From the NCBI GenBank assembly GCA_951406725.2, contig OX597829.1, forward strand, positions 10,850,001 through 10,914,000: DNA of 64,000 nt, written 5' to 3'. Origin of the DNA: Octopus vulgaris. Lineage: Eukaryota. Shown in pieces: positions 1-64,000 of this stretch (position 1 is the stretch's first letter; each line of letters opens with the position of its first letter). A program made the position numbers and the translations under genes. The notes beneath the pieces are model-generated. The model saw nothing but the letters and a program-made list of their open reading frames with translations. It was not told the origin of the DNA and made no database searches.

Positions 1-310
1 TGTAGGAAAGATTATTATTATCTTCTTTCAATTTTGTTTTCATTTCTTGCCGAGCGTCTACCCAACACCTAGGGCAAAAAGCTCACTGTATACATTGGGA
101 AGGGGAGGGGGCATTAAAATAAAGACACCAGATTGTTCATTTACAAAGTCATGTAATAGAAAGAAATAAGAGGAAGAAAGACAGAGAGTAAAAGGAAAGA
201 AGGAAAGAAAGAAAACGAAGAAAATAAAGCGGAAAAAGAAAAGAAAATTCACAGTGGCAATGCTCTTCTCGATATGTTGTTTTTATTGTTGTTGTTGTTG
301 TTGTTGTTGT

Positions 311-820
311 TGACACTGGGGTAAAATATACGAAGCCCAGTATACCCATCATGACTACCCGTCTGTTAAGGGTACACCAGGCACATGCATCACAACCATA
401 TGTGCGCGACATGATGATTTCATATCAAGATAAACAGCACATGACCTTGCAGTTGGGGCCCAGTTAGAATTTTCTTCAGGTTGAGTAGCCCATCCCGTTC
501 AAAATGTCCCTGAATAAGGGTTGTTTAAGGATGTTGAACGAAACACCCATGTTCCCAAAGGTGTATTATTCGAAGCCCAAAGAATTCCTCTCCACAAATG
601 GCTATGATACTCCCCCACTACTTCTGCTCGTGATCACAGATGCACATATCGTCAGCCACTAAGGGACATGCTCAACTGGTTAAAGTCAAACAACTGAGTT
701 ATTGAGCAAGATATTTGCTGTAGCTCACCTTTTATACCAAGACGAAACAATGAACATGATAACACTTCCAATCAGTTAAGACCAGAAGACGTAAAAGCCA
801 CTGCCTGGAACTGCCAGGAC
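311..820 (-). repeat. ~0.5 kb non-coding interspersed repeat embedded in triplet microsatellites (copy 1)
   Basis: Aligns by eye with 21342-21805 and 20966-21140; flanked by (TTG)n. Strand inferred from the (AAT)n tail of the 21311 copy. Confidence 0.75.
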
Positions 821-837
821 ATTGTTGTTGTTGTTAT

Positions 838-1063
838 ATGAAAACTCACAGCTTATCCTGCTGGATATGATGGAAAGCGTCAGCTGTCTACAGCCAGCAG
901 GCTAAGGCGATACATGTTTACCAATCATGTTTCAAGAATCCCGCGGAGAACTCTTGAAGTACCAAGCAATGCTGATTTTTGTAGGTGTTCAATCTTTACA
1001 TTTATACCAATCATTTGGGGTAACTTCCAATTGCGGCTAGCTGAGTGCTGATACTTCTAAGTA
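838..1063 (-). mobile_element. 3' end of an R4/Dong-like (RLE) non-LTR retrotransposon
   Basis: Minus-strand translation near 929-1014 gives MIGINVKIEHLQKSALLGTSRVLRGILET, the typical RLE C-terminus; followed by a 3' UTR and (CAA)n tail. Confidence 0.8.
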
Positions 1064-1416
<353 letters not shown>

Positions 1417-2362
1417 TTTATTCTTGGGAGGTATGGTCGGTGGTCCATTTTGGGTTCTGTGGTTTTCAGTTCTTTGATAATTTTATTTTTTATATTATCA
1501 TAATCATTAGGCTCCCCTTCGTTGTTTACATCGTGTTTGTTGGGAATGTTGCGTTTGTCTTCGTGTTTTACAGTTTCAGTGTTTATATTATTGGGCATTG
1601 TTGTGTGGCTTCTATCTACATTTTCCTGGTGTATTTTTTCTTTTAAATGTTCTATTTCTATTTCTGATATTTTTTTGGCTTTGAGAATGTATCTTCGTAC
1701 GTTAGCTAATTTATTAGGGTTCATTGCTGTATCCAAGTCTATATCTCTATTATTTTCCTTCCATATTTTATATCTATGTGTTGTTGTATTTTCATTTTGT
1801 GGGTAGAGCATTGCTGTGAAGTATGCGTGTAAGATAGAAATGTATTCCTCACGTGTCCATTTACGTCTTTTGGGTTTTAATTGCGGGACATGAGGTACAA
1901 CGTCCGGCCCATTATTTTGACGGTCGTCATTTTCGTAGGGTACCGGTCCGTTTATTTCTGTTGTCACATTATTTCGCACGTGTAGTTTTTCGTATATTTT
2001 TTGTTGTAGGTTTAATGTACGTACCGCTCGATTGTTATTCTTGGGTTGAATAGTATCGGTGGCATTTAATTTCTTCGTAGTTCCTTTGTACATGGTGTTT
2101 GAGGTCGGGGATGATCGTGTTGTTCCACGCATGTTTACATGTGTTGTGTTAGAGGTGGAGATAATATCGAGTCAAAATACATCATTTCGTTTCGAAAATA
2201 GTAATAAATTTCAATTCGTATTACTTACTCGGATATAGTCCAATTCTTTGTTAGTAAATCTTTGGCTCCATAGGGTGTCCTTGTTTTCGATGTTTGTGGA
2301 TAGATTTCGGAGCTCTGTATTTTCCGTCTTACATCTTAAACGTCCCCGGTGTCTCTCTGTAT
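1417..2362 (-). mobile_element. 5' region and N-terminal ORF of an R4/Dong-like element
   Basis: ORF 1011..2132 contains KRRKWTREEYISILHAYF...YKIWKE...NKLANVRRYILKAKKISEIEIEHLK, resembling the Dong/R4 N-terminal domain; RT is absent. Confidence 0.7.
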
Positions 2363-2364
2363 AA

Positions 2365-2590
<226 letters not shown>

Positions 2591-3035
2591 ATTATTACTG
2601 TTGTTTTACTTCTTTCAATTTTGTTTCTATTTCTTACCGAGTGTCTTCCCGACACCAAGGGCAAAGAAGCTCACTCTACACATTGGTAGGCCATTAAAAT
2701 AAACACATCAGATTGTTTGTTTACAAAGTCAAGTTATGTGATAGAAAAAAAAGAAAAGAAAGAAAAAAGAAAAATGAAACAAGAAAACAAAAAAATTCTG
2801 TAAAGTCTCAAAGAATCATTACGTTTTCTGACTCAGTTACAGCCTCAGGGTGATGATTATACCGTTTGTCAGCAGTTTTGATTTTAAATGCCGACATATT
2901 AACCAGTGTAGATATTGGCCAACTCTGTCATGTCTTTTTTTTGCCTTTCGTCCTTTCAGGAACGACAAAATAAGTCCCTGTTCCGCACTGGGGTTGATAC
3001 AATCATATCGTCAGCCACTATTACTATTATTATTA

Positions 3036-3497
3036 AAGTGGCAAGCTGGTAGAATCTTTAGCGCGCTGGACGAAACGCTTAGTGATATTTTGCCCGTCGC
3101 TACGTTCTCAGTTCAAATTCCGCCGAGGTTGACTTTGCCTTTCATCTTTTCGAGGTCGATAAAATAAGTACCAGTTGAACCCTGGGATCGATGTAATCGA
3201 CTCATCCCCACCTCCCCCAAACTGCGCTTGTAATATAAATTTCAAATAATAATTATTAGTAGTAGGAGTATTATTGAGGCGGCGAGCTGGCAGAATCGTT
3301 AGCACTCCGGGCAAAATACTTAGAGGCATTTCGTCTATCTTTACGTCCTGAGTTCAAATTCCGCCGAGGTCGTCTGTGCATTTCATTCATTCGGGGTCGA
3401 TAAATTAGGTACCAGTCAAGTAGAGGGGTCGATGTAATTGACTATCCCCCTCCCCAAAATATCAGCCCTTGTGCCTATAGCAGAAAGGATCATTATT
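3036..3497 (+). mobile_element. Two tandem tRNA-derived SINEs (family A)
   Basis: A-box-like TGGCAGAATCGTT, B-box GTTCAAATTCC, shared body GTCGACTTTGCCTTTCATCCTTTCGGGGTCGAT, (TAT)n tail. Confidence 0.85.
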
Positions 3498-4669
3498 ATT
3501 TTTATTATTGTTCTCCTCCTCTTTTCAAATACTGTTGTTGTTGTTGTTTGTTGCTAGTGAATCCTGATCGAACTGATCTTTGACCAAATTCTTCTAGTCA
3601 TTACCATCGCGTTATATTAGCATATATTATCCAATATCTCTTTTTCATGTTTAATATAGTTGAGATACACAACTGTGTTTTACATTTATCATCTATTTTC
3701 TTATTTGTTTGTGGCTAATTCGGAACTCAAATCCATCATCAACATTTCTATCTTTTATAAAATGTTCACTGTAATGTTTTTCTGAATAATAAGTATCTTA
3801 TTTTCCTGCAAGCATATTAATTCTGGATATATTCTTCTGAACTCATGAAATTTGGCGACTGATGCAAATATTACGTGATAAATTTCAGTCGCTTCCAGTT
3901 CAATAAACATATTGTTATCGCTAAAAATAGATAACAATATTTCTCTTAAATAGTTTTGTGACTTTTCGAATGTATACCTAGTGAAGATAAATATTATGAA
4001 CAATTATAATTTTCTGTAATCTATACATCGCCTCCTATTTACATCCCCATTGGATAAATAGATAAAAATCGATACTAAGATAAGTGTTAAGAGACGGAAC
4101 CAATACTGCGTGATCGAACGAATTGCTATTCAGCTTGCGCCAATAGCAAGTTCGTGTTCATAAGCAGCGTCAAAACAAGAGGAACAATTTAAGATTAAGA
4201 AAATATTGTGAAACCTTCATTGCTTACGCTTTAGCAGCATAAATCCAGCTAAACTAAAACGACATTTAGAGACATTTAAAGTGTCATACTGAAAAAGGTT
4301 TTTTTTTTTTACAAGTGTTTGGAACTAAATCAAACAAAAATATCGTCCTATATTCTGGTCCGGGTAAAAGATGTCAGAGTTTATAGATATCAATTATAGA
4401 TTTTACAACGAGTGACTGAATTAGTACTAAGAGAAGCAAGTCTGACAGAAAGCCTCAATTCAACCGACTTTTTCTTCGTTTCTGAAATTAATTCCACAAA
4501 ATTAAAAATACTTAACTTTCTTCAAATCACATTGGTTATCGATTAGCAATAGATGACACATAAACATTTGTAGAAAACTTTAAAAAATTTCGTACAATAT
4601 TTGGCGGATAAAATATATGTTATAATGGTTGATAAAATATGTTATAATATTCTTTCATTATTTTGGCAC

Positions 4670-4862
4670 AAGGCTAGAAACTTTTAGGATGGAGAAGTCG
4701 ATAACATCGACGCCAGTTCATGACAGGTACTAATTCCATCGACGCCGAAAAGACGAAAGGCAAAGCCAGCCTCAGCGGAATTTCAACTCAGAATATAAAA
4801 ACGAACAAAATACTGCTCTGCATTTTGTCCGCCGTGCTAACGATTTTAGTAGCTCACGGCCT
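4670..4862 (-). mobile_element. SINE family A, diverged
   Basis: Reverse complement of the family A head and body. Confidence 0.75.
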
Positions 4863-5281
4863 AAATCTATTATAATAATACTCTTGTGTTTTTCTCCGTC
4901 ACAACATATGAAAGAAAAAGGAAGGGATGATTGATGAATAAGGAAGGAAGGGATGATGGCAAACTGGAAGTCTGAGCATTTCTACACTGTGTGCATGTAA
5001 AAGGAAGGTATATGAATGTGTGTGTGTGTGCAATAGAAGTGGGATGGTGAACATTCAACACTGAAAAGAAAAAATCAAACAGCGTTTCAACTCTGTGTGA
5101 GTGTATGTGTGTATGTATGAGCGTGTACAAGGGAAGTATGTGAATGTTTGTATGTGAACCAGTGTTCTTTCAGTAACAAATGATGATTGATGTCACATCT
5201 CAAATGACAACCACTAGATAACATTGACAGGTGTATTAATTTGAATTACCATCCATGTTTATATATAAAATTCTACAATTA

Positions 5282-5313
5282 GCCGTCATTTTTGACGGCG
5301 CGAAGCCAGCTAG
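5282..5313 (+). mobile_element. Helitron-like 3' terminus
   Basis: GCCGTCA/TGACGGC hairpin followed about 10 nt later by CTAG then T. Confidence 0.5.
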
Positions 5314-6112
5314 TTATGTTATAATACTGATAATATAACACTTTCTGATGATACTGTTTCAAAGGGTATTCATAAAATGTCGAACTTTTAAACTGAGTTG
5401 AAAACGATAGGTTAAAATGAGCTCAACTAACTCTTTACAATTGGATGAGTCAACGGACGTTGCTGGTTTAGCACCTTTGCTTGTGTTTGTATGCTGCATT
5501 TATTGGATGTAAAGTGAAAGAAGACTTATTTGCTTAACTTTTAAAAAATCATGGTAATATTTAATTAAATAAACTTTCCCGTGGATATACGAAACTTCGT
5601 GAAATTTTAATTTTGTTTAAGTATTTACACCTGTAAAGAAGATTCTGTACTATGGTTCGAAATATCCACTGCGTTCTTCATTGTCAAGCATTCGCAATGA
5701 ATAATATGCCTCAGAATATAAATTAGCAGTAAAAAATACAAGTTGGTGAATCAAAACTGAATCATACACGAAACTTTTGTTTACGTGAAAAAATAGGAAG
5801 TCTGTATGTAATTTTATTACTATATACTGCTGTGTGATGGTTACCGTACGGTAATTGCTGGTGTGGCTTACCGAGTCGTGGATAAAAATTGGCTTGTTTC
5901 TATTTGAACATCCTTTTGAACATTAAAACCACACAAAAAGATTAGTTTTCAAAAAAGTTCACTTATTTGAATGAGAGAAATTTTGTGGGGTAACGGTGAA
6001 ACGTTTCAAATTTAGAATAAAATAAATGCACTTAAGAGTAAAATAAAATTTTTACCCACACCACCGAGATCGCTAATCGTGTGCCAAAAATTCGAAACCA
6101 ATGTTATTATTT

Positions 6113-6495
6113 AGGCGGAATCGTTAGCACGCCAGGCGAAATACTTAGCGTTATTTCGTCTGCTGCAATGTTCTGAGTTCAAATTCCGCCGAGGCCGACT
6201 TTGCTTTTCATCCTTTCAGGGTCGATAAGTTAAGTACCTATGAAATACTGGGGTCGGTGTAATCGACTGTTCCCTTCCTCACAAAATCCAGGCATTGTGC
6301 CTATAGTAGAAAAGATTATTGAGGCGGTGAACTGGCAGAATCGTTAGCACGCCGGACAAAATGTTTAGCGGCATTTTGCCTGTCTTCACGTTCTGAGTCC
6401 AAATAAGTGCTAGTTGAGCAGTCGAGTCGATGTTATCTACTATCACCCTCCTCTCAAATTTTCGGGCCTTGTGCTAAAATTTGAAGCCATTAATT
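6113..6495 (+). mobile_element. Two tandem SINE family A copies
   Basis: Same head and body as 3277-3497; the second copy is internally deleted. Confidence 0.85.
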
Positions 6496-6930
6496 TTTTT
6501 TTCTTCTTTTGTGACAAGCGGCGTATCAATTCTGATCCAACAAATCTATGATCGAAGGTATTCCAACCTTCACCACCTTCTCTTTCTTTTTTTTAAATCC
6601 TAAAACTGCAATATATAGTGTATCCTGAGATTTTGAAGACGTTCGATTGTAATTTGACTGTTTATTGCTGCTATTTCTAGCTGAACAAATGACGTGATTT
6701 CTGATGTTCATTCATTCCTTGTCCCCAATTTTTCTCAGCAGTAATGAGACATTTTCCAGGATAGAAAATGGTTTTTGTTCTCGTTCTTTTAGAACACACA
6801 CGCACACACATAAACACTACACACACATACACACTCACATAAATGTGAGCACTGAGACAGACATACAGGCACACGGGTATACACACACACATATACACAT
6901 AAATATAAATACATACCAATGCACATATAG

Positions 6931-6966
<36 letters not shown>

Positions 6967-6990
6967 TGTGTGAATATACATATATGTATA

Positions 6991-7395
6991 TCTCTTTTAC
7001 TCTTTTACTTGTTTCAGTCATTTGACTGCGGCCATGCTGGAGCACCGCATTTAGTCGACCAATCGACCCCGGGACTTATTCTTTGTAAGCCCAGTACTTA
7101 TTCTATCGGTCTCTTTTGCGGAACCGCTAAGTGACGGGGACGTAAACACAGCAGCATCGGTTGTCAAGCAATGCTAGGGGGACAAACACAGACACAGAAA
7201 CACACACATACATATATATATATATATACATATATACGACAGGCTTCTTTCAGTTTCCGTCTACCAAATCCACTCACAAGGCATTGGTCGGGGCTATAGC
7301 AGAAGACACTTGCCCAAGATGGCACGCAGTGGGACTGAACCCGGAACCATGTGGTTGGTTAGCAAGCTACTTACCACACAGCCACTCCTGCGCCT
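6991..7395 (-). mobile_element. tRNA-derived SINE family B (CORE-like) with a CR1-type tail
   Basis: Minus head GGCGCAGGAGTGGCTGTGTGGTAAG...GGTTCAGTCCCA, then CTTGGGCAAGT; close copy at 35990-36385. Confidence 0.85.
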
Positions 7396-7400
7396 ATATA

Positions 7401-7479
<79 letters not shown>

Positions 7480-7497
7480 TTTATCGCAATTTGACTT

Positions 7498-7594
<97 letters not shown>

Positions 7595-7680
7595 GATATT
7601 ATTGTTTATGATAATATCAGTGGCTTAGTTAATATGCGTAAAAAAAAACCATAACAACAACAAATTATCAATTCATAATT

Positions 7681-7871
7681 AAGGATACTTACAGGCAGTA
7701 CCAGCACGTAAACATACCAGTCACAGTGACCGAACCACAAATTTTCACTTGAACACAAAGGTGAGCAAATAAATACAAATTCTAAAACCCCGTACCAACC
7801 ATGAAAATAACCAAAAATTGAAAAAATCGAACATACCCGTATGTCTGGGGTTTTTTTGTTCTCATTCTTTT

Positions 7872-7920
<49 letters not shown>

Positions 7921-8132
7921 GCGCATAAATGTGCACACAGACACACAAGCACACGCGTATGACATACGGGTATGTCTGAATCTTTCTATTTTCGATTATT
8001 TTCGTCATTGGTACGGGGTTTTAGGATTTTTATTCATTTGCCCGCTTTCACTTTTTTGCTTAAGTAAAAATATGTGGTTTGGTCATTTTGACTGCTATAT
8101 TTAGCATGCCGGTACTGCTTGATAGTACCCTT
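7681..8132. repeat. Diverged inverted repeat (~165 bp arms) around a (CA)n spacer
   Basis: 7681-7845 is the reverse complement of about 7961-8132 (for example ACATACCCGTATGTC/GACATACGGGTATGT). Confidence 0.75.
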
Positions 8133-9108
8133 ATTTATTCATTAATTTATATGTATCATATATATTGTTTATTTAAAGGTCACAATACATGCATTTAAGC
8201 GTTACTAATAGTTTCATATGTTGAGAATATTCAAACATACTCTTCAGGCGCAGACGACATCATGCATACACACTCACACACACATTCACACATACTCTTC
8301 AGGCGCACGCACGCACACATACGCATGCAAGCGCGCACACACACACGCACATATGACAGAATAGAAAATACAAAAAGACAGGAATAAAACAAACAGAATA
8401 TAAAAAAACTGAGATTAAAAAAAACCTGCAGAAATGAAAAAAAGGAGGAAGTACAGATTGTGAAATGTGTTCCATTCCAATCATAACGTTCACCATTTCC
8501 CTGGAGTATTTGTCTATAGTCCCCACATGTGGACCATTCCTGATTCAAAGTTAAAGGACTTTCTTGTCCATTGACTAGAATATCAGCTCACACAGATTTA
8601 TATTTTCCATGTGTTTTTACCTCCCCGCATTCAAGACCACCTCTTACTTCACCCCCCCCCCCCCCCAGCTTCTCTGTTTTTCGCTTTCGTTGCCGATCCT
8701 TTCCTCTTTATGCTTCTATCAATCTATCTGTCATTTTTGTTCCGCTTATCCTGTAGCATTAGCATTTCTCTCTCTCTCTCTCTCTCTCTTTGCTTCTTTT
8801 CGTTAATGTGCGTTAAGTTTCTACGTTTGACGCTTGCGTGTATGTGTGCGTATATTCAAAAATGTGTGTGTGCATGTGTGCATGCGCGCGCGCGCGTGTG
8901 TGTAAGAGTTCGTATTTTGTATTGCTTTCCTGCATTCAAGAAATAGATATGAGGAGAGATGAAAACAACGAGTTATTCATTTATTCATTATGTGTATGTG
9001 TGTGCCTGTGTGTAGTGTTATGTGTGTTTGTGTGTGTATTAATATGAGTGTTTCTATGAGTCTGTGTCTGTGTATGACTCTATACATGTAGACATACATA
9101 TCCATACA

Positions 9109-9142
<34 letters not shown>

Positions 9143-9351
9143 CATACATACATATATATATCATACATATATATATCATACAAAACATATATAGATGGAT
9201 AGATTGATATGTATGTATGTATATATATATATATATATACCATATGTATATAAGTATGCATGTATATCTATGTATGTATATATGTATGTATTTATGTTTG
9301 TATGTGTATATATATATATACCATATGTAATATTAAATATAAGTATGCATG

Positions 9352-9408
<57 letters not shown>

Positions 9409-9660
9409 TATGTATGTATGTATGTATGTATAGTCATAACAAAATGAATATTTAGTGTGAATTTTGCTAGTTAAAAGTGAGTGGAGGGGATGAGGAGGTT
9501 TGTGATTTCAACATAAAAAAGAATAACAATTTTAAGGACATATTTTAGTTCCATAAAGACTAAGTCTTTTGAATGATATTTAAGATTACATATGGGAATA
9601 AGTACACATACACACATATTTACACACGTACATTCCTGTATATTATGTATGTATTGGTAG

Positions 9661-9691
<31 letters not shown>

Positions 9692-9961
9692 ATAAAAAGG
9701 GAGAGAAAATAAAAGAGACAGAAAGAATAAAAGAGAGAGAGAGAGAATAAAAAGAGAGAGAAAGAGAGACAGAGAGACAGACCGACCGACAGACCGACCC
9801 AGAAGCTGAGAGGGAGATAGAGATATTCTAACGAAAAATGCCGTATATGCACTCTCATTTATAAGTGTTTATATGTTCATGTGTGTAAATATAGGTGTAA
9901 ACACACATATGCACCCCCCACACACACACATGTATATAAAGTGCACAAACATATATGTAGA

Positions 9962-10022
<61 letters not shown>

Positions 10023-10023
<1 letters not shown>

Positions 10024-11131
10024 TAGCAGTACCACCCGGTGGTGCTTGGGTTTGTGCGACCCTTTAGAATTGGAATTTTTGAAAAGTAAAAATTTTGCAT
10101 TATGCAACTTTTTATTCTCTTCAAGTGAACATTTTTCCAGTTGAAATACACCGAAAAATGGCGACACAGCAGTCAAAAATCGTAAAACATAGGGATTTTC
10201 ATAGAAAAAAAGCACTTTTTTTATGTAAATAATTTTTGGTATTAACATGGTCCGATTTGAATTTTATCTCTTACAGAATGAAGAGCAAGCCTTTTTTTAT
10301 CATACTATCAATTTTGGTCAACTTGCGCTGCATGGTCTCGAAGGAGATAGTGTTAGTTGAAGGCTACCAAACCTGCTACACACAGACAACTTCAGCTTTA
10401 TATATATAGATTTGCTACACACTACTTTCCATCCTTAATAATGAAACTTGGTAGATCCAAAAGTTAAACACAGACACACACACAGATACACACACAGACA
10501 CACAAGTCGAGTTTTATATATATATAGATTTCTCAACGGGGATTTCAGGGGAGAGTTTCAAGGAGTCGCTGGCGATGTATCGTGATGATCAAAAATCCGG
10601 CCTGCAAAAATTTGGTTAAATTGATTCAAACTGCAGACTCAACGCAAAATGGTCACATTTAATTCAAAGTGTTAAAAATGTTATGAAAACAATTGGTATG
10701 TGTTCACAAAGTCCAAACGATTAATACGAAAAAACCCTCCAGGCTACGTCCCGAAAATTCATTTCTTTGCCGAATTTCTACAATGTTTACGGCGATTCGT
10801 TTTTATATCTTGATTTTTTATTTTTCATGCAATTTACGCATGCTAGCACGCGTGATGAACAAAGTTCACGTCAAACAGCTGACTGAGTAAAGTTCACTAT
10901 TCAATGCATGGGATAAGGCTTAAACAAGCACATTATTGATTTTTGCACTTCCGAGATGAATTTCGGAACAGAAATAGCGCAGTTCAATTTTCATTTGCCT
11001 AAACTTTAAGTGACCCATTTTTGGTGGTTCTACGATTTGTTGGCTAGGAGGAGATGTGGCGGGAAGTTAAACACACAGACACACACACAAATACACACAC
11101 AGACACACAAGTTGAGTTTTATATATATAGA
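10023..11131 (-). mobile_element. Non-autonomous Helitron(s): one 3' end and three 5' ends
   Basis: Minus 3' end CCCAAGCACCACCGGGTGGTACTG-CTAG|T at 10023; A|TCTATATATATAAA starts at 10410, 10528 and 11131. Confidence 0.7.
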
Positions 11132-11167
<36 letters not shown>

Positions 11168-11383
11168 TGTATGTATGTATGTATGTATGTATGTATGCTT
11201 AGCAGATACCCTCCTGAAACATCGGGGTTATGCTGTTAAATATTAATACATTTAATTAAACATACATTCAGTTTTTAAGATACACCCCCCACACACACAC
11301 GCAAACACAAGCAAACACATACATTCATACTATGTATGTGTGTGATATACATATACATATCTGTATATATATGCGTGTGTGTT

Positions 11384-11527
<144 letters not shown>

Positions 11528-12240
11528 GCGGTTTTCATTTCTGCAAAAGAATTTAAATGTATAATTAAGTGTCTATATATATATGTATAAATGTATAAAT
11601 GTATGTATATATGTATGCATATATATGCATATACATACATAACACACACACACATACACATATATATATATGTATATACATACACACACACACACACACA
11701 TATATATATGTACAGGCATAAGTCAAAATAAAGTGACGAGGGGAACGCATGATATGGATGGAATGACCGCATTATTATGTAAGCTTAAACGGTGTCTTAC
11801 TGATACTGTTTAAAACATCCAAAGTATTCTAATGAGTAACTTATACATTCCTAAAATTCAAGCAAACCCAGGAGTGATATATGTAGATGATAGAAACACG
11901 TGTATCTCATAGTCACATGCTAGCATGTTTGAAAATTGAGGTATTTTTCACTAAATATAGCCAATGAATAATTTCAAATTAATTACAACTAAAACACTCA
12001 CACTCATATTTATACATATATATATATATGAAGACACGCCCACACATATATTATCTATACACACACATTACACATTGACCTACTCTGGGACTTGCAGTAA
12101 GATGATATCTATACGTATAATGAACTAGAGTCACACAGTGACTCAAGGGTTAAGAGTTTCGCACTTTAATCACTCTGTAACTTCTGCCGATTATAAATTT
12201 AAAAAAAAACATTTATTCATGTTTTGAGTCCTATTATTTC

Positions 12241-12284
<44 letters not shown>

Positions 12285-12644
12285 TTGTGTTTCTTTCTGT
12301 TTCTCCATGCTAGCTAGAACAAGGAAGACGTGTCCTAGTTTGTCTCCTGTTCGAGTTTGATTTACATGTTCCTGTTTCTTTTCACTGTCCTGTTTCTGTT
12401 ACCAATTTTGACCCTCCACAAAATCCCAAATTTTATTCAACTTGCTTTGCGGGAGCAACTGTTTTGTCGAAAGGATATATTGTTGTTAAATGCTCAAAAT
12501 ACGAGAGTAGAAAGAACAGCCAACAACTGATGAAGGGTCGTTCTTTATGTTGTTTGTTTCGTTTTCCGTTTGGGTTTTTCGTTGTTCGAAAGAATGGTTC
12601 ATGTTGCATGTACTCGTGCTTCGTATTTTTTTGCTGCCCACATA

Positions 12645-12676
<32 letters not shown>

Positions 12677-12727
12677 CGTATAGCTATAACTATGTACATA
12701 TACGTATGTATATATACATATATACTA

Positions 12728-12800
<73 letters not shown>

Positions 12801-13797
12801 AGAGAGAGAGAGAGAGAGAGTACAAAATACGGCGAGAATCTGACAATTATGTATATATTCATTCTTATCACATTCTTAGACGTAAATATAAGTTGTTTTT
12901 CTGCTTTTGAATTCCGTCTACAATGAACATCTCTCTTTAGACGGTGTGTATAGACAGCATACTCTTTTTAATAATGTCAGCATACTCTCAGACACCGTTG
13001 TTTCATCATGGTGCTTTCTCTTCAGCTGAGAGGCGACACCCGGAAATCTAAGTCAAACGAAATTGTGTGTTCTGTTCTGTAGAATTCAGGAAACAAAGCT
13101 TCAACTGCCAAGGTTATAATATATTACTATGGGTAGCAAACGAAAGAAACGTGCATATTAGCTCTTTGTTTCGTTTCGGCATACTTCAACATAAATATGA
13201 GTTTTCGCTGACGTCATTTAAAACGCTTTCCACAAACGTCGTCGTAAAGAAGTTGTTTTCCGAAGGTGGAATCCAAACGCGAAAAGCCATATTCACGTCC
13301 AACGTTGTTGCAGTGTGTTAAAGACGATTATGACAACCATACCTATACTTTAAATGTGTGTGTGTTTGTGTATATGTGTCTATGTATGCGTGCTTGTGCG
13401 CGCCGGCGTGTGTGTGTGTATGCGTATACAAATGTGTCTGCATATGTATGCATGTATGTATGTATCTATGACAGAGAGAGGGAAAGAGAGAATATGTCAT
13501 CTCATAGGTGCTTTTACTCAAAACAAAACAGTGTTTGTGCATTTGTTAATGAGTTCCGTCCGTCAGACTTACGCCAGAATTAGCTTCTTTTTTTTAAGGT
13601 TTTTATTAGATTCGTAACTTCAATAGTTGAGATTATGGTAAACGACCGCGATAAGTTTTAAAAATGACGAAATAATTGTCCCATGAGAGGTGAATCTTGG
13701 CCACTAAAGAGTTACGTGACCGATTCAAAGTATATTTTCATTTCTAAGGTAAACATAAGATTATTAATTTTATTATTCATGATTTTATATAGTATGT

Positions 13798-13882
<85 letters not shown>

Positions 13883-13953
13883 TATATATATGTATGTATT
13901 TATATGCATATATATGTATGTACATAAATAAATATTAATATTAGCAAGGAAAA

Positions 13954-14135
13954 AGGCGATGAGCTGGCAGTTTCGTTAGCACGCTGAACAAAATGCTAAC
14001 CTGCATTTCGTCCGTTTTTATGTTCTGCGTTTGACTTTGCCTTTCCTCCTTTCGAGCTCAATAAATTTTGTACCAGTAATCGACAGTTCCTCCCCTCAAA
14101 CTACCAGGGTCTTTTCCTATCGCAGAAAGGAATAT
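13954..14135 (+). mobile_element. SINE family A, diverged
   Basis: GGCGATGAGCTGGCAG head and TTGACTTTGCCTTT body. Confidence 0.7.
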
Positions 14136-15127
14136 TAACAAGGAAAATGGAATTTTATTGCATAGTGCTACAATTGTTTCATCGAAGATTTTTGCCACGA
14201 TATTTTTATACAATGTACGAAATGATACATCGTATAACCAATACTGGGGAAAATCGACTCATCAGGTTCAAGTATAAATTGCTTTGTTGAATGGACCTTT
14301 AGTTCACAGAATATATATAGTCTTCGTTAAAGATGTTCCCATTAGCATATCATGGTTAAAAAGAAAATTAAAAAAGACAATTACTTATACCGCAAATCCA
14401 AATTAATCGGTTGAGAACAAAAGAATGAAGTGAAAATAAATAAATGAATATATAAATAATTAAATAAACCTATACGATAATATATCTTTGTATCTCCAGA
14501 ATCATAAGTCAATTAATAACTAGTGTCTTCTCTAAAGTCATTAGGGTGACTGACTGCTCTACTGTGTATCTACTTTGTAATTTGACATTGTCATCCAGAG
14601 TTAATTATCAAAAGTTTTTTGCTACCAATTGATTTACTAGCGGGCCGCTATTCAAAATATGTGTTATGTTCACCCGCCATCCGCAAACATACAGACATAG
14701 ATGTTTTTTCTTGGAAGATTAAAGATATTTCTTTACTAAAATGTGCTTGCTTCCGAAGTAATAAATACATAAATCAAGCGATTTATCGAAATGATGTACA
14801 ATGTTCAGAGAATGAAAAACCAATTCTCATTCCATGATATGATATACAGACATATATTGTACACGTGTATGTGTGTGTGTGTGTGTGTGCGTGTGTGTGT
14901 GTATGTATGTATGTGTGCATATATATATATATATATAATATTATGGAGTAAAAATGTATAATAACTAAATTAAAACTATCAGATACTGATATAATAATAC
15001 AACATTTATACAGACACTCACACATGTACCCATACGTTCACATACACCCTTACAAAAATCCTAAGGTAAAGACATACATGCCATCATACAGATAGGTGGA
15101 ATCATAGAGATATTCATTTATACACAC

Positions 15128-15188
<61 letters not shown>

Positions 15189-15190
<2 letters not shown>

Positions 15191-16612
15191 TGTTCGTCCT
15201 CCACCAACCCCAGGAGAAGTGCTGAGAACAAAACAGCGGACTCTATGCTACTTTCGTTGACCTTACAAAAGCATTTGACACAGTGAGCAGGACAGGACTA
15301 TGACTCAACCTGGAACGACTTGGCTGTCCCACCAAGTTTCTACAGATGGTGATCCAGCTGCACGAGAATCAGTGTGGTCAGATCAGACTCAATGCTGGCC
15401 TGTCGGAGCCCTTCCCCATTTCCAACGGCGTGAAGCAGGGTTGCGTTCTGGCACCGACTCTCTTCAGCATCTTCTTCAGCATGATGATCAAGCATGCAAC
15501 TGAAGATATGGAGAATGAGGATGGGGTGTATGTTAGGTATCGTTTGGATGGCAGTCTCTTCAATCTACGGCGCCTCCAAGCACACACCAAGACCCAGGAG
15601 AGGCTGATCCGAGACCTTCTCTTCGCAGATGACGTTGTCCTTGTCGCCCACACAGAGCGAGCTCTGCAGCGCATCACATCCTGCTTTGCAGATGCCTCGC
15701 GGCTCTTTGGCCTGGAGGTCAGCCTCAAGAAGACGGAGGTGCTTCACCAACTTACATCCCAAGAAGAATACCGCCCACCCCACATCACTATCTGCGGTAC
15801 CGAACTCAACTCAACACAGCAGTTTACATACTTGGGCTGCATCATCTCATCCGATGCAAGGATCGACAAGGAAATTAACAATAGACTTTCTAAGGCAAAT
15901 AACTCCTTTGGCAGATTGTACAAACGTGTTTGGCACAATGGTGGCCTGAAGAACAAAGCAAAGATCAGTGTCTACAGGGCCGTGGTTCTCACCACTCTTT
16001 TCTATGGCTCAGAATCTTGGATCACTTACCACAGTCATATCCGTCTCCCCGAGCGCTTCCACCAGCGATGTCTCCGCACCATCCTCAACATTCACTGGAG
16101 TGACTTCGTCACAAATATTGAAGTCTCGGAGCGGGCCGAGATCCCCAGCATTGAAGCCACGCTACTGAAGTACCACCTCCGATGGGCAGGGCATGTCTCC
16201 AGAATGGAGAACCATCGCCTTCCTAAGATTGCCCTGTTTGGCGAACTCTTCACCGGCCACCGAGTAAGAGGGGCTCCGAAGAAGCACTACAAAGACTGCC
16301 TCAAGAAGTCTCTAACAGCATGTCATATTAACTACCAATGCCGATCAGACCTGGCTGCGGACCGTGATGTCTGGCGCCACACGATCTTCAACGCAGTCAG
16401 CAAGTTTGAGGAACAAAGAAGAGACGCACTTAAAGACAAGAGACGCAGGAGGAAGGCGCGAGCCGCCTCTGACACCACACCAGATGTTACCTTCGTCTGT
16501 GGACACTGCTCACAGACCTGCCTTTCCCATATCGGACTTGTCAGTCATGAGCGTGCATGCACGCGACGTGGACAGTCTTCCTGATCTTCGTTCGCGAAGC
16601 CAAGTCATAATA

Positions 16613-16615
<3 letters not shown>
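15189..16615 (+). mobile_element. 5'-truncated RTE-clade LINE; ORF 15346-16584 encodes the RT C-terminal half
   Basis: GVKQGCVLAP, LLFADD, FTYLG and RWAGHV motifs; terminal CxxC...HxxxC; short (TAA)n tail; inserted in (TA)n. Confidence 0.92.
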
Positions 16616-16673
<58 letters not shown>

Positions 16674-17712
16674 TACATATAAATGTCTATGCATGTATAT
16701 GTTTTTTTACATACAACCTACGTACATAAAGCTTTACAGAAGCGATTATATTTATCAAATATACCAAAGCTAAAACTTCATATCGTCTGATGTCCGTTTT
16801 GTCAAAAGACATTTTCTATTTATATATTGTTTCAAATACTTATTTTCAAATACCGTATTGAGGTTCCGCGAGGTGGATATCAAATGTTACTAAAACAATT
16901 AATCATTTTCCTTCGAATATTTTTCCTGTATTTCCTGGAAGTGTTTCAAATCTGTGACAATATCTCATTATGTTCTCCGAATGTTTGTTAATTAATCCTT
17001 CCTTGAATAGCAATACGCACAATCTCTTCAAAGCAAAGACTGCTTAATCAGGGTTTTGCATCATATGGATATGCAGAATTTTATCCCTGACCAGATGTTT
17101 TTATCCCTGACCTACTTTCTGTCAGATTCCATATTAGGTAGGCTTGTGATATGTTGAGATTTTTATCTTTACGTTTTAATGACGTAACGTAGTTACGCTA
17201 TAGAGTTTTGAAAAAAATCAGAAGTTGCACCTATATATGTTTATACTTTTGTTTATGTCTGGAAAGAGGACCTGTACACGACAGTTTTTGGTGACATTTA
17301 TTGTCTAGAGGATATGTAAATCTATTTCTAAATTGCACTTCTTATTATTATTATAAAAATGGTCATTATTTGCCTTTCTCGTGTTACTATCATCGATATT
17401 ATTAATACTATAATTATCATTTTTATTACCACTATTTTTATTACGATTATTATCATTGTTATTTTCATTACTATTGTTGTTAATAATGTTAATCTTGCTG
17501 TTATGCATGCCAGCATAACCATTCCTATTATTGCTATTGCTATAATTGTTCGACTTATATTATTTTTCTTATTGCATTTAACCTTACCATTGCCATTTAC
17601 ATTTTCATTTTTATTTTCTTCTTTGCTCGCAACATATATGATTATATAATTATATTACAGAGATATACTGGCATAGCAAGTAACCTGATCTAAGATCGTG
17701 TGCTGGAACGAA

Positions 17713-17963
17713 AACAATTGCAGCGTGGAAGGTGTTTATAAGCTATTTAAGAAACACACAAAATCCGTTAGATTCATTTCAACATTTAAATTTAATTTGT
17801 CAAAATATTTTCGTCTCTTTGAGACCGTGACCTGTTCACTGACAAAATTCCGTGCTGCGTCAGACGCAGATAGAAAACAGAAAACTTAAATGTTGAAATG
17901 AATCTAACGGATTTTGTGTGTGTATTAAATGGCTTATAAACACCTTCCACGCTGCAATTGTTT
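17713..17963. repeat. Foldback element (78 bp arms) enclosing a hammerhead motif
   Basis: 17713-17790 is the reverse complement of 17886-17963. Confidence 0.85.
17796..17846 (-). ncRNA. Minimal type I hammerhead ribozyme, G3-C8 variant
   Basis: tttgtca GTGAACA g gtc-acggtctcaaaga-gac GAAA atat TT tgacaaa: 7 bp stem I and palindromic stem III (AAATATTT). Confidence 0.7.
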
Positions 17964-17984
17964 ATATAATTATACATACATATA

Positions 17985-18068
17985 AGAGTGATGACCACTA
18001 AGTGGACATCCATCATGCTAGGAGGTCTACTTCTAGCAAAAGAGATGTCCACTTAGTGGTCATCCCCC

Positions 18069-18070
<2 letters not shown>
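17985..18070. repeat. Short hairpin/MITE-like element between TA runs
   Basis: 21 bp perfect arms GATGACCACTAAGTGGACATC/GATGTCCACTTAGTGGTCATC plus an inner TGCTAG/CTAGCA pair. Confidence 0.75.
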
Positions 18071-18150
<80 letters not shown>

Positions 18151-18539
18151 CATACATATATATATATATATATATACATACATATATATATATATATGTA
18201 CACACATATACATATACACACACACACACATACATACATACATACATACATACATACATTATAAAATAATGTAGGTAGCTATACGCAATATAAAACCAAA
18301 AGTGAAAACTTCACTCGTCATTAATTGTGCCTGAGAGTGCAGGGTAACATCTTTATTCCTAGAAGTAACAGCTAAACCTCTTAGAACTGTAAGAAAGCAC
18401 ATTGTTAGTATATGAAAATGTGCTTCCTTGCGGTTCTAAGGGGTTCAGCTCTTATTTTAAGCACCTTATTTTTACCCACCAACCTCAATCACGATTAGTG
18501 ACGTTTGAATATACGTCTGTGTGTGTGTGTGTGTGTGTG

Positions 18540-18868
18540 TGTAACTGGCACTCCTCGGTTATAACGAGTGTTCCAGTTGATCCTATCAGCAGAACAGTTT
18601 GCTCGCGAAATTAACGTGCAAGTGGCTGAATACTCCACAGACACGCGCACCATAAGCGTAGTTGTGAAGGAGATTCAGTGAGAAAGAGAATGTGTCAAGA
18701 CTGACCTCCTTTGAAGTACAGGTATACTTCACTTTTGCCAGTTGAGTGGACTGGAGCAACGGGAAATGAAGTGTCTTGCTCAAGGACAAAATGCGCTACC
18801 GGGTATCCAACACACGACCTTACGATCTTGATCCGAATACCCAAACCACTAAGCCATACGCCTTCACT
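18540..18868 (-). mobile_element. tRNA-derived SINE family C (central region resembles Nin/Deu-type SINEs)
   Basis: Minus head GGCGTATGGCTTAGTGGTT...CCTTGAGCAAGACACT; related head at about 29990-30290 (+). Confidence 0.65.
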
Positions 18869-18969
18869 CGCTCACACACACACACGCAAATGCAGACGCA
18901 ATACACGCGAACACACACGCCCACACACGCGCGCGCACAAACGCACACAGACACATACATTCAGGCATG

Positions 18970-19003
<34 letters not shown>

Positions 19004-19384
19004 GTATGTATATACTAAATGATGTTCATAATATATGTCAAATGCATATCATTGCTACACATCTGTATGATTCACATGTGTGACAGTCAAGAGACGCAAG
19101 CTTATGGCTATGTGTTTGTCTGCATCCTTATCAATATTTCCCAAACCATCTATTATTTTAATCTTTCCCAAGACAGCTATTAATAAAGGAATTGCTTCTG
19201 TTTTCTATCTGTAAAATTCTGGTTATCTCTATTTCTAGATCTTTGTATTTTGAATCTTTCCCTATTACTTGTAGTCTGTTGGAAATGATACGACCATTAA
19301 AAGGTACTTCCTATTATTAGTGTGAATATTAGTATTTTTTTATTATTGTTGTTATTGTCGTCGTCGTTGTCATTGTTGTTTTTA

Positions 19385-20960
19385 TTCTGAGAGACACTGG
19401 GATAGTTCTTGATTACCGGTTATCCTTTACTTGAAAGCAGGCATTACCAAATCACCAAATGTTTCAAGTAGTGACTCAAAGAGACAATATTCTCCTTAGA
19501 ATGCGAGCTGTACCCAACAATTCTGTCTTCTGGATTACTTCCAGCCTGACATCAGCTCCAATATTCTTAATATATTTTTCAAAGACCTTGGAAACCGCTC
19601 CCAATGCTCCAATTACCACTGGTATCATCATTACTTTCCTTATGCCCCATAACTTACCCCTCTCGTCCCACAGTGGCTGGTATTTCTCGATCTTTTCTGT
19701 TTCCTTACATTTCCCCCTCGAATCGCCTGGTATTGCAACATCTATCATCTTTGCTTCTTATAAATCTTTATGGATGATCACGATATCTGGGCGTCTCGCC
19801 TCTATGACTTGGTCGCACTGTATGTCAAAATCCCAGAATATTTTGTAATGTTCATTTTCGATAACCCCACCTGGCTTGTGCTCGTACCATTATTCGGCTC
19901 TCTCGAGGTTTGCTTTATCGCACAACGGCCAGTGGATAAATCTGGCCACATTGTCGTGTCTCCCTTTGTATTCGCTAACAATATGGCTTATACTTTCTCC
20001 CTTCTCAGAGCACATCCTACACTGTGGCGAGTCAGTGCTTTCATCAATGTGATATTTGGATTAGTTTGTTCTGAGAGCTTGTCCTTTAACGCTGCACACT
20101 AATGCCTCAGTAGACCCCTTTAAGTCTCCTTTCTGCAGTCATTGCCAGGTTCTATTCCAATCAATCTCATCTTTATTCTCCAAGAACTGACTGCGCATTT
20201 TATTGACCTGCCAAATTTCCTTCATCTGCTCTCTCTCGTTGGATCTACAGCATCGTTCACTTTTAAGGTTTCCTGCATTTTCACTGCTTCAATCATTTCT
20301 TCCTTACTCCCCTTGACATACCAAGCCAAGCTATTTTCTTCTTCCTTTATACAACCCTCACAACACATCAATCCCCGCCCTCCTTGCTTCTTTTTTACAT
20401 ACAATCTTGACACATCACAATTGGTGTGCAGTTCCTTGTTCATTGTCATTCATTTACATGTTCCCCGGTCTGTCTCTTGTAATTCATTCTTCTTCCAAGA
20501 TACTATTCTAACCCCATATTTCATCAAAGCAACCGCCTACGTGTTAATGGCTCTAATCTTATAGTGGACATTTAGCTTCGGTTGGAGCACAAGCCGAGTT
20601 CTCCTCAAATACTCTTTCTAGTATATTTCTTTCATCTTGCGTTCATTCATCTTATCTCTTTCAATGATACCCAGGTACTTATATCCTTCCTCTTCGACTT
20701 CTTTTATAGTTTCACCACTTTCCAGCTTAATCCCATGGCATTTACTGATTTTCTCCCTTTTGAGAATCATTGCACCACATTTCTCCATCCCAAATTCCAT
20801 GCCAATACCTTTGCTAATCATCTGCACAGTTGCTGTCAAACTCTCAATTTTTTCCTTAGTCTTAGGAAATAGCTTTAGGTCATCCATAAACCACAAGTTG
20901 TTTACTTTCACCCTGTTTAGCATGTTCCCCACATGCATCTTTCTTAAAGCGCTCGTTAGT
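19385..20960 (-). mobile_element. 5'-truncated, degraded R4/Dong-like LINE (RT and RLE)
   Basis: VNNLWFMDDLKLF, YKYLG, RLYVKKKQGGRGL, RPDI...IDVAIP, PVVIGALG and QKTELLGTARILRRIL; triplet-repeat tail. Confidence 0.9.
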
Positions 20961-20965
20961 GGCAG

Positions 20966-21140
20966 TAAGGGACATGCTCAACTGGTTAAGGCCAAACAAC
21001 TGACAAACAAATCTGTGGTATTGAGCAGAATATTTGCTGTAGCCCATCTTTTATACCAAGACAAAACAATGTACATGATAACACTTCCAATTAGTTAAGA
21101 TAAGGACCCATGAGAGCCACTGCCTGGTACTGCGTCGGAG
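20966..21140 (-). repeat. Partial copy of the 311-820 repeat
   Basis: Matches 660-815. Confidence 0.8.
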
Positions 21141-21247
21141 CTGCTATTATTGTTGTTGTTGTTGTTATTATTATTGTTATTATTATTATTATTATTATTA
21201 TTGTTGTTGTTGTTATGTTGTTATTATTGTTATCATTATTATTATTG

Positions 21248-21310
<63 letters not shown>

Positions 21311-21312
<2 letters not shown>

Positions 21313-21803
21313 GAGTGAGAGAGCAGTGCATGCCATCAAAGTGACACTGGGGTAAAATATACGAAGCCCAATATACCCATCATAACTACCCATCTGATAA
21401 GGTTACACCAGGCACATGCATCACAACCATGTGTGCATGACTTGGTGATCTCATATCGAGATAAACTGCACATGACCTTGCAGGTGGGGCCCAGTTAGAA
21501 TTTTCTTCAGGTTGAGTAGCCCATCCCGCTCAAAAGGTCCCTGAATAAGGGTTGTTTAAGGATGTTGAAAGAACCACCCACGTTTACAGAGGTGAATTAT
21601 TCAAACCCCAAAGAATCACTCTCAACACATGGCTATGATGCTCCCCCACTACTTCTGCTCGTGATCAGAGATGCACATATCGTCAGCCACTAAGGGACAT
21701 GCTCAACTGGTTAAAGTCAAACAACTGACAAGCAAATCTGTGGTATTGAGCAGAATATTTGCTCAATATTGAGCAGAATATTGTTATACCAAGACAAAAC
21801 AAT

Positions 21804-21806
<3 letters not shown>
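21311..21806 (-). repeat. Copy of the 311-820 repeat inside (TAT)n
   Basis: Direct sequence match, with (TAT)n on both sides. Confidence 0.85.
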
Positions 21807-21867
<61 letters not shown>

Positions 21868-21899
21868 TATTACTATTATTATTAATATTATTATTATTG

Positions 21900-22369
<470 letters not shown>

Positions 22370-24569
22370 AACGTTCTGTGTTCAGTTACCATTGTGGTTG
22401 GTTTTGCAATTTTCCCTTTTATTTCTTGAGGCTGGTCAAAAATAAGTATCAGTCAACAACTAGGGTTAAAATATTCGGCTAACCCTCTCCCTTCAAAATC
22501 GCTGTCCCTCTACCTAAATTAAAACAACTATACTGCTGCTGCGGTTGTTGTTGTTGTAGTTGTTGTTGTAGCTATTGCTCTTGCTCTTGCTCTTGTTCCT
22601 GTTATCGCTTACAATAAGCAGAACTCTCTCTCACAGCTTGCAGAACTGGATTTTACCCACAATCAGTTGATCGAAACATCTTTTTCAATTTACTTTGCTA
22701 ACAAAGTACTTTGAGTGCCCACACCATTTCCTTCACATGAGAAAAAGTTCCTACTAAGTGTTTTTTTTTTAACTGTTTAAATTTTTGTAAATATAGTTCA
22801 CTAGTGATTCAATATGTTCTGTTCTGGGAAATATGGAAGATGTGCTATCAGCAAACGTGGCAGCAGTGAATGTGTCCTCAGGGAAAATATTGAATGCAAA
22901 TATTCAAACTAAAATGAAAACAAAATAAAGTAGTGAAAAAACGATGACAACTGAACAAGCAGAGGCAGTTACAGACACTGCTTTGTCAAATACCAACGGA
23001 AATCAGTATATCTTTTGCTTGCGTAGCGTAGCAAAGTGATACTCTGACCAGGACTCAGCCAGGGAAAAAAAAACGTGTGGTAAGTACGCTCTTGGCAGGA
23101 AAATTCGTAAATGAAAGAAAGAGAAGAAAAGGAAAGCATACATCAAAATGGTTTACTGTTTGTATTTCCAACATCAGAGAGTGAATTTCCATATGTTATT
23201 AAGTTGGAAAAATTCCAGGTTGGCATATGGTACGCTGTGTTTTCCGTCGAAAGTATGAACGTCGTAAAGACTGAAAACAACATGATGAGCCAGGTTGCAC
23301 TCGTGTTTCGAATACTTCTTTACAGGCTAGGACCGCAATATAATTGAAAGCGAAACACAAGTTTTAGGCCATAAACATAGGTAGAGAAGAATGAACAGGT
23401 GAATTGTCGAGATAGCACGTAACAATGTATGGGAGAAATGACTACACGGAAATGCAAGTACTATTGACTTTCCATGACCGCATAGATCTATGTTAGCTGT
23501 ATCCCGTTGTGGAAGCAGAAATGAAGGCAATCAGGTTAGTGGTGCAGAGTAGAAAGTCTAACTGCTACACATGTGGGAGTAAGATCCCCTTGAGAGCCTT
23601 GTGACAGAGGAGGAAGAAAGTAAAATTGGAAAAAAGGGTGACGTACAGCAGTAGAGAGAGTAACGACACCAGGCTACAGAAACTTCCAGTACAAGCATGG
23701 AAAGCAGTCAGAATCGAGGCATGTTCTGATCCTAGCTAGCTGGAAGTTTGTTACTTACAACATCGTAATATATCAGTACTATCAAAAGCCCCCATCATTA
23801 CTTGAAACAAGCGTTCCAAACTCGTCCTCCATCTAACCATTGTTGAGTAAACTAGTTAGTAGCGGTATGCAGAGAACAAATAGGAGATTCAACAGACAGT
23901 CCCTTTGAAAGATTCCTCTTTTGATATTTACCTCTCCAAGCTTATCTTCCCATGCTGCGAGTTCATTTCGCCAAGTTGCCATTTAGTTTTGTATTAACTT
24001 CAGGATATTGTGTTTGTTATTAGTAAAAAAGGCGCCAAAACACAACTCACTTATCATTCCAACACATTTGACGGTGGAATTGCTATAACAATACAGAAAA
24101 GGTAAATTGGTTTTTATTTTACTCTGTATATATTTTATTATATAATATTATATATAGATATATGTATATATAATTGCAGTATGAAACAGTGTTTATGTAT
24201 AAACAGACGACACTTATATATAGTTATTAATAAATGTATGCATCCGTTTAACCCTTTCGTTACCAAACCGCCCGAATTTACCTATTCATATTTAAATGAG
24301 AATATCAGAGTAAATCTCTTTAGTACATTCGTGAAAACACGTATAGGAAACACTTCAACTACAGTTTTGTACAAAAATCGAAGTGTAATTTTAATTCCGT
24401 GAATTATGGGAGATTTTTTTCCGAAATTTGTTCCTATTGTGTTTTCAAAATTTGTAATTCTGACAAAAAATGGATACGAATTTCATTATATCAAGCAGCG
24501 AGTCAGAATTCAAAGGATTTTCTACTGAAGACCTTCATAAATCTAACTCTATGACTGAAAAAAAAAGCA

Positions 24570-24963
24570 TCTTTATATAAGAGTGAAGTTGTGTGTCTGT
24601 CTCCTACGATTTAGATTCGTAACTACTCCCACATTTTGCGGTGCAGTTTAACCAAAAGCGGGTATCTTATAGTCGTGATTCATATCGAGCCCTTCTGGGT
24701 ATTAGCACGCGTCTACGTTGAGTCTACGATTTAAAAAAAAATTACCATCATATTTTTCCATTTTAATGTATTTATTTCGCTTTTATATAGGGGAAGTAAC
24801 TCTCTAAAAATATCTACGATGTGTCAACGATTTAAAAAAAATTTACCTTAATTTTTTTTCAATTTTTAATGCATTTTTTTGCTATTTTTTGGCTATAACT
24901 CTCTAAAAATGCTTATATAGTTATTTCGCTTACAACCCGAGCAACGCCGGGCGATACTGCTAG
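24570..24963 (+). mobile_element. Non-autonomous Helitron
   Basis: A|TCTTTATATAAGAGTGAAGTTG at the 5' end, CCCGAGCAACGCCGGGCGATACTG-CTAG|T at the 3' end; termini match 10023-10410; internal ~100 bp duplication. Confidence 0.8.
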
Positions 24964-26156
24964 TATATATATAAAACACAAAATATTACCCTCTCATAGA
25001 AATATATACTGCATAACACGGAGGCGTGTAAGCTGTCCCAGTAAGTTATCATAAGTCTGAATAACACAGGCGCACATATATTAAATAATAAAGTTACTGC
25101 ATTAATTATACAGTATTATCAACTAAGTTTCATAACAGCCCCTTCATCTTACCGAGTGGTTTCGTAACCGAATGTTTGAAGAGCTTCATTTTTGCAACCA
25201 TGTGATTCTAGGTTCGATTTCACTACACCTTGATCAAGAGTAATTTATTTTCTATAGTTTCTAGTTGACTAATATCTTGTAAGTGAAGCAGTGTAGAAGA
25301 GCATCGGATTTAACGAACCTGTAATTCAATCGCCCAGCCCTCTAGCATATTATACCATGTTGGTTCTTATAATAAAGGTACGCTTGCCTGTGGAATACTG
25401 TTACACGATTATTCATTGAGACTAGTTGATCAAACAACTCCACGATTTATCCTCCCATGGCTCACTTAACACACGATGACTTGGTCGATCGGTTGATTGG
25501 CTGCTTGCCAACTTGTTTCTGTGGCTCAGGCACTGTCTTTTAAGCTGCAACCGTTTTCTTTATATTTTATTGGTCATCAGGGAAAAGTCGCCGTTAAAGT
25601 TAAACATGGCCATATCCTAACCACTTTCATACTAACAACTGCTGTCTGACCCTTGATTTATGATTGTATTGTGTCGTTAAAGAAGTTATATAGCTTTTGC
25701 TGTCTAGTTAAGTTGGTAGGTAGGTAGGAAAGAATGTATGTTTGTAGGTGGGTATAGAAGTGCGACACAATGATTTATGGAATAGGAATGCTGTATGATT
25801 AGTAAGTGCTTTGTTAGTTTGAATTATCTCGTTTAATTCTGTCTCTGGATCCCAAGAGGATAACTGAAAATCACTGGAGCGTATTCTAGTCAAAAATATT
25901 TTGAAATTAGTACTAGGGTCACCAAGTAATCAAATTCCCACGAGAATCTTTTAGTGAAAAAATTAAGCAACAATAAATAATCCCAGTAAGAGTAACATCA
26001 TGAGCAGGACAGCAACATCATCATCGGCGTGAACTTCTACTCAGTCGCAGGATCCGCTAGAAATAGTAACCAAATTCCCTCAAAGGATACACATTACCAT
26101 CTTAAAGGAATGATATATTTGACAATGTAGTCTTAGTTAACGATAGAAAGAAGGGA

Positions 26157-26230
26157 TGGTGAAGCCTCAAATGTCTCTATCAACCAAGGCTCAAATGGTG
26201 AAGCCTCAAATGTCTCTATCAACCAAGGCT
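26157..26230. repeat. 38 bp tandem duplication
   Basis: ATGGTGAAGCCTCAAATGTCTCTATCAACCAAGGCT occurs twice. Confidence 0.9.
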
Positions 26231-27781
26231 GACCTGACGATAAAAAAAGGTGACCTCATCATCACCATCGTCATCTATAATGCATTTTTGTTCCCGTAGA
26301 TAACCACTACAGGACTGGGAAGCAAACCTTATTAAGTTTGGCACTTCTTTTGATTATTAGTCCACTCGCAAAAACCATAATTTACTTTAAGTTGGAGTTT
26401 GAACCCAGAACGCATAGAGTCGAAATAAACATCATATTCTGTACGACTTTCTAAGAATACCAACTATCAACCATCGGACTGTTGGCCTCGGCGGAATTTG
26501 AACTCAGTGAGACGGAAACGTTCTAATGGCTCTACCACTTCGCTGCAGCGTACTTAATTTAGCAGCATAAATACAAAAGGGTCCACAAATGGAATTTATA
26601 ATAAAGGAAATGTCAATGTCATTTGTTGCTGTATAAATACATACATACGCGTATATATTTACTGCAATAACTACTCGACGGTAGAATAAAGTTTGTTTTA
26701 ATAAAGATTTCTATAAACTAATATTTTTCATAACATTGACAAGATGTGGCGAAATATATTTCTTGCAAGTAGATAAATCACCAAAGCATATTGATAAAAG
26801 CGACGGCAAATCTTGGCTACAACGACGAATAATAAAGATTTTGCGGAAATATTTAAATCTGATCCTAGTACAGCAATCTATGGTATATTTACTGACCTTT
26901 TTGCAATGGTTTGAGAATGTAATGCGATTTCAAAAAGGTTGCAACTATGCCGTTGTAATAAAGAGTCCGTTAAAAAAAAAGTGAATTTATCAATTTAGTC
27001 AGGTAGTGAAAACAAGCCTTCTGGAAAGTAAAATCTTTTTTAAGTAAGACATTTTCTCAGACAATCGATAAAAGATTTTGTCAAAACCTTGCATGAAATA
27101 TTTTTGTGAAAATAAGTTGCTTTTTGAAAAAGGAGAAAAGGAACGTATATAAAATTTATCTTCGTCAGGGGCATGATCGTATATTTATCAATTATTGACA
27201 ACAGGGAAGCACTGAAGGAATCTGATTTTACGAACGACAAAGTGTTTTTTATCATTCACACATCTTCGCATTGAAGAAATATCCCTCAGTTCCGGCCATT
27301 TATAATGTAGAAATATCTTAGAGTTACCAATCAAAGGTGACGGGTTACGCTCAGTAATACCAGGAACAAAGCATTACTGATGGATTTACATAAGTGGGAG
27401 ACAAGAAACTATTATGATTACTAAAACATGATAAAAGAAATCAAGTGATGAACTATTTTTTTTTTAGTGAAGGGAGAACAGTTTTTATATATATATATAT
27501 ATATATTGAGGAGTATGAGACTTAAACAAATCTTTGGCTTTATTCCAGTACGATTAGATTAGCACTGTTCTAATGTTCTGAGATCTGAAGAAAATCGCAA
27601 AACTTTTTAGTCACTTTCTACCCCTGTTTAAAATAATCGCTAACATTCTCTGACTGGACACAGTTTTATAGCAAAGATTTGTTCAAGAAAACTGGTCACT
27701 GGAAGAAATATTTTAAAATTTCAGATCATAGATTAAGTATATCATAAAACCAAATAAAACCATTTGGGTGGGGTAGAGAGA

Positions 27782-27817
<36 letters not shown>

Positions 27818-29188
27818 GTAGATGTGTTTAATAAATTGGTTTGCCTTGAGGTGTAAAAGTATGTAATGCTGTAGACATTTACCCTTCTTCAAAAGCGAGA
27901 GAGAGAGAGGACAGAAGGAGAGAGAGAGAGGACAGAAGGAGAGAGAGAGGACAGAAGAAGAGAGAGGACAGAAGAAGAGAGATGACAGAAGGAGAGAGAG
28001 GGAGTTAAGAGAGAGAGAATATAGACGTGTTGCTGCTTAGATCACTATGTTATGGACGAAAAAATGGGGAAAGAAGATTTGGAAGGATTAATGTATGGGA
28101 AGAGAGACGGGAAGAAGTGGTTTTATGAGAAGTGTGAGTGCTATGCGATATGGAAAAGAATCTGAGTGAAAAGTAGGGTTCAAAATTAGTAGCTGAAACA
28201 AGTTAGAGAGTAAGGTTACCCGTTTGTAGTAAGACACATGTAGAAAGACTCATGTAGTAAGATTCTTGCACACAAAGCAGATGCCCGAAAGCAAGAAGAA
28301 AGTGAATGTGCTAGCAGAAAATTAAGACCTGCGAGATTAAAAAAGTCGAGTGGCTCTAAAGAATGTAAAGAATCAGGAGACTGTAAAGAATGTAAGGAAT
28401 TAAAGAGTCAGAATCTGTAAGGAAGTGGTTGGGGGTAAGTTTTAATGCCCAAAATATTGCTTTTCATATCTTAAGGTATATAACTTTCTTGTTAATGTTT
28501 TCTTGTGTAATAAGTAATATGATCTTAATATAATTAAGATCGTTAATTCTGATTCTTGATCAAGAGTTTCGACAACATTTAAACTTTTACACAGAAAAGT
28601 TCAGTGTAAGTGAAAAAGGAGTAACACTGTGCGGTAAATAATTTCGAGGACTTCATCCCATTTTTTAGATTTTCGAGCAACGACCTTCTATCGTAGTCCT
28701 AAATTAATCACAACGTGTCATGGAATTTGACAGTGGAAACTTTGATTCTCAGGTAGAGGATTGTTTTTGGTGTAACACTGACTGCATCACTTAGATTAAC
28801 ACTGCAACAATATCACTGTAGAAAGTATTCAAAAGAGATTACAAAATATGCGGGAATATTACATGTGTATATAAATGTGAGTGTACGTGTGTGCTTATAT
28901 GTATATATGTGTATGTGTATGAGCGTTATCTATGTATATATAGATTTATATGTGTATGTATATCTGTATATATATATATATATATCACCGTCACCGTGAC
29001 CAACCAGGCTATCAGATGTTACTACACGTCGCTGGTCACAATGCGCTTCGCATTGTTTTAGCCCTCAAATGACGCCGCCCCAGTGGCTAAGCAAGCAGGC
29101 CATATATATTTATATGTGTGTGTGTGTGTGTGTATGTATGTATATATATATATATATGTGTGTGTGTGTATATATATGTATATATATA

Positions 29189-29625
29189 TTAATTGTTACC
29201 GCCATATTAATATGGCAATCTTATAGATATAAGACTAAAAGCTGTCGCTGATTAGCTCCATGAGGCCATCGCCTTAAGATAGCTATATGACACACAAACT
29301 GTGTCCATTAGAACCTTCGAACAAGGGAGGTCAGCCGCTTCACAATGCTAGTCAGACAGCTACAGACGCGTTTCAGGGTATTTGCCCCTTGTCAATGTAG
29401 CGTCTGTAGCTGTCTGACTAGCAGTGTGAAGCGGCTGACCTCCCTTGTTCGAAGGTTCTAATGGACACAGTTTGTGTGTCATATAGCTATCATGGAGCTA
29501 ATCAGCGACAGCTTTTAGTCTTATATCTATAAGATTGCCATATTAATATGGCGATAACAATTAATTTCCAGTAACGCTGTCGTAATCTCATTTAGAGAGA
29601 CTTAGTAATTTTAATATTTCTATTA
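29189..29625. mobile_element. Foldback copy of the 362 bp HHR repeat family
   Basis: Minus arm 29189-29402 (HHR at about 29359-29401), plus arm 29400-29625; homologous to 35081-35861; ends at (TA)n. Confidence 0.85.
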
Positions 29626-29649
29626 TATATATATATATGTATATGTATG

Positions 29650-29685
<36 letters not shown>

Positions 29686-29689
29686 TATA

Positions 29690-29725
<36 letters not shown>

Positions 29726-29867
29726 TGTATGTATGTATGTATGTATGTATGTATGTATGGAATAAATAAATAAATGAGCGGATATTGAACCGGTCAGTGT
29801 GTAATATTAAGGAATTGTTGCAAAACACGAATTCTCATAAGATATCTTTCCAACCAGATCCAAAAAC

Positions 29868-29990
<123 letters not shown>

Positions 29991-30299
29991 GTGGGGTATG
30001 GTTTAGTGTTTACAGTGTCATGTGGTACTGATTTCGGTTCTTTGACTGGGCTGTGTGTTATGTTCTTGAGCAAGGCACTTCATGTTACATTGTTCCAGTT
30101 CACTCATCTGTAGGAATAAGTTGTAACGTCACAGGTGGCAAACTGTATCGGCCTTTGCCTTTCCCTTGGATAACATTGTTGGCATTGAGAGAAGAGATTA
30201 GTATGTATGAGCGACTGCTGGTCTTCCATAAACAACCTTACTTAAACTTGTGCCTCAGAGGTGAATTTTCTAGGTGCAAACCCGTGGTCATTTATATAT

Positions 30300-30753
<454 letters not shown>

Positions 30754-31107
30754 GGTTTTTAAATATCCACATACAAGCATTTATAAATATGAACTCTGTG
30801 CGTGTGTGTTTGCGCGCGCGCTTGTGTGAGTGTGTAAATATAGATGTTATGTATGTGAGTGTGCGTATCGAAAAGGTACCACATAGAAGACGAAGAATTT
30901 CTATAGATAGACTGAAAACACAGAACAAACAGATGCACGTTCATTCTTTTTATTATTTGCCGACTGACTGGGTATTACTACAGTTTTTCCCCTTCCCAAC
31001 AAAATGCCAGGAAGTCTCGTAAGCTTTATATGTAGTGTGTTGTGTTAATGTTTTTGCTTTGTTCAGCTTTTTATTTTGTATTTTCTTAATGGCAACATAT
31101 AATTCTT

Positions 31108-31552
31108 GTATTAATAGTTATTGCCAAGCTAATATGGCAGTCCAGAAATATAGGACGAATGCTGCCGCTGTTAGAAATATTATTTCTATTTTTGAAAACC
31201 AGTGGATGTATTCCACTGAATTTAGGTAAATAATCCTTCGAACAGACGGTCAGTAGCGACGCCTGCTGTGTTCGGCTGCTCTGCATTGATAAAGGGCAAA
31301 TATCCCAAAACTAGTCTGTAGTTGCCTGGCCAGCAAGGGGAAGCGACTGACCTCCCCTGTTCGAAGGTTATAATAGACACAGGTTCGTGTTTCACATCGC
31401 TATTTAGAGGCGATGGCCTCTTGGAGCTAATCAACGACAGCATTCGTCCTATATTTCTGGACTACCACATTAGCTTGGCGATAACTATTAATATCCTGTA
31501 CTGCTACCGTAGTCTCCTTTAGATAGACTTAGAAATATTAATATTTCTATTT
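31108..31552 (+). mobile_element. Diverged monomer of the 362 bp HHR family with an inverted 5' segment
   Basis: Colinear with the 35xxx unit; short terminal direct repeat TTAGAAATATTA...TTTCTATTT; 31110-31168 inverts 31435-31495; degenerate HHR at 31281-31321. Confidence 0.8.
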
Positions 31553-32053
31553 ACAATTCTTGTGTTCGATGAAATCGTCGTCCATCTCCTCCACAATCAA
31601 CACAACATTTCTCTCATTCTCTTTCGAGTCATTCGACTCTTCCATCAGATTCTTGTTGCTTGTCAACTGTGATATCCAGGTTCTCATTTTGGTGAAGTGA
31701 TATAGTTACTTTTGGTGACGACTCACATTTTTATCCTTTTCTTTTTCTTTCTACCCTTCACAGTTTTTCCCAATTCTCCCATTTTCATCTCCATCCGCAT
31801 CATCACAGGAAGATGGGATAAATATGCTGCTCGTTACAATGGTTTGGTTTGTGTGTTTGGAGAAAAGAAGAATCTGGTCGGTTTCTCGATGTTCTTGGTG
31901 CCCTGCCTCGTCTGCTGTATTAGTGCTGATACACTGAGGAGGAGATGAATTTTGTTTGTTTTTGCATCCATCCCAGCTATCCAGAAAAATACAATGAAAG
32001 AAGAAGAAGAAGAAGAAGAAGAAGAAGAAGAAAAAGAAGAAGACGAAGAAGAA

Positions 32054-32085
<32 letters not shown>

Positions 32086-32168
32086 AGAAGGAAAAAGAAG
32101 AAGAAGAAAAAAGTGTAGTTAAAGTAATAATAAAAAGAGGGTAAGTGAAAGAAAATGTAGAAAAATGG

Positions 32169-32209
<41 letters not shown>

Positions 32210-32662
32210 ATCTATCGTGACCACTCTCTCTCTATTTCGTCCACTCTACCTATATTGTCCACCCTCCCTTTATTTCAAAGTGTCTCTCTTCTCTCTCTCT
32301 TTCTTTCCTACGCTGTATCTACCTATCTACCTCTATCTCGTACACTCTTTTTCGTTCACTTCTCTTAATTTCTTTCTCTCTATTTTACCCCACCTCTCTC
32401 TCTTTTATTCACTCTAACATTTTTCTCTCCTTCTCATCTCTCTCCCTCCCTCTCCCTCTCTCTCTCCTCCACTTTTGATTGTTATTACGAAATTTCTAAG
32501 TGAGAGTAAAACAGGTCAATAACAGTCTAATTGGAAATTAATTACAAACAGTTATTTTAATTACGGCACTGGTGTCTGTAATGTGCGTGGGAGGGAGCAG
32601 ATGACGAAAAATGAGCTGATATTGAAAACCAAGATATGTGCAGAGTATCATATATACATACA

Positions 32663-32705
<43 letters not shown>

Positions 32706-32873
32706 TTATGAATGTATGTATATGTAATTGCATGTATACACACACACATATAAATATACGTGTGCATACATACATACAGAACTTTAGTGTATATATAATG
32801 GCTACTTTACACGTAATTTCTACACTGGCAATAAGCACATTCTCTCTGTGCCTAACATCTTGTTCCTACAATC

Positions 32874-32926
<53 letters not shown>

Positions 32927-33321
32927 TCTTTCTTTCCCATGCCAATTCACAATCACTGATGCTCAATCATATTTGCCCACTCTCTTACTATCTATCTATC
33001 TCACATTTCTCTTCCAACCTACTTCTCTCTCCTACAACTACGACTCTCTTTATCAAACATCTCTCACACTTCCCTCCAAGTACTCTTTTTCTTTTCCCCT
33101 CACCACCACCGTTCTCATTTGTTTTCGATTCCATCTATATATTCTTACCTATCTCTCCTCCACGTACATATTCTCTTTGTCTATTTTACTTTATTCGATC
33201 CATCATTTCTTTTCTCTCTTATTTCTTCACTTGCCATTTCGTTTCTTTTTAAAAATTCTCTTTCATCTCTTTCCCCACAACGTGTATTTATATACGTATA
33301 CATATATATACATATATATAA

Positions 33322-33370
<49 letters not shown>

Positions 33371-33375
<5 letters not shown>

Positions 33376-33445
33376 GAAATATTAAAATTACTAAGTCTCT
33401 ATAAAAGAGATTACGGCAGCGTTTACTGGAAATTAATTGTTGCCA
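33371..33445 (-). repeat. Terminal fragment of the 362 bp HHR family abutting (TA)n
   Basis: Reverse complement of about 29552-29625. Confidence 0.75.
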
Positions 33446-33704
33446 AATACAACTAGTGGTGAAGTGACAGATTTGTGTCTGTGTGTTTGATTGTGCTTAC
33501 GATAGAGAGAGGGAGAGAGAGAGAGAGGGGGAGAGGTAGAGAGACAAAGGTAAAACATACCCCAATGAATTTGGTAGTAGTCCTTCATGAAACAGAGTAT
33601 AAAAATTTGTTTGTGGTGGTGTTGTAGAAGTGGAACCAAATTATTAAATTCAAGGAGGTTATCTCTATTAATCATCATTCATATGAGTGAAAGGTGTGTT
33701 TCTG

Positions 33705-33925
33705 TCAGTGCATGCACCTATAGGATTTTTCTACCATTGAGTTTACCAAAGGGAATTTGGCGAAAAGTATATGGAAAAGTTCGGAATTACAGACGCCACA
33801 AAATTTTCTGCCTTTATCAAACGGAAAGGATACAGAAAATATGGACCATTCCAGCTTGAAAGTTATATTGCTGTCCTTAAGGCGCCAAACTAATTTACTT
33901 AGTCCTGTGCTTTGTTGTTTTCTCT
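33705..33925 (-). pseudogene. C-terminal fragment of a Penelope-like GIY-YIG endonuclease
   Basis: STGLSKLVWRLK...LEWSIF...CGVCNSELFHIL...LVNSMVE...RCMH fits the PLE endonuclease C-terminal pattern (W...W, CxxC, N, CxH). Confidence 0.65.
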
Positions 33926-34059
33926 CACAGAGAAAACAACAAAGCACAGTCCAATGCATAGTCCCGTGCTTTGTTGTTTTCTCATTATCACTATGGACTC
34001 CGTGTGGGCAGTCATCTAAAAGTTTTTGTTCGACACGATGCTGACATAAGTTCCTTGTC

Positions 34060-34141
34060 TTTCCTGATGAGAAGGCGGCATAATGCACCCCTTATTCCTT
34101 CGGAATTAGGAATATGCAGTCTTCGAAACATATGTCGAGAA
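34060..34141 (+). ncRNA. Type I hammerhead ribozyme, canonical core, extended stem II
   Basis: tttc CTGATGA gaaggc...gtcttc GAAA catatg TC gaga; palindromic stem III ACATATGT; GUC site. Confidence 0.75.
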
Positions 34142-34336
34142 TAAAGGAATTTTGTTAAATTGTCGTTCAACTCCATTCTTTCATTTATTTATAGTTAAAA
34201 AAACACAAATTTCCACACGAAAGCACGTGATCTCTGCCCATGGCATGTAGCTTCAACCATGTTTTCTGACGTGAATTTGCTACCCAGGTATCGGTTAACC
34301 GAATTATCCATACTAAGATAATTCATTCAACTACTA

Positions 34337-34385
<49 letters not shown>

Positions 34386-34390
<5 letters not shown>

Positions 34391-35035
34391 AATCAAGGAA
34401 TGGCCATAATAGGTCATTCACCCACTAGAAATAACAGCCAAAGCTTCAACCGCAAAATAATATTAATTCCGCAAACCAGGAGAAAATTAAAAAAACATTT
34501 ACCCTGTAATTTCTTATACGATGCACCGTTTCATCTATTGTTTAATGGCAAACTAACCTGATTAAATTAAATCAAGCCAATCTTCCATAGGCCGATAGAT
34601 TCGTCAGTAAGAAACAGCCAGGTCCGAGCAGATATTATCACGAGGCACCTCTATCCCTGCCTCAGCAATATCTGACCTAAAATTTTCAAATCATCGCACT
34701 CGCGCCAAATTTATCGGCAGCAAATATAAGCCGCCGATTCCATTACGGAATTAACCAGAAAATTCATAATTAATCAATATAGGGTGGCAAAAAATTTCGT
34801 AGAATTTATTTGCCACCAGCGGCCTAGTGGGAAAAAATTAAATAGTCATAGACCATTTATAAGTTCAACATCACAATCAAGGAATGGCCATAATAGGCCA
34901 TTCACCCACTAGAAATAACAGCCAAAGCTTCAACCGCCTATTATGGCCATTCCTTGATTGTGATGTTGAACTTATAAATGGTCTATGACTATTTAATTTT
35001 TTCCCACTAGGCCGCTGGTGGCAAATAAATTCTAC
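34386..35035 (-). mobile_element. 484 bp HHR-bearing unit with a 68 bp terminal direct repeat and a 100 bp inverted 5' segment
   Basis: 34386-34453 matches 34870-34937; 34936-35035 inverts 34799-34898; the 3' end abuts (TA)n. Confidence 0.85.
34510..34614 (-). ncRNA. Type I hammerhead ribozyme, canonical core
   Basis: tttctta CTGACGA atctat...atagat GAAA cggtgcatcg TA taagaaa: 7 bp stem I, 6 bp stem II, near-palindromic stem III, GUA site. Confidence 0.8.
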
Positions 35036-35297
35036 TGTCAGACCAGTAGGTGTCGCTTCCGACTATCTCTGTTCGAATAATAATAAGCGGACAGCTTTAT
35101 TCTTATTTCTATAAGAATGCCATATTAGTATGGCGATAACTATTAATTTCCAGGAACGCTGCCGTGTTCTCTTTTAGAGAGACTTAGTAATTTTAATATT
35201 TCTATTATTGAAAACAAGTGGATGTATTCCACCGAAACTAGGTAAATAAAACCTTCGAACAGAGATAGTCGGAAGCGACACCTACTGGTCTGACTAC

Positions 35298-35339
35298 GCT
35301 ACATTGACAAGGGGCAATACCCCGAAACGCGTCTGTAGC
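35298..35339 (+). ncRNA. Minimal type I hammerhead ribozyme, U3-A8 variant
   Basis: gctaca TTGACAA gggg caata cccc GAAA cgcg TC tgtagc; predicted cleavage after 35333. Confidence 0.85.
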
Positions 35340-35659
35340 TGTCGATCAAGTAGTGTGGAGCGACTGACCTCCCTTGTTCGAAGGTTATATGGATACAGTT
35401 TGTGTATCAAATAGCTAACTTAAGGCGATGGCCTCATGGAGCTAATAAGCGGACAGCTTTATTCTTATTTTTATAAGAATGCCATATTAGTATGGCGATA
35501 ACTATTAATTTACAGGAACGCTGCCGTGTTCTCTTTTAGAGAGACTTAGTAATTTTAATATTTCTATTATTGAAAACAAGTGGATGTATTCCACCGAAAC
35601 TAGGTAAATAAAACCTTCGAACAGAGATAGTCGGAAGCGTCACCTACTGGTCTGACTAC

Positions 35660-35701
35660 GCTACATTGACAAGGGGCAATACCCCGAAACGCGTCTGTAG
35701 C
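35660..35701 (+). ncRNA. Second identical U3-A8 hammerhead ribozyme
   Basis: Identical to 35298-35339, 362 bp downstream; predicted cleavage after 35695. Confidence 0.85.
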
Positions 35702-35862
35702 TGTCGATCAAGTAGTGTGGAGCGACTGACCTCCCTTGTTCGAAGGTTATATGGATACAGTTTGTGTATCAAATAGCTAACTTAAGGCGATGGCCTCATG
35801 GAGCTAATAAGCGGACAGCTTTATTCTTATTTTTATAAGAATGCCATATTAGTATGGCGATA

Positions 35863-35984
<122 letters not shown>

Positions 35985-35989
35985 TATAT

Positions 35990-36385
35990 ATCTTTACTCT
36001 CTCTTTTACTTGTTTCAGTCATTTGACTGCGGCCATGCTGGAGCACCACCTTTAATCGAGCAACTCGACCCCGGGACTTATTCTTTTGTAAGCCAGGTAC
36101 TTATTCTATCGGTCTCTTTTGCCGAAGCGCTAAGTAACGGTGACATAAACACACCAGCATCGGTTTTCAAGCAATGCTAGGGGGACAAACACAGACACAC
36201 AAACACATACACGCATATATATATATACATATATACGACGGGCTTCTATCTCAGTTTCCGTCTACCAAATCGACTCACAAGGCTTTGGTCGGCCCGAGGC
36301 TATAGTAAAAGACACTTGCCCAAGGTGCCACGCAATGGGACTGAACCCGGAACCATGTGGTTGGTAAACAAGCTACTTACCACAC
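35990..36385 (-). mobile_element. SINE family B
   Basis: Close match to 6991-7395. Confidence 0.85.
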
Positions 36386-36392
36386 ATATATA

Positions 36393-36496
36393 TAATAATA
36401 AATATTAGGGAATAAATCCAAACTTACAGGGAAAAATCAGATTTAGGATTGAATCCAATTTCATAGTAAAATAATAGTGGTTTTGTCTCTAATTTA

Positions 36497-36502
<6 letters not shown>
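36393..36502. repeat. Fragment of an AT-rich repeat also present inverted at 38300-38625
   Basis: TAGGGAATAAATCCAAACTTACAGGGAAAAATCAG is the reverse complement of about 38578-38615. Confidence 0.7.
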
Positions 36503-36557
<55 letters not shown>

Positions 36558-36563
<6 letters not shown>

Positions 36564-36812
36564 ATATTTCGGAATGGTCATATTGCCAGTTTAGCCAATA
36601 AAAACACACGCACTATATATTTGGTGTTATTTTGCTTCAGTGATATTTATTTTCTACATTTTTTACGTGTGTTTTTATTGGCTAAACTGGCAATATGACC
36701 ATTCCGAAATATAACAATATGTTTCAACACACGACTTCACATAAAAAATCTTGCACAACAAATATTTAAACGTATATATATATATATATATATACGTTTA
36801 AATATTTGTTGT
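36558..36812. mobile_element. Foldback of Neptune-element terminal repeat fragments
   Basis: Minus and plus copies of about 51398-51557, inside (TA)n. Confidence 0.85.
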
Positions 36813-36857
36813 ATATATATAATATATATACATATAATAAATATATATATATATCTG

Positions 36858-37615
36858 TTACATGAGTAATGATGCAACCTTTCATGTGCATGTTGCTAAA
36901 TTGGCAATGAAATGTAGGCGGCTGACCGGATGGATTCTTAGAGCTTTCAGAACAAGAGACCAGGAAACCGTGATGGTCCTCTGGAGGACACTTGTCCTAA
37001 TACACTTTGACTATTGCTCTCAGCTATGGTCACCATCCAGTATCAAATTAATCACAGAACCTGAGGCAATCTAACGTAGCTACACGAAAAAGATAGCCTC
37101 TGTGCAGCATTTAATCTATTGGGAAAGACTCAAGAGAATTAGACTTTATTCCTTAGAGTGTAGGCGAGAAAGATATGCCATAATATACATTTGGAAGATC
37201 CTGGAAGGACTTGTCCCAAACTTTGGCATCGAGAGTTACACAAATCCTAGAACTGGGCGCCACTGCATAGTGCCAAGGACTCCAAATTTGCCATCAAGAT
37301 GTAGGACAAGATACAGTGATAGCCTGGGCTTCAGAGGTCTACAGCTCTTCAATATCCTCCCGAAGGACCTGAGAGAATGCATGGGGTGGATGCAGATGTC
37401 TTTAAAATAAAGCTTGACCTCTTCCTATCAGGTGTCCCAGATGAGCCAACTTCACGGCAGGAGGAGCAGATGAGGGCAGCTGCATCGAACTCTCTCATGC
37501 ACCAAATGTCAATTGCTAAAAAGCATTCGTGAAGTAAAATCCTGTAGCAACACCGAATGGCGGTGCCCCAGCATGGCCACTGCTCCCGAGCTGAAACTAG
37601 ATAAGATAAAATTAA
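36858..37615 (+). mobile_element. 3' fragment of a CR1-like LINE
   Basis: GWILRAFRTRD...LWRTLV...DYCSQLWSP and LYSLECRRERYAIIYIWKILEGLVPN; in-frame stop; 3' stem-loop tail. Confidence 0.85.
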
Positions 37616-37659
37616 AAAATAAAAATAAATAAAATATATAATATATATATATATATAAT

Positions 37660-37726
<67 letters not shown>

Positions 37727-37820
37727 GCTATGTTGAGAAGCAATTAGTTGACCCCTAATTATAATTATGTTTATAATTATAGAATATTTCTGTAATATTT
37801 CTGTAATATACATACATATG

Positions 37821-37890
<70 letters not shown>

Positions 37891-37970
37891 TATATATATA
37901 ATTATAATGTACTGATCCGTGATAGAAATTTCTACATATGTTTGTATGTATGTATGTATGTATGTATGTA

Positions 37971-38044
<74 letters not shown>

Positions 38045-38243
38045 CACAAACAGCGCGAGTGAGATAAAGGAACGGACCGCATGACGAATAAAGGATGAAA
38101 GCAGTATTTGAACCCGAGGCGTAGAGAGTCGAAATCTATCCGACGATTCAACGACTCTGCAAGTCTGCTTACATTTGAGTATGCATGAACTTATATAATA
38201 TGCTCCTTGCGTATGTGTGTGTGAACTTATATAATAGGCACCT

Positions 38244-38299
<56 letters not shown>

Positions 38300-38305
<6 letters not shown>

Positions 38306-38334
38306 ATTTGCTAATAGTGGTTGTCTCTAATTTA

Positions 38335-38384
<50 letters not shown>

Positions 38385-38626
38385 TAAATTAGAGACAACC
38401 ACTATTAGGCAAATCATACAATGAAAAACTTAAGCCAATACATAAGATTATTTAATTTATATTATTTAAATATATAACAAAATTATTAACAAAATATAAT
38501 TAATATATCACTACGATCGTTTCATGGCTGTTAATTTAATATAATATTTTACTATAAAATTGGATTCAATCCTAAATCTGATTTTTCCCTGTAAGTTTGG
38601 ATTTATTCCCTAATATTTATTATTAA
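38300..38626 (-). repeat. AT-rich foldback repeat with the 3' half of an HHR
   Basis: Minus strand 38530-38505 reads cagccat GAAA cgatcg TA gtgata (palindromic stem III); the 5' core is missing. Confidence 0.5.
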
Positions 38627-38627
38627 T

Positions 38628-38670
<43 letters not shown>

Positions 38671-38877
38671 CATACCTACAGAACTATATACAGACAGACA
38701 GCAGGCAGGTAGATGTATGTTTGTGTGTTCATATAGAGAGCGAAAGAGAACAAATATGTAGATTAGGATTTAATGGTTCTGACCGAGGCCCATATAATCC
38801 TCGGTGGGGCCACATAAGATTTTGCTCTCGAAATTCAACTGCAATAAATTGCTTTTACTTCTTCAATACACAAAATT

Positions 38878-38928
<51 letters not shown>

Positions 38929-39439
38929 ATATTTCATTATAAAAATATAAAAAGATTTTTTTAAACGTCGAATGAATAAAGTGATCCGGTAGATCAAAGC
39001 AGAAATGAAAGGGGTCTATAGTTGATAAATGCTGGATTACATAGGCAGAAAAAGGCAACCAATTAACAGAATCATTACAGCATCTGTTAAATCGCTTTAT
39101 GGTGAGCATTCTGAGTTCAAATCTTACCGAGATCAACGTTGTCATATCTTTTCGGGGTCGATGAAAATAATGCATTAAACCTGCATTGGGGTCGATTCTT
39201 CTCTTTTATTAACTGTTTTATTCTTCTTTTCTTTTTCTTTTGTATTAAGGGATCTCATATAATTAATAATTATTTTGACAACAATGTCTATGAAAGAAAT
39301 AAATGGAAATTTAGTAGTCTGTAATATATCATGCAGAGTAAATATGTATATGTCACTTCTGGAAGATTTAGAAATGCACCTCTTAATTCGGAAAAGAATA
39401 ATGTCAAATTTTAGTGAAGTCCTATATTTAAGAGATGAG

Positions 39440-39648
39440 GAATTATGTACATTATTTACGTTATTTACATTTGACTGATATTTGTCCTCGTCTTGTTTGT
39501 TGTTAACACAACGTTTCGGCTGATAAACACCTCCAGCTCCCAAGACACCTGATGAAGGCTGGAGGGTATATCAGCCGAAACGTTGTGTTAACAACTAACA
39601 AGATGAAGACAAATATCTGTCAAATGTAAATAATGTAAATAATGTTAA
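39440..39648. repeat. Foldback element (~95 bp arms)
   Basis: About 39445-39538 is the reverse complement of about 39558-39648. Confidence 0.85.
39544..39589 (+). ncRNA. Minimal type I hammerhead ribozyme, canonical core
   Basis: gacac CTGATGA a ggctg...cagcc GAAA cg TT gtgtt; palindromic AACGTT. Confidence 0.8.
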
Positions 39649-40070
39649 ATTTGAGGAAAAGAATAATGTCAAATTTTATTGTAAAAGTTACAAGCACAGA
39701 TACAGATATATGGTTAAGAAGTTTCTTCTTTTTCCTTTCCCTTTTTTTTTTTTGTCGGCTACGTGGTTTCAGGTTCAATTCCTCTACGTGACCCTTTAGT
39801 TGGAAAAGTGTGTTTTAATTTAAGCCCGGGTCATCCAAGACCTTTTGGATGTGCAGATCCCATCGCGCGCATGTGTGTGTGCCTTTTTATTCAAACTACT
39901 TGAAATCGTTGTTTGTTTGTTTACATCCCTGGCACCAAGCGATTCGACAATAACAGTGACGTAGAATAAGTACCAAACTGAAATTAATTACAGGAGTCAA
40001 TTTGATCGACTCGCAGTAATCAAATGAATTAAAGCACTAAAACAACAATAGAATATATTAAGCATATATA

Positions 40071-40288
40071 CAAGGAGGTGCTGAAAAGTTCCTGGCTTTG
40101 GGTAAAAAAAAATAGAGGAGGACCAGTTAATTATGATTTTATTCAACATATTCCCCTCTCAGATTCACACACTTATTGCAGTTGTCCTTCCATTTTCCTA
40201 CGCCCTGGATAAAAAACTTAAAATGTTGGGCCTCCATCTAGTTCTTTCGCAAGACCTTTAAAGCCAGGAACTTTTCAGCATTCCATCG
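40071..40288. mobile_element. Tc1/mariner-derived MITE
   Basis: Terminal inverted repeats TGCTGAAAAGTTCCTGGCTTT/AAAGCCAGGAACTTTTCAGCA, with TA on the left. Confidence 0.8.
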
Positions 40289-40289
40289 T

Positions 40290-40334
<45 letters not shown>

Positions 40335-40659
40335 CCCACTCAGCCATTTTAGACTTAATTGATTCTTTCTTCTTTCTTCATAACTGAATCGGTAGAGCGT
40401 CAGAGGAAACAGCATGCAGCATTTAGTTATTGCCGTTTACATTTTAAGTTCACACTTCACGAGGTTATCTTTTCCGTTCATTCTTCCACAGCTGATATAA
40501 TAAAATACCAATCAACTTCTATTCTTGGAATATGAAAACAATGCTTTTATATAAACAATAATTGGCTACGTTTAATTCAAACAGAGCAAAACCAGAATCA
40601 GAAAACTGCAAATGATGTGGGACAAACATCAGATATCTGTAGCAGAATTTATTCCACTA

Positions 40660-40872
40660 AGGCGGTGAGCTGGCAGAATCGTCAGGACGCTGGGCGAAAT
40701 GCTTAGCGATATTTCATGTCTTTACGTTCTGAGTTCAAATTCCGCTGAGGTTGACTTTGCCTTTCATCCTTTCGGGGTCGATAGATTAATTACCAGTTGC
40801 ATATTGGGGTCGACTTAATCGACTGGCCCACTCCCCCAAAACTTCGGGCTTTGTGCCTAGCGTAGAAAATAA
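40660..40872 (+). mobile_element. SINE family A
   Basis: Intact A and B boxes and body. Confidence 0.85.
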
Positions 40873-41498
40873 TTTATTCCACTCTTAGGGATAAAGCAAG
40901 GTCTTTGTTTATATTTTTTTTATTTTATTTTCTGGTCGACCCGCAACTTATCCTCTGCAAGTCTCTCCACTACATGCCACCACTTCATCATCACCAAAAA
41001 TTTTGTCTTTTAAACTCTCATTTTTACTAGCAATCTTTGTTCTTTGTTTCTCAACTCTTTTTCAGCCTTTTTCACTTTCTCTTTCTCTCGCTTTTTCTTT
41101 TTATCTGTCTGTCTCTCTTCTCTTTCTCATTCTTTTTATTTCACGCTCTCTCTTTCTTTCTCTGCCTGACTCTCCCCTACATTTTTTCTTAGTCCGTGCA
41201 TCTCTCACACTCAACTGATCCTTACCTTTTGCTTCCTAACATTTCTCGGTATCTCTGTATCGTCCTTTTCTCTCTTCATTTATGCATCAGCTCTATCTGT
41301 TTCCAGTTCTCTCTCTCTCTCTCTTTCTCTTTCTCTCCTACTCTATTTCTATCCCTTTCTGCACTACATTACACTCATTTTTTCCCAAATATTTTCTGCA
41401 TTTTCTCTCTCTATCCCCACTTTCTCCACTGTACTATCTTCACACTCATTCTCTGTTCATATTACTCTCTCTTTCTCTCTCTCTCACTCCCTCTCCGA

Positions 41499-41550
<52 letters not shown>

Positions 41551-42034
41551 TTGTCTAGTTTGTATCAGAGCACAATTCATATACAACTATTACACAGCTC
41601 ATGTTCACACATACTCGACGTGTTTCTACGTTCTAAATTCAAACCACCGGCGTCCTTGAGACATCCATGATCAGCAAAGTGATTTTATTTATTTATTTAT
41701 TTACTTTCTATTGAAACTATTTTCTTCTCCTGTTTCCTTCTCCGAAATACCAAAGCAACACTGAATACATGGTTCCGAATACTAATTACATGGTTCTTTT
41801 TTTTTTTTCGGGTACTATTATGTCTTAAGCGAATAAGGGTACCACCACCCTATGGCAAACACTTCGTGTATATTGCACTAGGCCACTGAGAGTTAATTAC
41901 ATACTAAACACAGCATAACAGTACAGCCAGAACACGAAACAACTATCTCTAGATTCATTTTCTTATTCTATACTGTCATCCATAACCGCTATGGCGCGTA
42001 TACAACGCACAGACAAAAGTTATTTATATTTAAT

Positions 42035-42071
<37 letters not shown>

Positions 42072-42192
42072 ACGCACATTAACGTTCGTCACTGTTACCT
42101 TGTCACAACCCTTTTCCTCTTCTCTGTCTTTTTCCAGCATCTCCCTTTCTTCATCACATTCTATTTCTGCCTCCCCCTCTCTCCCTCACTCC

Positions 42193-42233
<41 letters not shown>

Positions 42234-42729
42234 GCTCATATATTCTGTGAGTGTAGGTGCGTGTAAAGATATGCGTGCACACGTGTGTGTGCGCGCGTAT
42301 GTGTGTACATATATTTTATATTACATATTTATACACATATTATATATAGGAACATATAAGTGTGTGTATATGCATGTGTATGTGCGTGTATGAATATATG
42401 TATGTATGTATATAAAAATACATACATATATTCATACATATACACATAGAAATAAAAGTATATTTACCAATATAATTCTCACACGCCGACACACACACAC
42501 ACATACACACGAGAAGTTTATTCATAAAGATAAAAGAAGGAAGAGACAAAAAAGAGAAAGACCAGAGACAGTATTGTACATTCAGTTGAAATATAAGATG
42601 TGTGTTTATAAATGGGTGAATACCATGTAGGTTTATGTATCCTGTAGAATACTAATTTTTATTCATATTTCCATAAATCAACTTTTCAACACTTTATAAA
42701 CGTGTGTGTACATATACATACATACATAC

Positions 42730-42797
<68 letters not shown>

Positions 42798-42852
42798 CTT
42801 ATATTAAGATGACATATGTATGTACGTATACAAACACGCACACACTTACATA

Positions 42853-42905
<53 letters not shown>

Positions 42906-43198
42906 CGACATCAAAATGTCACCAGACACACACAGATAACACTCATACAGACACACGCAAATAGAACTACGCAATATTATTCAATAGTATGTGACATGAT
43001 ATACACACAGTAAATCAATTGCTGACCTCAATATATACATACAGGATATAAATACCTCACATTATACAACATAAATCAGCGATATCACACTATATCATAA
43101 ATCAATGATATCACTGTATATTCATTCAATCATACATCAATGAACATGTACAATACATACATACATACATCATATACATACATTTGTGTGTGTGTATA

Positions 43199-43312
<114 letters not shown>

Positions 43313-43314
43313 TA

Positions 43315-43356
<42 letters not shown>

Positions 43357-43475
43357 TATATATATACATATATATTCATATATATGTATGTATATATATA
43401 TACGCATACGACAATCAATCTTCTATTTTATACACACACACATAACGTACATACAGGAATATATACATACATTAA

Positions 43476-43522
<47 letters not shown>

Positions 43523-44076
43523 CGTGTGCACACATAAATATCTGTGTGTTTACAGATATAGATAAATATGTAGATGCATATAACTGTATACGTATGTATG
43601 CATGCATGCATGTATGTATGTATGCATGTATGTATGTATGTATGTATGTATGTATGTATGTATGTGTGTGTATGTATGTATGTATGTGTGTACATGTATC
43701 TATGTATGTATGTATGTACGTATTTATGGATGGATATATGTATATATGTATGTATGTATTATGTATGTATGTATGTATGTATATATGTATGTATAGACAC
43801 ACGTACATACACACATATTTACATATATAAAAACACGTATAATATAATATGCACATATAATTGCCTGCATACATAGGGATGTTTGGAAATACACAGATAA
43901 ACAAATATAATTTTGCTAAAAGCGTTATATATTTATGCGCTCACACATACATATTACACACTTACTTTTACAATACATATACGCCTACGTTTACATATAT
44001 ATGTCTATGTATATCTACACACAGAAACATGTACACATATATGCACGTGAATGTTTATTTATGTCTATGGATATAA

Positions 44077-44110
<34 letters not shown>

Positions 44111-44164
44111 CATATATAATATTATATATACACACATCCATGTATATACACACACACATCCGTG

Positions 44165-44202
<38 letters not shown>

Positions 44203-44479
44203 CATACATTCATACACACACAGAAGTATGTTTGTGTGTAAACTCACAAACGCATTGATCTCTCCACAGACAGTGAGACATACACCAGAAACAGTTCATT
44301 TATGAAGATAGATGTCGTTTGTATTTTTCTGTTCTTTTCCACAAACAAAATGGCTACAGTTTTATCAGGATTTGCTAATCGGGTTATGGGCAGGGCCCAG
44401 GTCTGCTACATTTGCTGAGAGACCACACCCTCATGAGAAGAGTGATGGTACCGGTTTCTACCTGAATATCTGTCACTCA

Positions 44480-44860
44480 ATTTGCTCGGAGGTGGTGGTG
44501 GTGGTGGTGCTGGTGATGGTGGTGGTGGTGCTGGTGCTGGTGGTGCTGGTGGTGCTGGTGGTAATGGGTTTGAATCGTTGTCATTATGGGTTTCGTTACG
44601 GGTCAATGTTCTATTGTCATTGCTTGGAGCTGTTAGTGGTGGTAGTGGCTATGGTGGAGTCGGTGTGAGTAGTGCTGATGACGGTGGTAACGATGATCGT
44701 GATTTGGTGAGGGATTTATTGATAGTAATGCTGTTGGTAGCGGTGATACTGATGGTGATGGTGGTGGTGGTGGTTTCGGTGGTGGCGGTGTTTCTATTAG
44801 TATTAGTGGAAACGGCAGTGCTGGTATAATGATGTTGGTAGTAGTGATGGGGAGCGCGGT
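44480..44860. repeat. Degenerate (GGT)n low-complexity tract
   Basis: Read directly from the sequence. Confidence 0.8.
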
Positions 44861-45094
44861 GCGGGGAATCGAGCTGATTAAGATCAAAGACATTCCTACC
44901 GTGACCAACTAGCCATTTTTTCTTATGTGCAGGGAACTCAACAGCGTCATTTTCTCTTTCTTTTTTTTGCTTTTGTTTGTTATGTATTTGTTTCTTTCTC
45001 TGTCAGATTGCAGAGTAAGATATTATTTGATAAAGTTTAAACTGCATTTTCCAACACGTCTAGTAACCACCGTGAGGCTCTCTCGTTGGCTTAT

Positions 45095-45127
<33 letters not shown>

Positions 45128-45738
45128 ACTATTGTCATCGTCGTCGTAGTCATTTAGCCTCAAGCTGATAATTAGAAACGTCGAATCAATGAATGAAGTG
45201 AAATGTCAACTGTCGAGAGTAGCCACGGTGACACGAGTTTAAGTCTCCGAGCATTCATTTTCGACATAGAAACACAATAGACACGATATGATTTATTTTA
45301 GATGCCGACACACGAATGGCGTGGACGATGGACAATATCTTTAAAGACTGGACTGACAGATACCTTCAGACATATTGAAGTATATATATTAGCCATACAG
45401 TTGCCTCATTTCAACGTTAATTAGAAGTAACATATTTTAATGATGACAGAATTAAGAAACTTTAATTACAAACAACTATGCGGTGAGATGTCAATACTAG
45501 TTTTGACAGAATCGTTGGAACTTCGAAAGATGTTTTGAAGTATCTTTATTTTTTCAGACACTTCGCATTCTGAATTCAAATCTCACCGAGGCCAACTTTG
45601 TCTTTTATTATATAAGTTCGGTAAAATAAAGTACTACTCTTCAACTAGTATGAATTTTATCGGCAATTTCCGGCATAGTGCTATAAAGGAGAAGGGGTTA
45701 TTATCATTATTATTATTATTAGTAGTAGTAGTAGTATT

Positions 45739-45779
<41 letters not shown>

Positions 45780-46258
45780 TATGCATATATACACACAACA
45801 GATTAGATTGTTGGAAAAGAAAAAAAATCCTTACATCGGGCTACAACAAGCAACTTGAGATGCCAAGAACCCTCCTAAGTATCCAAGCCGTTCCTGATAA
45901 CAGTTTTTCTGGAACTGTACTAAACTGGGTTTTATGCCTATTTCCTCTATCAATTTGTTCAAACCTTTACGAGTAGCTCCCAATGCACCTATAACTACTG
46001 GAATACATTTTATCCGCACTTTTCATAGTCTCTGTAATTCAGTAGTTAGGTCCTGGTACTTTGCTATTTTTCTGTACCTCTCATATTGATATTTTCATAA
46101 TTTAGAACTGTAAAGTCAATTATGTGGCACTTTCTATTCTCTTTATCTACTCCTACCACATCAGGCCTTCTAGCTTCTATTACACTGTCAGTCTGAATAT
46201 TAAAGTCCCACAACATCTTATATTTCTTACTTTCTAATATTTTACTAGGTTCATATTC
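45780..46258 (-). mobile_element. 3' fragment of an R4/Dong-like LINE (RLE domain)
   Basis: RPDVVGVDKENRKCHIIDF and CIPVVIGALGAT; (GAT)n/(TAA)n tail. Confidence 0.8.
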
Positions 46259-46269
46259 ATTTTATATTT

Positions 46270-48745
46270 ATTTCACTAGACTCAGGCACCTGAATCAGCT
46301 GAGCCTCTCAAAATCCAAGGCCAAGTGACCTTTTTCTATTTTATTTCTCCGATAAACATGGTCATTTCTAGTGGGGTGCATGAATATTCCTGGCCTGGGG
46401 TCAGCTTGGAAGCAAGATCACTTGCTAAACGACCTCAGGTCGCTCGATGTGGGTGCAATTAGCGAGACAAGCATTTCTAATGCGCAAGTACTAGCACCCA
46501 TTTTCTATGACTATGAGAAATTCTTATCCTATAGTCTGTCGGAAGCAGGCGGCGGGATAGCAGGGCTATTCCGAAAATCCTTAGATGTCGAAGTAAAGGC
46601 AATTTTGGACCCGGGCAGCAGGTTGGTAGTCCTAGACGGGAATGGTAGCGAAGGTGCCGCCGTTAGACTGGTGGTCGTCTATGCAGTGACAGGAGCTGGA
46701 AGGCCAGAAATTTTCAGGCGTCTAGAAACATTCCTGGGAATGTCTCGCAGTTTAGTAGTAGCAGGGGACTGGAATGGGATTTTGGATGCACTGAAGAAGG
46801 ACTGTGTGGGGCTAGTACACAGAAGAAGGGGATGCAAAAGCCTCGAAAACCTACTCAGAGACTTCCAATTGTCTGATAGGTATCGACTGGATTTCCCTGA
46901 TGTGCTAGTGTGAACATGAAGCAACCACAATGAGTCATCTAGAATGTATCTAGGTAGAATATTTGTTAGGTCAGAGGATAGGGACAGTGTAGATTGTTTA
47001 CAATTTAAATTGATCTGCTACACAGACCACAAGTTTTCGATCTGCAGAGTCGAGTTAGAAAGGGCCCGTAGACAGGAACCCAGTTACTGGAAGTAAAATG
47101 TTCCCTTTCTGGTACACAAACTACAGGGACTGGACTAGTGAACTAGTTAAGGGCAGTGTCGGCATACGTGGACGACGTCATCGTCATGGTGTCGTACGCC
47201 TCCGAAGTGGAGACGGTCGGCAACATCCTAAAAGAATATGAGTCAGTGGAAAGGGCGAAAATCAACACCGACAAATCGGTAGGTTTGTGGTTGGACTTCT
47301 GAAGAGGCAATACGATGCTATCGGGCGGCATCACTGGACGCTGGACCGACGGACCAGTTAAACTGTTCGGGGTTTGGTTTGGTCCCGACCTTCAGGCTGA
47401 TAAGTACTGAGACGAGGTGGCGAACAGGGTGGCCAGTCTTACTCAGAAATGGGATGAGAGAGAAAGCTGTCCCTGAAAAGTTGGGCTGAGGTGGCGAATA
47501 CTTACATTGCCCAGCTCCGTTATCATTTATTGACTGACCGTTGTGCCTTGTCCCGCTTACTGCTTGGCCAAGTTAGAGCTTCTCTTATTTAAATTCTTGT
47601 GGAAGGGACTCGTTCCAATGGTCAGGCGATCAGTCTGTTGCCAATATCTTCTGAGTGGCATGCCGTGGCTCCTAATGCGCAGACACGCTCTAAGGTTGCC
47701 CACCTGCAACGATTTCTGGACGGTGAGCGTGTGTGAGGCTTATCTCCGTTTGTGAGGCTCGCCCTTCTGCAGCTCGTCTCCTTGAAGTATCTAGAGTCCT
47801 ATGTGAAGAAAAGACCGAGACTGGGCGTCTAGCACCTAGAATATCGTCAGGCTCTCACAACCCTCTACCAGTCGGGTAATGGAATCGGTGGATGTTCCGC
47901 TTTAGACATTTATAGAGGATTAGTGACGGGGAAGTACGAAGAAGTTCTCGGGGCGACTCTGGACGACGACGAGAACGAACTGATAAATCTGTTCCGGAGG
48001 ACTTCCAGTCGGGAACTATTATGGATAATTTCCAGATGCCCTTGGCCTGGCAGTGCTAATGGGGAGCGCTACTGGTTCGAGATAACCTCTACATGTTCGG
48101 AGGTGCTGTCAGACGGACTTGTCCGAGGTGGCGCAGAGTGACGAAACCATTCTTCACGCACTCGTTCAGTGTCCGGGCATTGTTGTCTTCTGGGATTATG
48201 TTGAACAGCTACTGCCACATGTGGGACGGATCCGTCTGTCGGTCTGTAGTAATGATTTGGAGCCACCCTCCTTCAATCGGGTAGGCAAGGCAGTTTTCCT
48301 TTACTTGGTAGCTGTGGCGAAAGAGGTTGCTTGGTGGACAAGGCTGAAAAGCTTGAGGACAGACACATTCCTCTTTGGTAGAGCTGTCATTTACTTTTTC
48401 AAGTTTCCCTTGAAAAAGAAATTGAGAATGGAGAGAGAAGTGCTGTCCTGGAGTGAGTTTATTGAAAGGTGGGTAAAAGTTTCGAAAATAGCAAGAGTGG
48501 ATGGTACCTCTCTAAGTGTAGACCTGAGAGCCGGAGAGAAGGAATTGGAGAGGGCACAGGGAAATCTCGGACAGTGAGGTTCCTCAATTATCCCTAGAAG
48601 ACTTCCTTGTGTATACTTTCTTTCCTTCTTCCTTTCCTTCTTTATTCCTTTCTTTCTTATCATTTCATTATATGTAAACGCCCCACACTTTATTTCTGTT
48701 TTTGCATTGTCCCCATCATACTTCGCTCTTGAGGCAAATAAATTA
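46270..48745 (+). mobile_element. Degraded, internally deleted L1/Tx1-like LINE
   Basis: APE motifs (MNIPGL, AISET, AGDWNGILD, TDH), then a jump to SAYVDDV, LFGVWFGP and the zf-RVT region (DETILHALVQC); AATAAA then (CAT)n. Confidence 0.85.
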
Positions 48746-49339
48746 AATCATCATCATCATCATCATTATTATTATTGTAGTAGCAGTAGCAGTAGTAGTA
48801 GTGGTGGTGGTGGTAGTAGTAGTAATAGTAGTAGTAGTTGTTGTAGTAGTAGTAGTAGTAGTAGTAGCAGCAGTGGTAGTAGTAGTAGTGGTAGTGGTAG
48901 TGGTAGCAGTGGCAGGAGCAGCAGTAGTAGTAGGAGTAGTAGTAGTAGTTTTGATTCAAGCAAACATACCACACGATGAAATGCATGTTAATGTACATAT
49001 GTGAACATGACTCCCTGACCTGTAAACTGCTGAGAAGTTCGTTTCGAAACCATGTGTTTCCTGGTAGATCTTACTCTGCAGTAACTTGGACACATGTATT
49101 TTTTTTACCACAGCCTTTTCAATGGAATCTGGTAGAAACTGAAGACCGTTGTATACTTATAAATAATCACGCATACGAGATTGCGCACAAACATTCATAT
49201 AGTCACATGCATACACATGCACACACACACACATATATATATATGTGTGTATATATATATAAACGTCTACATATACACACACGCACACACATTCAAACGT
49301 ACATGCATTCATATATATATATCTATATATATATATATA

Positions 49340-49386
<47 letters not shown>

Positions 49387-49412
49387 AAATGTATATATGG
49401 ATATACATACAT

Positions 49413-49462
<50 letters not shown>

Positions 49463-49509
49463 AAAAAGTCAAGATAGGAAATGCTAAAATAATTTTATAA
49501 AAAACATTT

Positions 49510-49545
49510 CAGTACCAGTTTCGGTCATTGAGACTTTTTCAACTG
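49510..49545 (-). ncRNA. Degenerate minimal hammerhead, U3-A8 variant
   Basis: cag TTGAAAA agtc tcaat gacc GAAA ctgg TA ctg; first pair of stem II mismatched; lies between (TA)n tracts. Confidence 0.55.
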
Positions 49546-49548
49546 TAA

Positions 49549-49601
<53 letters not shown>

Positions 49602-49605
<4 letters not shown>

Positions 49606-50165
49606 GCTGTGAAGAAAGTTCTTGTGGAATGATGTATTTTCAAATTAATTTTCAATATATTACTTTGACTTTATATATAATTTTAAAGCCCGTTTCTCAC
49701 TCTATCTAATCGTGTTACTCTTTTCCTTCTTGAATGATTAGGCCATTTTTCCGGAACGTTGAATACAACATGGACAAAAAGCAAATTTGCACAATTTCTT
49801 ATTCCAGTTAAAGCTAGGCCGAAAAGCTGGTGAAACAGCTCGCGATATCAACGATGCGTTTGGCCCAGAAGCACAATGGTGGTTCAAGAAATTTCGTAGC
49901 GGTGACGAGAGTCTTGAAGATAATAAACGTAGTGGTCGCCCATCCTAAGTCGAAGCCAGCCACGCACAACTGTTCGAGAGCTTGCTTCTGAATTAGACGT
50001 GACGTATACGACAATTTCCAACCGCTTGAAAGAGATTGGGAAAACAAAAATACTTGAGAAATGGGTACCGCACAAACTGAACGACAACACCCCCCACAAA
50101 AAAAAAATAAATAATAACTCCCGTTTTGAAGAGTCGTCTTCCCTTCTTTTACGCAACATGAATTA
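49602..50165 (+). pseudogene. Mariner transposase 5' remnant
   Basis: MDKKQI...KAGETARDINDAFG...QWWFKKFRSGDESLEDNKRSGRP...WVPHKL. Confidence 0.85.
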
Positions 50166-50308
50166 CCCGTAAATACTAAAGAATTACTCTTTAGTATTTC
50201 AAGATATTTATGTGTAATTTTGGTAAATATAACTGTTCAAATGTAATTTTCATTTTTCCGTGATTTAGACACAATATATTCACCACACCCTCTGTGTGTG
50301 TGTGTGTG

Positions 50309-50350
<42 letters not shown>

Positions 50351-50362
50351 GCGTATATATGC

Positions 50363-50409
<47 letters not shown>

Positions 50410-50514
50410 CATTTAAATATTTGTTGTGCAAGATTTTTTATGTGAAGTCGTGTGTTATATTTCGGAATGGTCATATTGCCAGTTTAGCCAATAAAAACAC
50501 ACGCACTATATATA

Positions 50515-50811
50515 GAGGGACGATGCAGTAACAAGACAGTAACATACGTAGGGGAAACAGCAAGAAGCATTGTTGAGCGGGTGAATGGACATTGGAGACA
50601 ACTCAAGGAAGGTAAAAGCTCATCGATTCTGTACCAACACGCTGAACAAGAACACGGGGGATCAATCAATAACATAGAGATTAAGATATTGTCCACACAT
50701 AGAACAGATGCAACAATTAGACAAATTACAGAAGCTACACATATAATAGAAAATAAACCTAGCCTGAATAGAAAACTAGAATGGAGCAATAGCGCACACC
50801 ACAACATATGA
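50515..50811 (+). CDS. GIY-YIG endonuclease C-terminal part (truncated upstream copy)
   Basis: YVGETARSIVERVNGH...ILYQHAEQEH...RQITEATHI...PSLNRKLEW. Confidence 0.85.
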   Translation, partial: EGRCSNKTVTYVGETARSIVERVNGHWRQLKEGKSSSILYQHAEQEHGGSINNIEIKILSTHRTDATIRQITEATHIIENKPSLNRKLEWSNSAHHNI

Positions 50812-50923
50812 CGATAGTGGATCCTGCAAACATAATAAATACACAGATAATTAAAGAAATAGAAATGAATAACTATATATATGTATATGTGTATGTATAT
50901 GTGTATATATGTGTGTATATATG

Positions 50924-51016
<93 letters not shown>

Positions 51017-51334
51017 TTCAATTAGATTTATTATTATTATTACTAATATTGTTGTTATACATACATACAAGCATATGTAATAATAATAATGGGTGGATGT
51101 AAACACATGAACAAAATTAGAACAAAAGCAACAACAACAAAAACAAAATTCAAATTACAAGAATGTATATATAACCAGAAGATACAAATATTACAGGCAT
51201 CCCCCTCACACACACACTAAATAAACATAGACGCACATAGAGATATAAGCATGCGCAAATGAAGACATACAATAGAAATACAAAATGGCTGACGGTTAGT
51301 AAGGAGAGACACAAGTAAGTGAGAAGAAAACAAA

Positions 51335-51379
51335 GGACCACTGATGCGGTCACAGGAGTGTGACGAAAGAACTTTGGCC
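51335..51379 (+). ncRNA. Hammerhead-like motif in the Neptune terminal repeat (A9>C variant); duplicate at 55518-55562
   Basis: ggacca CTGATGC g gtcaca-ggag-tgtgac GAAA gaac TT tggcc. Confidence 0.6.
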
Positions 51380-51475
51380 GAAATAAGATTAAGATTAATG
51401 TAAAAAATAAATATCACTGAAGCAAAATAACACCAAATATATAGTGCGTGTGTTTTTATTGGCTAAACTGGCAAT

Positions 51476-52588
51476 ATGACCATTCCGAAATATAACAATA
51501 TCTGTTTCAACACACGACTTCACATAAAAAATCTTGCACAACAAATATTTAAACGTACTAACGTGAGCCACAGCCAGGCTTGCAAGATGCTGAAGAACAC
51601 TATATTTTGTTGCCTAAAGAAAACTGTGACAACGCAACAGCTTCGTTTTATAAAACAATGTGTCTCGTCCAGGATATGTATCAACAAGGTCACAGCCAAC
51701 GTTAAACGGCTTGACCTCACTAACGGACAAGCGGAAAGACTAAAAAGGACGCTAATGGTAAATATTAGAAATAGAATATACAGAGAGCTGAGCGAACAAG
51801 AGAAGCGTAAACGTATATTTTTAAAAGAAATTAAAAGTATCACCACACGAAAGGAGAAAACCTTACTAATGGATATAATATATGAAGAAAACAGACATGT
51901 AATACACCAATGCAATATCCATTGGTGTATTAAGAGGAAGTTATCGTGGTTGAAACAGAAACGTCAATATGAGCTCGCAAAGGAAGAAAAGCAGAAGTAT
52001 CCAGATACAATAAATGGAATTATTATGGAAGATGTGCTACTACCAGAAGAGTTTAATAAAGACAATGAAGCGAACATCTATGGGGGAGTAACAACGGACC
52101 CGGATGAAATATCGATACTTCAACTACCACCAAAGTATGCAGTGTATAGTAAGGTGAATACCATCAAATGCCTGTCCGAGATTGAAAAGTCGTTCACAAA
52201 AATACGTTGGAATTTAAATAGATACTATGACAACAACACTTGCGACAACAACAACAACGCGAAAAACACTAACCGCAGCAACAACAACACAAACAATAAT
52301 GACCGCAACGATAACAACCGTAGCAACAAAAGCAACACGAACCCTAACAGCGGCAACAACAACAACACGAACCCTAACAGCGGCAACAACAACAACAATA
52401 GAAAAAATATATGCATAGACACAAACAATAGATACAAAAACAAAAACACAAACAGAGAGAGAAAAATCGTATACAACAGCAACAACAACAACAATTATAG
52501 GGAGAACCGACAAACAAACACACACACAGATAGCCATAGTCACAAAGACACGAATAAAAGTTGTCATAGGGGTCACGATGGAGAATAA
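51476..52588 (+). CDS. N-terminal part of the Penelope-like ORF
   Basis: ATG lies inside the terminal repeat; basic N-terminus with EISILQLPPKYAV, then an Asn-rich tract; frame changes near 52580. Confidence 0.75.
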   Translation: MTIPKYNNICFNTRLHIKNLAQQIFKRTNVSHSQACKMLKNTIFCCLKKTVTTQQLRFIKQCVSSRICINKVTANVKRLDLTNGQAERLKRTLMVNIRNRIYRELSEQEKRKRIFLKEIKSITTRKEKTLLMDIIYEENRHVIHQCNIHWCIKRKLSWLKQKRQYELAKEEKQKYPDTINGIIMEDVLLPEEFNKDNEANIYGGVTTDPDEISILQLPPKYAVYSKVNTIKCLSEIEKSFTKIRWNLNRYYDNNTCDNNNNAKNTNRSNNNTNNNDRNDNNRSNKSNTNPNSGNNNNTNPNSGNNNNNRKNICIDTNNRYKNKNTNRERKIVYNSNNNNNYRENRQTNTHTDSHSHKDTNKSCHRGHDGE

Positions 52589-55050
52589 AGTTGAATGCAA
52601 CAGGATCCTTGGACAGGGAGTCAGCGGACTTGAAACAGATAACAATACTCATAGGAACAAAAATAACGACCGCAACAGGGGGAATGACAGGGACCAACAG
52701 ACAGACATAAAACCCAACACTAATATAAACAACACATATACCAGAAACAGGAACAATGAATATATCACTAGCGATGATAGTAATAATGGCAATAGTAGAA
52801 ATAAAGGTAATAACAATAATAGTGGTAGTAGTAGTGGTGATGGTAACAGTAGAAGTAGTAATGAGGATAGTAGTGATAGTTGTGGTGGTAATAGGAATAC
52901 TAGTAGTAGTAGTAGTGGTAATGGTGATAATAATAATAGGAAGGCTGATGTTGGAAACAGTAACGATAATGAAGATAACCCTAGAGAGACCATTGACATG
53001 TATACCCATCCCTTTGACACTCAATTCTTCAACGTATGCGACAAAACTTACTGCATGAACCGAATATATCCAACAACATTACCCTTCAACAAAAGAGTAT
53101 ACATCCCTAGACGTACTAATGACCACATGGAAGCACAGTTCACTATAGCTAGGACCAAACTTAGACAGATTTTAGGATTATACATTAAGAGACAGAGACA
53201 GAATAAGACAGATGCCCAACAACTCGGGATTAAACCTGCATGTGGCCTACAGAAGCTCATTCAGCGCACGAGGAACGGAGAGGTGATATGCCTTCCCACG
53301 GATAAGTCCGGCAGGATGTCAATAGACAGCTTACCGAACTACATCCAGGCAATGCAACCTCATATCGCCAATACAAATGTAACAACTGTACAGGCGCATG
53401 AGGAGAGAGAAAAGGTCCTCAATGCCCACATGATGATGTGGACAATTGTTCTAGGACCTCAGAAACGTACTGCAAGGAATTTCCAAGCCTGGAACAATGA
53501 TATCCCGGCACTGTATGGACTTCGCAAGGACCATAAAGGTTTTACTGACCCTATATCAGGACCACCAACAAGACCAGTCTGTGGAGCGAATATCGCTAGC
53601 AATTACAGAATCTCCTACTTCCTCTCAATGATCATACGCCCTATAATCAGGATGTCACCTGATGTGTGTGACAGCACAGAAGATCTCCTAAGCAGGATCA
53701 GTGACTGTAACAAAACTTGTGACTTGACAGGATGTATAGTAGGTAGCATGGATGTGGTATCCCTATACCTATCGATTGACGTAGATTTTGCAGTGGAGAA
53801 GTGCGTGGAGATGATCAACGAGAGCCAGGTGGAGTTCTGTAATGTCGACACAGAAGAACTGGGCCTCCTACTTAGACTGACATATAATAGTGAATACTTA
53901 GATAAACATAATCTTAGTAGTTTCTGCCCCAGTAGATGTTTAAGAGGTAGACCGCCTACAATTACTTCTATGGCTAGGAAGACACATATAGAAAGATGGC
54001 GCGGATGGACCAGAGCCATACGGAGCCCCGCAAATGTCCATCAGGTAAAGAAAATGATCGCACATGCACTAGGAGCTAGTATAAGAGTTACCCTAAAAGG
54101 CCACACATTTAAATTTAATAATAAAATATATGCCCAGGACGAGGGGGCAGCCATAGGTGTTAGTATCGCTGGTGATGTGGCCAACCTCTTCATGGTATGG
54201 TGGGACAGAAGGCTTAAAGAATGCCTACTGCAGAAATCCATACTCGTAAACATGTACTTTCGCTATGTTGATGATATCAATATAGTAGTAAAGGCACCCC
54301 CACAAGAGAGTAATGTTGATATAGTAATAGAAACTAATACTATGGAGAGCATCCAGCAAATAGCTAACTCCATCCATCAGAGTATTAAGGTCACAATAGA
54401 CTACCCCACTAAACACCCCAACCATAGACTACCAGTACTAGACACTGAACTCTGGCTAGAAATTGTGAAAAATAAAACCCAAATCCTTCATTCATACTAT
54501 GCAAAACCTATGGCCTCAAAATACCTGATCCACCGGAACTCAGCCATTGCGGGCAATGCCAAATTCAATATTTTGATGGCAGACCTCGTCAGAATAATGA
54601 GAAATGTGTCACGCATGTGCGAGCCTACAGAATTAAAGAGACACATACAGTATTTCATTCACCGCATGCAGTTCTCAGGTTACAGCCATAAAGAAAGGGT
54701 CAGAGTATACAAAGGAGCCATGAAGAAATTTGATAATATATTATGTAATGATAGGAATGGGATTTGCCCACTCTATAGGAACAAGTCATGGAACACTATA
54801 GAAAGGACAAAAAAGAAAATAGGGAAGGCCAACTCTTGGTATGATAGCCATAAATACCAGAGTGTCATGTTCGTTGACACCACCCCTGGAGGTGAACTGG
54901 CGTACCGCTTTAGAAGGACCCTAGATAAACTTAAACTAAGAATTAAGGTTGTTGAAAAGCCAAGCAACCCTATCAGATCTATAATTGGTAGAAGCTATCC
55001 ATTTAGTAGAACTCTCTGTACGGATAACTTTTGCACTGTATGTAGATTTA
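52578..55050 (+). CDS. Penelope-like reverse transcriptase with Cys linker; endonuclease missing
   Basis: [31 protein letters not shown]...[19 protein letters not shown] and CTDNFCTVC, then the ORF runs into (TA)n. Confidence 0.92.
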
Positions 55051-55080
55051 GATATATGTGTATATATGTGTGTATATATG

Positions 55081-55179
<99 letters not shown>

Positions 55180-55689
55180 ATATTTTTTTTTTTTTTTTTT
55201 TTTTAATTAGATTTATTATTATTATTACTAATATTGTTGTTATACATACATACAAGCATATGTAATGATAATAATGGGTGGATGTAAACACATGAACAAA
55301 ATTAGAACAAAAGCAACAACAACAAAAACAAAATACAAATTACAAGAATGTATATAACCAGAAGATACAAATATTACAGGCATCCCCCTCACACACACAC
55401 TAAATAAACATAGACGCACATAGAGATATAAGCATGCGCAAATGAAGACATACAATAGAAATACAAAATGGCTGACGGTTAGTAAGGAGAGACACAAGTA
55501 AGTGAGAAGAAAACAAAGGACCACTGATGCGGTCACAGGAGTGTGACGAAAGAACTTTGGCCGAAATAAGATTAAGATTAATGTAAAACATAAATATCAC
55601 TGAAGCAAAATAACACCAAATATATAGTGCGTGTGTTTTTATTGGCTAAACTGGCAATATGACCATTCCGAAATATAACAATATATACA

Positions 55690-55720
<31 letters not shown>

Positions 55721-55745
55721 ATACATACATATATATATATATACA

Positions 55746-55799
<54 letters not shown>

Positions 55800-55804
<5 letters not shown>

Positions 55805-56130
55805 TAGATAAACTTAGATGTGTTTCGACCAATGATTGGTCCAGGCCATGTCTAACTTAATAGCACCACCTGATAGGATTATTTGAATCCTGTTTAAGTC
55901 AAGTTTTGTTTATGGTCCATTCAAGTAGTGAGTTTTTGTTGGGTGAGTTGTATCCAATTATGGGTGGCTTATCTGGTATTCTTTGAAGGAATCTATCCAG
56001 ACTCCGTTTAAAGTTGATGGAATCCTGTTCCTCTTTGATCTCTTTCGGGACAATGTTAAATAGGGCAGGGCCTGTTGAGGAAAAGAAATTATGTTGTAGT
56101 GTATAAGTATGCTGTGATCTTAAGTATGGT

Positions 56131-56133
<3 letters not shown>
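55800..56133 (-). mobile_element. 3' fragment of a CR1-like LINE
   Basis: [16 protein letters not shown]...[16 protein letters not shown]; 3' stem-loop and repeated TCTAAGTTTA tail. Confidence 0.75.
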
Positions 56134-56228
<95 letters not shown>

Positions 56229-56286
56229 CATATATATATACATATATATATATATACACACACATATATATATATATATATATATC

Positions 56287-56515
56287 GGCGAGCTGGCAGA
56301 AACGTTAGCACACCGGGCGAAATGCGTAGCCGTATTTCGTCTGCCGTTACATTCTGAGTTCAAATTCCGCCGAGGTCGACTTTGCCTTTCAACCTTTCGG
56401 GGTCGATAAATTGAGTACTATTTACGCACTGGGATCGATGTAATCGACTTAATCCGTTTGTCGGTCCTTGTTTTCCCCCCACCCCCGTGTTTAGCCCCTT
56501 GTGGGTAGTAAAGAT
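56287..56515 (+). mobile_element. SINE family A variant
   Basis: Intact A and B boxes, inserted in (TA)n. Confidence 0.85.
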
Positions 56516-57279
56516 ATATATATATCGCCATGATTGATCGTTAGTCACTAAACCTTTTATATTTCCTCTCTCTGCTTATTTCAGTGTTCCTTTCTGTTGA
56601 AGTGCGTCGGGTCGAAAAATAAAGGACTTTCTCACGAATACATTTGTTTGTTGTTTATACACCCGTCTTCGTCTTTTGTTTTGTCTTGTTTTTGTAAATT
56701 CTAAATATATATATATAAATGAAGGCGGCTTATAAACAATATAAAACCACAAAGGAAAACTTCAGTTGTCTCTAATTGTAACTGACGGTGCAGGGTAGCA
56801 CCTATATTGCTAGAAATAAGAGCCAAAACTTCTTATGGTTGCAAAGAAGTACATGTCAATGCACTGACAGGAGACGCCGTCGTCCCACAGGAAGCGAGAT
56901 CATCAAACTAATCTAGTTTCACTTTGAATTAATAGCTAATCGGTGATAACTACTCCATCGCTGGATAGTTTAGCTAAATCCCAACTGTCAGTATGTAGTG
57001 TTTACCATATGAATTTATACCTGATTCAGCAAAATGGTAATGTGAAAATCATAAAATAACGAAGGTGTCTATAAACAATATACAATCCAAATAGAATAAT
57101 TTAATTGGCAGTACGTGTATCCCATGTATTCCTTTGTTACAACTGTTTCAACAACAAGTTTTAAATAAATCATTTAATAATTTGGAAAACATGAAACATG
57201 AATATGAGCAATGATTATGTAAAATTGATCATGTATTATTGATTACATAATATAAAATCGTTGGCTCCAAAATAAATCG

Positions 57280-57847
57280 AAATGGTGACTACACTCCAGA
57301 AATAAGACGGCGGATAGCACTAGGCAGAGAGGCAATGGTCAGCATGAGCAGGGTCTGGAAGAGTAGAGACATCAGACTCGCTATCAAATGCAGATTAGTG
57401 AATGCAATTGTCTTCCCAATAGCAACATATGGCTGCGAGACCTGGACACTAAAGAAAGCTGACCAGAAGATAATTAATGCATTCGAGCTTTGGTGTTGGA
57501 GAAGACTTTTGCGGATTCCATGGACAGCGAGGTTCACCAATGGAGAAGTTCTTAAGCAGATAAGGCCGAAAATGTCGCTAGAAGCTAGGATCACCAAGCA
57601 AAGATTGGCATATTTCGGTCATATTATGCGGAGAAAATCCCTGGAGAATGACATCATGCTCGGAATGGTCAGTGGCAAGAGAGGAAGAGGCCGACCAAGA
57701 ACCCGCTGGATTGACACAATCAAGAGTGATACCGGAATGGACATAGCCAATCTGAAAGAAGCGGCCCAGGATAGAACTGACTGGAGGACACTGATCCAAC
57801 CAGTGACTGAGAGTCGACTTCGACTAAGCGGCTGATGATGATGATGA
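57280..57847 (+). mobile_element. 3' fragment of an RTE (BovB-like) LINE
   Basis: EIRRRI...VFPIATYGCETWT...AFELWCWRRLLRIPWTAR...YFGHIMR...RGRPRTRW; (TGA)n tail. Confidence 0.9.
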
Positions 57848-58970
57848 ATATAAAATCCATAATCTTTTCATCATGACCTAATGAATAAATCAATATGAGA
57901 AAAAGCTGGATTAATTCAGCTATATACAGATACAGTATTTGGAGTATCAGCTGTATCTATATAGATATTTCACGAAAAACTTGTTCTCATTTCTGAATGG
58001 AGTGTTGCTTATATCCGTCGTCGTCTATATAATTCAAAATTTGCGTCGTTAGTTGACCCCGTTGCACATTCATAAGCTGACCCCACGTCAAGTTCACAAA
58101 GGAAGACACTGTCTATACAAGAGATTTAGCTTCATGTGAACACAACGAGCATCAAACTATGTCCGTTACCCACGACATTCGTCAACTCTAACCTGATGTG
58201 GTAAATACGCCAGCTGTAGTTCAAGAGAATTTCGAAAAAGATCGAAAGACCTAATTATACGGTAAGAAATTCCCAAATTTCTCACTGAACATTTGTAAAC
58301 AAGATGAACGTTTAAATCTCTAGATTTGCAAATTGAGAATTCTATTTTTAATAAGCTGTAATTTTAAATTGGTTACATAATTACAAATAATGGTCACCAT
58401 GAACTTAAAAATTGAACTGTTTAGTACTGAAATTGCATACAGTAAGAAGAAATAGTTTTAATATTTTAATGTACTGGATAAAGGATGGTAACCAATGTAT
58501 GATGTAGGTTTGAGAAATTATGAAAAGAGTTACATATCTATAAAAATAATTTTGATTATGTCCCCTTACATCTTCCAATTATAGCAGCTTACGATATATG
58601 TTTCTTTTAAATCGATTAAAGGATAATATCCAGAACTTTCTTAATTGCAATATATTACATTTTAGATTTCTTCTCTAACAACTAACAGAATTCCGTTTAT
58701 CTTTGTCGATGTTGTTTTTTATCGGTTCCTCTACAATGTGGTTGATGTGATCGTGTTGTCCAGCCACGTCGTTTATATATGATTCTCTGTACGATGATGA
58801 ATATCACTAAGATCTTGAAAAGCTTTCTTCAATGTCTGCGATAAGAAGAATAACCAGTTATTTAACAATGTTGATAGTTCTAGTATTAATGTTGGAGATA
58901 GCATTCATCGTACGTATATTCAATGAATAGTCTTCCACTTCAAGCAATCGTCTGTACACGTCGAATCAGT

Positions 58971-59022
<52 letters not shown>

Positions 59023-59088
59023 TGTATGTATGTGCGTATAGATATATGTATTATATACGCATGCATCCCTCCATATACGTGCGTGAAA

Positions 59089-59131
<43 letters not shown>

Positions 59132-59141
59132 AGAGAGAGAG

Positions 59142-60243
59142 AGAGAGGTTGTTTGCTGTCAACTTAACGTGACAGTAAGGGAATTTCACACCGCTGTTTA
59201 GCCCTAGGATGCATCGACGCTTCCTGTCGGCTTTGACACATTTCCTGTGTCCTTATATATTTACGAAGGGGAGACAAATACCCCCAACAGCTAGGCCTGC
59301 ATCTAGAGACATGCATGTTTCGGGGTCTTTGCCCATCATCGGTCTAGAGTAGCAGAGGCCTGCTAGCTGAAGATGAAATCTTTATTAAAATCATGCGATT
59401 TTACATAAGACAAACAATTACAAAGAATGTTATGAGAGTTCGAATGATACTTGAAATTTATAAAAAATTAATTATAATGTAACATGATCAAAAACTTGGC
59501 TTACTTTTGCCTTTATAACGAGAACTGTAGTGCGTTTTTTTTTAAAAAAAAACATTAGAAATTATAACATATGTAAAATGAAAAGGAATGGGAAGTGCCG
59601 GTTTCGAATTTTGGACCCAGCAGCCTATAAGGCCCAGCAACTAAATTTTCTTTTCTTCGATGATTAAGCTGGGTTACTTACATCCACCTTTCTCATCACA
59701 TCCTTCCAACGTTTCATATACTCTTTCTGTGGCAGGCTCCTCTTCTCCGATCCCATCTTGCTCTTCCGATGATATCTGAAGTATTTTAACAAACCGGGGC
59801 CAGAGACAAAGGACCCTGTCACTAAACCTTCCATTCTGGTTCTCCACACACACTCTTTCAGAACTGCTACCCTACAGCAAAAAAAAAGCCTTACCTTCCT
59901 TTGAGAGTCCACTTGGCGGTATCATCTTTATCATAGATCCAGCCGACAGCTGTACTCGTCCCAGATGCGACAACACGTGTTCAACGTAACTTATCAAGCT
60001 TGACAGCTCCCGACATTGTACAAAAGCGTGTTGAACGATTTCATCGGCCAACCCACATCTTGGACACGTCGGTGGCACTGACATTCCGTGCCTGGATAAC
60101 ATATCGCGAACGGGTAATGCACTCCTATAGCACTGCCAGGTCAGGGATTTTTGGTAATTGTCCAAATACCCCGGCATGAAAGTCTTCTTAAACAGGTTGG
60201 AGAGTTGATTCTCATCGAACCACAGAGCCCTTCCTAGGACGTC
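59142..60243 (-). repeat. 1.1 kb inverted copy of 62254-63369
   Basis: Near-identical reverse complement, including the zf-RVT coding part and an HHR at 59302-59348. Confidence 0.95.
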
Positions 60244-63135
60244 TGGCTGTACATCTGGAGTGTTGGCAGCGAGAACGGTCTTGTACCGTCACCTCTACGC
60301 CAAGCATGAGGGGTGTAGAGTCAGAGGTAAGTTACGTGCAGGGAAACGAGAAGGTATTAACTTTGCCTGATGGGCCCGTCGTGAGGAGAGTCAGAAGGGC
60401 AAAAAGTCCTGTATTAAGTCTTTAACTAACGAGCAGGGTCGCAAGATCTATGGAAAGGAGGAGATGCAGAAGGTTCTTCACCAGCATTTCGCCCGGTTGT
60501 TCGGGGATGGTTGTCCGCTCGAGCGAGGGGAGACCTTAAAGGATTTCCAAGCCGGTGGGCCGCGGCTCTCGACACATGTGGCGGAATGCTGTGAAGGATC
60601 GATCTCTCCTGCGGATGTAAGAGAGGTTATGGCCGGTTGCGCCGTGGAAAAGTCGCCGGGGTTAGATGGTCTGCCCTATGAGTTCTATTTTTGTATGCCG
60701 GACTTGTTCGGAGATATACTGGCGGGAGTCTATGCGAACTGGCAACAGAATGGGAGGATTCCCAGTTCTGTGAGCCGGGGAGTTGTGACGCTGATCCAGA
60801 CTCGAACAAGGGGGATAGTATTAGTAATTATAGGCCCATAACTCTACCTAATGTAGAGTTTAAGATTTTGGCCAAGGTGTTAGTAAAAAGGTTGACGGCT
60901 GTCGTGGAGAAACTTGTCGGGAAGGCACAGACATGTGCAATTCCAGGCAGGTCGATCCAGGATAATCTTCACCTTCTCCGCTACACTATAGACAGGGTCG
61001 GGAAATTAGCCGGCAAAAAGCTATTGGTCCATTTAGACCAAAGTAAAGCGTTCGATAGGGTAGACCATCGGTACTTGGTGGCGGTCCTCGGGGCGGCTGG
61101 GCTGGGCTCTGGCTTTTGCGAGTGGATCTCACCTATGTACAGCAGCATCAAGTCCACAGTCCAGATAAACGGTTACCTAACGGAGGCGTTTTCGATCAAG
61201 CGTTCAGTTCGTCAAGGGTGTTCCCTGTCCCCGCTCCAGTATGTTTTGACTCTTGAGCCATTGCTGCGGAAGTTGGAGAAGTTGGGAAGCAACCCTAATG
61301 AAATCGGATGCGGTAAGTCTGTTTCTGCCTATGCGGATGACGTCACCCTCATCGTGTCCAACGAAGCACAGCTACCTCGGGTAGAAGGTGCTCGCCGAAG
61401 ATACGAAGCGGTGGCAGGGACAAAAGTTAACAAGGACAAGTCCACCGGTTTGCGCCTCGGCACCTGGAGGAACAAGCCGATATTTTCCAGTGCAGTTGGA
61501 CACTGGACAGATGGTCCTGTTAAATTGCTCGGAGTTTGGTTTGGTCCAGACTCCCAGACGGAGAAGAATTGGAGCGAGGTAGCGAACAAGGTATAAGCTA
61601 TAGTACGGAAGTGGTCCGGAAGGCATCTTTCCTTGAAAGGGAGGGCGGAGGTGGTACAAGTGTTTATAGCCTCTGTCATAGGAGGGGCTCTGTGGTTCGA
61701 TGAGAATCAACTCTCCAACCTGTTTAAGAAGACTTTCATGCCGGGGTATTTGGACAATTACCAAAAATCCCTGACCTGGCAGTGCTATAGGAGTGCATTA
61801 CCCGTTCGCGATATGTTATCCAGGCACGGAATGTCAGTGCCACCTACCGTCCTCCCTTGCCCCGATTCGTGGTTAAGCAAGTTAGAACGACTCCTTTTCC
61901 GCTTTTTGTGGAGGGGAGGAAAGCCACTTGTGAGACGCTCCGTGTGTTGCCAGGAACCGCTAAAGGGTGGGCTGGGGATGCCTTGGCTAATGATGTGCAG
62001 GCATGCGTTGAGTCTGAGACATCTCTGGTGTCACCTGGAGGGTGATAAGGTTTGAAGTCCGCTGGCAGAGGAAATCTTCCCGCGAGCGGCCTCTATGGAG
62101 AGTTTTAAACCCGGTTTCATTAAAAGACGTAATCTGACTTTATGGCAGAATGAGTGCCGATAGGCACTCTGGCTAATCCACAAGGTGGGCAAGGCCGGCG
62201 GCGGGAATACCACCTCGGTGTTCTATAGAGGGCTGGTAGAGGCAAAAAATGACGACGTCCTAGGAGGGGCTCTGTGGTTCGATGAGAATCAACTCTCCAA
62301 CCTGTTTAAGAAGACTTTCATGCCGGGGTATTTGGACAATTACCAAAAATCCCTGACCTGGCAGTGCTATAGGAGTGCATTAACCGTTCGCGATATGTTA
62401 TCCAGGCACGGAATGTCAGTGCCACCGACGTGTCCAAGATGTGGGTTGGCCGATGAAATCGTTCAACACGCTTTTGTACAATGTCGGGAGCTGTCAAGCT
62501 TGATAAGTTACGTTGAACACGTGTTGTCGCATCTGGGACGAGTACAGCTGTCGGCTGGATCTATGATAAAGATGATACCGCCAAGTGGACTCTCAAAGGA
62601 AGGTAAGGCTTGTTTTTACTGTAGGGTAGCAGTTCTGAAAGAGTGTGTGTGGAGAACCAGAATGGAAGGTTTAGTGACAGGGTCCTTTGTCTCTGGCCCC
62701 GGTTTGTTAAAATACTTCAGATATCATCGGAAGAGCAAGATGGGATCGGAGAAGAGGAGCCTGCCACAGAAAGAGTATATGAAACGTTGGAAGGATGTGA
62801 TGAGAAAGGTGGATGTAAGTAACCCAGCTTAATCATCGAAGAAAAGAAAATTTAGTTGCTGGGCCTTATAGGCTGCTGGGTCCAAAATTCGAAACCGGCA
62901 CTTCCCATTCCTTTTCATTTTACATATGTTATAATTTCTAATGTTTTTTTTTAAAAAAAAACGCACTACAGTTCTCGTTATAAAGGCAAAGGTAAGCCAA
63001 GTTTTTGATCATGTTACATTATAATTAATTTTTTATAAATTTCAAGTATCATTCGAACTCTCATAACATTCTTTGTAATTGTTTGTCTTGTGATGTCCAA
63101 TTCTATGTAAAATCGCATGATTTTAATAAAGATTT
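60244..63135 (+). mobile_element. 5'-truncated L1/Tx1-like LINE ORF2 (frameshifted)
   Basis: KSPGLDGLP, YRPITL, LDQSKAFDRV, RQGCSLSP, AYADDV, GGLG and CPRCG...HAFVQC; stop at 62832; AATAAA at 63125. Confidence 0.9.
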
Positions 63136-63162
63136 CATCTTCAGCTAGCAGGCCTCTGCTAC

Positions 63163-63209
63163 TCTAGACCGATGATGGGCAAAGACCCCGAAACATGCAT
63201 GTCTCTAGA
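63163..63209 (+). ncRNA. Type I hammerhead ribozyme (U4>C variant); inverted duplicate at 59302-59348
   Basis: tctaga CCGATGA t ggg-caaagac-ccc GAAA catgcatg TC tctaga; palindromic stem III; stem I can extend through aggc...ctgc/gcaggcct. Confidence 0.75.
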
Positions 63210-63439
63210 TGCAGGCCTAGCTGTTGGGGGTATTTGTCTCCCCTTCGTAAATATATAAGGACACAGGAAATGTGTCAAAGCCGACAGGAAGCGTCGATGC
63301 TTCCTAGGGCTAAACAGCGGTGTGAAATTCCCTTACTGTCACGTTAAGTTGACAGTATACAACCTCTCTTTCGCTCCACCAACGTACATATCTCTCTGAG
63401 ATATTTAGAAATTTAATATTTCTGATATATATTTATATA

Positions 63440-63475
<36 letters not shown>

Positions 63476-63493
63476 TGCGTTTGTACGTGTGAG

Positions 63494-63544
<51 letters not shown>

Positions 63545-64000
63545 AGAGAGAGAGGGGGGGGAGAGAGAGAAAGAGACATGAATATATGTATGTGTAAGTG
63601 TGTGTATGCGTGTAAGAATGCATATACGTATGTATGAAATGAATGTATGTGTACACAATGTTTCTTTTTGAATTCTTTGAATTCTTCCCATAAAGAAAGA
63701 GTTTGTTTCTATCAAAGAAACAAAGCTCCATCGCTAGAATTTTAGATAACAATAACCGTAAAGGATTAAATTTTGAATTTTAGAAACGATTTGCATGTTT
63801 TCACGGTTTCGTTCCTGATTAAATTTTCGAAGAGTGTATTAACTAACCGTTTACTGTTGTTGTTACTGTTTTGTCTGAAAATATAAACGTCTTATTTTTC
63901 ATTTTTTACATTATGTGTATAAGGGTGAAATCTAAATCTCTATCCAGAAGCACTGTGTTATGGCAAGTAGTTACTCATTTTTTTAAAGATAAGAAGAAAA

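Follow-up and report, generated by a model that had tools for sequence, protein, structure and literature searches.

A LINE inserted into a hammerhead retrozyme and probably re-copied head-to-head in Octopus vulgaris

Within a 64,000-nt stretch of Octopus vulgaris DNA (the window), a dead L1/Tx1-type LINE is fused to a hammerhead-bearing retrozyme, and the 3' part of this chimera is repeated in inverted orientation at its left end. We favor a two-step origin, in which the LINE inserted at an ATC of the retrozyme that is likely to be an snRNA-type transcription start, and a read-through RNA was later probably re-copied head-to-head into (TA)n by Penelope-type machinery. As read from junctions and target-site duplications (TSDs) of 14-17 nt, the LINE family has inserted repeatedly at position +1 of several retrozyme families, of U2 and of a U7-like gene; to such promoter targeting, this locus adds a probable head-to-head re-copying. 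Here one parasite targets another and likely rides on it.

Layout of the locus and state of the LINE

Features of the composite are collected in Table 1. The preliminary description had given its span as 59142..63369; the left end stands, and the right end is corrected to 63425. The inverted 3' copy that it reported at the 5' end, hammerhead included and beside (TA)n/(GA)n, is confirmed at 98% identity (59135-60243 versus 62254-63376). Across the arms themselves (59142-60243 versus 62254-63369), 8 of 1101 aligned positions are substituted and two indels, of 15 nt and 1 nt, occur; the two arms are sister sequences in the tree (support 100/100). Both outer ends adjoin (TA)n or (GA)n(TA)n. The LINE and the left arm overlap by 2 nt at their junction, and the locus has neither the promoter half upstream nor a TSD. 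A 173-nt internal duplication, absent from the preliminary description and from the other copies compared, differs from its source at 2-3 of 173 nt; the source begins 3 nt from the inversion breakpoint.

Table 1. Features of the composite locus (positions within the window)
Feature	Position	Strand
(TA)n / (GA)n microsatellite, left flank	58974..59141	.
Left arm, retrozyme family C unit from +1 (59374) to +233, without tail	59142..59374	-
Left-arm hammerhead motif, U4C variant as on the right	59302..59348	-
Left arm, final ~870 nt of the LINE (62254-63136) in inverted copy	59375..60243	-
5'-truncated, disabled L1/Tx1-type LINE	60244..63136	+
173-nt templated insertion (source 62257-62429) in place of ~15 nt	61675..61847	+
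C-terminal ORF2 segment with zf-RVT, stop codon 62830-62832	62164..62832	+
AATAAA close to the LINE 3' end, poly(A) absent	63125..63130	+
ATC at the LINE/target junction, retrozyme +1, likely snRNA-type transcription start	63137..63139	+
Retrozyme family C unit, +1 to +289 (~362-nt monomer without promoter part)	63137..63425	+
Hammerhead motif of type I with palindromic helix III and core CCGATGA (U4C), cleavage predicted after 63203	63163..63209	+
Tail found in the right arm only, +234 to +289, ~55 nt	63370..63425	+
(TA)n / (TATG)n microsatellite, right flank	63425..63542	.

The ORF2 end and the AATAAA lacking a poly(A) were placed correctly from the outset, and a domain search of the ORF2 remnant returned RVT_1 (E 4e-33) and zf-RVT (E 8e-9). 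The LINE copy is a dead passenger: it carries one frameshift and three in-frame stops relative to an intact copy, and begins at ~nt 2746 of a 5546-nt full-length copy. That full-length copy (locus L077) contains zf-CCHC (E 6e-4, just under the cut-off), Exo_endo_phos, RVT_1 and zf-RVT. The closest solved relative is L1 ORF2p (E 5e-60; R2, 1e-25), and a named match to 'Transposon TX1 149 kDa protein' (E 6.5e-72, 32% identity) serves as a lead only. The CCHC knuckle of ORF1, with the AP endonuclease, reverse transcriptase (RT) and C-terminal zinc finger of ORF2, assigns the family to the L1/Tx1 group of non-LTR retrotransposons. A second element (46270-48745), initially taken for an older relative without a hammerhead, indeed yielded no hammerhead in a motif scan, but its 27-50% amino-acid identity to the locus LINE marks it as a different family; it ends in (ATC)n.

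The retrozyme target and the choice of insertion site

The hammerhead belongs to the ~362-nt retrozyme, not to the LINE. Its predicted type I fold lies after the AATAAA, as first described, and consists of stem I (TCTAGA/TCTAGA), CCGATGA at 63169, stem II (GGG/CCC) with GAAA, a palindromic stem III and GTC. The call is based on a descriptor scan and on pairing across families, helices I-III being preserved despite differing sequence in retrozyme families A, B, C and E. Rfam gave no hammerhead in the 64-kb window (among the best 150 of 195 matches, and likewise in a second search), detected U2 alone and no hammerhead over 14 loci, and named no minor target of the LINE. With its U4C core and a U-C mismatch closing stem II, the locus ribozyme is predicted to be a weak variant. 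U4C is the main family-C core, the canonical CTGATGA with U-A closure occurring in sister copies (7/85 motif matches, some loci counted repeatedly); as described in PMC3088659, U4C lowers activity in vitro, yet suffices in a viroid.

The search for hammerhead units without the LINE returned thousands of solo family-C copies (2840 candidates). The 362-nt monomer occurs in tandem, has no ORF and is strongly self-paired (z -8.9); a tandem monomer within 170-400 nt, a type I hammerhead and no ORF are features by which the target would be classed as a non-LTR retrozyme. Contigs from four presumed RNA runs cover the monomer and are uninformative on starts, ends, strand and circles. To our knowledge, little is known of animal retrozyme transcription outside newts.

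Insertions of the LINE family recur at the retrozyme's first ATC with TSDs of 14-17 nt, also when 5'-truncated. Such TSDs were present in all 4 promoter-bearing family-C insertions tested, including the truncated L069, and three further truncated insertions (L302, L311 and L314), flanked by TSDs of 10-16 nt, carry ATCAGT at -59, -58 and -57. Among the best 40 LINE 3' ends, 28 adjoin a retrozyme +1 (C 12, B 12, A 3, D 1), three U2 +1, one the U7-like +1, three another LINE's 5' leader and five other DNA; family C thus does not always follow the LINE 3' end, as the preliminary description had proposed to check for 63135-63369. In a junction sample, 23 of 39 examined 3' ends adjoin a retrozyme +1, and 14 adjoin DNA that is neither retrozyme nor snRNA. 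The LINE-hammerhead junction is not unique to this locus (it recurs in 17 of the top 40 junction matches, two of which are the arms of this locus), and a LINE 5' end directly follows 6/41 family-C promoters (~15% of those sampled). One repeat in >20% of flanks is Kojima's threshold for target preference; passing it, and generating TSDs, the family resembles the target-preferring Tx1 clade in its insertion pattern. Solo units, a recurrent junction and TSDs together bear out the early suggestion that the LINE had entered a hammerhead element that is its preferred target. Targeting is not strict: short off-target insertions also have TSDs (12-17 nt), one insertion (L071) lies in a PSE-less repeat mimicking family C's first 9 nt, and two lie in a further PSE-less repeat. 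No LINE was found at +1 of 12 U1 or 12 U5 loci.

The insertion site lies 57-61 nt downstream of an ATCAGT motif, a fixed distance that was unforeseen in the preliminary description. Motifs of this type occur at -57 to -61 in 12/12 U1, 27/28 LINE-free U2 and 11/12 U5 loci, and a matrix derived from these snRNA genes scores highest at -63 to -54 in 25/27 non-LINE flanks (22/24 minus U2) and in 0/7 LINE flanks. Because the ATCAGT spacing matches that of this genome's U1, U2 and U5 genes, the retrozyme ATC is likely to be an snRNA-type (PSE) transcription start. The retrozyme families are homologous to one another, so their PSE matches are not independent. An snRNA-type promoter has been reported for newt satellite 2 (cited in PMC2220036). 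LINE copies inserted in U2 retain the opening 14 nt of retrozyme family A inside the U2-derived TSD, which suggests that their donor RNA began at family A's ATC. PSE spacing is 55-60 in occupied monomers and mostly 53-58 in empty ones; a selective spacing of occupied monomers, apparent in a small sample, disappeared in an unbiased one and was dropped.

Target-specific LINEs are thought to select their site by endonuclease sequence specificity. The octopus LINE could do likewise, its endonuclease cutting between Y and ATC and the borrowed leader and read-through tail of its RNA pairing with similar DNA, with the PSE deciding only transcription and survival. We regard this as the less likely account, although a serious one. 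It would explain the insertion into the PSE-less mimic (L071) and a similar one (L301), the off-target sites that mostly start with ATC or GTC, the (ATC)n end of the distant relative at 46270-48745, and the absence of hits in the 24 U1 and U5 loci, which lack ATC at +1. LINE subclades also track target family (13 label changes versus a shuffled mean of 24.6; 0/200 as low). Against it, the targets have only ATC and the PSE in common, positions +4 to +14 and -10 to -1 vary among U2, A, B, C, D and the U7-like gene, near-identical LINE copies (99%) occur in A, B and U2, and short truncated copies, independent of the promoter, also sit with the motif at -57 to -59.

Head-to-head re-copying of the chimera

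In the scheme that we favor, the LINE, inserted at a PSE-driven start, would borrow the promoter and retain the target's first ~14 nt as a leader, and its transcript, lacking a poly(A) stop, would read through into the retrozyme. The retrozyme 3' ends would be the feature recognized by a Penelope-type RT, which would reverse-transcribe the read-through RNA twice, giving a 1.1-kb cDNA from +233 and a 3.2-kb cDNA from +289. The two cDNAs would then meet head-to-head by microhomology within a (TA)n tract, and one template switch may have produced the 173-nt duplication.

The arms terminate where solo retrozymes do, at +233 on the left and +289 on the right: solo family-C ends fall into two classes only, 17 at +228-240 and 25 at ~+289. 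Seven of 37 family-C loci are head-to-head, and in 6 of these 7 each end class is represented by one arm, as here. The locus also displays the signatures of Penelope-like element (PLE) insertions, namely an inverted 5'-truncated copy, a one-sided tail, a microsatellite target and no TSD; TSDs were likewise absent from all five other promoterless chimeras tested. Among 15 independent LINE-family-C loci, the LINE part is duplicated head-to-head at this one alone. The re-mobilization by PLE machinery first suggested for the chimera is supported by these end and tail signatures and is not proven. The assembly holds no donor near 99% identity (nearest other copies, 96-97%), no autonomous PLE with a family-C pLTR was found in a PLE-protein search limited to the loci examined, and the PLE present in the window (ORF 52419-55265) has unrelated repeats.

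Two further loci were considered as re-mobilized chimeras and set aside. A 12.5-kb head-to-head locus on C4 has 6.2-kb arms (99.1% identity), and each arm comprises a promoter, a full LINE and retrozyme B; since young copies at different loci are equally alike, two separate insertions explain it equally well. At L063, an inverted retrozyme copy (98.9%) adjoins the end of a different LINE, and it was left uncounted.

The left arm could alternatively have been made locally after an ordinary insertion, by fold-back or template-switch DNA repair or from the locus's own transcript, with deletion of the promoter and the LINE 5' half. The lack of a 99% donor locus is in keeping with this, as are the private common branch of 0.023 that the arms share before splitting, the single breakpoint and age of the 173-nt duplication and the inversion, and the 2-nt overlap. 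We nevertheless judge it unlikely: the left arm terminates at +233, one of just two canonical ends for a retrozyme, the right arm's tail and flank were not copied, the long-arm/short-arm pattern recurs at 6/7 head-to-head retrozyme loci, and copying from the locus's own RNA would still require a Penelope-type RT. Movement of the chimera by LINE proteins, through 3' transduction and L1-type twin priming, is very improbable. Twin priming leaves the 3' end in single copy and inverts sequence upstream of it, the TSD that this LINE family otherwise produces is missing, and both ends are of retrozyme type; inversions inside the LINE do occur at L179 and L313, and locus L074, a promoterless LINE followed by the U7-like gene and 436 nt of that gene's flank, resembles a transduction. 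L074 also indicates that promoterless chimeras can arise without a retrozyme.

We find it scarcely credible that the 3' ribozyme was acquired as the LINE's own structure, the alternative raised in the preliminary description, or that the inversion is an assembly artefact. Family C follows 12/40 of the best 3' ends, and three LINEs followed by the canonical-core variant all fall in one subclade. Against acquisition, the unit's upstream half and a TSD precede independent insertions, other targets follow LINEs of the same clade, and the TSD-bearing truncated L069 refutes it as a general rule. We reject it because the same LINE 3' end adjoins other retrozyme families, U2, the U7-like gene, LINEs and unrelated DNA. 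An assembler's copy would not carry the 8 substitutions, indels and different outer ends that distinguish the arms; contigs from four DNA runs were too short to bridge the inversion.

Comparison with known elements and implications

Target-specific LINEs of the Tx1 clade, as described in PMC4494074 and PMC4640811, include Keno (U2), Tx1L (Tx1D) and Tx1-Mar (Mariner-N4). In those accounts they resemble the octopus LINE in an ORF2 with AP endonuclease, RT and zinc finger, a CCHC ORF1 and no poly(A), and in insertion into another repeat or U2, tandem insertions and target-derived 5' additions. Keno and Utopia are described as lying inside U2, with downstream U2 from nt 39 (PMC4494074, PMC4640811), whereas the octopus LINE sits at U2 +1, duplicating the first 14 nt and leaving the whole U2 sequence behind it. 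Nor is it U2-specific like Keno: U2 is a minor target (3/40), and the equivalent site is used in unrelated PSE-bearing units, mostly retrozymes.

The target resembles the non-LTR animal retrozymes described in PMC7229834 and bioRxiv 10.64898/2026.07.22.740005, newt satellite 2 included, in its ~362-nt tandem monomer, type I hammerhead, short palindromic helix III, strong self-pairing and lack of an ORF. Unlike animal retrozymes as characterized there, its main family-C core is U4C and its monomers are LINE-occupied at ~15% of sampled promoters; our account of it comes from sequence. An inverted 5'-truncated copy, a one-sided tail and microsatellite targets are reported for PLE insertions (PMC8557442); the locus shares these, the inverted copy lying at the 5' end, together with the lack of a visible TSD and a minimal hammerhead in the terminal repeat (PMC8557442, PMC4209133). 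In contrast to the insertions of those reports, its cargo is a LINE rather than a PLE ORF, and its tail is ~55 nt instead of 30-40.

More tentatively, and with somewhat less than even confidence in the whole, the data may describe a three-tier parasitism: retrozymes would be snRNA-promoter genes; the LINE would home to snRNA-type starts as such (U2, the U7-like gene and at least five retrozyme families), stealing the promoter and stacking former hosts as 5' leaders; and Penelope machinery would carry LINE passengers, even dead ones. If so, LINE sequence would have a second, LINE-independent route of transposition. Site choice is directly testable, as near-identical copies are spread across U2 and several retrozymes sharing only ATC and the promoter motif, which sets start-site position against the element's own borrowed RNA ends as the selector. 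The LINE insertions also map the candidate promoter and start site of animal retrozymes. The ends at +233 and +289 offer a model in which PLE inverted repeats and one-sided tails reflect two primings on two sides of one break, and the locus suggests that Penelope-type machinery is able to mobilize LINE sequence when it is attached to a retrozyme.

Structure of the window LINE and its hammerhead unit

The LINE in the window is 5'-truncated and inactive, carrying three stops and one frameshift relative to an intact copy. As the preliminary description had it, a Tx1-like ORF2 ends at 62832, the AATAAA lacks a poly(A), and the last 1.1 kb, hammerhead included, recurs inverted at the 5' end (62254-63376 is copied at 59135-60243); the right end lies at 63425 rather than at 63369. 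The arms differ by 8 substitutions per 1101 aligned bases and by indels of 15 nt and 1 nt, and the left arm is therefore not an assembler's copy. An inserted 173-nt piece, which the other copies compared lack, shows 3 base differences from each arm, against 2 between the arms themselves over that stretch.

Features of the window (positions of the forward strand)
Feature	Position	Strand	Remarks
5'-truncated LINE	60244-63136	+	RVT_1 and zf-RVT domains
AATAAA	63125-63130	+	
Type I hammerhead fold (predicted)	63163-63209	+	3' of LINE end
Inserted 173-nt piece	61675-61847		source 62257-62429
Second retrozyme family, dimer	35081-35867	+	362-nt period, 99%; another copy near 29400, minus strand
Penelope-like element (PLE), apparently full-length	~51000-55700		ORF 52419-55265
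Distant L1/Tx1-type LINE	46270-48760		ends AATAAA-TTAA, then (ATC)n; (ATC)n also upstream
Other LINE remnants	15304-16584, 57251-57835		RTE-like C-termini
Near-perfect fold-back	22031-22343		156 nt, arms separated by 1 nt, around (TAG)n/(TAC)n

The hammerhead had no Rfam match in the window, either among the best 150 of 195 rows of one search or in a second search. Its core is CCGATGA (a U4C variant), the commonest form within its hammerhead repeat family (retrozyme family C, of which sisters with a canonical core occur), and a U-C mismatch closes helix II. PMC3088659 reports that U4C lowers activity without always abolishing it; we regard the window hammerhead as a predicted ribozyme and a candidate for activity.

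A search of the genome (2.8 Gb) with 63140-63370 gave 2840 candidates, of which 40 were scored and 30 loci examined. The LINE lay upstream of the hammerhead unit at only four of the 30 (the two window arms, L009 and L018); at the others, the sequence in that place was the upstream half of the unit itself, tandem monomers, or flanking DNA. The hammerhead unit, found without the LINE at most loci, is a separate element, contrary to the suggestion that the LINE lineage had acquired a 3' ribozyme. The family C monomer (362 nt) folds as a circle at -125 kcal/mol (z -8.9, 60 shuffles), and related families (A, B, E, and others) maintain helices I-III, helix III being palindromic, with differing sequences. 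These features fit the non-LTR retrozymes described in PMC7229834 and the minimal PLE-type hammerheads of PMC4209133, which function as dimers; a PLE origin has been argued for animal retrozymes (bioRxiv 10.64898/2026.07.22.740005).

The second retrozyme family in the window has the core TTGACAA, which shows the U3-A8 covariation described in PMC4209133, helix II GGGG/CCCC, and an end on (TA)n; an ATCAGT motif was not seen in its monomer. The window PLE lies between a pair of direct repeats of ~480 nt, with (TA)n as flank; both repeats contain a hammerhead-like core and are unrelated to family C.

Targets of the LINE family

The full-length LINE copy L077 (5546 nt) encodes an ORF1 with CCHC and an ORF2 with AP-endonuclease, RT, and zinc-finger; the nearest solved structure to its protein is L1 ORF2p. 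By domain content the family appears to be L1/Tx1-type and a candidate Tx1 member. The distant LINE at 46270 may be an (ATC)n-targeting relative, with ATC at the junction in common.

We surveyed the DNA 3' of the 40 best LINE 3' ends. A retrozyme followed in 28 (12 C, counting both window arms, 12 B, three A, and one D), U2 at nucleotide 1 in three (Rfam), a small clustered U7-like gene in one, the 5' end of another LINE in three, and other DNA in five; family C follows 12 of the 40 ends, not all of them. A junction-based sample (39 of 40 examined) gave 23 retrozymes, one U7-like gene, one LINE, and 14 others, the last mostly beside older, short LINE copies. In full-length copies, the upstream half of the target lies 5' of the LINE. 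All four upstream-half-bearing family C insertions tested, one of them 5'-truncated, had TSDs of 14-17 nt, and these insertions are therefore independent. Among 41 family C promoters sampled, six had a LINE of the same or a related family directly 3'. The LINE almost certainly prefers retrozyme-type targets, in keeping with the earlier proposal that a hammerhead element might be its preferred site.

Several arrangements were noted alongside. U2 gene arrays carry young (99-100%) LINE insertions at +1, the first base of the ATC at the junction (L077, L193, and L194, G000:C3:20.81-20.83 Mb; L079, C23); some are tandem, and each has a stacked leader of U2 14 nt, then family A 14 nt. A 12.5-kb head-to-head structure (G000:C4:124124750-124137250; L195, L080) has two 6.2-kb arms at 99.1%, each comprising promoter, full-length LINE, and retrozyme B. 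L304, L306, and L307 share the same small LINE 3' fragment plus an inverted piece adjoining a further repeat, and the whole seems to have been amplified together.

The window copy as a secondary product

The window copy lacks both the promoter half (the monomer part upstream of +1) and a TSD. Fifteen independent LINE-family C loci were drawn from the junction sample, counting the two arms in the window as one locus and a duplicated pair likewise as one: five had promoter and TSD, two followed another LINE end with leader, seven were promoterless, and one was a short fragment. TSDs were found in none of five promoterless copies tested, versus 12-17 nt in four short off-target LINE insertions. 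In a tree, promoterless copies were dispersed among TSD-bearing ones (weak support within the clade). A further promoterless chimera, L074, looks like the product of 3' transduction, so that such chimeras can arise in this way too.

Family C copies end at +228-240 (n=17) or ~+289 (n=25), and five more continue into the next promoter. Head-to-head arrangements occurred at 7 of 37 loci, six of which have one arm ending at each position. The window arms, ending at +233 (left) and +289 (right), each on a microsatellite, match this pattern. The copy also resembles PLE insertions as described in PMC8557442, in its inverted truncated copy, one-sided tail, and microsatellites. The window copy is secondary, and its re-copying by PLE-type machinery seems rather likely: a LINE-retrozyme read-through RNA would have been primed twice, and the products of the two priming events joined head-to-head. 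The arm ends, tail, and microsatellites support the PLE re-mobilization first proposed; on the other side, the LINE part is duplicated head-to-head at only this one of the 15 loci, no partner PLE joined to a family C unit was found among loci examined with the window PLE protein, and the assembly holds no donor near 99% identity. RNA from this very locus, or an allele since lost, may therefore have been the template. Penelope-type machinery probably moved the window LINE a second time.

The insertion site and snRNA-type starts

An ATCAGT-type motif, a presumptive snRNA promoter element (PSE), lies at -57 to -61 in 12/12 U1, 27/28 LINE-free U2, and 11/12 U5 loci. In the flanks of full-length LINEs, a matrix built from these loci had its best site, among 190 positions, between -63 and -54 in 25 of 27 flanks that are not LINE sequence and in 0 of 7 that are. 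These counts come from 38 rows, less two duplicates and two in which +1 could not be read; they overstate independence because retrozyme families are related, and three of the 25 are U2 promoters also used in the matrix. The motif also precedes three short truncated insertions, at -57 to -59. In U2-inserted copies, the U2 duplication is followed by the first 14 nt of family A, which would be expected of a donor RNA that started at A's ATC. Newt satellite 2 is credited with an snRNA promoter in PMC2220036.

A cluster of ~75-nt small RNA genes (L200, L201, L202, L205 at 1501-1580; G000:C6:68.18-68.20 Mb), which we take to resemble U7, has ATCATC at -58/-59, a 3' hairpin, and no Rfam match; a LINE end lies at +1 in two of eight matches.

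We think it quite likely that the insertion site is an snRNA-type start. Targeting by promoter position alone is nonetheless likely incomplete, with a sequence or RNA-pairing component besides: L071 sits in a PSE-less repeat whose first 9 nt are those of family C, another PSE-less repeat holds two LINE copies, the LINE is at 0 of 24 U1/U5 loci, and LINE subclades follow target family. PSE spacing overlaps between occupied (55-60) and empty (mostly 53-58) family C monomers.

Target-specific Tx1 LINEs are known, some with other transposons as target (PMC4494074). The insertion sites of Keno and Utopia in U2 lie before nt 39 (PMC4640811), whereas the octopus LINE inserts at U2 +1. Among the openly accessible papers searched, some by title and opening of the abstract, none was found on a LINE targeting retrozymes or snRNA starts. 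The association of this LINE with retrozymes is real and recurrent.
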